From contig OU015568.1 of assembly GCA_907165135.1 (NCBI GenBank), forward strand, positions 12,710,001-12,774,000: a stretch of 64,000 bases of DNA, in the 5' to 3' direction. This document shows, piece by piece, positions 1 to 64,000 of this stretch (positions are counted from its first letter, which is position 1; every line of letters starts with the position of its first letter). Both the position numbers and the translations under genes were made by a program. Origin of the DNA: Oikopleura dioica. Taxonomy: Eukaryota; Animalia; Chordata. Under the pieces are notes generated by a model. That model saw nothing but the letters and a program-made list of their open reading frames with translations, was not told the origin of the DNA and made no database searches.

Positions 1-3000
1 TTGCATTTTTGAGTCACTAAATAGGTCTCAAGATTTTTCATCGAACATTCACATAAATGTCTTATGAGACCTTTCCTGCAGCTTGCGAGCACGGCACCAG
101 CAGATTTAATTTCTATACAAGTATGAGTTGAAGGGTTATAAAAGCGAGAATATTCATCGAGTATCCAAGTTTGTGAGGGGACCGCTAATTGACGCCCCTG
201 CACACGACTTTGACAAGTTTTAAAAACGGGCACTGCGACGCCTGTTACAACTGTGATGCACATTTCATAATCGTCAGATTTCCTAAAAAAGAATATATTT
301 TCGAAGAGAATGATTTCAAACCTTATGTCCTTGATGTTTGTGTACTCGAAATATTGATTTCCGAGCATACCATGGCAAGGAAAGATCTGGATCTGAGCAT
401 TGTCTTTTCCAGAACTGTCAAAACACTGTCTGTTATTTGGATTTCGTGCAGTCATCAGTCCTTGAAAAAAATTGAGATTTTTTCTTTTTTTAGTTGAAAA
501 CCTTGAGCAATGATTTCTCCGGCAAAAATCAAATCGCTGTTCATCGTGTAATCGAGCTCCGGTAGAACGTTTTCCATGTACCAATGAAACGATTTGCATT
601 GAAGATCTTCTCGAAGTTGAATTCTGGAGGTCAAGTCACCTTGAGAGGTTTATTGAAGAAGAAATCAAGGAGGACTACCTGCATCGATTTTCGCAAGATC
701 AGGCGACCCCCTTCTGAAGTAAACTTCTTGGAACTCATCGAGCCAGACGTCTGCGACCCGGATCGAATTCCTGATGATCGGAGTCTCTCCTCCAGGATGA
801 GAATAAGGCGATTTCTCGCGGAAAACATGCCCTCACGTTGGATTTCTCGACTTGTTGAAAATTCTCAGTGTTTAAAAAATAGAATATAGAATGAATCATG
901 AAACCGTAACTATATGCGAGCAGGGATGAATTTCCAAGCTCCCACCGCACATCCAAATCTACGTGTAAATGGTCAAAGTTAAAAATTCAGGCTACGTGAA
1001 TTTTTTACCCGGAAACTCATTTCCAAATTTTCGCCGCCCCAGATTTTCATCTCTTCGTCATAAGTTCCAAGCCAGTTGAAATACGCTTAGATCAATAATA
1101 ACGTTTCGATTCGCTCAAAATACCTTTATCCATCGTGAATAGACCGCCAGCCATCGTTGGTGATCGAATCGGTCGAGCTTCGTCTTTTAAAAATATTAAT
1201 AAAAAATTGATAAAATTTAGGTACATGCAGACGTATATGGATTTTGAGGACCATATGCTTCCATCCAGTAGAAGACGAGATTCCATCCGAACACTCCTTT
1301 GAAAATGTTGGCAGTTTTCGTCTCAGTAGTACGGAAAGTACCAGCGTCGATCACCTTAGTTCTTCAAATTGGTGTCTTACTAAAGATACCAAACCTCGAT
1401 AACAGGTGTCATCACTCTAGTTGGATCCTCAGCAATTCGTTCCAATAAAGGCTCCGCCCAACCAGGAAAACACTCGCAGTGTGCATCGAGAAAAGTAATC
1501 GTATCGGCTTTTGCCGCTGCTGCCCCAGCAAGACGAGCTTGAATAAGCCCCATTCTTGTTGGCTGCCTGATCACTTTCACGAAGTTTTCTCCCATTTTGC
1601 TGTTTATTTCATTAACAATGTATTGCTCCAGCTTTACTCCTAGCTCAGGTCTTTTGTCGATTTCCGATTTGTCATCGACGAGGATAATTTCGGTTAACAG
1701 GATTTTTGGCGTTGTTCCGAGGATAGAGTAGACCGTTCGCAATAGAGTGCATTCGGCTTCATTGTGAAAAACAATCACAACTGAAGTCGTCGGCAGCGGC
1801 TTCTTCCACCTTTTTGACATGCATTTGCTTGGTCGTTTGTCCGACAAGTGTCTTGTTAGTGCGATTTTGTTGCAAACGAACTCGTTGAAGCCGTGTCGTT
1901 CCCAGCCTTTATCAATTTTGGCCTTGTCTTCGGCAGACGGATTCTCTGGAACATACGCTTTCCCAAACTCACCAGGGTCCGACTTTCTTGGTAGAGGCTT
2001 TCTGAGACACGGTTGAAGCTCTTCATCAGAATAGCAATCATGTGGAACACCTGGTTCCAACAAAACACGTCCCTTGAACAAGCCGAACATCTTTTCCTTG
2101 CCATAATGATCTCCTCCCGCAAGAGGCTCTGCAATTATTTCTTGTTCATCGTCATGCGATTCTTGCTGCATTGTCTCATATTCTTCTTGGAGAAGCTCTT
2201 CTTCCCCTTCGTAATCTTCTGCCCGTAATTTGTCTTGAAGCCGTTTCTTCGCTGCTAATTGTCGGCGAAGAGCTTTTTATGATTATGAATCCATGTAAAA
2301 CTTATTAATATAATAACTGGATATATAACCATAACTTCTGCCGCTTCTTCCTTCTTTCTCAAAAACTCTTCTCTTTTCTTTTCACGCTCCTCTCGTTCTT
2401 TCAAAACTTTCTCACGTCTTTGCTGTTCCTCCCTGATTTTCTGAAGCTTTTCTTCTTCAGCGATTCTCGCATTTATTTCAGCTTGCTTCTGCTCTTTCAG
2501 TCTTCGTATCTTGTCGTCTACTTCTGCCTTCAGAATTTCCTTCTCTCGACGGATCTCGTGATCTGGCTCAAACTCGTAACTAGCGTATTCGTCGACTTCA
2601 ACGTCGACATCAAAAATGTCCTTGATCATTGCTTGCTCCTTATTATGAGTTCGCAGATGGGTGATTTTAAATTTTGAGCCCGAGGAAATGTTTTGCAGAA
2701 AAGATTCATAATCTTCAGGTTCTTCTTGTGGAAATGTCACTGATAAAATTGTGACTTCTGTTTCAGAGTTTAATTTTTCTGTGGCAATTTTACCAGACTC
2801 AATTTGAGTGACATTCTGAGACTCTAACTCCGAATCAGATACCGTAGTTTTTTCTTCTTGACTCTCGTTATCAGATTCACTCTCTTCTTCTTCTTCCAAC
2901 TCATTATCTTCATCTTCTGTATCGTCCTCTTCCTCGTATGATTCTTGTTCTTCATCCAACTCTCCTCCCTCTGACTCAACATCTCCATATTCCTGTATCT

Positions 3001-3256
3001 CCTCGTTGATTTCTATCTGATCTGCGAACTCTTCCTTTCCGTTAGCCACTTTTGGCTCTCTTTTTTCAAACCCGAAATTCGGAATTTCGGGAGCCACCGG
3101 CAATCCTGCTCTCAAATGCGCTAATTCTTCGTTTATTCCTCTCTCGACTTCGACTATCATTTGATTACTATTCGAATACAATATCGTGCACCAGAGTAAT
3201 AGTGCCAGTATCAAAGCATAAATGCACCCTGATCGTCGCCGTGATAACACAGCCAT
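1..3256 (-). CDS. GALNT: Polypeptide N-acetylgalactosaminyltransferase (multi-exon; 3' end unresolved, probably runs off the window start)
   Basis: N-terminal TM anchor ([17 protein letters not shown]), long stem, GT-A motifs [45 protein letters not shown] and PTMAGGLF in the downstream exon (1092-1286). Confidence 0.9.
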
Positions 3257-3722
3257 TAAAAATATCTTGTTTGTATTTTGTAAAAAAGTAGAAATTTCTC
3301 AGTATCTTTGGGACGCTGACCAGGAGATCCGGGATTGCGGCACTTGAGGAGAATACTTTCCAAAATTCATTGTTGCTCAGATTTTAACCGGTTTGGGTCA
3401 TGTCCAAGAAAAGGCTCTAATACAGTTTAAAATTTTATACAGTTGTGCTTCGGAATCTTTGATTACCACAAGTTTTAGTCTTATTATAAGATGTTTAACA
3501 TGCAATATTATTTTCCAGATAACATACAGTATGAAGCTCATTTTATTATCACTGATAATTTATCAGTTAATGATAACAGAATAGAACGCGCAACATTTTG
3601 ACACCAGCAAAGTCTTGATTTTGAATAAATATTTTTCAAAGTAATCGGAAAGCTCATTTCTTCATCGTTCCGATTCAACCTATGATTGTCCCTAATTTCA
3701 TTCTCCCTGGAGTCACAGTGTT

Positions 3723-4103
3723 TCACAGTTGATAACGCGTGCCCGTGAAGTGCTCGCCCCCTCTTGTGAAATTACTATTTTCATCAGCCTTGGTGAACGT
3801 TACTCGGTTCATTGTTGCCCGGTGCTCGAGTGCTCCATTCAAAATCTCACTAACCCTGGCATTGAGCTGAGTTTTTTTGAAAAAGAACGACAGAGAAAGA
3901 AAAGAAGCTTCACGCGCCGTTTCAACACACTCGCCGGGCGCCGCTTCTTTTGTCCAAAAGAAATATTTTGCTCGTCTTTCTTTTGGGTGGGAAGCTTTCT
4001 TTATTAAAGTTTCTGGTTTTACGATTTTCACGTTTTTCGCGCTCTGATGATTACCTAGCAGTAGTAAAAGGCGGTACACACGACACGAACACTCACCATC
4101 CAA
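3723..4103 (-). CDS. Possible small hypothetical protein
   Basis: 126-aa ORF containing an in-frame 42-nt GT..AG intron-like segment. No recognisable motif. Confidence 0.25.
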   Translation of the reverse strand: MDGECSCRVYRLLLLLGNHQSAKNVKIVKPETLIKKASHPKERRAKYFFWTKEAAPGECVETAREASFLSLSFFFKKTQLNARVSEILNGALEHRATMNRVTFTKADENSNFTRGGEHFTGTRYQL

Positions 4104-4205
4104 ATTGAAGCTGAGAAAAAAAGAGAGACGATAAGCCGGAGAAGCTTTATTTACTCAGATTCAAAACTCAGAGGTTTTTAACAGAAGAGAAAATTGGAAG
4201 AGAAA

Positions 4206-7200
4206 ATGGCAACTTTAAGGTAATTATAACATCGGTAGTCTTAATATGAATTTATATTTATTAAGAAATGCTCAATTCGGTTTTGATCCCGAAGATCTCA
4301 AACCAAAATGCACGTCCGTTTACGATTTGCTAGAAGACCTCATAAAACACTTTCGATACCTGATGGAAGACAACCCATCTCCACTACAGAAAGGTGTTTC
4401 CAGACCAGCACAAGTTTCATTGACAAAAATCAAAGAAGCACTATCAGAAATTCAGAAGACCGGCCACGAGGTATTCAAATTACCACCCTTTAGGCAAATC
4501 GCGTATTTTATTTCGCCTAATTTATTATCTGATTGCTCAATCTTACTTTAGGAAGTTCTTCCAAGTGCGGATAAAAAGTACACGCTCGCGCTCAAGCGAC
4601 AGATTGAAAAAACCCTGGGTGATGTGGATCATGAAGGGAAGAATTTCTACGCGGCTGCGCACACATTCACCTCCGATCCGTTAAATGTTGAAAAGCGGCA
4701 GACGATGATTAGTGCATCGAGGACGCTGGTGAGGGAAGTCACAAGATTACTCATCCTTGCTGATTATGTCGACGTCGCAAACATCGTCGAGCTTGTCAAT
4801 AATGCGGAACAGCTTTTTGCAAATGTCCGTCATGCGAAGAATAAGGGGGACTTCATGAATGCAATGAAAGAACTGGGTGCCAAATGTGGCGAAATTTACG
4901 TCAAATCTGGACAAAGGGAAGATGACATTCTCCCGGAACAAGAAGATCAGCGCTACGCCATCGCCGTTGCCAGACAGAATTTAAAAGGTAGGAAATCCTC
5001 ACCGTTTGCGAGATAAACTAAGCTCAAAAAAAGACGCTGGTATCCGATTAATAACTGCTGAAAATGCATATTTTGCAAATCCGAAGCTTATCGAGGCGGA
5101 GAGGGCGCAAACAGACGCGCGAAGACAGTTCCAGGAGGCGCTCAAACGGATTGCAGCAGTTATCAAAGGAGAAAACTTCCAAGGATACAGCGACGTCGGC
5201 ATCAATGCGGCTGATCTCACTATTCCGGCAAACATTGGTGAAGCATTAGAGGATTTTGATATGAACATTCCGGATCCTATTGACTTTGATTACCAGCAAA
5301 CTCCTCAGGTAATTTTTTTCAGCTGAAGCCAAAAACTATCAAATCAAGGATCTCCAATCTCGTCTCGAGAAGCTCATTGAAGGAGCTGCTGCTATTGCTG
5401 ATCTTGGATTCACAACTCCGAATCGGAAAGACCAAATCGTTTCCAGCTGCGAAGCCGTCCGAGAAGCTCTTACCGGTCTTCTAGATGACTACATGAACGC
5501 GTCAAAGACTGGTCAGCAGATAAATTTCCAAGATGCAATCGACAATTTGATAGAAAAGAACCGTTGTCTGCGAGAGTAAGTAGCTATTTAAAATAGCCTA
5601 TTTTTATACCTTTTTCTCATTCACTTCAAGCGAACTTCGCCGAGCAGCTGGTGACCAGATCGGAAACGCATTTCTCAACGCGCAGGTTCCTTTCCTCAAT
5701 CTCTACTCACTCGCGAAAAAGGGAGACAAATCTGGAGTTGACGAGTATGCACCTGAATTCGTCGAACATTCCGCCCAAATGGTCGAATCTGCGAAGATTT
5801 CTGCCTTCACAATTTCAAAGAACCCAGTGCTAAAGGCTAAAATTCTCCAAGCCGCGGAGGCGCTTTCCGACATGATTCAACCCGCAGTGACTTCAGCAAA
5901 GATGCTTGCTTCGGATAATCAACAGAAATGTTACATCGAACATATGGACGTTGTGATGTAAGAAAACGATAGCCTTCTACTTCTTATAAAGCCGATTTCA
6001 GGAATGAGTGGGAGCTCAAGCTCGCTAACTTGGTCGAAAGCGTCAACGAGTCCGTCGAACTCGTTGATTTCCTCGCAACTTCCCAGGAGCACATTCTCAA
6101 AGAAATCGGGGATTGTGTTTTGGCCGCGGAAGAAAAAAATGCCACGTGAGTTGCAAGATGAATAAAAAAAACAAGCTATAATTTACATAATGCGCTGACC
6201 TTTATCAACAACTTTAGTGGACTTGACAACGCCGCTGGTTTGATTTGTGGTCGCGTCCAGAGAATTTGTGAGGTTGTTTTGGCCGACATTGAACAATATG
6301 AGCCCGATTTTACTACAGAACAAGTCAAGGCAAGGGTTTAAGGAGTGATTTGTTAAAATATCTTATCGATTTTGTGCTCATAAACTTGACAGAACCCCTT
6401 GAAAGGAAGCAACAGAAGAACTCAAAGGTATCAACTTGCCTGAATTCTCAAAAGAAGCCACGGACGGCGTGGAGAACATCAATCAAAATGGCGAATGCGA
6501 CAAGGAGGAAATAATCAGAGTTTCCAACCAACTCTTTACTGGGGTTAATGAAGTTTTCAGGTTTACTCAGAATAAGAAATTGTCTTGACGTTCTTTAGGG
6601 CTGTGCTTCAGACACGAAGTCCCCACGAATACGCTCATCTACGTGTTGAGGATCCTGCGAACAACAGCTTCAGAGTACGTTTCAGCGGCAAGGCAATCGT
6701 AAACAAATTTTAAGGATGATGGTTCTGTAGCAACTGGTCTTCTGACTGTGGATACCGTGGATTCAACCGAACTCGCAGAGCGTGCTGAAGTCATCGATGC
6801 TTTGACTGAGGAACAACAAGTCGAAATCAAAGCTGAGATTGCTGGTACACTCAATTTTAAGATCACCGCATGGAAAACTGTTTCTTAGATTTCCAACAAA
6901 TTAGAGATCAAGCTCACCAGGAGTTTGATCGATGGGACGATGACCAGAACGATTTGATCACGATTGCCAAGAAAATGTCGTCAATTATGAAGCAAATGAC
7001 TGATTACCAGACAGGCGAAGGGCCTCTCCAGACAAACAGGGAACTTATCAAGGCCGCGAAGAAGCTTTCAGAATATGGAACAAAATTGAACAACAAAGCT
7101 GCACCAATTGCGGAAGAGTGTAAAGACAAAAATCTGTCGAACAATTTGAAGAGTCATTTGGCAAAGATCGACCCTCTTCAAGTAAAATTATTTACAACTG

Positions 7201-7600
7201 CAAGATCTTTATAAAGATTTTAGCATCAACTGAAACTCCTTTCTCGAGTCAAGCAAGAAGTCGAGTCTGTCGCTGGGGATTTGGTAGTTAGTGGCTTGGA
7301 ATCTGTCAACTCTCTCGTGCAAAATGCAAAGAATCTTTTGCGAGCTGTTCTGGAAACTGTGCGAGCTGCTCATACTTGCTCTATTCGACTTGAAGGTGCA
7401 CAAAATCATCATTTGAAAATATAACATAGCATATTTTAGCATCCCCGGTAATCTGGCGACCAAAAGTTCCTAATAAAGTTCCTTTGATGGCAACGAAAGA
7501 TCCCAACCAAAAAGAAAAATCGCGCAAAATTGTGCGACGAGAAACGAACAAATTGAAAAAACAAGAAAACACGCTCATGGATTTCATTAATATCGACTAA
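4206..7600 (+). CDS. CTNNA: Alpha-catenin (vinculin family), multi-exon
   Basis: FTSDPLNVEKRQTMISASRTLVREVTRLLILAD, EFDRWDDDQNDLITIAKKMSSIMKQMTDYQTGEGPL..NRELIKAAK and NLLRAVLETVRAAH match the alpha-catenin N, M and ABD regions. Includes GC-AG introns (e.g. AG|gcaaat near 4494). Confidence 0.85.
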
Positions 7601-7817
7601 CTTCTGATTCAAAATACCTATGTGTAAATAAAAATCCACTGAAAGAGCAAGTATTGGAAGAACATTCGCTGTATTTTTATTGAACTAGTTTGCATATGCA
7701 TGAATTCGGAGAATGAGTGAGTGTGAGAAAGAGCAGGGGATGAAGCAGTGAAGCGAATTCATGAAGAGAATAGTGGTAGAAATGAAAGGTCAATAGAGGT
7801 CATTATCGTACGTTGGT

Positions 7818-9440
7818 CTAACGGCGCTGTGGCGATCCGTACCCGTGGAGGGCTTTTGCCTTGAAAATCTTATAAATCGAGTTACGTAGAGATAAATACC
7901 TTGTCTCCTTGGTTGAGATTGACACCACTAGAAAGATCGGCTCGTCGGGATATGATCAACAAGTATTCGTTGCCTTTTTCTTGGCCATTCGAAAGTTGAG
8001 TTACTTGTTCGAAGGTCCAGCCGTCAGATAGGGATGATAGGGTATTTGTCAGGTCAAGTTCGGAGCATTGCAGGACGCTTCAAAGTTTTCATATACCAAA
8101 TAAACTCGGTTTATTTACCGATAAGTTGGTTGAACATTAGCAGATGGCGTGGGTGATTGACAGTTAGATCGTTCCATGAGTTTCTCCTTACACAGCGAGA
8201 TCAAACTCTAACAAGAAAAGTAAAGTTAAAAATTGAAAAGGGCAACAAACTTGTATATTGTAAAATTCTGCCTCCAAGAGAATTCCTTGTAGAGTAGCAT
8301 GACGAATTTCAATAAGGATTTCTGAGTGAAATCCTTACCCCCCTTTTTTATTGGCTCATCTGAAAGAGCGTAAAAAATTACCCTAGATGAGTCGGAAAGA
8401 TTGGCGAATTTTCGAACTTATGACGTCATAGCACGTGACGGAAGTTATGAAAGTACCAAACTTTGGACGCTTACCATTTTCATGTCGCTTGAGCTATCAT
8501 GACATGCAATACATGAAAATGATCGTCTGATCGAGATCTTGGTGTGCATTTAGGTTTCATCCCTCGAAAAAAATCTCATCCCTTTTATGAAAATCAGGTA
8601 CTAGTGATAAAGGGTTGAAAGAAATTTTTGAAGGGATGAAACCTAGATGCACGCATAGCTCTCGTCGCGACGATCATTTTCCACTATCACACGCCCTGAT
8701 AGCTAGAGAGGATCGAAAATGCGGAGCGTCCAAAGTTTTGGTACCTTTGGAACTTTGGTCACGTGCCATGACGTAATTTCGAGGGAAATTTCATCCTTTT
8801 TTGGGCGAATCTAGGATAACTTTTTACGCTCTTTCCAATGAGCCAATAAAAAAGGGGGGTAAGGATTTCACTCAGAAATCCTTATTGAAATTCGTCCATC
8901 GTTATCATAAATAAGCTTGTTGGTTCTCAGATAGTTGAGTAATAGCTCGAAATATGTAAATGATCGATCTGAATGTTAAAATAAATTACTCAAGTTTTAT
9001 CGATTTTATATAAATTGGTGGCGCATTAATCAAATTACCAATTAAAAAAGCGCCTGTCTCATCCTTTTCCGAGCCTAGGTCATTAAGCTGATCGACGTCG
9101 TTTGCGTCGATGGAGGCTAGTCGGGCGAGGAAGCTTTTTGGGTCTTTCTTGAGCGTCGTCTTCGTTGTTGTGAAATATTTTCCACCGACGTTGAGGGTGA
9201 TCCAGTTTTCGCTGATTGTTCCGTTTCTGTGGCCATTTCCTAAAATTAAAGATGACGGGTTTTTCATCGCTTATTTTAACAAACAAGTTCTTCTAAAGTT
9301 GTAGTACCAAAAAATTATTTATGTTAGATAAACCATCATTTTAATATCGTACCTTCTGCAACATCCGTCATTGAGCAAAAAGACATTTGCCCAACAGATG
9401 GGCGTCGATTACTTTCTATCTCGTGTTTTCCTTCTGTCAT
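7818..9440 (-). CDS. KCTD5: KCTD5/2/17-like BTB/POZ (T1) protein; a BTB exon is interrupted by the MITE at 8301-8896
   Basis: WITLNVGGKYFTTTKTTL, DETGAFLIDRSFTYFELLLNYLRTNKL|..GILLEAEFYNI and the C-terminal YRVLQCSELDLTNTLSSLSDGWTFEQ. Removing the MITE plus one TSD restores ...IYDNDATLQGIL... Confidence 0.85.
8301..8896. mobile_element. 596-bp foldback MITE, GACG- termini, 3-bp TSD (CAT); family shared with 30870-31475
   Basis: ~87-bp near-perfect TIRs (GACGAATTTCAATAAGGATTTCTGAGTGAAATCCTTACCCCCC...), degenerate symmetry further inward, direct repeat CAT at 8298-8300 and 8897-8899. Confidence 0.92.
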
Positions 9441-10161
9441 TCTTCCTGAGGGAATGGCTGTAGTAAAACAACTCTGACGGTACTTCTATGTTCTTCCTTT
9501 TTCCTTCTCTTCCTTGATTTCAATTCCTTGTAGTGAAGAAACTGTTCTGTAAAAGGTCTATTCTATATTCTGAGAGGCGCCAACGCGTTGTGCTGTGGTC
9601 CCAGGGCGCACCAGACACGAGCTAGATACACGGGAATGATACTGAAGAAACAAGCGCCACTATGTTCTCACAAATGGCAGGGTAATGAGATGCCGATATC
9701 CCTTCGAGTGGAAATACTCGAAGATGCTTCCCTTTCAATATCTACTGCCTAGCGCCGTAGGGAACCTTTCTAAAATAGAATTATCTTACACTAAAAGGTT
9801 TTTCTTCGCAAAAACTAACTATCAGGAAATATTAAAAAAATCGTTAATAAATCAGCGGCAAGTACATGAAACCTAGCTTTCAGCATAATAAATTTAAAAT
9901 ATCTTCTGGGAACTTTTATCTGCTTTAGAAGGTAATTATCTTTTTCGATGAAACATGCCAGAATACGATTTCTCTGCATAAAAACATTTCTCCGTGAAAA
10001 ACTGGTCTCTCGATTTTTGAGAGCGATCTATTTCAATTGATCGAAATCATTTGCATGCAGATCGCCTACGGGTTTAAGTTCTGTAAATTTATTATATTAC
10101 GTCGCGTGATAAACAAGGAAGTACAGTTTTTGAAAATTTGTTGAATGAAAAGAAAGGAGAA

Positions 10162-13100
10162 TTAAAGGCGTCTTGAAACGGGAACTTTATGTTTCTTGCC
10201 ATATTTGACATGTCGCTCTGGTTTTCCTTGAGTAACGCAGCACATAAGACAACCGAATGATACATTCAGAAACAAGTTCAAGATCACGAGAATATGACCG
10301 AAAAGCACTGTGGGGAGCCATTTGGCAGCACTCAGCTTTTCGAAAAGACTTGGAAAGCACCCTTCAGTGAAAATATTGTCCACGACATTTTCAATTGGAG
10401 CTGTTGTTGTAGTAGGAATAGCAGTAGTGGAAGTGTTGCTAGGTAAACAGGGCGATGGAACAGTGGAGTTTATAGGATCTGAATTGTTAGTAAGGCAAAT
10501 GTCGGATATATTTACAGAAGGAACTAATGTTCGGGCTGGCAGTTTTTGTCGCAAAATAGAATTCTCAAGGCCGCAGAATTTCGATTGTCGCTCGCAGCAA
10601 GATTCCGGAACAGGAAAGTCTCCGGGCGAAAGATTTAGCTCTTTGGGAATAAGAAAGTTTTGAGAAAATAAGCTTTCTTCATTGAAAGGGAACTCGGCAG
10701 ACGCTTCTCGACTACAAATATTTCTTATTTATTAGGTAGTTTTCCTTTATATACTAACCCAAGTCGTTGAGTTGTACACGGCTCTTCTTCACAGAAAGTC
10801 CCTCGGAGTGGCGGACCCATGAACCATGGGTAATTTGCTCGTTGATATGTCCACGGTAACGTTCGATCGTTACGGGTATCTTTCCATCTTCGCGATTTAG
10901 TCGTTGGCTGAGGCGTTGTTGTCGGTATTTGTTGAACGGGCACTTGTGGAGCGGGGTCATTTATATTTATAGTGCAGCCTGTGCAGGTGAAACCGCCGGG
11001 TAATGAACTTGAGTTCAACGGAATATCGTGTTCATTCGGATTGAGAGAACCATCTGGGTTTATCTTTGGAGGTGACACCGTTGGTGGAGGTGTAGGGTCT
11101 ACTCGAACAAAACCATATTCCTGAAACCAAAGAGGTACAGCATTCTGTCCGGCGAATAGTTTGATGATTGGATTCTCCTTTGCAAAGTCCCCAGGTCCAT
11201 TAATGCCGCAGCATTCAAACTTCTTATGGAAGAAATCGAGCGACAGACGCGTGGCAGTACGGTTTGACGCGGTGAGAAAGGAATATTGAAGTTGAAGAGC
11301 TGCTGCCTCGCGCCAGAGATTGAAATCTAGGTCGAGTGTAGAAAGAAGACTAAGTGCAGCTAATGCAAGGCCAAGTGAGCTGAGAATTAATTAGGTTCTT
11401 TTATGCTTGATTTCAAAACACCTGAAGACGGCAGTAGTTATTGCGAAGCCTTTTGATTCGTAACATACAGCGAAGAATGATAAAAAATTGACGAAGAAGA
11501 TGAAGCCAAGTGACGCGATGAGAAGCACTCTTGTGTGAAAGACGAAAAAAAGAATCGAGTAGACTTCCTCTCGATGATCTGGTTTCGGGAAGAGGTCATA
11601 GAGAATTGAGTCGTTCCAGAAAGATGGCTTTGGAATGAATGGTTGGAATTGCACTTCGCGGGGATCTGTTATGTTCGGATTGAATTTTCTTGGCGGAGCT
11701 TTGGCTGCTTGAGAAAATGGCTGCGTCCAGAGAAAAATCGGAAAAATAACAACCAAGATGATGAGACTGCATGAACCAAGATTGATAAGCTGCGCTAGAC
11801 TGGGCTCGGCAAACTGTGTCAGGAACAGACACAGAAACAGGAAAAAAAAATTCTGTCCCATATTTTACACAGGTACACAGGTCAGGAAGCAAAAATATCC
11901 TGATTTTAGACAGGTACTCAGACAGGTTTTTTCACACAGCTTATCAAACAGGTTACACAGGTCAGGGCCTGCCTGAACAGGTCTAAGCGGGTCAGAAAAC
12001 AGGAAACAGGCCCTGTGACAGGACAAAAAACAGGAAATTTCAAAGAAAAAATATTACAAAGAAACAAAAAGACGCGAATTTATCGGTTATTTTGATTGTT
12101 GTACTCTTTTTCACGTCTTTCGCTATTGATTTCTTTATACATTTTCCCTGACTTATGCAGTTCCTGACCTGGTTACACAGGAACCTGTCTATGGTCAGGA
12201 CCTGAGCGGGAAACACAGGTCTGTTTAACACAGAAACAGGAACAGGCAGGGTCTCGAAAAAAGCGTTGCCTGCCCGTGGTATTAGCGCCACCGCTCACTT
12301 TCGTCCACCGCGCTTTTGTTTTTCGCGCTAAAATTCCACCGCGGGCCCGTAGTAGCGCCACCCACGGACACGCGTAGAATTCCACGCGAGCCGGTGGAAA
12401 TAACGAGTGCCCAGTTTTAATTTTGCGCGCTCGCGGATAGGTCTCACCCTCGGCGAGCGCAGCTAACTTGAAGATTTAAATGTTTAATAATTATATTAAC
12501 AACAATAACCTCTATACTTATAAGTTATAACACTGGGAAATATGAACAAAAAAGTTCCCGGAAGTGGTAAGCTACCCGTTTGCTAAATATTAGCCGACTC
12601 ACAGTCGAGGATTACTTCCAAAAAGAACCAAATACTAGGACTAACCGTCAAGCGACCTTATCAGATAGTATTCATAATGTGTTAGTTTCATAATAATTGA
12701 GTGCACTTTGTTTTCCGATAGAAACCCTGTATTATATATAGGCTAAATTTATTCCTATTTTATATAAAATACATAACTTTACTTATCCCTCTTATATCTG
12801 AACTGGACTAGTAAAGATATTCTTTTATCAATTCATTTAATAGTGGCTTCTTAGTTCCCCACATTGGATCGGCAATCGGAACGAACTGTGTAGTGGTTCG
12901 TATTGCGCTCTGCGGGTCGCCGCTTGGTCTAACTCCCCTCTGGCGCAGGCCTTATTTAGCAAACCGAGCCACCGTTGTTTTTGAAAGTGTACCACGGGCG
13001 GGCCGTGGAACGGCGAAAGTGGGGGCGCTAATACCACGCGCGTACCACGCTTTTTTCGAACCCCTGGGAACAGGGACAGCAAAAGAAAAATTTATCCCCC

Positions 13101-13312
13101 AATTTTACACAGGTACACAGGACAGGCCCAAATTATTACCCGATTTTACTTAGGTACTCAGACAGGTTCCCCAAAAACAGGAAACAGGACCTGTGACAGG
13201 TTTTTACACAGCTCAGTTTGCCGAGCCCAGGCGCTAGAAACTTCGTTATTCCAAGACAACCATCACATCTGATGAAGCAAGCACACGATGTACCAGCATG
13301 GCGTAATCTCAT
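10162..13312 (-). CDS. Tetraspanin with an expanded EC2 loop; first exon split by the hAT element at 11800-13230
   Basis: Reconstructed N-terminus MRLRHAGTSCACFIRCDGCLGITKFLAQLINLGSCSLIILVVIF, four hydrophobic segments, EC2 motifs FECCGINGPGDF, PESCC and IFTEGC. Confidence 0.8.
11800..13230. mobile_element. Non-autonomous hAT-type element, CTGGG termini, 8-bp TSD GCGCTAGA (about 603 bp without the nested insert)
   Basis: 17-bp perfect TIR CTGGGCTCGGCAAACTG, TSD at 11792-11799 and 13231-13238, many subterminal ACAGG motifs. Confidence 0.92.
12247..13066. mobile_element. Nested 820-bp hAT-type element, CAGGG termini, 8-bp TSD GGAACAGG
   Basis: TIRs CAGGGTCTCGAAAAAAGCGT / CAGGGGTTCGAAAAAAGCGT plus shared CGTGGTATTAGCGCC. 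TSD at 12239-12246 and 13067-13074. Confidence 0.88.
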
Positions 13313-13407
13313 AATTTCATTTTTGAATAATCGTCATTCTTGAAACAGAAATTCTATAAAAAAATCAAAGAGAAAAATATTTCAATAACAGAAGTTTAAA
13401 TTAAATT

Positions 13408-14618
13408 CTAATGAAGAATCAATTCAGATAATTTATTTTGCCCGTTCGCAACAATAACTCTTTCTTTCGACGCCAAAACCATGTCGTTTATTTTCGTTGA
13501 TAATGTTGTGGACCTATCAAATCTAAAACGAAATTTTCCGGTAACCGAAGCAAATTCGAATGTTAACCTGAATTTGAGGGATCTCTCCTCCGCTTCTGCT
13601 GTCCAAAATTTCACTGCATTATCATTTCCTCCAGAAACAACCAACCATCTATCATTCAAGCTATAATTGCAAATCTTTCCAATTCCGAAACTGTGAGATC
13701 CTTTGAACGCCTGCGTCAGCATCTTATTCGACGACAATTTCCCACATTCGAGTTTGTTCGACACTATCGTTCCGTTTTCACAGCCAGCAAGGACGAATTC
13801 CGGGTCGCTGTTTCGCAGAATTGAAATCGTATGTACTTGAAGATTGTGATTTAGAGAATTGAATTGAAGAACAAACCTAGCGGTGGGGAAACATTCACTC
13901 TCGTCTCAGTTGATTCTTCGCGAATTTCATTTTTAAATTGCGACACGTCGAGCGTTTTGACGCACTTTTGCTGGTCTACTCGCCACGTTCTGATTGACTG
14001 ATCGGACGAAGCCGAGGTAAGAATCTGATCAGTCGTCCATTCTACCGCAGTCGCTAAGTTCTCGTGCTTTGCGCGAAATGCTTTTATTTTCGGTTCTCCT
14101 TCTGCTTTGCTAAACATTTCGCACTCCAAAACTCATTGAAACGCTGTCATTTACCTGACATCAGCAACTCTGATTCTACCGTCGTCATCGGCCGTGGCTA
14201 ATTTTGTCAAGTTCTCGTTCATCGAAATATGGTTGATTTCGTCTCTTCCAATTTTGAACGATCTTGTTGGCTCGATGGCATTTCTCGGGTCTCATTTTCG
14301 ATAAACTAAATATTCCAATTTCTTTCCATACCTACTTGATAGACAATTTCTTCCGCGGCGACGAATATTGTTTCATTCGCCCCCGCACAAATGGATGTGA
14401 TTTCTTCATCTGATATACTCATCGATTGAAGTTTATTTCCATTATCTAATCGAAAAAAAGTAACGTCTCACAGAACAAGAAAATAATTTACCGGAGAAGA
14501 AATGGATGCATCCATCCTCGTCCCCCGCCACAAACACTTTCTTCTCAGCAATATGCGCAACTGCATTGAATCCACTGTCACTAGATCCTGCTGCTGCCCA
14601 CAATCTTACAGTGGCCAT
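13408..14618 (-). CDS. WD40-repeat protein, WDR53-like
   Basis: VFVAGDEDGCIHFF, LATADDDGRIRV, TSASSDQSIRTW and VVSGGNDNAVKFW repeats. Overall layout resembles WDR53. Confidence 0.7.
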
Positions 14619-14719
14619 TCTACAAATTATCCGAAATGTAACATAATACGTGATTTTCAATATTATATTCTGGAAGAGCGGAATTGACATGAATATTTTA
14701 CATTGTACCTATTCAATTT

Positions 14720-16354
14720 TTAGTGATCCATCTTTAGTATATCAGTTAAAATTTCATTATCAGTGAAAAGAGCTTCCCGAGAATTATCGTCTTCGTCATC
14801 AATTTCATTAATTGTTATTCCATTTTCTTCCTTTATTTCAATTTTTATGTCATCTGATTCTCCAATACTGCAGGGAACTGCTAATGCATCAATCGCGGAT
14901 GCCAATGGGAAGGGATTCGATGGGATGACCAATGTTTCGTTCGGGCGTTCTAGCGTTGGAATTGCAGAACTTTCAACAAGGATTTCGTTAGCCATTCGTG
15001 CTTTTAGTCGTCTATCTCTGTTGACCAAAGTTTTTCAACTGCAGTTTGTAGTTACAGCTTGAGTCAATTTTAAGATATATAAAACTCTTCCTGAACCATT
15101 TAGAAACACGAGATTCTCTCATATTCGTGATACTGCAGGTTTTCAGCATCTCTTCTTTCGACGGATACTTATTTTGCAAGTAAAAGCTTTCTAGTTTTTC
15201 CGTCGTCGATATAAATTCCTGAAAGAATTGATGAAAACTAAAGGGCATCTTATAAGTTATAACTAACTTGTGTTAACTCGCATTCAATTATGAGAACTTT
15301 TCCATCGAGTTTGAGGGCAGGTTTTATTTCGACAATGTCGGGAACGGAGATTTCTTTGGCCCACCCGCTCTGGTGGATTTTCATTCCATCTGGCCGAGTG
15401 ATCCATTGATCGCATTTCCCTCTTGGGATAATGAGACCCTTTGAGAAGTCAATTCCAACGCTTAAATCAGTCGGATCATTTTCAAACTCATTCAGATCGA
15501 CTTTGATTATCCATTTGTTCTCCTCGATCGTGGGTTCATTGGGATTTCTCTTCTTTCGTTTATTAACAACTGGTACTTTTATATTAGCAGCTGGAAGGTT
15601 CTCTTCGTTGTCATCTTCATTTCTTTCGGCAACTTCAGCTAGCGCGTCCTTGTATTGTTTTAGAAATTTTCTTGAGGAGCTCGATATATGCTTCCTTTCG
15701 AGCTCATTGACAACCGAATCAAACAATTCTTCGCTCATGTTCATTTCTTGGCGGATATGACTATCGAAAGGATTAAAAGATAAGAATCTACCGAACTTAC
15801 ATCAAGAAAGCCGCAGGAGTGAGAGCTGACTCAGAAAGTCTATTGAGACAAGCTACGCCGCGGACATACTTCCTTGTGGCTCTAGCCCAGCAGTCAACAT
15901 CAGTGCAGTTTTCTAAATGAAACTGGGCGTGTTCAAGGTTTTCCAGCCGAAAATTTTCCACTTTAAAGAAGTCTGGATCTGTCGTCAATGACGATGCTGG
16001 TAGCTTTGAGTACATATACATTTTGGAATAGCACCTTAGCTCTCTATTTTTGTTGCAGGTAATCCGCACCCGGAAGGGCCACTCTGAAAGAAAAAGTTGA
16101 AAAGAAGGTTGATAAAATTGATATTTACCTTCATCGTCGGTTTCTAGGAATAACAAAGGTGGACTCGGACGGTACCATGAACCGTATGGACCGACTCGGA
16201 CTAAGATCACAAAATTCTTCCCGAAGGCTTTGTCTGTTGGTTGAAAGGTGATCAACTGTGGCTTTTCTATCGTCCCTATTTGGGGTAACGCGTCAAACTC
16301 TTCCTTCGACGGGGGCTTGTGTAGTTTAATTGAAAGGTTTTTCAAAAAATCCAT
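14720..16354 (-). CDS. Cluster gene A: unknown N-terminal region + alpha-crystallin(HSP20)-like domain + homeodomain + acidic tail
   Basis: ACD-like WIIKVDL..PTDLSV..IIPRGK..RPDG..WAKEISVPDIV..LKLDGKVLIIEC (15274-15513). Homeodomain KLESFYLQNKYPSKEEMLKTCSITNMRESRVSKWFR|DRRLK, joined by a GA-AG intron. Confidence 0.7.
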
Positions 16355-16747
16355 TTCAAAAGTGCCTCTTTCAACTGTTTTGCTAAGGGGTGTATTTTGC
16401 GAAATGCGACGCGCGGCTGGGTTGGCGCAAATGAAGTTTGGCGTAATTGATTAGCGCGCGTGGGTGGGATCAAGCTATTCGTTTCAGGACGGTACACGCT
16501 CTGGTCCGAGCGGGCGATTAATGAATTCAATTATTCACGCCGTGAAATTCACGGAATCTTGGGGTGAAGAATTCTAACTATTAAAAACAACTCCAGGTAT
16601 TTAACATTAACTTAACATTTTCATAACACGCATTAAAACGATTATTTTTAAGCATTTCTTATATATTGTAATCTTGGCAGAGGGAGAGTGTACAAGTTTC
16701 AATGTGCAATTGGTATAATAAGGACAGTTTTATTCCAGTAATAGTCT

Positions 16748-18288
16748 TCATTCGTCCATAGAATCATCCATAGCCCCAATCGCTTCCGTAAGGGGGCGGT
16801 CATCATCTTGATCGGAAAATGATTCAGTTTTTACTTCATCATCAATCTCCAAGATTGTCACTCCATCATCACCTTCATCTTCGAGCACTTCTATCTTCAC
16901 GCTATCGGCCTCTTTTGATGAAGGCTCTACGATTGTACTCGTATTTGGTAGCTCCAATTTCTCATTTGTCATTCTAGCGATTCTACGTCGCCCTCTTTTC
17001 AACGGATTTAAAAATCATTCCCGATCAAATTTAAATTTTCAAAAAGAAACAAGAAGAAATCCGTTCCTGAACCACGCCCAGACCACCTTCTCAAGCAATC
17101 CAGTTTTGCTGCAGATGTTAATGATTTTCTCTTTATCTGGAAAATTGTTCTCGGCGAAGAACTCTTCGAGAATCATCTTTTTCTTGTCGGTTATTGTTAC
17201 TCCATCGTCCGCTTGGATGGTGGTCCGCTTCATTGCTCGCTGTTGGAACCAATTGATAATGTGTGCTCTACTTTTATTCAGCATTGATGTTAATTTTTCT
17301 ATTTCGTGCTCCGAAAGAGTGTTATCGTAGTTATTATAGCTCGCTTCCAGGACAGATTCTTCTTCGGGAGTGAACAAGGATTTGGGTTGATTTCCTGGGG
17401 TGACAACAAGTGGGACTTGGTAACCGATCGGAGAGGAAAAAGGCGCGTTCGGATTTCGAGGGATTCCAACTTTGAGACCCTCGGAAGCAATTGGAAGGAC
17501 AGCAGAAGGGCTAAAAGCTCCTCCCTCGCCTGCTTCGACGACTTTGAGAGCTTGTCCAGAAGAGTTGGGTTCGTTGTTGATTGAATTGTCGGGTTGCTTG
17601 ATTGCTTGAAATTCCTGAAGATAAATTAAGAGCTTATTTTTTTCGAAACTTACGGGCTTGAGTTCGCATTCGATTTTCAAAATTTTACCCTGAAGCTTGA
17701 TCGATGGCTTGATCTGGACAATGTCTGGGATTTGAATTTCCTTCGACCAGGCAGTCGAAGAGCTGACTTTAACGCCATCTGGTCGAACGATTGTCTGTGC
17801 GTATTTTCCTTGGGGAATGATGAGTTTCTTTGTTAGGTCGACTCCGACGCGGATGTCCGACGGTTCTGTTGGCAGTTCGGTGAGATCTACGGAGGCAGTC
17901 CAGATGTTGCCGCTGATCGTTGGTTGAAGGATGTTTTTGGGTCTGTAAGGTAGGTTCATGTGAAGTGGGGTTTTCGCTTTGAAATCATCTTCAGATATTT
18001 CACTGAAAAAATGAATAAGGATCGGAAAATCAAAGTAGAGACTAAGGGTAATGCAAAAATCATGGAATTGATCACCCATGTAACACACCTAGCATTTTTG
18101 GAAAAGGGACAGGATTCTCCGAAAAAGTAGAATCTTTTTACAACCTCCTTTTTATGAGCTCTCGGGTTGTAATAGACAAGTTCGAAACCCCTGCTTTCTA
18201 AGCCAGGCTTCTTGACAGATTCTTCAAGAAGAACTTTTATTTTTTTCAATTTCTTCGAAAACCATTTCATTGAGTTTCGTTCTTCCAT
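16748..18288 (-). CDS. Cluster gene B: N-terminal module + alpha-crystallin-like domain + two homeodomains + acidic tail
   Basis: ACD-like WTASVDL..PSDIRV..IPQGKY..RPDG..WSKEIQIPDIV..KLQGKILKIEC (17660-17902). HD1 FTPEEESVLEASY..IINWFQQRAMK; HD2 KMILEEFFAENNFPDKE..VWAWFR|GRRR. Confidence 0.75.
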
Positions 18289-18448
18289 CGATAAAAACAG
18301 TGAACAGTTCTTAGAAAAGAATCAAAGCTACTAATTAAAATGTGGCGTTGAAGTTCGCCACCCCTGGCGAATTTGGAAACCCCCTCTGACTGGCTACCGT
18401 AGAGTAGGAGAGAACGCCTACTCGTGCTGATTCTTCATCAAGGCACTC

Positions 18449-19133
18449 TTACTCGATTTGTTTAAATATGACATTAGAAGGCCGCTGATCATCATCTTGA
18501 TCGGAAACTGTCTCAATTTTGATCTCATCTTCTCCATCAAAAATCTCGATCCCCTCACACTCCTCAACTACTGCAAATGCGTCGTTGGAAGGTGTTGGCG
18601 CCTGAGAAAGAAAACGGGGGAAGGATGCGTTGCGTTGTGCTGATCTTTCCGCGTTTTCTTCAGCTCGTTTTTGGCGCCTTCGTTCGGCTTTTCGTTTCAG
18701 TCTTTCAGGTCGATTTTGCGCCAACAATAATTGATCGGGGTCAGCCCTTCGTAGGTAGCCCTGGCTGGTCCCCGAAAGTTCAACTGATTTTCGGATTGTG
18801 TCGCGGTTCTTCCAAATTGATCGAACTGAGTTTTCATTTCGCCCAAGTGCTCGAGCAACGCGTGCAAGACTATCAAAATTTATTTCGTAGACATCAATTC
18901 TGAATTCTTTCAAAATACCTGTAACGATGAGTGCGCGAATTTTCTTCCAATGTTTCGATAATTTGCATACGTTCAGCTAACGTAGTCGTCTGTGCTCTAT
19001 TCTCTGGTTTCTTGCGAGTTTTACGAACTCGAGGAGTCACATCATTTTTCTCTTTCACCTTGGGTAATACCAAAGCCGAAATACTTTCGACTTCGACGGA
19101 GATGTCGCCCTGGTCTGTTGTCTTCTTCTCCAT
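18449..19133 (-). CDS. Pipsqueak/CENP-B-type helix-turn-helix protein (2 exons)
   Basis: TTTLAERMQIIETLEE..|SLARVARALGRNENSVRSIWKNRDTIRKSV after a 50-nt GT-AG intron. Acidic tail IKIETVSDQDDDQRP is shared with gene B. Confidence 0.7.
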
Positions 19134-19204
19134 TTTATTTAAAAACTTATTATTTACCCGTTAAAATCGTATCCCTCTGACTCATTTTTAACAATCGCCG
19201 GTGG

Positions 19205-19245
19205 CCAATAATCGATTACGAGGCCGCCATCCCGCCCCCATTGGT
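19205..19245 (-). promoter_or_regulatory. Putative promoter (CCAAT boxes and GC box) upstream of the psq-HTH ORF
   Basis: CCAAT in both orientations flanking GGGGCGGG, about 70-110 nt upstream of the ATG at 19133. Confidence 0.35.
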
Positions 19246-19279
19246 CCGTTAACAAGGGCACCCGTTAACACTAACTTAC

Positions 19280-20453
19280 CTTTCACTTTTCTTTGAGACG
19301 GGACACAACTCGCCGAGAAAATAGAATCTTTGAAGTGTCTTTTTACATCTGCCTTTTGGGTGATGATAAATGAGCTCAAAGCCGCGATCGTCGAAGCCTT
19401 TTTGCTTGATGCATTTCTCGAGAAGGGTTTTGGCTCTGTTGAATCGCTTGTAAAAAGCGCTATAGCTAGGGAAACTCGATGAAAAATGAGCTTTCTTCTG
19501 GGCTTAGTAGGGGGGACATATAATACAGTTTTAGAAAGCCCAGAAGCTAGGGATCATTTTGACTATTTACAGTAAGGGGTTTGACTCATGCCCTGGGGCG
19601 TTTAGGGACGTCTAAAGTCCCGAAAATTGGGCAATCTCGGAAAAATGGCCGTAACTTTTTTTCTGTCGAGCTTCAGAAAATGCGACTACTACCTACTTGT
19701 AGAGGAGGCTCTGACGAATCAGAATCAGTATAGAAACTCTTTGTCACCCCCCTCTTCTAGGGGCTCTAGAAGCTCTAGAAGTTGAGGAAATCATCCGAAA
19801 ATCGTTACTTTTTTAGGAAAATTGGGTAAAAAAATTTAATTTTTGTCGGAAATAAATTTAGCCTAGTAATAATCGACTTCGCGCCGAAAAAAATACAGTT
19901 TGGGGTCATTCGCGGTCACTTGGGGTCATAAAATGAGAAAAACTAGAATTTCGAGGAAATTAAGTCCGAAACGTATCAAAATGACCCCAAACTGCATTTT
20001 TTTCGACGTGAAGTCGATTCTAACTTGGCTAAGTTGATTTCCGACAAAAATTAAACTTTTTTACCCAATTTTCCTAAAAAAGTAACGATTTTCGGATGAT
20101 TTCCTCAACTTCTAGAGCTTCTAGAGCCCCTAGAAGAGGGGGGTGACAAAGAGTTTCTATACTGATTCTGATTCGTCAGAGCCTCCTCTACAAGTAGGTA
20201 GTAGTCGCATTTTCTGAAGCTCGACAGAAAAAAAGTTACGGCCATTTTTCCGAGATTGCCCAATTTTCGGGACTTTAGACGTCCCTAAACGCCCCAGGGC
20301 ATGAGTCAAACCCCTTACTGTAAATAGTCAAAATGATCCCTAGCTTCTGGATTTTCTAAAACTGTATTATATGACCCCCTACTAAGCCCAGAAAAAAAGC
20401 TCATTTTTCATCGAGTTTCCCTAGCTATAGCGCATATGCTGTTCAACCTCCAT
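19280..20453 (-). CDS. Paralogue of gene B exon 1 (N-terminal module), interrupted by the 957-bp palindromic hAT; pseudogene or spliced
   Basis: Removing the element plus one TSD gives MEVEQHMRYSAFYKRFNRAKTLLEKCIKQKGFDDRGFELIYHHPKGRCKKTLQRFYFLGELCP, collinear with gene B MEERNSMKWFSKKLKKIKVLLEESVKKPGLESRGFELVYYNP..KRFYFFGESCP. The splice donor is at the homologous position. Confidence 0.7.
19467..20423. mobile_element. 957-bp near-perfect palindromic (foldback) hAT-type element, TAGGG termini, 8-bp TSD GCTATAGC
   Basis: Arms of ~445 bp (left arm to ~19910, right arm from ~19980) with a ~69-bp spacer. TSD at 19459-19466 and 20424-20431. Confidence 0.9.
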
Positions 20454-20568
20454 TTTTCGTCACAAAGAATGAATACAAAAAATGAAAGAGAAGGTTTGTC
20501 GCCAGTATTGGCAAATGAGGAAAGCTTATGATTGGGCCGCGGGTTAGATAAGTGCGTTCCCAAAAGCA

Positions 20569-20720
20569 CTGGACTCGGCAACCTGTGTATAAAACCTGAG
20601 TCAGGGTCTGAAAGAGGTGAAATCAAAAGCCGCAGAGATTTTCCATAAGTAATATAAGAGAAATCGCTTCACCTCCTTCAGACCCTGACTCGGGTTTTCT
20701 ACGCAGGTTACCGAGCCCAG
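20569..20720. mobile_element. 152-bp miniature MITE related to the CTGGG hAT family
   Basis: Termini CTGGACTCGGCAACCTG / CTGGGCTCGGTAACCTG resemble the TIR at 11800. ~53-bp imperfect IR. Degenerate flanks CAAAAGCA / CAAAAAAA. Confidence 0.75.
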
Positions 20721-20801
20721 CAAAAAAATATCCAGAAAAAACTTGACACGACAAATAACATTCAGGTGATAAAATAATGAAAATAAGTGTAATCAATTGA
20801 C

Positions 20802-21029
20802 TTACTCATTGTTGTCGATTTCTCTCTCAACAAAGTCTTTGCCGACGAATTTGTAAGCAAACGGAGTTCTAACGCTTCTTTTGATCGAATCGGAACCGTC
20901 TGGTAGAAATTGCTTGATGATGATCTTTCTGTCCGTGTAGCCAGGAATCTTGACGAGACCCTCCAGAATTGATTTCGCCTTTGCGAGGGCTTTGCTGAAC
21001 TTGTTCTTCTCTGTATTTCCGATACCCAT
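20802..21029 (-). CDS. Small protein consisting of the cluster N-terminal module alone
   Basis: KNKFSKALAKAKSILEGLVKIPGYTDRKIIIKQFLPDG..FAYKFVG resembles the N-module of gene B and of the copy at 19280-20453. Confidence 0.5.
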   Translation of the reverse strand: MGIGNTEKNKFSKALAKAKSILEGLVKIPGYTDRKIIIKQFLPDGSDSIKRSVRTPFAYKFVGKDFVEREIDNNE

Positions 21030-21915
21030 TTTAAGCCAAAAAATGGAGTGATACCGGATTGAAGAAATGGTAGGAAGGGCCAATCAGGTCGTTTGGCTTG
21101 TCGAGTGACTCAGATCTAGCGGTATCCAGTTTTTTTTTATTTTTGTTTCCAGAATTTCAAGCTTTTTATTTCTTTTGGTTGCTGATGAAAATTTGCTTGA
21201 TTCTCCATTTCTAGTCATTTTTGGCTTCTTGCATCGATTCTGGAAATGCATGAAATGGTCTGGTAGAGATTCTCATCGCGCGCTGATTGGCCGCTCCCAA
21301 GAAAGCTGAAAATTACTTCAGTTCAAACCAGGAGTCATTTGTCGTCACACTTGATAAAAAATTTGGATGCGTTTATTTTTCATGACTTCTTAGAGATTTC
21401 GCGAAAATAAAAGAACGAAAACCGAAGTCAAGAAGCAACTTTTATACCTTCCAGTTAGATGAACGAAGAACTCCGAAGTCTGATTGTTTTTCAACTTGAG
21501 ACGCGAGACGTAAACACTAGAATTAATAGTAAGTCGAGAGACTGAACGCATCATTTCACAGCTTTTGTTTTGTAGAATTTCACTACTGTGCTCCTGTATC
21601 GCTCAAAAACGCGCAGAATATAGAAAGAGCCGAAATTTTTGAGAGTTTTCAGCAAGACGCTTTTGATTTGAGGTAAATATATATGGAAATTTATTCATCC
21701 TCCTGGTCATTAGATAATCATCTGTTACATAATAATTAAGTCTCCAAGAATGCTCTGATAAGTAAGTTTTCGTTAAGTTTTGAAGATGCATTTTCTTGAT
21801 TTCTGATTTGAAACTTACAACTAAACTTTCCATCACGCCATCCACATATTTTCATTTGCTTCTTTTTAGTCCTATGAAACCCCGCCGAGCTAGAAAAGAA
21901 TCAACAGTGAATATC

Positions 21916-24169
21916 ATGTCCTCGAATGACAAAGAAAAGTCTCAAGAAATGCGTGGATCTCGGCAATTCGTCGAGTACTCAATCGAATCCGTCGATTTTC
22001 CTTTAGAATCTACTTATGCCGACGCTCTCAAGGTAACTAAAGCTCAAGCAATTCATCTTCAACATCTTTTCCCTCTCAGAATTCATCGCAAAAAGTGACT
22101 CACGAACTCACCGACCGAAAACCGTTCATGTCCGGAAATGCTGCGATAGAATCTGTCCACGGTAACTTTCCCCAACCCAAGTTCCTTTTTAATCAGTTCA
22201 AGGGCTGATTCACTTGTACAAGACAAACTACGGCTTCAATATCACGGAGGAAGGCCCTAGCGACATGCTCCTGCTCGTCCATGTTCCAGTCGATCTAGAC
22301 ACGCACGATCTGCTCCGTTTTCTCGGAAATTACGATAAGAAAATGGAATACATCAAGATCGTGCGCGACCAATCTCTGAATCAGTACATGGTCCTCTTAA
22401 AATTCGACGAGCAACAAAGTGCTGATACTTTTTATCACTCAATTAATGGGCAGAAATTTAACTCGCTGTTAGAAGAAACTTGCCAAGGTAAATAAAAGTC
22501 GTCACATAAAACATTAATAAAGGTTTTCATAAGTCGCGTATGTGGGAAAAGTGGAACTGCTTCACGCTGGAGAAGGCGCAGGCTGGCCGTTACCGAATCT
22601 TACCGAGCTGCCTGCTTGTACGATTTGTTTAGAGCGAATGGACGAGTCGGTGAAGTCCGTTTTGACCGTTCTTTGCAATCATTCCTTCCACTCTCAATGT
22701 CTGAAAAATGGGAAGACTCCACTTGCCCAGTTTGTCGATATACGCAAACTCCGTCGAGTGAGGAAAGCGAACGAAATGCCTGTCTTTCTTGCAATTCAAA
22801 AGAAGATCTATGGATTTGTCTCGTTTGCGGAAACATTGGCTGCGGGAGATACACACAAGAACACGCTCAGCAGCACTACTTGGACACTTCTCATAACTAC
22901 GCGATGGCGTTGAGCGACAATCGAGTTTGGGACTACGCTGGAGATTATTTCGTCCACCGACTGGTCACGAACGAAAGCTCGGAAAAAATCGTAGAGACGA
23001 AGGTCAATTCGAAAGATTTGGAAGCGAAAATTCAAACCGAGTGCTTGAAATTCTTCAGCGTTCAGTTGGAGGAACAGCGAAAATACTGGGAAGAGAAGTT
23101 GAAGCAGAAAGATCAGGAGCACCAAGAAAAATGCGAAAAGATCACTGAAGAGCTCGACAAACTGAAATCCCGCGCTGTCACCAAGGACGAATTTGAGAAA
23201 GAAAAACAAAGCTACGAAAAACGACTCCGATCGGCGACGGAAAAAGCAGTCAAGGCGTCTACGGAGTTGCAGAATGAGCGTTCGATGACTCTTAGCATGG
23301 TCGAGACAAGAACGGCGCAAGATAAAAGAATTAAATCATTGGAGGAAGAAAACGCCTCTCAATCAGCTACTATTAGAGATCTAATGCTCCATCTCGAGGC
23401 GCTGCAAACGATCAATAACGAAAACGAACTCAAGGTAGAAAAAAGTGCCAAAGGCTTTGATTCTTATCGAATTGGCGTTGGATTTGACTTGTTTTAGTTT
23501 CAAAAGCTGGAGTGAACCGCTAACAATTATTTTTTTCAGGGTGGAAGTGTCACTCTTGGCCAGGGTGTCTAAATTGGACAAAATTTTCGGGTCTGGCCGG
23601 CCATTTTCCGGCCAATAATTTTTTTTTGGGTTTGATCCGGCCAAAATCCAATCCAATTCCAATTTAGCCCAATAATCCAATAATTTGCCAATTTTGAAGT
23701 TCCCCAATTTAGCCAATTTTCCAATTATTTTCCGATTCCAATAAAAATCCGAATCCGATAAAAATCCGACAAAGTTTACTTCCCAAAAATATTTCCGATT
23801 TATATTATCTTATTTCTTCCCCGAGAAACTAAAAAAAGGACTTTAAAAATTGCTCTTTGGGATCTAGGAGTATTTTTGGTTAAAATTTGATCAAATCGGC
23901 TGATTCGGCTGGTTGCCCAACAATTTACCAGTATTCCAATTTATTTTGGCCGCCAATTTGCCCATTTTAGCCCCGATTTCCAATTTATCCCAACTATCCA
24001 ATAATGCCCAATAATCCGAAATATCCAACAAAAAACCGGGGCCAGATCCAACCAATTTCCGGCTATTTTCCAAAATAGGCCAATCCAACTATCCGATCCA
24101 ATTTTGTCCGTCCAAATTAGACACCCTGCTCTTGGCCAAGGAAGAGTTCGTAAAAATCGACGCAAATAA
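21916..24169 (+). CDS. BRAP: BRCA1-associated protein (BRAP2 RRM-like + RING-H2 + ZnF-UBP + coiled coil); last exon holds a hAT MITE
   Basis: TELPACTICLERMDESVKSVLTVLCNHSFHSQC, WEDSTCPVCRYTQTP, LWICLVCGNIGCGRY..HAQQHY..VWDYAGDYFVHRLV. Basic C-terminus GGSVTLGQGRVRKNRRK. Confidence 0.93.
23561..24128. mobile_element. 568-bp hAT MITE, CAGGG termini, 8-bp TSD CTCTTGGC
   Basis: 19-bp TIR CAGGGTGTCTAA(A/T)TTGGAC with one mismatch. TSD at 23553-23560 and 24129-24136. Internal CCAAT/ATCCG short repeats. Confidence 0.93.
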
Positions 24170-24327
24170 CATAGAGAGAAGAAAAATCTTCACTGTACTT
24201 ACGTGTGACATGTCATAGATCACCTTATTTCTTCAAAAAAACTCACGGATAGGTTTTTTCCCATGATTAATGTTTCTTGTTTAGAACTAAACAGTGTCAA
24301 ATAGACCTCGTTTCGGTCGGGATAAAA

Positions 24328-27077
24328 ATGAAGGCGGCGAGCAAGAAAGACCTTGCTGATGTGCGGCGCGCTGCTTTCAAGGGCGATATCGATATGCTGA
24401 GATCGACATTGAATTTCCAGCGTGACTTCAGCGCCCGTTCTCAGCAGCTTCCTGGCGGCTCGGCTTCGGACAAGCTTGAATGCAACATGAGCATTCTCGA
24501 CCTTGCTGTCATCGGAAGAAAACCGTTTTCAAGTTCAAAGATTATTTTTAAACGATATAAAGAAGACCAAGAAATGCTAGAGAAGCTTTTCCAAACAAAG
24601 GGAAAGCACAGTTCTCTTCATTTAGGTACAATTTTCGTTCTTACTTATTTGGTAATATTTTCATTCTTTCTAGCGTGTCAGAAGCAAAAGAAAGGCCCTG
24701 TTCTGAAGAAAATAATCAATCTCTATGCAAAATATGGGTTTAAAGCTGATCGAGTTGCCGAGCACAACATGTCCACAATTGCTTGGCTACTTGACGATGG
24801 CGGGAAATGCGCCGATCCAAGAGAACCTCTAATTGGTACAGTCATTGACTTTTTTACTCTGGAAATGATCATTTTTTTAGCTTTGCTCGAGCACGGTGCC
24901 AATCCATCTTTGCGCGTCGACTACAAGGGAATTCGATCACTTCCTGAAGTCAATGGCAATGAAGGTCCTTGGGCTAAAGACGAAGAAGTCAAGGAGGACG
25001 TCATCGATATTTTGCACAAGGCACGGCGTCAGAAATCGAAGAACGTAGGCAAACTTGCGAAGCAAGCCTTTTACGAGTCGTTGAAGGAGAGCCTCGCTGA
25101 CAACCCGAATGAAAATGCAAAGAGCTACCTCGAGAACATCGCGGATATGAGGGAGAAAATGCGCACCGTGCCCAGTGATGAGTCCGAAATCTACTTTGGC
25201 TGGAACAAGGTGTATGAGCTGAATAAAGAAACAGTTAAAACGCAGCGGGAGCGAGACGCGATCGAGGAAGAGTTCCAGTTTCATGACAAAGACTGTGACA
25301 GCTGTGTTCGCCGAGAGTGCGGAAAAGTCAAGAAGCGAAAATTGCGAAAGAGGACTAAGCGAGCGATTCCTGCACTACAAGACACTGAGAGCGATTGCCT
25401 CATTGTCAAGCAAGAAGTGATGGAAGGATCTTCCCAAAAGAAACCTCTGACCATCTTAGAGGAGCTGGAAAAGATGGATGATTCGGATAATCCCATCGAT
25501 TTGGACAAGCTAGATACGCCCGCTACAAGTGACTACGGTATCAAGTCAGCGGCCGAATCAAAAGAAAAAGATCAGCAGGAAGATAATCAAGAAGCAGAAG
25601 TACCTGAAAAGAACAGCGATAAATCCTCAGCCGAGCCTGAAAAATCTGAATCAGCGAAGCCTCCACAAGACGACGGAGAGGCGCAAGAGGAAACTGAGCC
25701 ATCTGCTGTTGCAACTGTTCCAGTTGAGACTGAAACTAAAGATGAGGAAAAATTTCGGAAGAAGTGTCCATTCAACCGACAATTTCAACTCCGTTGCCAG
25801 AGAAAGAGCAAGGCGCGATCGCAGACTCAGAGTCTATTCAGAAAAATCTAGAAAAAGTTGTTACGAGTCCAGCGAAGACAATCCTTGCCTCAGTAACAAT
25901 GCACTTAGACGATGTTCCTCTCACTTCAGCTGCGCACTACAAGGATATGAACTCTCCGAAAATGTCATCGCGTGGAACCTCTCTGAACGGAAGCCATCAA
26001 TCTGTTCCCGATGTTATTGATTTGACCAATTGCTCTCAATCTCCAGAAAAGCCTCCAGCTGAGACTCCATCCAGTAAAACTAGCTCTGAGACGCTGCCAC
26101 AAGAAAAAAGGTACAAGTCTATTATTGCTTCAAAAGTAATAATTAACTCATTAATTTAGAGTCTGCAGAGCTATCGGTTGTAGAAAGCATCCAGGCTTGC
26201 GTTGTTCCACTTGCAAGGTCTTCTACTGCAGCCGACAATGCCAGTGTAAGGACTGGAAAAGACATAAACAGGAATGCAAGAAGCTAAAGAAACAATACGA
26301 CCAGCGAAATAATTCAGGAGTTGAAGCTATTTCAGCAGTCACCGAGCCCGTGGAAATCGCCGAAGTTGATAGTGACGGAGCCATCGTTGACCAACTTCCT
26401 TCCAAGGAGAGGTCTATTTTGTTGATTCTTCATCTGTTGGGTCAAAATTTAGGATAGAAATACGTAATCTGTAATATGGACTCTGTATTATACAGATTTA
26501 TAATAACCGACCATCGTAAACTAACCTAGGAAGATCTCTTTACAGTCTCAGTCAGAGAAGCCTAAGATGGAGGCAGCTTCGAAACCAAGCATGGCGATAG
26601 TTCATCCAACAAATATCACTCCTGCGCCAAAGCCTGTAATCGCTAGAATTTTGTCTCCGTCTCGAAATTCTATCAATATACCCGCGTCCAATCCCCCACC
26701 TGCGAGTGCAAATGAAACATCAAACAAGCGGGGAAACTCCGAAACAGGCTTGCCGGACGCGAAGAAAAGAAAACTAAACCGACAAAATCAGAACGACTCG
26801 GGTAGTGAAATCGCTTTTACTCGTGATGCACGCAACATGCTCACAGAACTTGGTAAGAGATCTTTTTAAACTCTCTTTTAAATAACCTTACTCAAGACAA
26901 TCTTTCGGACAGAAATAAAAACTTCTCTTCCCGCAAGAAAGAATTCGACGCTGACCTAAAAAAGGTATGATCTTAAATTCTCGTCGAATATTTAATATTC
27001 CACTTTAGCTCGGAGAAGATGTCAAAAAATTCGAAGCCCTAATTTACCCAACCAAGCACAATCTAAGCAAACCCTAA
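24328..27077 (+). CDS. Ankyrin-like repeat + MYND zinc-finger protein, multi-exon
   Basis: RRAAFKGDIDML and ALLEHGANPS ankyrin-like motifs; MYND CRAIGC..LRCSTCKVFYCSRQCQCKDWKRHKQEC. Confidence 0.7.
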
Positions 27078-27231
27078 GAAAAAAATCACGATTGTAATAT
27101 CTTTTGTACAGCACGATTTCACTGCCTTACCAACTTAATAATTATGAATTATTAATTCACAATTGAAAAACTAAACAAAACTTCAATAAATATCTCTTGA
27201 GATACAGAGTTATCTTTGATTGAATCGTGTT

Positions 27232-28233
27232 ATGTCGGCTCAACGAGGCATCCTCAATGCCTCTCGAATCAAGCGAAGAGCAGCAGTGAATCGCTCCGCA
27301 GGGAGGGGTTAAACAGAATAGAATTTGCTTATTTCTTTCTTGCTTTATTTGCGTAAATCCCAATCAAGGTTTGCAACCTGTAAAAACAAGTCGGTTACCA
27401 TCTCTTCATTTTCCGCCATCTCAGGTTCGCACTTTCTCTTCCTCGATCTCAATATCATCATGATTTCAGGAGCTCGTGCCAGCGAAGCAAGATCAAATCG
27501 AGCTCTTGTCAATGGAGAGGCAGTTTGATGAGCTCCTAGGTTTGTTTCGTTTACATCTTTGCAAGACCAAATGAAATTCACTAGATGCTTTTTCAACAAC
27601 TGATCCTAATGAAGCCAGGCGAAGTCGAAAGCGACGTGGAATAAGCGATCAGGTAATTTGAGTGCTTGATGCTCTTTGAATCAATCTTTTCTAGGAGCAC
27701 CGACTGCACAAGCTTCATCAAAAGTTGAGAGAAGAGATTCCTCAGCTGCTTTATCCTGCTTACGTTCATCATGATTATACAATCTACACGAAGGATTGTA
27801 AACTTGTGATTGAGTATGGACTCGATAGGTAAAACGCAAAACGTGATTTTTAAATAATGAAAAATTCAGTCGCCGAGAATTCAACGGCGTCAAAAGTCTC
27901 CGTGGCGGTGTCGAAATTGCGAAGACATTCGTCACCGCGGAACTCTCCAATCCAACTGTAACTTTGATGTCTTCCGATATCAAAGCGCGGCTCGGTATTC
28001 TCGAATTCAAATGGACCGTTCATGGTGAAGAGAGATTGAAGTTTCTTTCCGCTGGTCGGCCAAAAGTATACACCTTCATTTCCCATCTCAACGTCAACGA
28101 TGACGGACTTGTCTACAAACACACCGTGACAAGTATCGAAATCGATAAGTCGGCGGCTTTGTCTAGCCGGGCGATTCTTGCCATTCCCTTTGAGTTGGAC
28201 TCGCTGGCGCGGCGGGAAGAAAGTAAATATTAG
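27232..28233 (+). CDS. C6orf136-like (DUF2358, NTF2/SnoaL-like) protein
   Basis: Spliced reading gives KLREEIPQLLYPAYVHHDYTIYTKD and FKWTVHG..FISHLNVNDDGLVYKHTV, resembling C6orf136. Arg-rich N-terminus. Confidence 0.55.
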
Positions 28234-28549
28234 TTGTCCCTATCGTTAGTCATAATATATTCAAGCTCCGACGAGTTCGAGAAACTTTGCGAGAAGGACA
28301 TGCAAAAGCTATAATTTCGATCGAGACGATGTAACATGATTTTATACGATGTATAGAAAAAGAAACGACTACTGTCTAAGATGTGCCCGTGATTCAACAA
28401 CAACAAAATGTGATGAGTGCGTGCAGCTAAATTCATTAGCTGCATGGCTTTGATTTCTCCTTATTTATTCCCCAATTGTTTGTTCCGAAGTTCTGTTTGA
28501 GTTAAATAAAGATCAATTTCGATAAACGAACGATCACGGTTTGTTCAGA

Positions 28550-29720
28550 ATGGGGCTGGTCTTTTTGGCTGGTTTAGCTGGCATTTTATGGGGCGTATAT
28601 GTTGGAGTTACCCAGTTTTATCTAATGAGGCAGATGGCTAATGATCCTGATGATGAGAAATTCGCGTCTTACGGGTAAAAGAATAAGCCTTTTTTCACGC
28701 GTTCATATGTAAATTACATAATGTAATTTTAAAGAGGCTACGCTGTAATGACAGGATGCACAGACGGAATAGGAAAAGCTTACTGCCTGAGAATGTGCCG
28801 GAAAATAGACAAATTCGTTCTGATCGGTCGCAATCGTGAGAAACTCGGCAAACTTACGGCCGAAATGAAAGAAATCAACTCTAAAGTGCAGACGATTGAG
28901 ATTCTAGCGGACTTCGCTGGGCATGTTGACTATCCAGCGCTTGAAAAGAAGTTAGCTAGCTTGGACATTGGCGTGTTTATGAACTTTGTTGGTGTCTCGT
29001 ATCCGCTTCCGCAGATGATCCATAAAATGGACGCAGACTATCCGAATTTGTCGTGGGATCACATCAATGTAAATTTGGTTTCTGCGACGCAGCTATCCCG
29101 TGTGATTGTTCCAAAAATGGTTGAGCGGAAATCTGGTCTTGTTGTTTATGTTTCTTCAGGTTTGACCATCAGATTAATCTTTTCTAATTTTATCGAAAAG
29201 GCTCTTCAACTCAGCCAACACCATTTCAAAGCTCATATGCAGCGGGAAAGAAACTTCTTGATCAATTGGCAATAAATATGAGTTATGAATACGCGGGCAC
29301 TGGGGTCGACTTCCAATCTATCAAACCTTACTACGTCGCTACCAAACTGACTCAAAACAAGCTTCAGCATAACTACAGCTACACCACGATGATTCCCTCT
29401 GCCGAAGAATACACAAGACAAGCACTTGGAACTATTGGAAGATTCGTGACAACTCACGGCTATGCGAAGGGTTTAATTGATCTTGACTTATCTTCTTTTT
29501 GAAATTTAGCCTCTTCGCGCCTTAATTTAGACAAACACCCGAAGGACACAAGTGTTAAACCTAAAGACAGCACCTCATGCTATGCAAAGCTGGCTATCTA
29601 ATTTTAGTAAGTTTGATTAGAGTCTTCCCACTATAAAGTGTCTTTTCAGTACCAGAAAAAGCAATTGGCTGGTTTGTACGGAGAAAAATGCTCAAGCAGC
29701 GAGCAAGCAGAGGAAAATAA
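28550..29720 (+). CDS. Short-chain dehydrogenase, HSD17B12/3-ketoacyl-CoA reductase-like
   Basis: N-terminal TM segment, YAVMTGCTDGIGKAY, VLIGRNREKL, LDIGVFMNFVGVSYP, YAAGK catalytic motif, QSIKPYYVATKL. Confidence 0.85.
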
Positions 29721-29940
29721 ATTGACTACATTGCGTGCTATCTAATTTAAAACTGATTGCCCATAAATTCTTTTAATAATTACGATTCAACAATATTACC
29801 TCGATAAAATGAAGTGCAAGAGTCGTGTTTCATAAAATTACCAAATCCGTTAACGGTCAATTATTTTAGAAGCATTCTTCTTGATTATTTATTTATGAAA
29901 TGAAATACAAATATACAATGCTTACTCTTAATGCTTCAGA

Positions 29941-31633
29941 ATGATTCTGTCGAGACAAAGGTACCTTCGCTTGTGCGTTAGGTTTGAGTCGGCTACTCTA
30001 ACCTACCAACATGGGCACCCGATCTTGACCGTGCCACTCCCGTCTCGAGGTGATCCAGTGATGTTCACCTGCAAGCCTGTTACAGGAACTGTTGGATCTC
30101 TTCTTCGAGACATTCAGAAGACGGATGGAGGAGTGTATCAAGCTGACTGCTTTACAACGGTAATTCCTTAACAAATAAATAACCTTAGCGTTTTTCTAAA
30201 GAACGGCGAACGCCTTGCAAAATCTACCTCATTTTGTCATCTGCTTCTTTTAAAAGAGTTCGATCTGGAGCTCAACAAGAAAAAATACAACATCAAAGTC
30301 CCGATGGAAGTCTCTGAAAAAGTTTACTCGCCATCAGTCCCGGCCGATAATGGGGTTAACGAGATGAGATATCAAGTAGCCAAGATTTACACAGCCTTGA
30401 ATATTGAGGTAACTCAAAAACCGTGCAAATCAATTCAAAACTGATTCAAGGCGAAACAACATGAGAAAGAAGAAGAACTTCTGAAAGAAAAAGAAGCTCT
30501 CATGAAAGAAATGAAACCTTTCTTTGAAGCAAACGATGTACTAGTCCAAAAAGTGGAAGCAAAAACGAAAGCCATCCAATACGGAATTCTGGCTTACATG
30601 GTCTTCCAGTGGTCAGCTCTCGCTCGCCTCACTTGGTGGGAGTACTCTTGGGACATCATGGAACCTGTCACTTACTTCATAACTTATGGGTAGGAAAAGG
30701 CATATAATTGTCGTAGTAATGGAATTTATAGTACCTCTGTTGCTTTATATGGGTTTTACGTTCTCTCTAAAACTGCGCCTAATTACGATTCCTATGAGCA
30801 GCGACTTAAGCTCTTGTATACCCATAAGATGGCACCTTCTCTTACTCTCGATATTCCTGGTGAGTTTTAGACGATTTTCAATAAGGATTTCTGAGTGAAA
30901 TCCTTCTCCCCCTCTTTTATTGGCTTGTTAGAAAGAGCGTAAAAAGTTACACTAGAAACACTGGAAAATTCCAGAGATTTTCAAAATATTGACCTCGTGC
31001 CACGTGACTGAAGTTCCAAAAGTACCATTTCTTTCGGACATCGGCATTTCCAAGTCCTCTTAGCTGAGCAGGCATGCGATACATGAAAATGATCGTCTTG
31101 TCGAGCTCTACATCGGCATCTTGGTTTCAACCCTTGTAATTTATTCTTCCATCCCTTTTTAAAATCAGCTGTTTGCTGAAAATATTGATTTCGAGAAAAA
31201 AGGGATGAAAAGGTTTGAGACTTGGATGCCGATGTAGAGCTCGACAAGACGATCATTTTCATGTATCGCATGCCTGCGTACCTTAGAGTAGTCGGAAACG
31301 CCGATGTCCGGAAGAAAAGGTACTTTTGGAACTTCAATCACGTGCTATGACGTCATAACTTCAAAAATTTCATCCTTTTTTGGTGGAATCTGGCATAACT
31401 TTTTACGCTCTTTCAAATGAGCTAATAAAAAAGAGGGGTAAGGATTTCACTCAGAATTCCTTATTGAAAATCGTCTTATTCTATTTTAAGATTCTCATAA
31501 ATTTTCAGAGTACAACGAAAAAATGCGCCGACTTCATGTGATCAACAATAAACTGCACCGACTTCGTGATCCTCTTCGACTTCAACTTCCTATCCGTCAA
31601 ATTCGCAACGACGCCACACTTGACCTCTATTAA
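29941..31633 (+). CDS. MCU: Mitochondrial calcium uniporter
   Basis: ILTVPLPSRG, LARLTWWEYSWDIMEPVTYFITYG (DIME pore motif), C-terminal LHRLRDPLRLQLPIRQI. Confidence 0.93.
30870..31475. mobile_element. 606-bp GACG-family MITE in an MCU intron, 3-bp TSD TTA
   Basis: Same TIR as 8301-8896. TTA at 30867-30869 and 31476-31478. Expands a ~40-nt intron (30860-31508). Confidence 0.92.
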
Positions 31634-31750
31634 CCTAAAGCTTCTATGTTTCAATTTTCCCAGCTGTAAATTTCCTCCCAGAATGAGTTCTTTGTTGCCT
31701 ACCTTATCCTCTTCCTGTTTATAATTCCAGACACTCTCTTTTACTTTTTA

Positions 31751-34016
31751 ATGCACCTAAATTTGTTCGATCATAAAGTTGTCAACAATGAAATTATAGA
31801 GCAAAAGAAAATGAATGGCCGAACCGACATTTATTTCCAAGAGAAAGGCATTTTTGCATTCGCAGAAATTGTGGATAATCGCTGGAAAGGAAATCGGGAC
31901 CTAAATGGGGAGATTCCCCACGAAATTCGCGACGACTACTTCCTTGCGTACAATTTTGCAGCGTATAGAGCGGCAAAGGATCAGAAAAAGAAAATGAGCA
32001 TTGCGGTCAAAAAACAGAAAGCAGAATCAACATGGAGCATCAATGCAAATGAAATCGATATTATCAATCTCACTCGTAAAAAAATCGTAAAAATATTCGA
32101 TGAAGCCATTTCAACCGTCAGGTCTAACACTCCAAGATTTCCATATCCTTCGGAAGCCGTCCTCGTGCTTTTGAACGGAGAATGGTCATGTGGATTGATT
32201 CCTTTGAATTCAAGACCATCGTTTGCAAACCAAATACTCAAGTTGCCAGTTTATCTTGTTTTCAAAAAGAAAATTGAATTCTGTTACCCAGAGAAGATTT
32301 ATCTGATCCCTCCCGGTTCTCCCATCTTGAATATACCAATCGAGCCAGTTCCTTTTGGACTCATGCCGCCTATTTCTCCAAAATTCACGAAAGGCCATTG
32401 GGGAAGAATCCAAATACTCTTCGATTGGATGCGCAAATGGAAGTCTATTGGACTCAACCAAGAGGTCGAAGGCGAAATCATCTATATTGACAAGACTAAT
32501 CGTTATTGTGGGATTACTGCAAATACAACCTATGGATCACAGGCGATATCTGAGTTGTTATGTAGATTATGGAAGGAACTGGATCCCATCGTTGAGGAAG
32601 ATATGGAAGATCGACAACTTGACGATAAATCAGAGTGCTACAAAGCTGCCGAATTCACCTCTTACACGTCTCAAAAAACTTTTCTGATGCGAGTGAAGAT
32701 ATTAAAATTTGCTAATGACAAGAAAACAGTGATTGCGATGGACATCGACTCTGGAAAGATTTATCATCCTGAATGCAGCAAGCTAAAGATGCTTCCTGAA
32801 GAGTTGCATCCAAAAAACATTCCCCCATTCGTAACTATTGGAAGATTTCCAAAAAATACAAAAAAACATTTATTGGAACCAAAGAAGATTGTTTCAGTAA
32901 CAGCTGGATGGCCGAAAGATTATAACTTTTATCATAAAGAATTTTATCACTTGAAAAAAATGCAATATAAGCGAGGAGAAGCCTTTGGAAGCCTTGGACT
33001 CAAGTTCGCCATTCACCTCCATGATTTCAAGATTGAGGAGAACGAAGAAGATTTCTTAAATTTCCTTGACAGTGAGGACGAAATAGACCCGGAGAAACCA
33101 GCCGAATTCATCAATTTGAAGAAGAAGATCACCAAAAAGTCGCCGTGGCTTGTCTCTGAATCACTCAGCCACAGTTTCGATTGCGAAGTTCAAATGTCAT
33201 CCCACCAGTTCCATAATTTATCAAACAAGATCAGAGAACTCCTGCCGACACTAGAAGATTCTATTCTCGAAGATTCGGCACTAATTCAAATTTGCCACGT
33301 GCAAACACATCACTTGATGGCCGTCTTTGTTCTTCAGCATCCATATAAGAAACGAGAAGAAGGTCAAAAACATCAGCTCAATACGCAGACCGATTTCCAC
33401 CAAAAATCCAAGATCGGATTTATGAAGAAGATCTAGAAGTCGAAGAAGAGGATGAGCTCGTATTAGTTCGCACCAATTTAGTCACTGAAGACAAATTCAT
33501 GTATTACAGAGCGCTTGTGCTGGAGAGAGATGACTTCAAATCGAAAGGTAAATCGAACAGAATAAATATTTGAAATCAACGAGAATTTTAGTAGAGCTTA
33601 TTGACTGTGGCGCACCCGCAATTGTCGACAACAAAGATATTTTCTATTTACCGAATAGATTGAAGCAAATTACCTGTCCGATTATACGAATAGAGCTAAC
33701 TGGCCATGCAAGACGAGTTGCTGAAGCTTGCACGATTCCAAAGCAGTACAATGGAATAAACCCATTCGCCAAATTTGCTAAATTCAAGCGAGGGTTCTCA
33801 AAGAATAACCCTTGGACAAACGAAGATGTGCTCAAAGAAGTCTGCTTCAGAGGTTGAATCAGACTTGAAATAATTATCATTTACTCTACTTTAGTTTTGA
33901 ATCAGAACAAAGCTAATGAAATGCACAGTGGCCGAGTCTTCAAAATTCAGTTCGATGCCAAAGCTACGATCGACTGCCTAACTATTTCACAGCCAATGGA
34001 AATAACTTCAATTTAA
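31751..34016 (+). CDS. Tudor-domain-containing protein (divergent repeats)
   Basis: C-terminal extended-Tudor-like MYYRALVL..|VELIDCGAPAIVDNKDIFYLPNRLKQITCPIIRIEL, with weaker upstream repeats. Confidence 0.55.
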
Positions 34017-34140
34017 AAACATGCTTAGTTCCCGAACTCGCCCACTTACCCTTTTAGTTCCTATAAATTAGAGTTGCCTCCACATATTAACAGACAATAT
34101 AATAATTAGAACAATAGTTCCGAACTCGTACATTTCAGAA

Positions 34141-34807
34141 ATGGCTAAAGTTTTGATCGTTGGTTCTAACCGTGGCATTGGGCTCGAACTCGTTCGACAA
34201 TTTGCTGCTCGCGGTGACTCTGTTTGGGCGACTTGTCGAAAAGCATCTGATAGTCTAAAAGAAGTCAAGAATGTCACTGTTATTGAGAACATTGACGTCG
34301 GCAAGGTAAAATGGTAAAGACCTAAACCGCGTATTATAATTTTTTAGGATGAAGCTGTTGAACTGATCAAAAACAACTCCACGTTTCCCGAAGCATTCGA
34401 TATTGTCGTCGCCAACGCTGGCGTCCTAAACCGAGAGTCGTTTGACGATCTCCCTGGCTCCGAAGGAATACTCAACCAATTCAACGTCAACGCCATCGGT
34501 CCGCTCCGCGTTGCGAAGGGTGTTGAAGGAAGACTCAAAGCTGGATCTAAATTCAATGTCATCACTTCGAGAATGGGATCAATCGCTGATAACGGTTCTG
34601 GAGGCATGTATGGCTACAGAATGTCCAAAGCAGCATTGAACGCAGCGGCTACATCGCTAAAGCATGACTTCAAAAAAGTCGATGTTTCGGTTGGAATCAT
34701 TCACCCGGGATACGTCAGAACGGGTAAATGACATCCCTGGGTATTTTGAGCTAAAAGTTTGTTAAGACATGACTGGCAACAACGGTTTGATCAATGCTGA
34801 CGAGAGT
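34141..34807 (+). CDS. C-factor/csgA-like short-chain dehydrogenase, apparently 3'-truncated
   Basis: VLIVGSNRGIGLELVRQF, DIVVANAGV, SRMGSIADNGSGGMYGYRMSKAALNAA, IIHPGYVRT|DMTGNNGLINADES; the typical final helix and ...PW terminus are absent. Two introns. Confidence 0.8.
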
Positions 34808-37800
34808 AGTTATAGTAGTGACTGATGTTCTGGCGTTTTCTCTGACGCTCATTGGCTGTTGAAAATGAAGCACTGTTCCCTGGCACTCACGGCCCGAGGC
34901 GACGCGATGGCCAACTTTTGCTCTTCAGATCGAAATGAACTCATGGTATGATGACCCAAAAGGGATCAAGGTCAAAAAGGGTTGAAGGTCAAAATAAGGG
35001 TTGAGCTAACTTTGTTTCTTAGTCTGTTAAAACTGATAATTTTAAGTTGGTCGAATAATTTATTTCTGTTTATTCCTTATTTGGTAAGTTAGCAGAGTGT
35101 TTATGGTTTGTAGCGGTGAGGGTAAAGTTCTTGACCACTGTAGATGGGTGGGAGGTTAGTTATAACTATAAAGACAACAGCGGCAAAAGTAGCGGACATA
35201 AGTAAGCAAAAGCAGCATCCAAGTATCATACTTTCGAGAACAACTTTGATAAGGCTGGTAGCCATTTTTCTCGTTGGTTTTTAACTTTGCAATTTTGATA
35301 CTCGAAAAAAAAATTTTTGCATCTTAAATGTCAGCGCGCAGGTGCGGTACAACTGGTACGCCGTCTGCAATTAATACAATCTGCCGATGTTATCGTCCTA
35401 GGGTCAAACAAACTATTTTTAGTAAAATTGGGCTAAAATTCATTTTTAGTAAAACGAAGAAACTGATCTGATGGCTTGGAGCGAGTGGCGCCGGTGGACC
35501 AGTGCTCGAAGCTGCGGATTAACCTTTACGATGGGCTCACGTGAGCGCGCTTCTAGAAGATTCGATCGACTTCCGGCTTACGTAAGTTATACACCGCGAC
35601 TTGGTTTTCTTTCAATCTTTTCAAGGTATGAAAAAAGGTTAAATTGTAAAAAAGGGTTGAAAATCATTTTAGTGCTAATTCGATTTTTCCATCCTAAATT
35701 GGTTTTATATTTATGTTCAACTCATTTTAATAAGATATTTACATATTCAACTAATCATGTTTTAGGTTTATGGTTCTTCAACTTGACGCCGCCGACTCCA
35801 ATGAATCTAAGTTTTTCTCCGTCCCTTCACCTGAGAGCTACAAAGGTACCTCAACCTAAAAATCATAATTCTCTTTTCCCTAAATCTTTCAAATATTAAC
35901 TTGTAAAAAAAGGGTTTGATACGCACTAATGCGCTCTACCAAAACTAATCGCAGATGCAGTAGCTAATAGTAAATTTAGATCAACCTCATACTTCAATTC
36001 AACCTCAACCAACTTCATCCCATGCTGCCAAAGATCGTCTAGATGAATCACAATTTTTGTCGTCTGAGCAAACTGTATCTCCTACGCCATAATACTGTTT
36101 AGCACTTAAAATCAACTCAAAAATAAAACAAAAAAGGGATGCTAAAATGAAACTGTGTTGCAAGATTGGATATCACACATTTCGTAGAAAATTAATCAAT
36201 TTATTTCTCTCTCATTTTAACATAAAACACAACTAAATAAAACAAAAATTCATGAAATGTAGACGTTCTCATCGTTGTCTTCAAGATGATAAAATATATG
36301 AAATGCTTCCAAGCGCAGGGCAAGTTCATCCATAACTCTATCAAATTCTAGCGGATTCTGCATTTTGCGTATTTTACAACTGTCGAATAAACAAGAGTCA
36401 GGAGATTACAGGCTTTTTATAGCATTTTACTGTATTTATTTTCAATAGCAGTGGAAAGGGAATTTTGTTCCATCAAATGACTATCGATAGTTTTGTTTCA
36501 TTTTCAAATACTCTAACTTTTGTGTGCCTATCGCTGTTCTCGTCTCATTTTAAAAAGTTTATTAAAAAGCCATCAATTTTGTAATATACCTTCATTCTTT
36601 CTCTGAAATCATTTCATCTTTTTGTGATAAAACTCGTGTTCCATCATATTTTATACGCTTTACGAAAGCGCCACCACATATTGATATATTGATGGCTAAT
36701 GTCCCAGTTTTGATTTTCCGGAAGTTGCGTGAAGAAAGTGTCGATTATAGGGTCAAACCCATAGAAAGACGAAAGTTCAAACGAGCGTCTCAACTCGATT
36801 GATCTTTAGGCCCCCTTTAAGTTTGATCATATATGAAATCAACAAAAATGAATCTCTCAATAAAGTTGTAAATAAAAGTCTCTGCGTCGACATATATTCG
36901 AGTGTGGTGGAGCATTGATTCTAGTTGCGAGTAAATGATGGCGCGTTTCTCAACTCGCTAAAAAGCAAGATCTCAATCGAAGAAATCACTTTGTACGGGT
37001 ACAAAGCCAACGATATACACAGTACTCAGAAATGAGTTTTATTTTTGGCTTTGTGCTTTAATCCGAAATCGAGGAATGAAAACTGATCTTGATCGAAGGA
37101 GCGCAGAGATTGCTTTATTAATTCGGTATGAAAGTTACGGTGCGGAAAAAATTGACGAAGAAACGATTGACGATCACTCAAGCTGAGCAGCTTGGGGTAC
37201 AAAGTCTTTTCATTTGATAGGCATTTCTGTGTTTAGTGTTCAGTGTATCTTTTACCAATAGTTTTATTCTACATTCTTACCGACGTAACAACGTTAATGG
37301 GAATCTGTCAGATAGGGCTTTTGATCCATTTTGTCAGTTTGACAATTGGAGGACTGATTTTTGTATCTGTTGAAATTTCGATCTTTTTCCTATTTTGCTG
37401 GTCTTGCTACCAGTGAAATGCTTGAATGAACTTTTGATTAACACTAAATGTTTAGTTTCAATTTTCTTTTAGTAAGTTTACAACAATGCTCTCGTCTATT
37501 TCGTGTTAAATGTTAAATGTCAAAATGAGTAACTTTGGTCTATTACAGACAAAATGAAAAAACCTGTTTTTATTTAGAGAAATTTATATGAAAAAGAACT
37601 ATATGAAAGATGGTGATGAAAAATATAAATGTAAATCATCTTTTCTTTTCTCGCCCTTTTTACTTGTGCGCAGTTTTTTAAACCTGTAGACTAGCAACGT
37701 CTCCTCCTTGATTTTCTACAAGTTTTTTCTGTACTGATTATTCGAAAAATAAACTTCAAATATTCTAGAACGCCTTGTTATTTCTCAGCAAAGTCTATAT

Positions 37801-37876
37801 AAAGGGCTGAAAATTGCATTCGAATCAGTTTTTGTTTGACACGCAAACTAACAAGAGCAAAAAACGGCATTTCACG

Positions 37877-38954
37877 ATGGCAAGGAAGGCTACCAAAAAG
37901 GTAAGAATTTTGTGCATTTATTTTTGGACATGGTATCGTTATTACAGTCAACGGCTACGGTCAAGCGATGTGGCAACGCTGGTCGTGTTGAAAAGCCCCG
38001 TGCCGACAATGACCAAACTTTTCTGGAATCTCCAGATGCTCTCCCGAGAATGGTCGATGAGAGTGACGTTCCTCGTCGCTTCCGTCGACATCTCGACTTC
38101 GATGCTCCAGTTGGAGATGTTGGCGCTGATGAAACTATCCTCGTTTCGGGCAACGTTGAAGGCGACGAAACCCTGGTCGACATGGACGAGTGTCTCGACG
38201 AGGATGCTATTCTACGAACCCAAGTTCTTCTCAACGACGTTGAACAAGAGGAGCGCGAAACTCGAGACGAGTTTGAAGCTGGGGTTTTTGCCAACCGACA
38301 GCGCGAAGGCAACTTCCTCGAAGAATCCCGCTTCCACCGACCTGGTGACAATCCTGAGCGGGATCATTTCTACCATCGCATTGACGATCTTTCTTCTTTG
38401 TCTGTCGCTGGCTCTGAGCACGGTGATCCCGAATTGGCGAAGCGAAAAGCCGCCCATGTTGATGTAACCTATGGGGTCTTTACAAAAGATCCTGAAAAGA
38501 CCAACACCGAAGTCCTTCGCTACAAGGACTGGAAAAACGACGTGGCGACTCCATGGCTCTTCGCTCCCATTAGTAACCGTATGGGACGAACTACTTACGG
38601 TTATATGCACTACGACAGTTGCAGTAAGTTTTATTTTTCAAATTTTCAATTAAATATTCTTGACTAAAAATCTTTCTAGTCAATCGAGTGCCCGACAAAC
38701 TCACTCGAGCCGTCAACATCTTGGAACAGGTTTTGGCGAACAGAAACAAAGAGTTGGCTGCACTCATCGCCGAGCTCGAGTTCGAGGAAACCGCCATTTT
38801 TCTCGAGACCAGCGAGTTTGTCTTCAACCTCAAGAATGGCGAGTATGGACACGCTCAAGTTTCTGCTTCGCCCCTCCGAGTCACTGGACGACGACCAGAT
38901 GATTTGCCTGCTCTGTTCAAGGTCAAGAAAACTGGTGCTCAAGCTTTTAGGTGA
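37877..38954 (+). CDS. Orphan hypothetical protein (3 exons)
   Basis: MARKATKK|..., short GT-AG introns, long open frames. No recognisable domain. Confidence 0.6.
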
Positions 38955-39483
38955 AGAAACACCATCTTTTTCATCTAACAAGCTGTAAAAAATAATTGCT
39001 TGTCAAATAAGAACTTTTTGTATTCTAGAAATAAAAAAATTTTTTTACAAAATTTGAACTTTTGTGTCTACGTGTCATTATTTGTAAATCGTGATTAATC
39101 GCATCTTGCTAGTTGAAATCTCGAAATGAAAATTGTCGACGAGCAGGTTGAGTGTTAAGTCTAGAAGTAGCGGCGGCGCACGCGTGCGTCTGGAAATCGG
39201 AAAAATCGTGTTTCGAGATTTTGAAAATCTTCTCCTGTCGCTCGCTTATTCTCCCATCTCGCATTTTTCGAAGCCGGCGTTTTTTAATTTCGTAAAGAGA
39301 AAGTTGCCGATTGTTAGAAAAATTGCTGATCGTAAGAGAAAGTCGCGGCTTTTGAGAGAAATTCCGCTGATCGGGATCCTTTTATTTTCTGATTATCTGT
39401 TTTTCATTTCTCAGCACCCTGTAAATCGAGTGTTTACGGTAGTTAACGGGGATTCATTTTTCAGATAATCAAGTATAAAGGGC

Positions 39484-41180
39484 ATGTTTCTGATGGATCC
39501 GCCGAACGCTCGTTCCCAGCAACAACTATCGGCTCGGTCAGATTCTCGGCCTTCAACCCCTCGTCACCAGCGCCATCACCGAAATTCTGGTGGCAGCCGA
39601 CGAGCGGATAGCCCAACCACTTCACTTCGATCTCTACCAGTCTGGCGAGAGGAGATTGTCAACGCTCCTGACGAGTTCCAATTTGTTCGTCCGCGAACTC
39701 CACGGTAATCGATTTTCAAAAACCCGTATTTACAGAGATTATTAGAGAATCGATGCCCTTACATCCGTCCTTCACCAGAATGACGTCCACCGCTGCTTCT
39801 CACGAGGAGCATGCCGCTCAAACTTCCGAGGTGCTTGGCGCGGAACTTGCCACCGGCGGAGCAACTACAACAACTGCTGCTCCAGGCTCGACGCTGCCTG
39901 AAACAACTCATTTCGAGTCTCCGTTGAGCCCTGTTTCTCAACGCTTGTTGACCGAAAAACCGACTTCTCTTGCCCCTCCTCAGCCCGTCAACGTAGCAGG
40001 TGGAGCTGTCCTTTCTATGCCCACCACTACGGCGCGGATTCCAGCGCCGACTCGAGCTCCAACCACCACCACCACCGAAATCGTAAGTAAATTTCGATTT
40101 CTTTCAATTTTTAATCGATTTTGTAGAAAACGATGTTTGGTTGTACCCCGCGTTTTGATATTGGATGCTTGGCTGTGGCCTGTGCGACTGCTGCAATCGC
40201 TGCTGTAGCGATATACATCCTTATTGCTGCTAGTCGCGCTTGCTTGCCGTCGACCTATGGCATCGGCTGGCCTGGAAATAATCCTCGGTAAGTGCTCTTT
40301 CAAAGAAGGACAGTTTAAAATGGGTTTTATAGAAATGGCGCTCAAACACCACCCGTAATCCAAGAGCCAGAGGATGAGCTTCTTCGCATACGGCGATCGT
40401 ATTTGGTCGACGACCGACGAGTGCGCCGATCTTTGACCGACGAGTGCAAGGAAGTCGGCAACATCTGCGACTGCCAGTGTGCGTTCGCCGTTGACAACGG
40501 CCGATGGAGCATCTCCCTCTCTCAATCGCCTCCTTCGCTCAATGGCAACGATGTTTCCGAAGCAGAAGAAGGCGCCAACATGGATGACGCTAGCTCTACC
40601 TCCGCTCCCTCCACCACGTCGACCGTCTCTACCAAATGGGCCACCAACAGCGACTTTACGAGCATCTCCAAGCAACCAGGTAAACTTTTAAATTTAAAAA
40701 TTTGATTAATTTGCCAGGATTTCAAGGGCTTCTGGACGCTAATCGTCGCATCGAAGAGGACTTTGGCGACGCTGGCTTCCATGAGCCGCGATCGAGCCCC
40801 TTTGACATGGTTGACGAGTTAGCCGAGATGGTCGACGAGCTCGTCCTTGACGGCGACGATGCTGACACCGGGGTGATTGAAGCGGCCAACGAGCAAGACG
40901 AGCCAGTTGACGTCGCTGGCGACGAGGCCACAGTTGGCCCGACTGCAGCTCTCGTTGAAGCCTCCGCCGATGGCGTCGAAGCTTCCGCCGATGGTGTTGA
41001 AGCCTCCGTCGTTGAATACGTCGACGACAACGAAGACGCATCCGAAGAAGGCTCTGGAGAGAACAACTTGCGCTCGGACCCTTCCACTCGACAAGGTCCG
41101 AATTTCAAACTTATTTTTGTGATTCTAATCTTGTTTTATATCTAGCTACTGAGCCTGCCGCCACCATTGTTACTCTTTGA
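39484..41180 (+). CDS. Orphan membrane protein (Thr/Pro-rich region, one TM, RVRR site, acidic region)
   Basis: TM LAVACATAAIAAVAIYILIAA, RRVRRS, CDCQC, short repeat (VEASADG) x2-3. Confidence 0.55.
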
Positions 41181-41518
41181 GTAACTTCTCAAACCATCCA
41201 AGTTCCTGACTAGTATTTCCTGTCGCCACCAAATTTGCTTCATTTAATTTTTGCTGCTTATCAGCCACTTATAATCATTTATCCCTTTTGACGTTTACTG
41301 ACCTAAATTTCTCGTTTGCTCCATTTCACGTGCCCTTATCCTCCACAAGTTCCCAAATGATCTAACTTTATACTGACTGAAAAAATGATCTAGCTTTTTC
41401 TTCCTTTTTCAAACGTCCTTTTTAATCTCACTTTTTTGACCGACAAACGATTACGGCTTTAAACTTGTCAATGAAGCTCACCTTATCTTTAAGATAAAAA
41501 CATTTTAACATTTTTAGG

Positions 41519-41973
41519 ATGTCATGGAGTAGCGACGATTATCGAGTATCGGGCACTGAGCAAGAGGAAACACTCTTAGCTCAACGTCAAGAGCAGCAAC
41601 GACAACAGGTGTTGACGAGCGCTCTCGATGTTCATCATTTCAAGCTGGTAAGTGCTAAATGTCACAGAAACAGTCATTCACATCAAATCAGTTTGGCAAA
41701 ACGACATTTCTTCCCGTCAAATTCTCCAAAAAGGTTTTCAACTATCGAAAGCTCATGCTAAACGATTGGCTGCGAAAACAGATCATCTTCACAATCGCTA
41801 ATTACAAGGTAATCTTTGCTTTTTGTATATGGATTTTAACATAAATGTAGGAAGAGAATCTTGATCTTCCGTTGGAAATGCAGGGGCTTGCTCAAATGTG
41901 CGATTGTGAGTTTCGATTCTGGCGCGTCGAGAGTTGGATCTATTTCAATCAGTTCTACAATTCGCCAACGTAA
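41519..41973 (+). CDS. Orphan small protein (3 exons)
   Basis: MSWSSDDYRV..., GT-AG introns of ~40 nt. Confidence 0.45.
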
Positions 41974-42109
41974 ATTTGCTTGTTAATTTGTACGCTTACT
42001 TATCACGCATTTATGTTTCATCCTTTGTTAATCCATCCGCTTGTAATTAAATGCATAGTATCTGTACTTATTTGTCAATTTGTTTTATCAATAGACGTCG
42101 TAGCGGAGT

Positions 42110-43096
42110 ATGGATCGATTGTTGAAGGCTAAGACCCCAAGGCCGGATACGCCAATTTTCCGTTCCAAAAAACGGTTCGCGGATGCCATGGAAATGGCTA
42201 CTCAATCTCCTATCGCCATCAAATTGATGCAAAAGGCGGCAAAACAAGGGGAAAAGTAGGTGCTTTCGCATCAAAACAAAAATAACAATTATTTCCGTTT
42301 GCAGTCTCCTGGGCAAGGTGATTGGATCGAAGCGAAAGGCCACGCGCGGCGCTCCATTGCAAACAGTGCCACAATGCTCCCCTATCTTTGAGTACCGAGG
42401 TAAGCGACAAATCAACTTTATGTCGATTAAAATCTTGTTTCCTAGCCGGAAAACGCAAGCGGACGTCGTCTGGTCGAAAATCGCCAAGCTCTGCTTCGCC
42501 TCGTCTTTCGCCCGAGAAGAAAAAGAAACGAGGACTCATCAAACGTGCCCAAAGACGCGCTACTCTTTATGGGAAAACGGCGCTTCAAATTGCTCACGGT
42601 AAATTATGAAAACGGCGAAAATATGAATAACCGGTTTGTTTAGCGGTCCGAAAAAATCCGCCAAGGCTGACGACTTCGTTGCTGTGCGGTTATTACACCG
42701 CAGAATTCAAGCTCACTCCTACAAAATATGCGGCAATTGAGCAGGCGGTGAAAGAGCAATCGCCGCTCAAGAAAAAACAGATTCGTCAAAAAACCCCGTC
42801 GCCAAAGAAACAGAAAGCTCTGGCCATTCTTGGCATCGATGAAAAGCCAACTGCCACTGCTGCTCCCGCTGACGATTATCCGAAAGTCGTTGCAAACGAA
42901 GGGTTGCTCTTCCCCTTTCAATACTTCAATCCGGCTCATAACGGTTTGTCTTTTTACAAATTTCAATTTAACAGCTAATGTAGAAGGAACTGCAATGATG
43001 CACGCCGTCCCAGCGGAACATGTTTTCAAGCCCGGCCCGGACATTCGCTATGCACAAATGATTGACGAGCTCAAGGAAAACTTTGGCGAGAAATGA
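42110..43096 (+). CDS. Orphan basic protein with NLS-like segments
   Basis: Multi-exon frame including GKRKRTSSGRKSPS and PEKKKKRG. Confidence 0.5.
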
Positions 43097-43210
43097 TTTT
43101 CTCGCCATTTATTTACTGTCCAGTTATCGCTCACTTAGTGCACATTTATTACTGTACATTTTGAGCTTGATGTGTCGCACTGACCAGTGTCCAAAAATAA
43201 CAATTTCAGG

Positions 43211-45834
43211 ATGTTCACGTATCCCAAATATCGTGGATATCGGTCTTTGCCGCCGTCCAACGGTGCGGACACGAAATCTCGCAGCAAGAGTGGCTCTGAC
43301 GATGTCGCCGATGAAAACGCAAATCCCGCCAACAAGGTAAAATAGAGACGGTGTTTGTTTTTCTTATATAACTCATTTAGTCTTTGGATGCAGGTTCCAC
43401 GGCTGCAATTGCCAATCCCAAGTCAAAGCCAAAACGCACCCTCCAGGAGTACATCAATCCTGTCTCTCCTCCGCCTCTTTCGCCACTGTCCGACATAGGA
43501 AGGTGCAAAAAATGATAATGAAGTTTAACGTTATCAAGATCATTTTTGCCCCCTTAAGAATCCAAAGTGTCGAGCGAATTCAAATCTTCCGGTCGACCTG
43601 GCTTTGACGATTTGCCGTTGGTAATCAGGGCATCTCCTCGCGGTCGTGGCCGACGTCGACGCCGTGTTACTCCTGAAGCCATCCGCGCGCTTTTGGTTGG
43701 CAAATCGTCCCAGGAACGATCTGAGAAGCCGCAGCGAGAGAAGTCACCTTCGGCGTCACGATCTATCATTGTGACGAAAGCGCCCACTGTTGCTGGAGTT
43801 AACGAGGAGCGAACTCGCCGCGAATTGTCGCCAACCTCTGAGCACTATTTTGGCGATATGCTCGATGATGCGGTGCTTGGAGTCGGACCATGTATTTCCA
43901 TGGGTCACGTTTGGTCCAAAGAAGAGCAAGAGGAAGCTCGCCGCATCCGCCTTGAAGAAGAAGCGCAAAAAGAACGCGCCAAGAAAAACAAAGAGCGAGC
44001 TCAAAGTGCTCGCGAAAAGGCAAAACAGCTACGAGAGACGGTCAATGAAGAGCCGACCGCTGTTAAAGATCTGGAAGAAGGCCTTGGCCAAATGCATTTT
44101 CCGCGGCCAACGGTAAATGTTCCAAAAAACCCAGTTCCCACCCCAAGCGCGCACGTCGTTGTTGGTGGGCGACGCGCTCCATTCGAGCTGAACTGGACAG
44201 AAGATTGCGACGCCGCCGGCACCATCAATAACAAGCCCAAACGATGGAATTTGACGCTCAAGGACCTCCAGCGCATCTTCTCGACTTCGGTGGATACTTG
44301 CGATGGAATCCCAGCGTCACTTGCCGATACTCGACTTGGCTGGTATCTTCAGCAACTCGCCAAGATTGCCAAGACCACCGACAAGGCGACAGAACAACGC
44401 AAGCAACTCCGTCATCTGCTTGCAAACGACAATAGCGACGGCCCTCGATTTAACTCTGCTTACCCGCCGTATGGTATTCTAGAGACGCCACGCAAACCGT
44501 GGAAAACTTTGGGCAGTTTCTATCCTGTCTTCGCTCAGGACCTCTTTGGGCGTTACATTATCCAAAAGCTCTTCATCTGGGCGTTTTTTGGCGATGATGA
44601 TTGGCGCCTGGTCAACATCAACGAACATGAGCTTATTGGACATGTCGGCAAGCTTGTCGATGTGATGAATGCTCTTGGCGCCAAAACGGTCTTCCCCTGG
44701 CCCTCGACGGATACGACCTCGTTCGCGACGTACAAGGCGATGTTTCTGCTTGCGGCGGGTTTCATTCCGACAACTGCTAAACAGCCATACGCTCTAGAAG
44801 CGTCAATGGCCAACGAGAAGGTACTATTTTATGAAAAACCCCATTTTTATAAAATTTAGACCTTCAAAGTCCTCTGCATGGGTGATGAAATCAAGCAGCC
44901 TCCGTGCGCAAAGCAACTACGCGCTATTGAACGATCGCTTGAGCTCCGGATCTGGCGATCAATTCCGGACTGCATGTCGGCTGTCTACCATCTCGAGGCA
45001 AAGAAACGGCACTCTACAGATTCCAAGGAAGAGCATTGGATCCTGACCTTTGCTGAGCTTCAAGAGCGCCTTAATCGCTCAATCGGGGTCAATACGTCTT
45101 ATCGCCGAAAGAATTTGACAAAAGCGCAAATCGGCGAAATGGCGCTTATTCGCGCAATGGATGCCGTCTACGACGCCCTTCCACCCCTCTTCACCAAGTT
45201 CAAATTTGGGGTTACCGATGAATTGGTGGCGATGTTTTTGTTCGGCAATGCCACTTTGCCACCCACCGAGGATCTCAATTTCCTCAATTTGGTATGTACA
45301 AATAATAACGCACAAAAAATAACGTTTAATTTTAAGTTTGGCGTTGCAGATCCAATCGTCGCTGGCCTTGCCGATTTCCACTTGCGCGAGGAGAACCAAT
45401 GTGAGGATCACGTTGGTGCAGTCAAATTCGCCATCAAAAAACGTGAGAAGGTCTTGGACGACCTGTTCCAAAACATGATCGATTTTGACGTTTTTGAAAT
45501 GAAAGAAAACGATGCCCTTGACAACAAGACCAGCGACGCAGGGCCAGGTCGAAATTCGTCTTTCTCTTCGGAATTAGAACACCGTCGCGATCTCGCGGTT
45601 ATCGAGCCATTTTCGACCTCGACCTCCTCTCCCGCAACCCAGACCCGAACCAAAAAGAAGACCAAGAAGAAGGTCAAGAACGTCGAAAAAAGCGCGGCTC
45701 GTTCTTCCTTTGGAGCTTCGCAGTTCGACGATGCACTTGACACAGTCAGCGAGGGTTCCTTCCCAGTCACCGACCCCTTCAAGGAAGCCGTCATTTCTTT
45801 GGTCAGCAGCAGCAGCTCTTCTGACGAAGAATAA
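43211..45834 (+). CDS. Large orphan protein (about 800 aa)
   Basis: Long ORFs 43567-44859 and 44878-45834 joined by short introns. No recognisable domain. Confidence 0.65.
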
Positions 45835-45928
45835 GAAAAATTTCTGTTTTATGACGTAAACTTGTTCAAGTTTTTTCCATAAAAAGAAATTTCAAATTGA
45901 ATATTATTTTTAAATCTTAAGATAATCG

Positions 45929-48315
45929 ATGGGACTGAGTCAGTGGCGTGTTCTTTTTGCGACTGTTGTCGCAGTTGTCGGCTCGTATGATCTCTCAGAT
46001 TGTCTTCAAGTTCATGGCTCGCCGTGGATTCCGCATGAGGCCTATTGCGACCCCGAGTTAGGTCATGCTTATAGCGAGCACTGCCGAGAACCGCTGGATA
46101 CGACAACAACCGTAAGCACGACGAGCACTTTACCAACTACTACGAGCACGTCTACAACGCCGCCGAAGGTGATTACAACAACAACAACAAATGAAATTAC
46201 AGAAAGACCCTCTACAATACGACCACCTCCAGTGCCTTCCTCCTCTTCCGAGACACCTACTTCCACGAATTCACCGATTCCATGGAAAAGTTCAACAATC
46301 TCTCCGGAAGAAAACAAAAATGAATCAATGTATGTTGAAATATAAGGGTATACTTGAGAACTATGTCACTTTTTTTTGCATGGTATAGGTAAAATTTATG
46401 TAAAATAATTTTTAATGTGGTCGAATTTGGAAACTTGCTAGGTGCCACATAGCAATTTTAGTATACCATGCGATCAAAGTATACCTAGCAAATTTTGATA
46501 CCATGCAATTTCAATTTTTATTTTCAAATATAAAATTCGGAAATGAGATAAAATCTTTTGAGCGCGAATTTATATACCGATGAAATATTATGGAAAACAT
46601 AATCGACTTAATCTTTTTGAACTTTTTCTTTGTTTACGGATTATTTTTTCCATAATTCTCAAAAATTGTTATTAATTTTTCCACGGAATTTATTTTAATT
46701 CCAAAACACGTGATTACGGCTAATGGAATTTTTAGTTTTCTACGAATTCTGTGGATCATCGTTGCGGTCTTCTGTGCTCTTGGATGTTGCCCGGTGATGT
46801 GCCTCAAATACAAGTATCGCCACGAATCATTGCCAAAAATCATCCGTGTCTGGGGTCGTCAACTTCGCGATTTCTTTTTGGATTTGATTTTTTTTCCGTT
46901 TGATTTTGTCGCATACTGTTGTTGCAACAATCAACGGGGCCAAGAAAATCAGATTATTTGGGGTGCGCGAAGAGCCGAACGCCTTTTGTTCTTTTGTCCT
47001 CCTTGCTGCCGAGAAGAGCGACGCCCGGGCGAGATATTGGAAGAGATTGTCCAATTTAGCCGCAACAGTAGCCGATATGGAAGTGGCAGCCGTATTTACC
47101 ACGGGGAATTCAGCGGCGGCCGATATGCAGGTATATTTGGCCACTGTCTTTTAAAAACTTAACACTTTTTTAGCTAACCGATCTACTCGACACATGCGGC
47201 GAGACGATCGTTATTTTCAAGCGCAGCAGCAGCAAAATGCCAACAGTACTCTTCAGTATCAGCGCTTGGTAAATGAGGAAGAAAGAAAACGCCGGGAAAT
47301 GAGTCGCCAAAGGGAAGAACAAACGCGACAACATGAAGAACAGCAGCGACTTCAACGGCGGTTGGAACAGATTGAAATGGAAGAGCGAAGGCAGCAGGAG
47401 CATCAGCCGCCGCCCACAAACACTACTCAATCTCAGACTTCCTCAGAACAACAAAAACCACGGCCTACGGTTACACCAAAGCAGTGCGCACCTCCTCGTC
47501 GTTTTAGTTGGTTAAACAATCGCTCCAGAGACACAGACGACGATGAAAGCGACAGCCGTGGCAATTGGTCGACGGCTAGTTCTAACAACAGAAGCACTTC
47601 TAAAAGCAGCTCCTTTTTTCGAATGTTTTCCTTTCGGAAAAAGAAAGCATCTGAAGGACAAGGCGATACTTTAGATGGTTCTATTGTTCGTGATACAACA
47701 ACGTTGTCTGAGGATACCCCGCCGGAGCGACGACCAACTATTCCAGATGATAGTCCACCGACATACGCGTCAATTAATTTCGATGTGCCTGCAAGTCGAG
47801 GTCAACAGGAACAATTACGACTCTCAATTACTACAGACGAGTCTGATGTCGACGAATATGAATCCCCAAAATTGACTGGTGCTCAAGCGGCCGCGGAAAT
47901 GGACCAACAATGGAAACGATCGACCTTGTCTATCTGTAGCGAAAAAAGCAGCAGTAGCAGTGATGTTTCGTCGACTACAATGGGCGAGTTGCTGCGGTTA
48001 AATTTAATCTCGTCTGAAGAAAGCGTCGACGAGCAACAAAATGCAGAATCCATGCCGCTCTCACAAGAAGAAAACTGCGATCAAAAGAAAGTCGTAAAGA
48101 CAGAGGTGGAAGAAGAGGATAAGCACGAAGTCAAGTACGAGTCTCCGGTAAATACATCTACGCCGATCTCAGCTGTTCGCGCAAATCCTCGATTAACCTA
48201 TCTAAAACGCCGGGAAATGCCAGTACCCCCAAGCCCACTCGCCTCTAACAGCTTCGATGGTCGTCTAAATACAATCGTCGAAGATTCTTCTGATGAGGTG
48301 AGTGTAGTAAAATAA
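45929..48315 (+). CDS. Orphan type I membrane protein (signal peptide, mucin-like stalk, TM, Cys-rich juxtamembrane region, long low-complexity tail)
   Basis: MGLSQWRVLFATVVAVVGS, Thr-rich stalk, ILWIIVAVFCALGCCPVMC, YCCC and CPPCC motifs, splice to the 47194 ORF. Confidence 0.6.
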
Positions 48316-48914
48316 TGCGTTGGAAGGCCCGTTCGTGCTTTATTTTCCGTTAAGCTTTTCCGCTTGGTTTGACGTCCGGTGAATATGTCGACCGGATGAT
48401 TTAGGGCCAGCCTGTGCGGTAGCGGCACAGATGCGTTGGCCATCCCAAAATCCATTTTCCATCCGACCCAAGGCGTTCGTTTTCCACCACACATGGCCCC
48501 CTGACCTTTCCTTCGAGGGTTAGTTTTTCCGTCGGACTAGTGACTAGACAGGATGGCCCTGCGGTTTTAATACAGATGTGGCGACGATCCGGAGAGCTTA
48601 ATTTCCATCCTTACCAAGGCTTCAGTTTCACTACACTTGCGGTTTTCGTCTACTAGACTAGAATATTAAAACGGCGTGGCAACTTTTAAATTCGAATACA
48701 CACCCAAACCTTGTAGAATTTTCCACTTGAAAGGCTATCAGATCATTTCGCGCCTAATATTGATCAAAATCTTGCGAGAAATTTGTGCTTGAGATAACAT
48801 ATCATTTTACCGGAAATTGTTTTATGTTTTGAGTGATCTCGCGGAAGTACCTAGTGGTCGCACCTGTCATAAATCTTCTTATAAACGAGTTTAACTCAAA
48901 CAAACTCAAACAAA

Positions 48915-50350
48915 ATGATTGTTCCCGTTGAACAAATTAAACCAAAGAAAAAGAGCGTTGCCAAAAAAGTGGCAAAATTTTTTAAACGCCAGTTCGTCGA
49001 GTATCGATACCCCGTAAACGAGATCAATGGAAAAGCACTCTGGATCGACACCCATACTAACCAAAACCTCGGAGCCATGACAAAAGCGTCTGTCAAAGCA
49101 GTCATGAATTGTCCACCGTCAATGCCTAAACTTCAGCCAAAAGCATTCGGATTGACTCCGCTCGTCACAAAAGAGGAACCCCCAATGTACTCTCACTTTT
49201 CAGACGAAACGCTGAAATACGCTACGATAAGAAGGTCTTATTCTGTCCGTTACCGCACAGCTTCCCGATTCAACTAACTTTATTTGCTCTAACCTTTTCT
49301 ATATTTTAATTTGCAATTTGATTTGAATAAATTATTCCAAAAAAAACTTAGTGTAAAAGTACGTTTAGGAGAAAGATGCTAAAGACTCGCCAACATTGAC
49401 CAAGTTGCTGAACGAGACACGCGCAAAATACCACGCGATGAAAAATTCCACGGTCAAGGGCGAGACAAAGCCGTATGCCAGCCTTACTGCGGATAGTCCA
49501 ATGACGCTCAAATTTAAAACTGCAGCTGCGGATAAACCATTGGAGGCGACCGATCAACAAAACCGGGTCTTAATGCCACAAGTGGCCTCAGTTTCCGTCA
49601 GTCAAGATAAGGACAACGTGGCGGATAAGGAAAACATGAAGCCAATTCGACAAGATTCGAATTCAAACTACACCGACTGCATGATGCATGTGACTCCAAG
49701 CGATGATGAGTTTTTTAGCTTTGACAGTATTACCTCGCCCGCTGAATTTTCAAAAAGGTATTGTGTTGTTTCTGTAGTGTTGTTATGTTTATTACTTTTT
49801 ATAAGTCTAATGGCACCTTCGCGATTTACGCCGCGCGATCTCAAGGAGTACACTCCGACTGCCATCCCAAAAAAAGAGACAGTGGAGGAAGAAAGTGATG
49901 ACAGTGACGTTGACGTAGTCAACGACGATAAAATGAAAGAAGAGCCACAAGATGGAGACGAATCGTCAAGCCAAGGCTCGTCGCACTTGGGCTCCGTAGA
50001 AACTCGCTCGACAGAATCCAGTGGAGCGCCTTCGAACTTGTCCTTCATCACGTCAACGGCGTCAGTAAATACAGCGTCTACAACATCGACCACAAGTACA
50101 AAGACTACGACCTCGTCGAAAAGTTCTACTTCGTCGATCTCAACCTTGTACTCGGATGACTCTTCATCGTCTAAACCAAAACGGTACTTTTGCTTTAAGC
50201 CATTATGAAACTTATTAAAAATTCTTTAGCCGACGACCTTGTGTTTCACCGTTCCAACGAGAAGGTTCAATTCGAAAATCGCGACGCTCAACTGCCGGAC
50301 AGCCTCCAAAGCGCTTTGGCTACACTCATGCGGATCATTCTGCTAAATAA
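48915..50350 (+). CDS. Orphan Ser/Thr-rich protein(s)
   Basis: ORFs 48915-49277 and 49396-50208 with splice sites; ends ..RKSRRSTAGQPPKRFGYTHADHSAK. Confidence 0.5.
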
Positions 50351-50598
50351 GTTTTTATTTTCTGTGCAGTAGCTGTTAGGTTTTATTTTTTAAATCATTA
50401 TTTTATGTCGCTCTTTTTGTCGGATTATTACAGAAGCAGCAGCAGCTTTATCTGATGATGGCTCCATCTAACGCCTCGTCTCACTTTCTCCCTCTGTCTC
50501 CTCCTTATAATTAAAATGATCTAGTCGCTCAACTTTAAACTGCACACTCACTCACTTTACCGAAAATAAAGTAAAAAATGTGTTAATGAACTGTCACA

Positions 50599-51674
50599 AT
50601 GCAAAGCAATCGTTTTTTCCAGAGGGAGCAGAAAGATCCATTGTCGTTAATAACAGCAACTATGTCGAAGGCTGCTGCAGTTACGATTGCCAACAGCAGT
50701 CCGCAACACAGCTCCAACAGCAACTTTTCACGGGCAGTCGGGTCGGTACCAATTTATCAACTACCAACACCCAAGCAACGCCCATCGATCCTGTCGTCTC
50801 ATCCAGTACGATATCCAGTGCCGGCGTTTCAATCTCCAAACACGCTAATCCCTCCGTCAAGAATCGATTGCCACATTCCTCCAAAAAGAACGCGACAAGA
50901 GCTTACCAGCACGGACCCCGTAATTCGCCTTATACGGCGAAAATTAAAACAAGATGCGATTGTCCAGAAAAAAGCCATTCAAGCAATATCATCATTGAGA
51001 CACGCCGTGCAATCACCACCAAAAAGTCAAGATCAGATATCACTGCAAACAATGCATGCACCATCGACAAGTCCTCTCAGCGAAGACTCCGACAACGAGA
51101 AAGCCCTTCCACTCTCACCGGTGCCCGTCCTTCGGATGACAAACTCGTCTCTTCCATCACAATCGGTAATTTACTATTTTTGAAAAAAGTAAGTAAAAAC
51201 TTTTTAAGAGCTGCCCAGGCAGCAAGAGTGTCAGCAGCTCCGAGACTATCAACAGCCGACGCAGCAGCAGTCAACACACAGCGATGCTGGTAGAATCACA
51301 AGTACCAAGCGATCGTCCGGAGGAAGTGGAGCAGTCTCATCGCTGTCTCCAATCGTTAATTTGTTGCCCATCGAAAACGGAAATCAGAAGCTTTCCACGA
51401 GCGTATCAAGTTTTTCTCCTCAAAGCGGCGGCAACCATTTTCCTTTGCGTAACGCTGCTTCTGATCGGCTACAGTTTGGGAAATTGGCAAACGATTCCGG
51501 CGTCCACAACTCAATTGCCTGCGAAAGCACCCGACGGCTCAATACTCATTCCAACTGTGTACACGCAAGCGCTGGTAAACCTTCTGAACACACTTCAAAG
51601 CGGTAATCTTGCTATTTCAATCCTGCTATTAATCGTTAAATTAAGATTACGAATTTGCGTTTCCGAGAAGATAA
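50599..51674 (+). CDS. Hypothetical Ser/Pro-rich protein with a C-terminal TM segment
   Basis: ORF 50599-51183 spliced to an exon containing AAATIFLCVTLLLIGYSLG. May instead be fused to the next gene. Confidence 0.45.
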
Positions 51675-51763
51675 ATATTGAAAGTGAGCGTTTCGATCGC
51701 GAAATTCGTAATGCTATTTCTGCCGAAGTTTTAAACGGTCAGGGATTCTTTAGTCAAAATGCA

Positions 51764-54285
51764 ATGGACTTTTTTTCTGTTGCTGACTCTGGAACACCTC
51801 AACAAACTATATTACAAAATCCCTGGCGAAAAAACTTATTCCTGAACACTACAGCGTCTGACTGGCAAAAAATACAAAATCGGATGTTAGCAGATCCTAT
51901 TGCAATGGGATTTGTTCTTCAGTATGAAGATTCATCGACGGAAAGTGCACTCAAAAAGCAAACGTCCTCAAATGGAATACCCACTCTGGAATCGCGTCTG
52001 GCCCCAACTCTAAGCGATGACAATCGTTATTTTTCAACGATAAAGCCATTTTTGAAAACGCCTGACGAAGATGACGATCTCTGTTATTATCTACAGTCGG
52101 TATTTCCAGACAAATTCGATACGTACTTAATATCCATTGACGGTCTGCTTGGAAATATAAAATGGGAAACTGCATCCGGAGCACTGGCGAATCTTGAATT
52201 TTACTATGCACTCTTGGATCCTACGTATCGGACGTTTATCGAAGATGGCGAGGTTTGTTCAACTCTGGTGTCAAACACGTTAACAAATATCAACCCATCA
52301 CTTCCGACGATTTTTTACAATCTCCCGCAGATCCGGTCAAGAAACGCTCCTAAACAGTCACATCCACGGACCGATTTGGGCTATGATTTTCATCATGGAA
52401 TGAGTATTACTCGTGAATTGGTCTCTCTGATTTCTTCATTTTCAACACAAAGTTACTGTATCGCCAAAAAACACTTGGCAGATGCAGCATTTGACGCGTT
52501 TAAATCAGCAAAATTTGAAAGTGAGATGCAAAACCTTCAAGACGAGCACTCTTACGATGATGAGGTAAATATTTCTGCAGACGGAAATTCGAACGACGCT
52601 GCGGTCCATGATGAAAAAAAGTCCAAAACGCAAATGCGTAAAAGTGCCCGTCTTGATGAAAAGCGTCGCGAAAACCAAGTAAAAGAAATGAAACGGCTCG
52701 CGTTTGAAGCTTATATTGACATATGCAAAGATGCGAAAAAATCAATTATTGAGGAAGGAGAAATAGAAGAACCTACTGTTCCAATCAACGACAAAAACTA
52801 CGATTACGAATCGAGCCCTTACTTTTTAACGTCGGCATACTTCGAAGACACCGATCTTTTTAAATATCTCTCGCTGTTAGGAAAAACCGCATCCAGTGTG
52901 TTTTCTTTTTATCAGCCGTGTTCTTTACTACGTTCCAATGATGCTGAAAGTCAAGAGCTTCTGAAAAAGCTTCCTCATGCGCTACTTAACGATTGGCGAA
53001 TTGGAACTACTGCTTCAAGCAAAAGCAGTCAAAAGAAGAGACACTATACATTTTACTCTACTGCAACAGCGTCAATGCGCGGTTCATGCTGCTTCAATGA
53101 TGAAAGTTTGAAAAAGCAAAATTGTTTAATCAAGACATCTTCCGAATTTATCTGCTTAAGGATCATGTCGAGAATGCTGCTTTTCACCTGCTTGTTTCCA
53201 TGAGGCGCGAGTTTGAAAATTTTTGTCAAGAATTAAGAGCACGGGCTCATCAGATTCTAAGATTTACAAAACAAGAAGAAGAAATCATCTCTTCGTATTT
53301 ACTTGGCGAAGAGGAAACAGCTGAGCAAAAGCGCAATCGCTTGAGAACAATGAAGATGCACTTACGATCGAGAAAGCAGCTTTTACTATGTCAGAGAAGA
53401 CAGATCAAGAGTTTTCTCTCCAAATTATTGGTAGTCTACTGCAACTTTGTTTCCAGTTGCGCAACTTCAAGCGGAAAAACGTATCCTGTCAAGACGGCTT
53501 GCTCACACGAAGACTATTCATTTACGCAATCGTCTTTCATTTCTCCGCTAAGTGCTGAAAATGGGAATAAAAAATGTTCCAGATGCGAAAGCAAACTTAA
53601 CAATGCGACAAAGCGAATTCAACAATTGAATGATTTCCACTGTCGATTACCAAAACAAATATTAAAATTTTCTACGTTACAGATGGAGGATGTTTTTGCT
53701 TTTGCAAAACGCCGCTACTGCCTTCCAAAAGATTCATTCATAATCTTTGACATTTCAAAATGGCCCGATAAAGAAAAAGCTTCATTTCTTCCTCAAAAAC
53801 GTATTGATGACCAACGCGAAGATAACAATGAAGCGGAACAAATTGGTAACGATTTTACGCATGTACATTGGATAAAATATGTTTAGCCAAATTACGCCAG
53901 TCGATAGAACACCCGGAAGGATCAACGGACAAGCCACAATTGCCAGAGGATGCACACAGTGCCACGGACGAGGTAAGAGCACCACCTTTTACGATGCTTC
54001 TTCAACATTTTTAGCAATATAAAAAGAAGTACAATTCATCTGGAGATACACAAACACCTCCAAAGAGAGTTTGTTTAGCCAAATTACGCCAGTCGATAGA
54101 ACACCCGGAAGGATCAACGGACAAGCCACAATTGCCAGAGGATGCACACAGTGCCACGGACGAGGTAAGAGCACCACCTTTTACGATGCTTCTTCAACAT
54201 TTTTAGCAATATAAAAAGAAGTACAATTCATCTATTGTACTTCTTACAGGAGATACACAAACACCTCCAAAGAGAGTTTCGTTGA
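51764..54285 (+). CDS. Large hypothetical protein
   Basis: Long open frames (51284-53203, 53122-53886) joinable by a 53-nt GT-AG intron. No domain recognised. Confidence 0.55.
53880..54279 (+). repeat. Tandem duplication with 192-bp period covering an exon and its flanking intron sequence
   Basis: 53880-54040 is identical to 54072-54232. The first copy lacks the ATTGTACTTCTTACA segment of the downstream splice acceptor. Confidence 0.93.
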
Positions 54286-54416
54286 GTCCCGCGTCTGCCA
54301 TACCGTCATCATTATCACCTTCAAGTCTCTCGCCAGCGTCAGACGCTCCGGTAAATCCTGTCAATGTTACCAAAGGTAAAACTTGGAAGTTTATAAGCAG
54401 GATTTGACATTATTCC

Positions 54417-57245
54417 TTAAGAAAACCACTCTTCCGGAAAGATCAGCAGTTTCCCAAGTGGCTCCACCATCACAGCTACCGAGCGCTCTATCTTCAACGA
54501 TTTCTCTGCCTCAAGATCGGCTTCCTGATTCTTTGCCTTTTTCTTCTCCCTCTTTGTTTCAGGAAATGATTGTAGATATTTCTCGCCCCAAGTTTGCTCC
54601 ATGCTTTTCATCACACAAGCTTGCGCAGAAATCAACATACCAAGAGTTACTTCATCCCCAGGTGATTCCAACAGCTCTTTCATTATTTCTCCATCGACAC
54701 CAAGAGATGCAGATGTTTCGGAAAAGTATTCCTTGTGAAGTTCCAAGATCTTATTTGATCGCGTCTTCGTGTCGCGTATCGATTTGATTTCATCAACTTT
54801 TTTGTAGAACTTGACTTGTTTATCGAAATGGAAGCTTTTCGCAAAACGCTGGAAGAACTCAAAATGGACTGGGTCCCTAAGGCAATCAACCAAATGGCTC
54901 GGTCGAACTGTTGGACGTTTGAATACAACGCCGCCTTTTCGGATGCTCGGTCGAAGCCAACCAGGGCCTTCTTCTCTAGGCTCTTTCCGAATTATAATTT
55001 TCTTCGATGGCCCTTGTGGAACGTCAAGATATTCTTTTGTCGCTGCTTCAGCCAATTTTCTTCCAGAGATTTTCTGATCTCTCAGAAAAACTGGCTTATT
55101 TTTGACATCATCTGTTTCTTCTTTTGCTTTGAAGCTTGAATAGACAAAATTCGATGAGTTTTTGACAGTTTCGTAGGCAGTGAAACATTGCTTCCCAATG
55201 GGAGTCGGATTCTCGCCAAAAATCATTTCAGATGAATTGTAAAAAGTGCTCCTTGGTATCCTCTTTTCCATTTCTAGAGCAACACAGAATGACTTAGAAT
55301 CTTTCTTGGCGAATTTTAGCCAAAAAGGTTCCATGAACTCGATACACCGTCTGAAGACGGCTCTCAGCGGCCATGGGAAATGCGTACACTCTTGAATCTC
55401 CATCAAAACAATAAACGAGCCGTAGTCCGTAACTCCAGGAATCAACGGACCGAGACGGTCATCAGCAACAAATCTTTGAACAAGATCTTTGAGTCTTTGA
55501 ACCTTTTCCACGCGCATTATCAGGGAGAAATCCTCGCGGAAGCGTTCCAATTCGAGAACAAATAAAAGAGTAAACGCAGCTTGCTGCTCATCACACTTCA
55601 CTGTGTTCAGCTTTCAATAGAGCCATTCTTAGAAAAACATAATTTGTGGCTAGCTTTATTGAAAGCCCTGGCTAAATATTCTTGAAAAGGACCGGCAGCG
55701 TATTCATCAGCTCGAATACTGTTGATGATGTGCTGCTTCGATTTGCGGAAGAGAGCATCGTTTTTCTGACTGTATTCTTGTTTATCGTCAATGTCTTCTT
55801 CAAAACCAGAATCGTTGTCAGCAGCTTCTGATTTCAAGTCCTTTGCAGCTGTTTCTGAGGTCTTGTTTGGTTTCAGGAGCATCAAGAAATCGATTGATGA
55901 ACATTTATTTTATTCACTTTTGTTTACTTATAATACGGCACTTTAATTACTGAAACCCTTGCCCGTGGACGATCTCCAATGTACTCAGAAAGAGCATTGA
56001 AATCGAGGCTTTTATTCGGATTTGGCAATGAATTGAGCTTCTTCGCTCCGTTTTGCCTATTTTTTGAACTGACAAATTTTTGTTGTTTTGTTTTTGTGAG
56101 GAATTGAGGAAGCCAGTAGGACAGAATAACATCCTGTACTCGATCAAGAACCCTCAGAATACTTAATCACGAATAGTTTTCGATAAAAATACTTTTGGGT
56201 GAAGATAGAAGGATTTGTTGTGTCGAATTTCTGGAAATATGTTCTTGGGAGACACCAAGGACTTATGGCGTCAAAAAACTTGTCACTTGAATCAGGTTGC
56301 TGTCAGACTAGTTAAACATTTGATGCTTGCTTTAGATATCTCCAAGTTTGATTATGATTTGTTTGCTGATCAACCCGTTCCGAAGTTTCGCGAGTGCAAG
56401 TCGTCTATCGCGGTCTTTATCACGGCTTGATCAAGTCCAGTCAATGAAGTGTACTAACAAAACTACAGTATCAACGTGTGCTTTTGAAATCTCAGCAAAT
56501 ATGCACACAAACTCGAAAAGTCCTGCTTCTGATGAGGCGTTGTTTGCTACAAGAGTGGAACTGTCATAATTATAGTATTCACGTGCCATTGACTGTCAAG
56601 CCGTGCCAGGTGTCTGTGTAAGAACGCGTCGACCGGTTAAATAAAACACAACCAATCGAAGCGATTCGTTCGAGTTCTTTAATCAAGTGGCGATCAAGAA
56701 GTGGCTATTTAATCATTCCAAGGCGTTTGATTTGTACACCAAACATGCCATTTGTCAAATTACGAATTCAGCTGGCTCCACCGTTCCTTCATAAAATAAT
56801 AGAATTTGGCCATTCCAGTCATCTTGGTGAAGACTTCCGCCTGCACAGGAGCCAGCTCGACAGCTATCTCCGGTTTGATTAGATTTGATCCAAGCGAATG
56901 TTGCCTCAGCAAAACCAGAAGCTTGAGCAAATTGTAAATCAATGATTTTTACTCGGAATTGCACCTGATACTCGAGATATAGAGCGCTCTTCAAAAAGAA
57001 CGGGAAACGATGCTCGTAAATCCAAAAAAGAATTCCGAATTTCTTCAATTCTTTTTGAAATTTTGGCTCTCCAACAAACGATCCATTCGTTTTCATATAA
57101 ATTTTCTGCCCATAAACAGGCAACAAGCAAAATTTCGCCATGTAATCATGGAAAGCAGAGTCCTCCATGAGTTTTTTGAAGACATCGAAACTCACTAAAG
57201 TTTTCTAAAGCAATGCCTTTCAATTTTTTCAATACCTTCAGACAT
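54417..57245 (-). CDS. RGS22: RGS22-like multi-RGS-domain protein
   Basis: N-terminal FKKLMEDSAFHDYMAKFCLLPVYG and WIYEHRFPFFLKSALYLEY resemble RGS22. RGS box DCLRDPVHFEFFQRFAKS..FYKKVDEIK..ILELHKEYF. Confidence 0.7.
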
Positions 57246-57763
57246 TTTCTCTTCAAACTGCTTTGATATTTAGACAAGAAAGCGTGTTCTCTCTGATATC
57301 TGTTTTTATATGCTCGGCCGGAAATTCTGTGAATCTGTGAATTTTGCTCCAAGAGATTGTTTGAACTGCTCAGTGCTCTGGCGCCTTTGACCGTGCAACT
57401 TCGGGCTTTGTTTTGTCTTTTCATTGAAACTACGAGAAATACAACTACCTCACAACAGAATTCCTCAAAGGAGGACAATATTCTGCACTTTCCTCTTCAG
57501 TTTAGACAATCTTTCGAAAAGAACGCGTTCTATTTTCAATCAAGCAAAAAGAACGCCAATGTAAGTAATTTTAAGCCCCGAAACTTTATTGATCGGCCTG
57601 AGATAGAAATGGTTAATTCAGAATAAAAAAACTGTGGCAGGCTATTTTTCATTCATACAAATTCTTGAACCGTAAATTTGCTGATATGTTGTATGAAATC
57701 GAAAAGGATATGTACAGTCAGGATAGGAACCTATTTCGGATAGCAAAATACCATTCTATGAAT

Positions 57764-60401
57764 TTATTCTTCATCATCTTCGTCATCGTCGGCAGCGTGA
57801 AGGAAGCTCGGGTCGTAGGCAGCAGGTGTTTTTGGGTCAAGGTAGACAAGGCGATCCGCAGCGTCTTCAATAGACTGCGAAGATGTTGAGCAAACTTCTG
57901 TGATCGTGAAGTCCTGAAAAGTGCGCTTACATCTTTGAACAGAAAATTATAAATACCTTCATGTGCTCCTCTTGGTACTTCTTCTTCTCTTCTGGCCCGA
58001 TCGAGTTAATCCACTCGAGAACTTGCTGCTTGTAGTCATCTTTTCGTCGCTCATAGTCGAGAGTCGCCTGAGCACTTCTCTTCTTGTCCTTTTTGAAAGC
58101 CTGGAAATCTTCTTTGAGGTTTTCGACGAGGCCAGTCTCCAAGTATTCAGCCTATAAGGTCGTGAGACGAAGAAAACCAATATGTTCAACCTTGAATACT
58201 TCATAGATAGATTTTGGCTTAGCAGGATGACCATCCCCACCAAACTCCTTGTCCATCTTCTTCTGGAATGCCGATCGTTGACCTTTCTTCGACCTCTCTT
58301 TCTTCCCTGATGATTTGGTGGAAGTCTTTGCCTCTTCTTTCTGAATCTCTTGCTTTTTGCTTGCAACAACTCGCTCGAGAATGCTCTTCATAAATTTCGC
58401 ATCAACACCTTCCTCGTTAGCCTTCTTCCATGCTTTCTGAAGCCGTTTTTCGCTCAGTTTTCGTCGATTTCCAACAAATCTAAAACACAATTAATATCAT
58501 CGTCCCTGCAATAGTAGGTATCGATTGATTTCTTACTTGATTCCGGCTTCTTCGAGGTGAAATCCTTTGACCTTCTCGTAGACAGTTTGCTCGCTCAAAA
58601 TTGTAAGCGCATCATCAGGAGAATCGGATATCTTTTTCAAGATATCCTGGCAGAATTCAAGGTCGTCCTTCGAAATTTTACCACCTTCACAAAGCTGAGA
58701 AAAGGTTAAGAGACCACGGATTTAAAAATTTCTTACTCTTTGGTTTTCGTAGTAGACTTCCTTCTGGAACTCGTTCAAGCTCTCAATCCATTCGTTCAGC
58801 CTTTCGGGGAAGTTCTCCAACTCTTCCTTGTGTCGGACACGGAGTTTCTCGAACCGGGATTCTTTTTCTTTCAATTGTTTATAGGCGTCTTCGATTTCTT
58901 CCTTCGTAGGATTCTCGTCGAGCTTTTTCTTCACATAATCCAAGCAGTAAGCACGGAAAGAGGGAGATGGTGCCTTTGGTTGAGATTCGACCCATGCCGG
59001 TGCTTTTCCTCGATTATCTATCCAGATCGCTCGGTCGTACATCGCCTGGTGCTCTTCCTCCAGCTCGTCGTACCATTTCTTCATTTCTTGCTCATACGCT
59101 TCAGAGAGTTTCTCGAGCTTCTTCTCTCTCTTCTGCTTCTCCTTCTCGGACAAGCCTTCAATGTAAGCAGTCAATGCCTTTGACTGTATCGCGAACTTTT
59201 CAGCTTGATTCGACGCGCTTTCGAATTCCGCTTGCTTCTTAGTTTTCTTGAGCGCTTTTTCCATCTCTTCTTTTTGAATAAAAGTGCGGAGAGAACCTGG
59301 CGGCTTCTCTGGCATTCCAGGGAAGATTTTAGATACTTTCTGCTTCGTCGATTCGATTCGGGGACGTTTCTCCATAAAAGCGCTGCGATCTTCCTCTGGA
59401 AGCGATTGGAGGAATTCTTCGTACTCTCGCGCGTATCGTTTCGCGTCTTTTGAAGTCAGGATGATGTACTTAGACTTTTCATCGTCAGTGAGCTTTTTGT
59501 ACTCAGTACGAGCCTCTGTGTATGTCTTGAAACCTTTTGAAGGGATCAACGAGAACTCCCGGTGAAAAAAATAAGTGACTTGAATTCAACTAAATGAATT
59601 TCAAGCAAGTAAGTTTATCTATCCCTCTCCTTTATCTTCCTGGAAACAGTGAATAGGTCCTTTTGGCTTCGCAGGAGCATTCTTCAAACTCTCAGCTCGT
59701 CGCTTCCTAATAACCTTGGAATCATCCAATGATGTTTCCTTCAGTCGTTCTTTCAGAGAGTTGATTTCATCGTCTTTCTCCGCAAGAAGCCGCTCTGTTT
59801 CCTTCAATTTTTCGGTCAGATCCTCCAGCATCGCTGGTGTTTTATCGGAAGTTGCCTAAAGTAACTTATAAGAGAGGGAGGAAGAATGACTCTGGCACCA
59901 TTTTGAGCTTCTTTTCCAGCTCGGAAATTTTCTTTTCTTTTGAGACAATAGTAGCCTCGAGCTCTTTGATCTTTTCTGAATTGTCGGATGCTTCGCCGGT
60001 TGATTTCGACTGCTCCGAAAGAACAGCTTTTTGATAAAACGCTATCTGTTCAGTTTGCGTGAGCTTCTTGTCGAATCGTTTTCCAGCCTTTTCAACAGCT
60101 TCTTCGAAACTCAACCCCTCTTCGACGGAAGGTGTGATTGTGTAGAGAGCAGACGAAGATCGGACGTACTCGTCGCGAGCTTTTTTAATCGCAGCTCTAT
60201 AAATGATTGTAAGACGGAGGTGAAATCTGTGCAGACTTACTCATCCTCTTGGAACTTGATGATCACGTCTTGCTGATCTTCCTTGAATTTGTTCAGCACC
60301 TTGGCTTGCTTTTTAGCTTTGAGCTCGGAAAGGTTCGGAATGCCGAGCTTTTCCGAAGCGTACTCTTCTGGCGACAGCCCGATTTGACTGTAATCATCCA
60401 T
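57764..60401 (-). CDS. Multi-HMG-box protein, UBF-like, with acidic C-terminus
   Basis: Several HMG-box-like units (APAKPKGPIHCF..YKKLTDDEKSKY..DAKRYAREYEEF; PEKPPGSLRTF; HPAKPKSIYEVF), ending DDDEDDEE. Confidence 0.65.
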
Positions 60402-60559
60402 TCTAAATTACCCATAAAAGATATTGTAGACTCATATTTCTGACAATAAGGATGAATATTTCGGAATTTAGAAAATAACGCTAAGAAATTTCCCGAAATA
60501 TCTGAGAAAATGGAGAAATCTCCCGCTTGAGCTTGAAAATTCCTCTTTTCGAAAAAGAA

Positions 60560-60680
60560 AATTGCGCGCGCACAGCTGCGCGCAAAGCGTGATAAATTCG
60601 CGCACCCGTGATTCATTCTTTCGAAACGCGTGGGCTGGATGAACGACCAACCAGGCAACTTGGCGCGCGCTCAGTGGCGC
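60560..60680. promoter_or_regulatory. Putative bidirectional promoter between the UBF-like and NUP153-like genes
   Basis: GC/CpG-rich patch (GCGCGC runs, TTGGCGCG) in the ~400-bp gap between divergent start codons. Confidence 0.35.
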
Positions 60681-60807
60681 ATTCAGTCCATTTACTCCTC
60701 CCTCGAGAGAAGCTCCGTAGTAACAAGAGCTCGGGCCCACAAATTCCAAAAGCCGAAAGAGACGAAAACCCAAGAAGAAAAAGTCAGTAATTTCGGCGGA
60801 ATTCAAA

Positions 60808-63800
60808 ATGGCCACGCCGAGCAGGGACCCGAGCAGAGAAAGTTTAAAGAAAGATGAGGAAGATTCAGTCCCGTCGGAGGAGAGGAGCCTCACTGATTTG
60901 AAATTCAAGATTAAGCCCTTCGAAAGAAAGGTAAAATAATTTGAAAATATTGTTCATCCATTAATCAATTAATTAATTTAGCGTCCCATTTTCAACCCAG
61001 AAATAATGGGAATAAAAAAGAAGCGAACGGGGCCACTCACTCCCATCCGGTCCAGTTCCAATTCAAATATCCAAAAAGGCCTTGGCGAAGGAACCTCCAA
61101 ATCGTTTCTTTGGTCGACCTCTTCCTCGAAGAAAGATGTGAATAAAGAAGCGGATAGTAAAGAAGAAGAAGGTTCCTCAGAAAAATCGCCGAAGAGAAAT
61201 ATCCTCAAGGGCGTGGAACGATACATGGGCTGCTTGAGCACGAGAATCAAAAAAGGCCTCTACGGTGGACCGTCTGGCCCGTGGAAGAAACAGTCAAGAC
61301 ATGTGATTCCGACGAAAATTGTGAAGGAAGAATTCGAGACGATGCAAACGCCGGAAGCCAGGGAAATCATGGATACGCTGCGGCGATTGACAAGACCCAT
61401 CAGAAAAGGTAAAACAGATTAAACTCGAACGAAAATCTAGTCAAATTCTTTCAGGTGATGGATGGATGTCCATGAGAGAGGCAGAAAGTGCTCCTCTGCC
61501 AAAACCAGGCACGAAGCATGGACCACCTGTGAGTTGGACGGCCAGGGATCGCTGGAACAAGCAGAAGGTAAAACGAAAGTCCGAATTTTATCCTAATTAT
61601 TATTCTATCTCTAGGTTGGCATCACAAATATGGACCAGCTGCGAGAGAAAGCTGCCGAAACACCGTCAACAATGTCCCTTCCTTCAAGCTCCAGTGGTGG
61701 TGGAGGAAAAGTCCGAGCAGCGAAAATGTCTCGCCAACGAGAACCTCGAGCCCAGCCTCCTTCCGAAACAATTGAGTCTGAAAGCTACAGTTTGGATAGT
61801 GTACCCAAACTCACTGTTGATCCATCTCGCTTCCCTAAGTATGAGAATTTTTTTGGCAAGAATCTTACAGTTATTTTTAGACCGGTGCATTGCTCGACTC
61901 CAAATCACAACGCCCCGAAGAAGTCTTTCTCCAGGGGCAATTTGGATGTTTCGAGGGAGCTCAAATACGACGAGCCATCGTCGAGTGTGTCCAAGTCGCA
62001 GCCCTGGAAGGTGAGTTTCTAGATAAATTTCTTAATAGGGCTTCTAGTTGAAAATTCATTTCAAGAAGTGAGACTTGTGAAATTCAATTGAGCAAGACTC
62101 TTCTAACATTTCAACTTGGCACTTAAGGATATAAGCTATGTATTTAAACTTTCGTAGCGCCTAAGTGCGAAGTAGGATCATTTTCATTTCAAAAGAAATC
62201 CTACCTAAAAATGCACGCAAAACTCAAATCTAGTACTTTTAAAAAAAAATTTATATAAAATTTTCTTTTTAGAGCGTTTTGAAATCTTACGATCGCGATT
62301 CCTCGAAATTTTTCCATTGAATCGCTAAAACTAAACCGTATGTTTTATTTCGATGATGTTGTGCTAGAAAATTGACGGGCTTTTATTTCAAAACTTTCTC
62401 GAATTTTCATTCTAGCGTTTTCCTCTTTCCTGCTCGTGTTTTTCTTCTTTTTGTGCTTTTTCGCCTGCAACCAATCAAAGCGCTCGGCTCAACCGCGCCA
62501 CTCTCACGGAAAAGAGGAGTCGAGAGAGCGAGCGCCTAACGCGCCACTTTTTACACTATTCACGCGCTGGGTAAGCCTCATGGAAATGGCTCTAAAATCG
62601 GTTTCGGTCGGAATAAGGGAAAACTGATCCGTCAAATTTGTAGATAAGGGTTAAGAAAAGTTATTTATCGAAAAAACTCGACCGATAAAGTTGAAAAATT
62701 TCGAGGAATCGCCATCGTAAGATTTGAAACCGCTCTAAAAAGAAAATTTTCTATAAAAATTTTTTTAAAAGTACCAGATTTGAGTTTTACGTGCATTTTT
62801 AGGTAGGATTGCTCTGGAAATGAAAATGATCCTCCTTCGCATTTAGGCGCTACGAAAGTTTAAATACATAGCTTATATCCTTAAAAATAGAAATGAGTTG
62901 GATATTTCCAATAAAAGATGATAACGAGAGATCTATTCAGTCCCGGCCCTCGAAGATCCCAACCGCGCCAAAGGAGTACATCACTCCTGTTGATCACAGC
63001 AAGCCGATCCTCTTCTCCTGCCCTAACTACAAAGAATCATCAAGCTCTGGCTCTCCGGAAAGCAAATCGGTTGATTCCCAAGTTTCGTTCTCCTTCAGCC
63101 AGCCGAAAAAATTAAATAAACTTCGTCTCGGCGGGTCAAGCCAGAAGAAGAGCGACACAGGAAAAGTGAATGTCAAGGGCTACTATGAACAGAAGAAAAA
63201 GGTGAGAAAACAGAGTGACAAAATTTCGCGAACTATTTCAACAAGTGATAACTTTTTTTATTTCTAGTTTATGGAAAGCCAGCCCAAAAAGGTCGAAAGC
63301 AAGAAGGTTGAGCTCAAGGAAAAGACGCTCCCCAAGATTGAATCGGAGAAGAAGGAAGAGAAAGCGAAGCCAGCAGAGGTAAAGCAGAGAGACTAATCCT
63401 ATTATATATAAGATGAAATAACATGTTCTCAAGCTATTTTATATGCAAACTGTTTTTATTGATAACATTTATTTAGTCGACACTTCCACCTGCAGCAGGA
63501 GGTTTTGGCGACTTTATGGCAAAACAAAAGGAAGCGTCGCAAGGAAAGTGGACATGTGATATTTGCATGGTTTCGAATACCGCAGACCTCAAGAAATGCT
63601 CCGCTTGCGAGACTCCAAATCCCAAAGCAGCTGGCGAAAAGGTACTTTCTCAAGTCTAATTTTCAAGATTTTATTTATTTCTAGCCTGCCGAGACTGCAA
63701 CTCCGATCCCTCCCCCAGTTGCTGGTGGTTTCGCTGATTTCATGTCGAAGCAGAAGAGTCAAAGTGGCGGCAAGTGGTCCTGCGACGTCTGTATGGTCTC

Positions 63801-64000
63801 CAACGCAGCTGATCTGGCCAAATGCTCGGCATGCGAGACTCCCAACCCGAAAGCACCGGCTGGTGCCTCCAGTGCCGCTCCAGCAGCCGCAGCTCCAAAG
63901 TTCTCGTTCGGAACTTCGTCTGCAACACCAGCTACAGACGCTCCAAAGCCTTCATTTACCTTCGGCGCTGCCAAAACAGAGGAGAAGAAAGAGGATAAGG
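60808..64000 (+). CDS. NUP153: NUP153-like nucleoporin (runs off the window end)
   Basis: N-terminal LYGG..TPEAREIMDTLRRLTRP, two RanBP2-type zinc fingers (WTCDICMVSNTADLKKCSACETPNP; WSCDVCMVSNAADLAKCSACETPNP), FxFG repeats (KFSFG, SFTFG). Confidence 0.75.
62127..62880. mobile_element. 754-bp MITE with TTAA TSD and GG- termini (Kolobok-like) in a NUP153 intron
   Basis: ~190-bp imperfect TIRs starting GGATATAAGCTATGTATTTAAACTTTCGTAGCGCCTAA. TTAA at 62123-62126 and 62881-62884. Confidence 0.85.

Follow-up and report, generated by a model that had tools for sequence, protein, structure and literature searches.

Two tandem paralogues of the larvacean Oikopleura dioica, referred to here as genes A and B, most probably encode nuclear DNA-binding proteins in which an alpha-crystallin domain (ACD) is followed by homeodomains (one in A, two in B) and then by a conserved acidic tail, the ACD having likely been recruited, as part of the same joint best explanation, from the larvacean repertoire of small heat-shock proteins (sHSPs). 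ACDs form the core of small heat-shock chaperones, and their combination with a homeodomain in one animal protein is undescribed in the literature searched, in agreement with an earlier sequence-only reading of this DNA that knew of no such fusion. Both genes were found where that reading had placed them, and lie on the minus strand (A, 15744..14720; B, 18288..16748) of the window, a 64,000-nucleotide stretch of contig OU015568.1 (at ~12.72 Mb) from the Okinawan O. dioica OKI2018_I69. Their features are collected in Table 1; searches and fold predictions were run exon by exon.

Table 1. Features of genes A and B and of neighbouring reading frames (positions in the window).
Feature	Position	Strand	Description
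Gene A	ATG 15744 to stop 14720-14722	-	
Gene A ACD exon	15268..15744	-	ORF; ATG 15744; N-terminal helical part and basic linker, then ACD
Gene A ACD core	about 15519..15268	-	Within exon 15268..15744; ends ...IIECELTQ
Gene A intron 1	15219..15267	-	49 nt, GTTAGT...TTTCAG, phase 0; shares its position with gene B intron 2
Gene A homeodomain exon	15086..15218	-	EFISTTEKLESFYLQNKYPSKEEMLKTCSITNMRESRVSKWFRK; PF00046 25.1 bits; homologous to B HD2
Gene A intron 2	15016..15085	-	70 nt, GT...AG, phase 1; inside homeodomain helix 3, after WFRK
Gene A last exon	14720..15015	-	ORF; homeodomain basic end NRRLKARM and acidic tail; stop 14722..14720
Orphan ORF (185 codons) lying between genes B and A	15797..16354	-	45-nt intron at 16128..16084
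Gene B	ATG 18288 to stop 16748-16750	-	
Gene B distal alternative first exon	20806..21029	-	MGIGN...; GTAAGT donor, phase 2; first exon of the public 382-aa B model
Gene B proximal first exon	18089..18288	-	ATG 18288; ~65-aa helix and beta-hairpin N-module; donor AG/GTGTGT, phase 2
Gene B exon 2 (ACD)	17654..18002	-	Core WTASVDL...KILKIECELKP
Gene B intron 2	17615..17653	-	39 nt, GTAAGT...CTTCAG, phase 0; in frame, stop-free
Gene B exon 3	17062..17614	-	~75-aa low-complexity linker, HD1 and HD2
Gene B HD1	about 17398..17228	-	Atypical, Gln at position 51
Gene B HD2	about 17212..17063	-	...VVWAWFRN
Gene B intron 3 (predicted)	16993..17061	-	69 nt, non-canonical GA...AG, phase 1
Gene B last exon	16748..16992	-	ORF; HD2 basic end G-RRRIARM and acidic tail VKIEVLEDEGDDGVTILEIDDEVKTESFSDQDDDRPLTEA; stop 16750..16748

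The domain of ~90 residues that is common to A and B (47% identity over 125 residues, E 4e-35) is homologous to sHSPs. Since a word-based homologue search with the 349-aa frame of B returned no match, an exhaustive HMMER search was needed. Pfam HSP20 (PF00011) gave no direct match in A or B at E<=1, nor in P0002 or P0003 at E<=0.1, and phmmer and hmmsearch runs against the PDB sequences with the B ACD alone, with A+B, or with four homeodomain-linked (HD-linked) ACDs yielded chance-level matches only, the four-ACD profile retrieving no sHSP; the link to sHSPs therefore needs intermediate sequences or structure. A search of NCBIfam with the ACD also gave no match. When a profile of the A and B ACDs was run with hmmsearch against 1.84 billion proteins, 19 were retrieved at E<=1e-3 (best E 8e-9), including plankton sHSPs, and the Pfam HSP20 cut-off was passed by 10 of the 14 small proteins tested from among the matches. 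Two further entries of the HMMER list were discarded as false positives, i.e., a WD40 repeat protein (P0018) and a 2946-aa repeat protein without Pfam family (P0006). Direct alignment of the four HD-linked ACDs with 12 sHSPs via hhalign reached a probability of 99.1% (E 1.2e-18, 92 columns), and the sHSP set in turn retrieved alphaB-crystallin, HSPB8, Hsp16, and Sip1 from the PDB (E around 1e-7). The sequence-only reading had proposed profile searches to reveal an HSP20 domain, and they did so by way of the A+B profile and hhalign, although not as a direct PF00011 match.

Compared with bona fide sHSPs, columns W34, L40, G65-K66, G76, W85, I89, P92, K102, and L108 were invariant or nearly so, and the most conserved stretch of the ACD reads RPDG.K...W.KEI.(I/V)PDIV. 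The motifs previously aligned by eye (W..S.D, GK, DG, W.K..IP..V, and L..G.L.IE) indeed fall on conserved columns of the sHSP alignment. Moreover, a protein language-model feature search scored the ACD at 0.90 to SHSP clusters.

The predicted structure is likewise an ACD-type beta-sandwich with seven to eight strands, according to AF2, Foldseek, VIA-align, and the ESM Atlas. The AF2 model of the ACD had a mean pLDDT of 82.9, rising above 90 over residues 30-116 (strands beta2 to beta9); since sHSPs were included in the AlphaFold input alignment, this model is not fully independent of the sHSP link. With the model as query, ACDs alone filled the best 50 Foldseek rows (TM by target 0.70-0.77, E 2e-5), and the ESM Atlas matches were HSP20 clusters (TM 0.66-0.69). 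In VIA-align, sHSPs obtained Z scores of 10.5-9, and CS domains lower ones (8.9 for Sgt1, 8.4 for the PIH1D1 CS domain, and 6.4 for p23). As CS domains have an HSP20-like fold and do appear in this list (Z <=8.9), the beta-sandwich could also be read as a CS/p23-type co-chaperone domain (PIH1, Sgt1, or NudC-like) that recruits Hsp90-type machinery rather than dimerising. Nevertheless, every structural match scoring above the CS domains was an sHSP ACD, Pfam HSP20 proteins were the only significant sequence relatives, and neither Pfam CS nor PIH1_CS matched A or B, making such a co-chaperone very improbable. For the same reasons (i.e., no Pfam PIH1/CS match, and sHSPs outranking CS domains), the idea that the 185-codon ORF and the beta-sandwich together form a PIH1-N plus CS protein was rejected. 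Profiles, predicted fold, and language-model features thus agree on the ACD proposed from the letters, and the fold that had been expected of an AlphaFold model was obtained.

The ACD and the homeodomains are laid out colinearly in a single frame. In gene B, the ACD and both homeodomains lie in one uninterrupted 349-codon frame (chance of no stop about 7e-10), the earliest Met downstream of the ACD falling inside HD1. A public 382-aa AUGUSTUS model spans precisely the ACD and homeodomain exons of B, joining the domains, and in another lineage three metagenome ORFs (P0003, P0021, and P0023) hold an ACD and homeodomain together. The public models are shorter than the genes outlined here, with A reduced to its ACD ORF (164 aa, P0001) and B ending before the tail. 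Operons being common in O. dioica, and the public annotation restricting gene A to its ACD ORF, the ACD and homeodomains might instead be separate cistrons of an operon, their fusion being an artefact of close spacing. This is very unlikely, however, given the stop-free 349 codons and the late Met of B, the joining of both domains in the public model of B and in metagenome ORFs, and the homeodomain exon of A, which directly follows a consensus acceptor, offers no usable start codon ahead of helix 1, and shows in-frame constraint from its first codon. The intron positions and phases common to A and B also speak against separate cistrons. The fusion into one protein claimed in the sequence-only reading is thus supported by the B frame, the public 382-aa model, the metagenome ORFs, and the constrained exons of A.

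Genes A and B share their intron positions, as A intron 2 and B intron 3 also interrupt the same place in the same phase. In the related lineage the predicted introns were 67-73% identical and carried frame-breaking indels. Specifically, A intron 1 was 73% identical to L008 with a 7-nt and a 1-nt indel, and reading through it leads to a stop in the window and to a frame shift in the other lineage (P0035); A intron 2 was 70-72% identical with a 6-nt gap. The interval homologous to B intron 2 in L002/L003 showed 79% identity and a 7-nt indel, which marks this counterpart as a true intron there. The predicted B intron 3, which the public B model instead translates as far as a stop at 17039, was 68% identical to L007 with a 3-nt gap, with flanking exons that were 86-91% identical. 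Of all introns in OKI2018_I69, 11% are non-canonical (PMC8008620). A comparison of four RNA runs bearing the species label with positions 14400-19400 (90% likeness) yielded one partial read, which is too few to bear on expression or splicing.

Both genes exceeded the Pfam Homeodomain (PF00046) cut-off of 22.9 bits (A, 25.1 bits; B, 61.8 bits across two stretches), in keeping with the one divergent homeodomain in A and two in B that had been recognized by eye. The A homeodomain shares 43% identity with B HD2 (E 5e-10), and its best solved relatives were ZHX1 and ZHX2. In the PDB, B HD2 matched the ZFHX3/ATBF1 homeodomain (E 1.3e-5) and B HD1 matched engrailed. Helix 3 of B HD2 is canonical (WFRN-G-RRR, with R53 supplied by the predicted last exon), and that of B HD1 reads WFQQRA, with Gln instead of Asn at position 51. 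In A, the GT-AG splice gives a helix 3 of WFRK/N-RR with one extra residue before the Asn, so that its canonical Asn51 hinges on the exact splice. These atypical sequences (i.e., Gln51 in B HD1 and WFRK-N in A) make the DNA binding of the homeodomains concerned uncertain.

The acidic tail, noted previously in both genes, proved to be homologous between these two, a third gene (C), and the orthologues from metagenomes (tblastn E 6e-12 for the B tail vs. that of L002). In A it contains I/V-x-I/V motifs (IKIEIKEE and GITINEIDDEDD). Gene C has the tail and lacks an ACD; its candidacy as an HTH protein was unsupported by Pfam or PDB searches.

Upstream of the ACD, gene B has two candidate first exons. 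The N-module of the proximal one has paralogues at 19500..19282 (44% identity, E 1e-15) and at 21029..20806, and the exon has an L002 orthologue that is 46% identical. Its AF2 model had a pLDDT of 76, and a MADS/MEF2-like assignment of its helix and hairpin was dropped (probability <=0.14, with no significant fold match). The distal exon opens the public B model, whose exon lengths add up as 74+1+116+191 = 382; its orthologue immediately precedes the ACD exon in L002 to L005, with a dN/dS of 0.05 between L002 and L003. The 185-codon ORF between B and A gave no Pfam, Atlas, or homologue match, had a dN/dS of 0.05-0.11 vs. L007/L008, and is, like gene C, without a model in the public annotation. 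As it ends in a conserved AT/GTAAGT that could splice in frame into gene A (via a 40-nt intron, 15800..15761), it may be either the N-terminus of A or a separate upstream cistron.

The exons are under purifying selection, and the architecture is kept in other Oikopleura-like lineages. Compared with L007/L008, from a lineage 15% diverged, the exons of A showed no gaps and a dN/dS of 0.02 (ACD), 0.02 (homeodomain), and 0.11 (last exon), and the last exon of B had a dN/dS of 0.18 vs. L007. The B ACD was 59% identical at the amino acid level to its L002 orthologue (pN 0.245, pS 0.74), and L002/L003 have the N-module, the ACD, three homeodomain-like segments, and the tail in the same order. In a tree of ACDs, the HD-linked members formed one split (support 100/98), supporting a single origin. 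ACD-homeodomain relatives were found only in Oikopleura-like contigs, which together with this split accords with the lineage-specific family suspected from the duplication; the search for the same architecture elsewhere was likewise answered by metagenome orthologues that are Oikopleura-like.

It might be argued from the very fast evolution of O. dioica, from the atypical homeodomains (Gln51 in B HD1, WFRK in A), and from the long branch of A in the ACD tree (1.02) that the genes are functionless duplicates, decaying or drifting fast, and their architecture an evolutionary accident. This seems very unlikely in view of the dN/dS of 0.02-0.18 found for every exon of A and for the tail of B in comparison with a lineage whose pS is around 0.4. 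Moreover, the exons are free of stops and frame-shifting indels, although the introns carry such indels, and the architecture persists even in lineages that are saturated at synonymous sites when compared with the window.

When compared with known systems, A and B resemble metazoan sHSPs (HSPB, PF00011) in their ACD beta-sandwich and in the short beta5-beta6+7 hairpin, which in the predicted model appears as short as in the solved metazoan ACDs topping the fold searches. The closest sHSP group consists of marine-plankton proteins of 105-177 aa (including O. dioica CAG5089631.1), with which they have the signature W..(V/I)(D/N)L..(L/I)PT.P.D(I/L).V..D ... GK ... G.K..S...W.K.I.(I/V)P..V ... K ... 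L.I in common. Unlike sHSPs, however, they are not stand-alone proteins of 12-43 kDa. Their ACD is followed by an intron, a linker, and homeodomains in place of the C-terminal extension whose I/V-x-I/V motif builds sHSP oligomers; IxI-type I/V-K-I-E motifs are present only in the distal tail, and the VSGKSE of sHSPs is replaced by IIPQGK. Among homeodomain proteins, the best solved matches of B HD2 and the A homeodomain (ZFHX3, ZHX1/2, and ZEB1) belong to the ZF class (ZFHX3/ATBF1, ZHX1-3, ZEB), with which B also shares several homeodomains in one chain. This similarity is weak (E 1e-5 to 1e-2), a zinc-finger Pfam search of all A and B exons gave no match, and ZF-class families lack the N-terminal ACD and the acidic tail.

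In plant HD-ZIP proteins and in HNF1, a dimerisation domain beside the homeodomain serves paired sites; by analogy, the beta-sandwich chaperone domain of A and B may take the place of what is there a leucine zipper or helical bundle. In plants, ACD proteins also work beyond classic chaperoning, as partners of DNA-methylation readers in transcription-regulating complexes that recognise DNA or chromatin, i.e., IDM2/IDM3 with MBD7, and ACD15 with MBD5/6 (PMC5462541, PMC11694752). In those unrelated lineages, the ACD and the DNA-binder are separate polypeptides and the reader is an MBD rather than a homeodomain.

Leucine zippers pair other homeodomain proteins on DNA, and the ACD may, by inference, do the same here, forming homo- or heterodimers through which the homeodomains are paired on DNA. 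The C-terminal I-P-I extension of related sHSPs is absent right after the ACD, and the tail has similar (I/V)-K-I-E motifs. This tail may serve as an activation domain or, more speculatively, may dock into the beta4/beta8 groove of the ACD, in cis or trans. A wider and rather unlikely proposal would be that larvaceans turned the sHSP ACD into a general oligomerisation or stress-sensing module for transcription factors. Such a family would draw on four interchangeable parts (a novel N-module, the ACD, a DNA-binding homeodomain or HTH cassette, and an acidic tail with sHSP-like I-x-I motifs) and would include gene C. Its members would be assembled by ACD dimers and tail-in-groove contacts, and temperature or proteotoxic stress would directly alter their oligomeric state and DNA binding.

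Since Pfam misses the ACD and the public models are incomplete (the ACD exon only for A, a tailless B, and neither gene C nor the 185-codon ORF), the locus also amounts to a concrete annotation correction. If the ACD does pair or gate the homeodomains, it would represent a novel route to transcription factors that are dimeric and possibly responsive to stress, and A and B would be a clear case of domain shuffling making new regulators in the fastest-evolving chordate genome.

The tandem paralogues A and B lie at ~12.72–12.73 Mb of record OU015568.1 (Okinawan Oikopleura dioica assembly OKI2018_I69, GCA_907165135.1) and share a beta-rich segment (47% identity over 125 residues, E 4e-35), of which no further copies were found elsewhere in the 64-kb window. 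The sequence-only reading had taken this segment for an HSP20-like alpha-crystallin domain (ACD). In searches run on single exons, direct comparison did not recover this link: Pfam HSP20 (PF00011) matched neither A nor B at E ≤ 1, an NCBIfam search with the A/B domain yielded nothing, and neither did phmmer and hmmsearch against PDB sequences (queried with B alone, A+B, or four family members). The link did emerge via relatives, as an exhaustive search of 1.84 billion representatives with a two-sequence A+B profile returned 19 proteins at E ≤ 1e-3. Two orthologue clusters and gene A aside, these were mostly 105–177 aa proteins from marine metagenomes and Tara metatranscriptomes, and 10 of the 14 matches tested passed the Pfam HSP20 gathering score (up to 45 bits). 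The matches also included CAG5089631.1, which is annotated in O. dioica and encoded on the chromosome that carries A and B. The A/B domain aligns with the small heat-shock proteins (sHSPs) over ~90 columns almost without gaps (conserved W34, L40, G65-K66, G76, W85, P92, K102 and L108), and hhalign of the four homeodomain-linked ACDs against twelve profile-found sHSPs gave a probability of 99.1% (E 1.2e-18), while PDB searches with the same sHSP set reached E around 1e-7 for alphaB-crystallin, HSPB8, Hsp16 and Sip1. Moreover, language-model features scored 0.90 to SHSP clusters. P0006, a metagenome protein of 2946 aa without a Pfam family, gave eight weak hits with the ACD profile (E 1.5e-7 overall); it may be either a multi-ACD repeat protein or a spurious match.

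An AlphaFold2 model of the gene B ACD exon, whose input alignment included the sHSPs and which is to that extent not independent of the profile link, displayed the beta2–beta9 strand order of an ACD with pLDDT >90 over residues 30–116. When compared with the PDB by Foldseek, every one of its best 50 matches was an ACD (E from 2e-5, TM by target 0.70–0.77), and when 48,161 chains were scanned by a method independent of Foldseek, sHSPs came out on top (Z 10.5–9), above the CS domains of Sgt1 (8.9), PIH1D1 (8.4) and p23 (6.4). An ESM Atlas shape search returned HSP20 clusters only (TM 0.66–0.69). The modelled domain appears to have a short beta5–beta6+7 hairpin, as in the solved metazoan ACDs topping the fold searches. 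Since profile search, structure and language-model features converge despite the failed direct searches, we conclude that A and B share a genuine, if divergent, ACD.

The single homeodomain of A and the two of B, proposed earlier as divergent, were likewise recovered by Pfam Homeodomain (PF00046, cut-off 22.9 bits), with 25.1 bits for gene A exon 15218..15086 and 61.8 bits across two stretches of gene B. The second homeodomain of B (HD2) has the canonical helix-3 reading WFRN, is nearest to that of ZFHX3/ATBF1 (E 1.3e-5) and is homologous to the A homeodomain (43% identity, E 5e-10), of which the nearest solved relatives are ZHX1 and ZHX2. The first B homeodomain (HD1) has Gln at position 51, and A reads WFRK, where Asn follows only once spliced.

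Several observations support a predicted arrangement of both domains in one polypeptide. In gene B, the ACD, a linker, HD1 and HD2 share a single open frame of 349 codons (17039..18088); the chance of such a stop-free stretch at this base composition is about 7e-10, and about 4e-6 for the 204 codons past the ACD. In another lineage, ACD and homeodomain likewise share a frame in three metagenome ORFs (P0003, P0021 and P0023). Furthermore, the public AUGUSTUS model at gene B (window 21029..17039) has 382 residues; this is precisely what results from joining the ACD exon to the distal MGIGN exon (74 codons + 2 nt) on one side and to exon 3, up to the stop at 17039, on the other, so the ACD-homeodomain join is already in the database, with only the homeodomain named. 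The public gene A model (164 aa) corresponds to the ACD ORF read on into the intron. The case for gene A is comparative: against L007 and L008 (contigs from two public runs, about 85% identical to the window and with gene order kept), no exon showed gaps, whereas predicted introns were 67–73% identical with indels, including frame-breaking 7-nt and 1-nt indels in intron 1 of A. When read through, this intron meets a stop in the window and is frame-shifted in the other lineage (ORF P0035). The A homeodomain exon begins at a TTTCAG acceptor, with no start codon ahead of helix 1. Among the B orthologues, the interval past the ACD carries a 7-nt indel between metagenome contigs L002 and L003.

Features of the locus (window coordinates) and exon comparisons with contigs L007/L008
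Feature	Coordinates	Strand	Description
Gene A	ATG 15744 to stop 14720	minus	
Gene A ACD exon			dN/dS 0.02, pS 0.45
Gene A homeodomain exon			dN/dS 0.02, pS 0.68
Gene A tail exon			dN/dS 0.11, gap-free
Gene A intron 1			49 nt, phase 0, after ...ECEL(T/K)(Q/P); position and phase as gene B intron 2
Gene A intron 2			70 nt, phase 1, after WFR(K/N); position and phase as gene B intron 3
Orphan ORF	16354..15797	minus	185 codons, with 45-nt intron; unannotated
Gene B	ATG 18288 to stop 16748	minus	
Gene B tail			dN/dS 0.18, gap-free
Gene B candidate first exons	18288..18089; 21029..20806	minus	paralogous, each with ATG and phase-2 donor
N-module exon copies	18288..18089; 19500..19282; 21029..20806	minus	recurrent N-terminal module; ATG-bearing first exons, phase-2 donors
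Gene C	19133..18449	minus	acidic tail homologous to A/B tails; no public model

The proposed acidic tail was recovered in A, B, gene C and the L002/L003 orthologues, with shared motifs (V/I)KIE(V/I), G(V/I)(T/E)I and (I/V)K(I/T)E, then SD(Q/E)DDD; these resemble the C-terminal I-P-I-E motif of related sHSPs. In gene B, a non-canonical GA-AG intron (17061..16993) is predicted from sequence, because conservation falls to 68% over this interval while the tail beyond it is constrained (dN/dS 0.18) and matches those of A, C and L002/L003. Such splicing would finish helix 3 (WFRN-G-RRRIARM) and append the tail. Of the introns in the OKI2018_I69 assembly, 11% are non-canonical (PMC8008620). At the same donor site the related lineage (L007:~100-165) reads GGGT, so that a GT is on hand; the window has GA. 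Since the 66-nt interval is open and in frame in the L007 lineage, splicing or read-through would both reach the tail there.

Gene C, located within intron 1 of the 382-aa gene B model, lacks both ACD and homeodomain; an HTH-like region seen in it by eye found no confirmation in Pfam or PDB searches. The N-module (~65 aa, a Lys-rich helix plus beta-hairpin, AF2 pLDDT 76) had no match by Pfam or by fold search. Both candidate gene B first exons have orthologues in L002, in tandem directly 5′ of the ACD exon (L002:577-812 and 952-1175), and this arrangement suggests alternative first exons or promoters. The copy at 19500..19282 has no in-frame ATG; immediately upstream sits a foldback element (~19560..20330; identical ORF translations, one per strand, at 19581-19785 and 20105-20309), which may have disrupted it.

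Upstream of gene A, the orphan ORF is under strong purifying selection (dN/dS 0.05–0.11 versus L007/L008), with no homologues found beyond the same lineage. It ends in a conserved AT|GTAAGT that would allow in-frame splicing to a gene A site lying 16 nt 5′ of the ATG; the ORF could equally be a spliced 5′ part of gene A or an upstream cistron. Downstream, from 14612 onwards, a WD40-repeat gene (public 579-aa model) follows on the minus strand, its spacing from the gene A stop being given both as about 100 nt and as about 500 nt.

Contigs L002 and L003, of which one stems from Tara Oceans, are arranged as an N-module exon, an MGIGN-type exon and the ACD (56–59% identical to gene B), followed by three homeodomain-like segments and finally the tail. 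Between gene B and L002, synonymous sites are saturated (pS 0.74; pN 0.245). By maximum likelihood, the homeodomain-linked ACDs (four sequences) come out as a single split supported at 100/98 and set on a long stem, a pattern that fits one recruitment event for an sHSP ACD. The exhaustive profile search of 1.84 billion representatives revealed no protein joining this ACD type to a homeodomain beyond Oikopleura-like contigs, in keeping with the lineage-specific, duplicated family suggested earlier. The literature searched described neither an ACD-homeodomain fusion, as the sequence-only reading had anticipated, nor Oikopleura sHSPs. The architecture newly combines two known domains in a chordate model; apart from its partial presence as an unnamed auto-annotated model, it is undescribed in that literature.

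The earlier observation is confirmed and its interpretation supported as to architecture; its functional side is inferred. Plant MBD7-IDM2/IDM3 and MBD6-ACD15 show that ACDs are able to function in chromatin-bound complexes (PMC5462541, PMC11694752); there, ACD and DNA reader are separate proteins. Acidic and dotted with hydrophobic residues, the tail has the typical make-up of an activation-type segment and may act as one; alternatively or in addition, I-x-I-like motifs within it might fill the beta4/beta8 groove of the ACD. Metazoan ACDs pair via the beta6+7 edge, and the most conserved block of the A/B domain is this edge with the next loop (RPDG.K...W.KEI.(I/V)PDIV). A homeodomain protein family with an N-terminal ACD is established; we infer that this ACD dimerises, with A/A, B/B and A/B as plausible pairs, which would bring two sets of homeodomains together.
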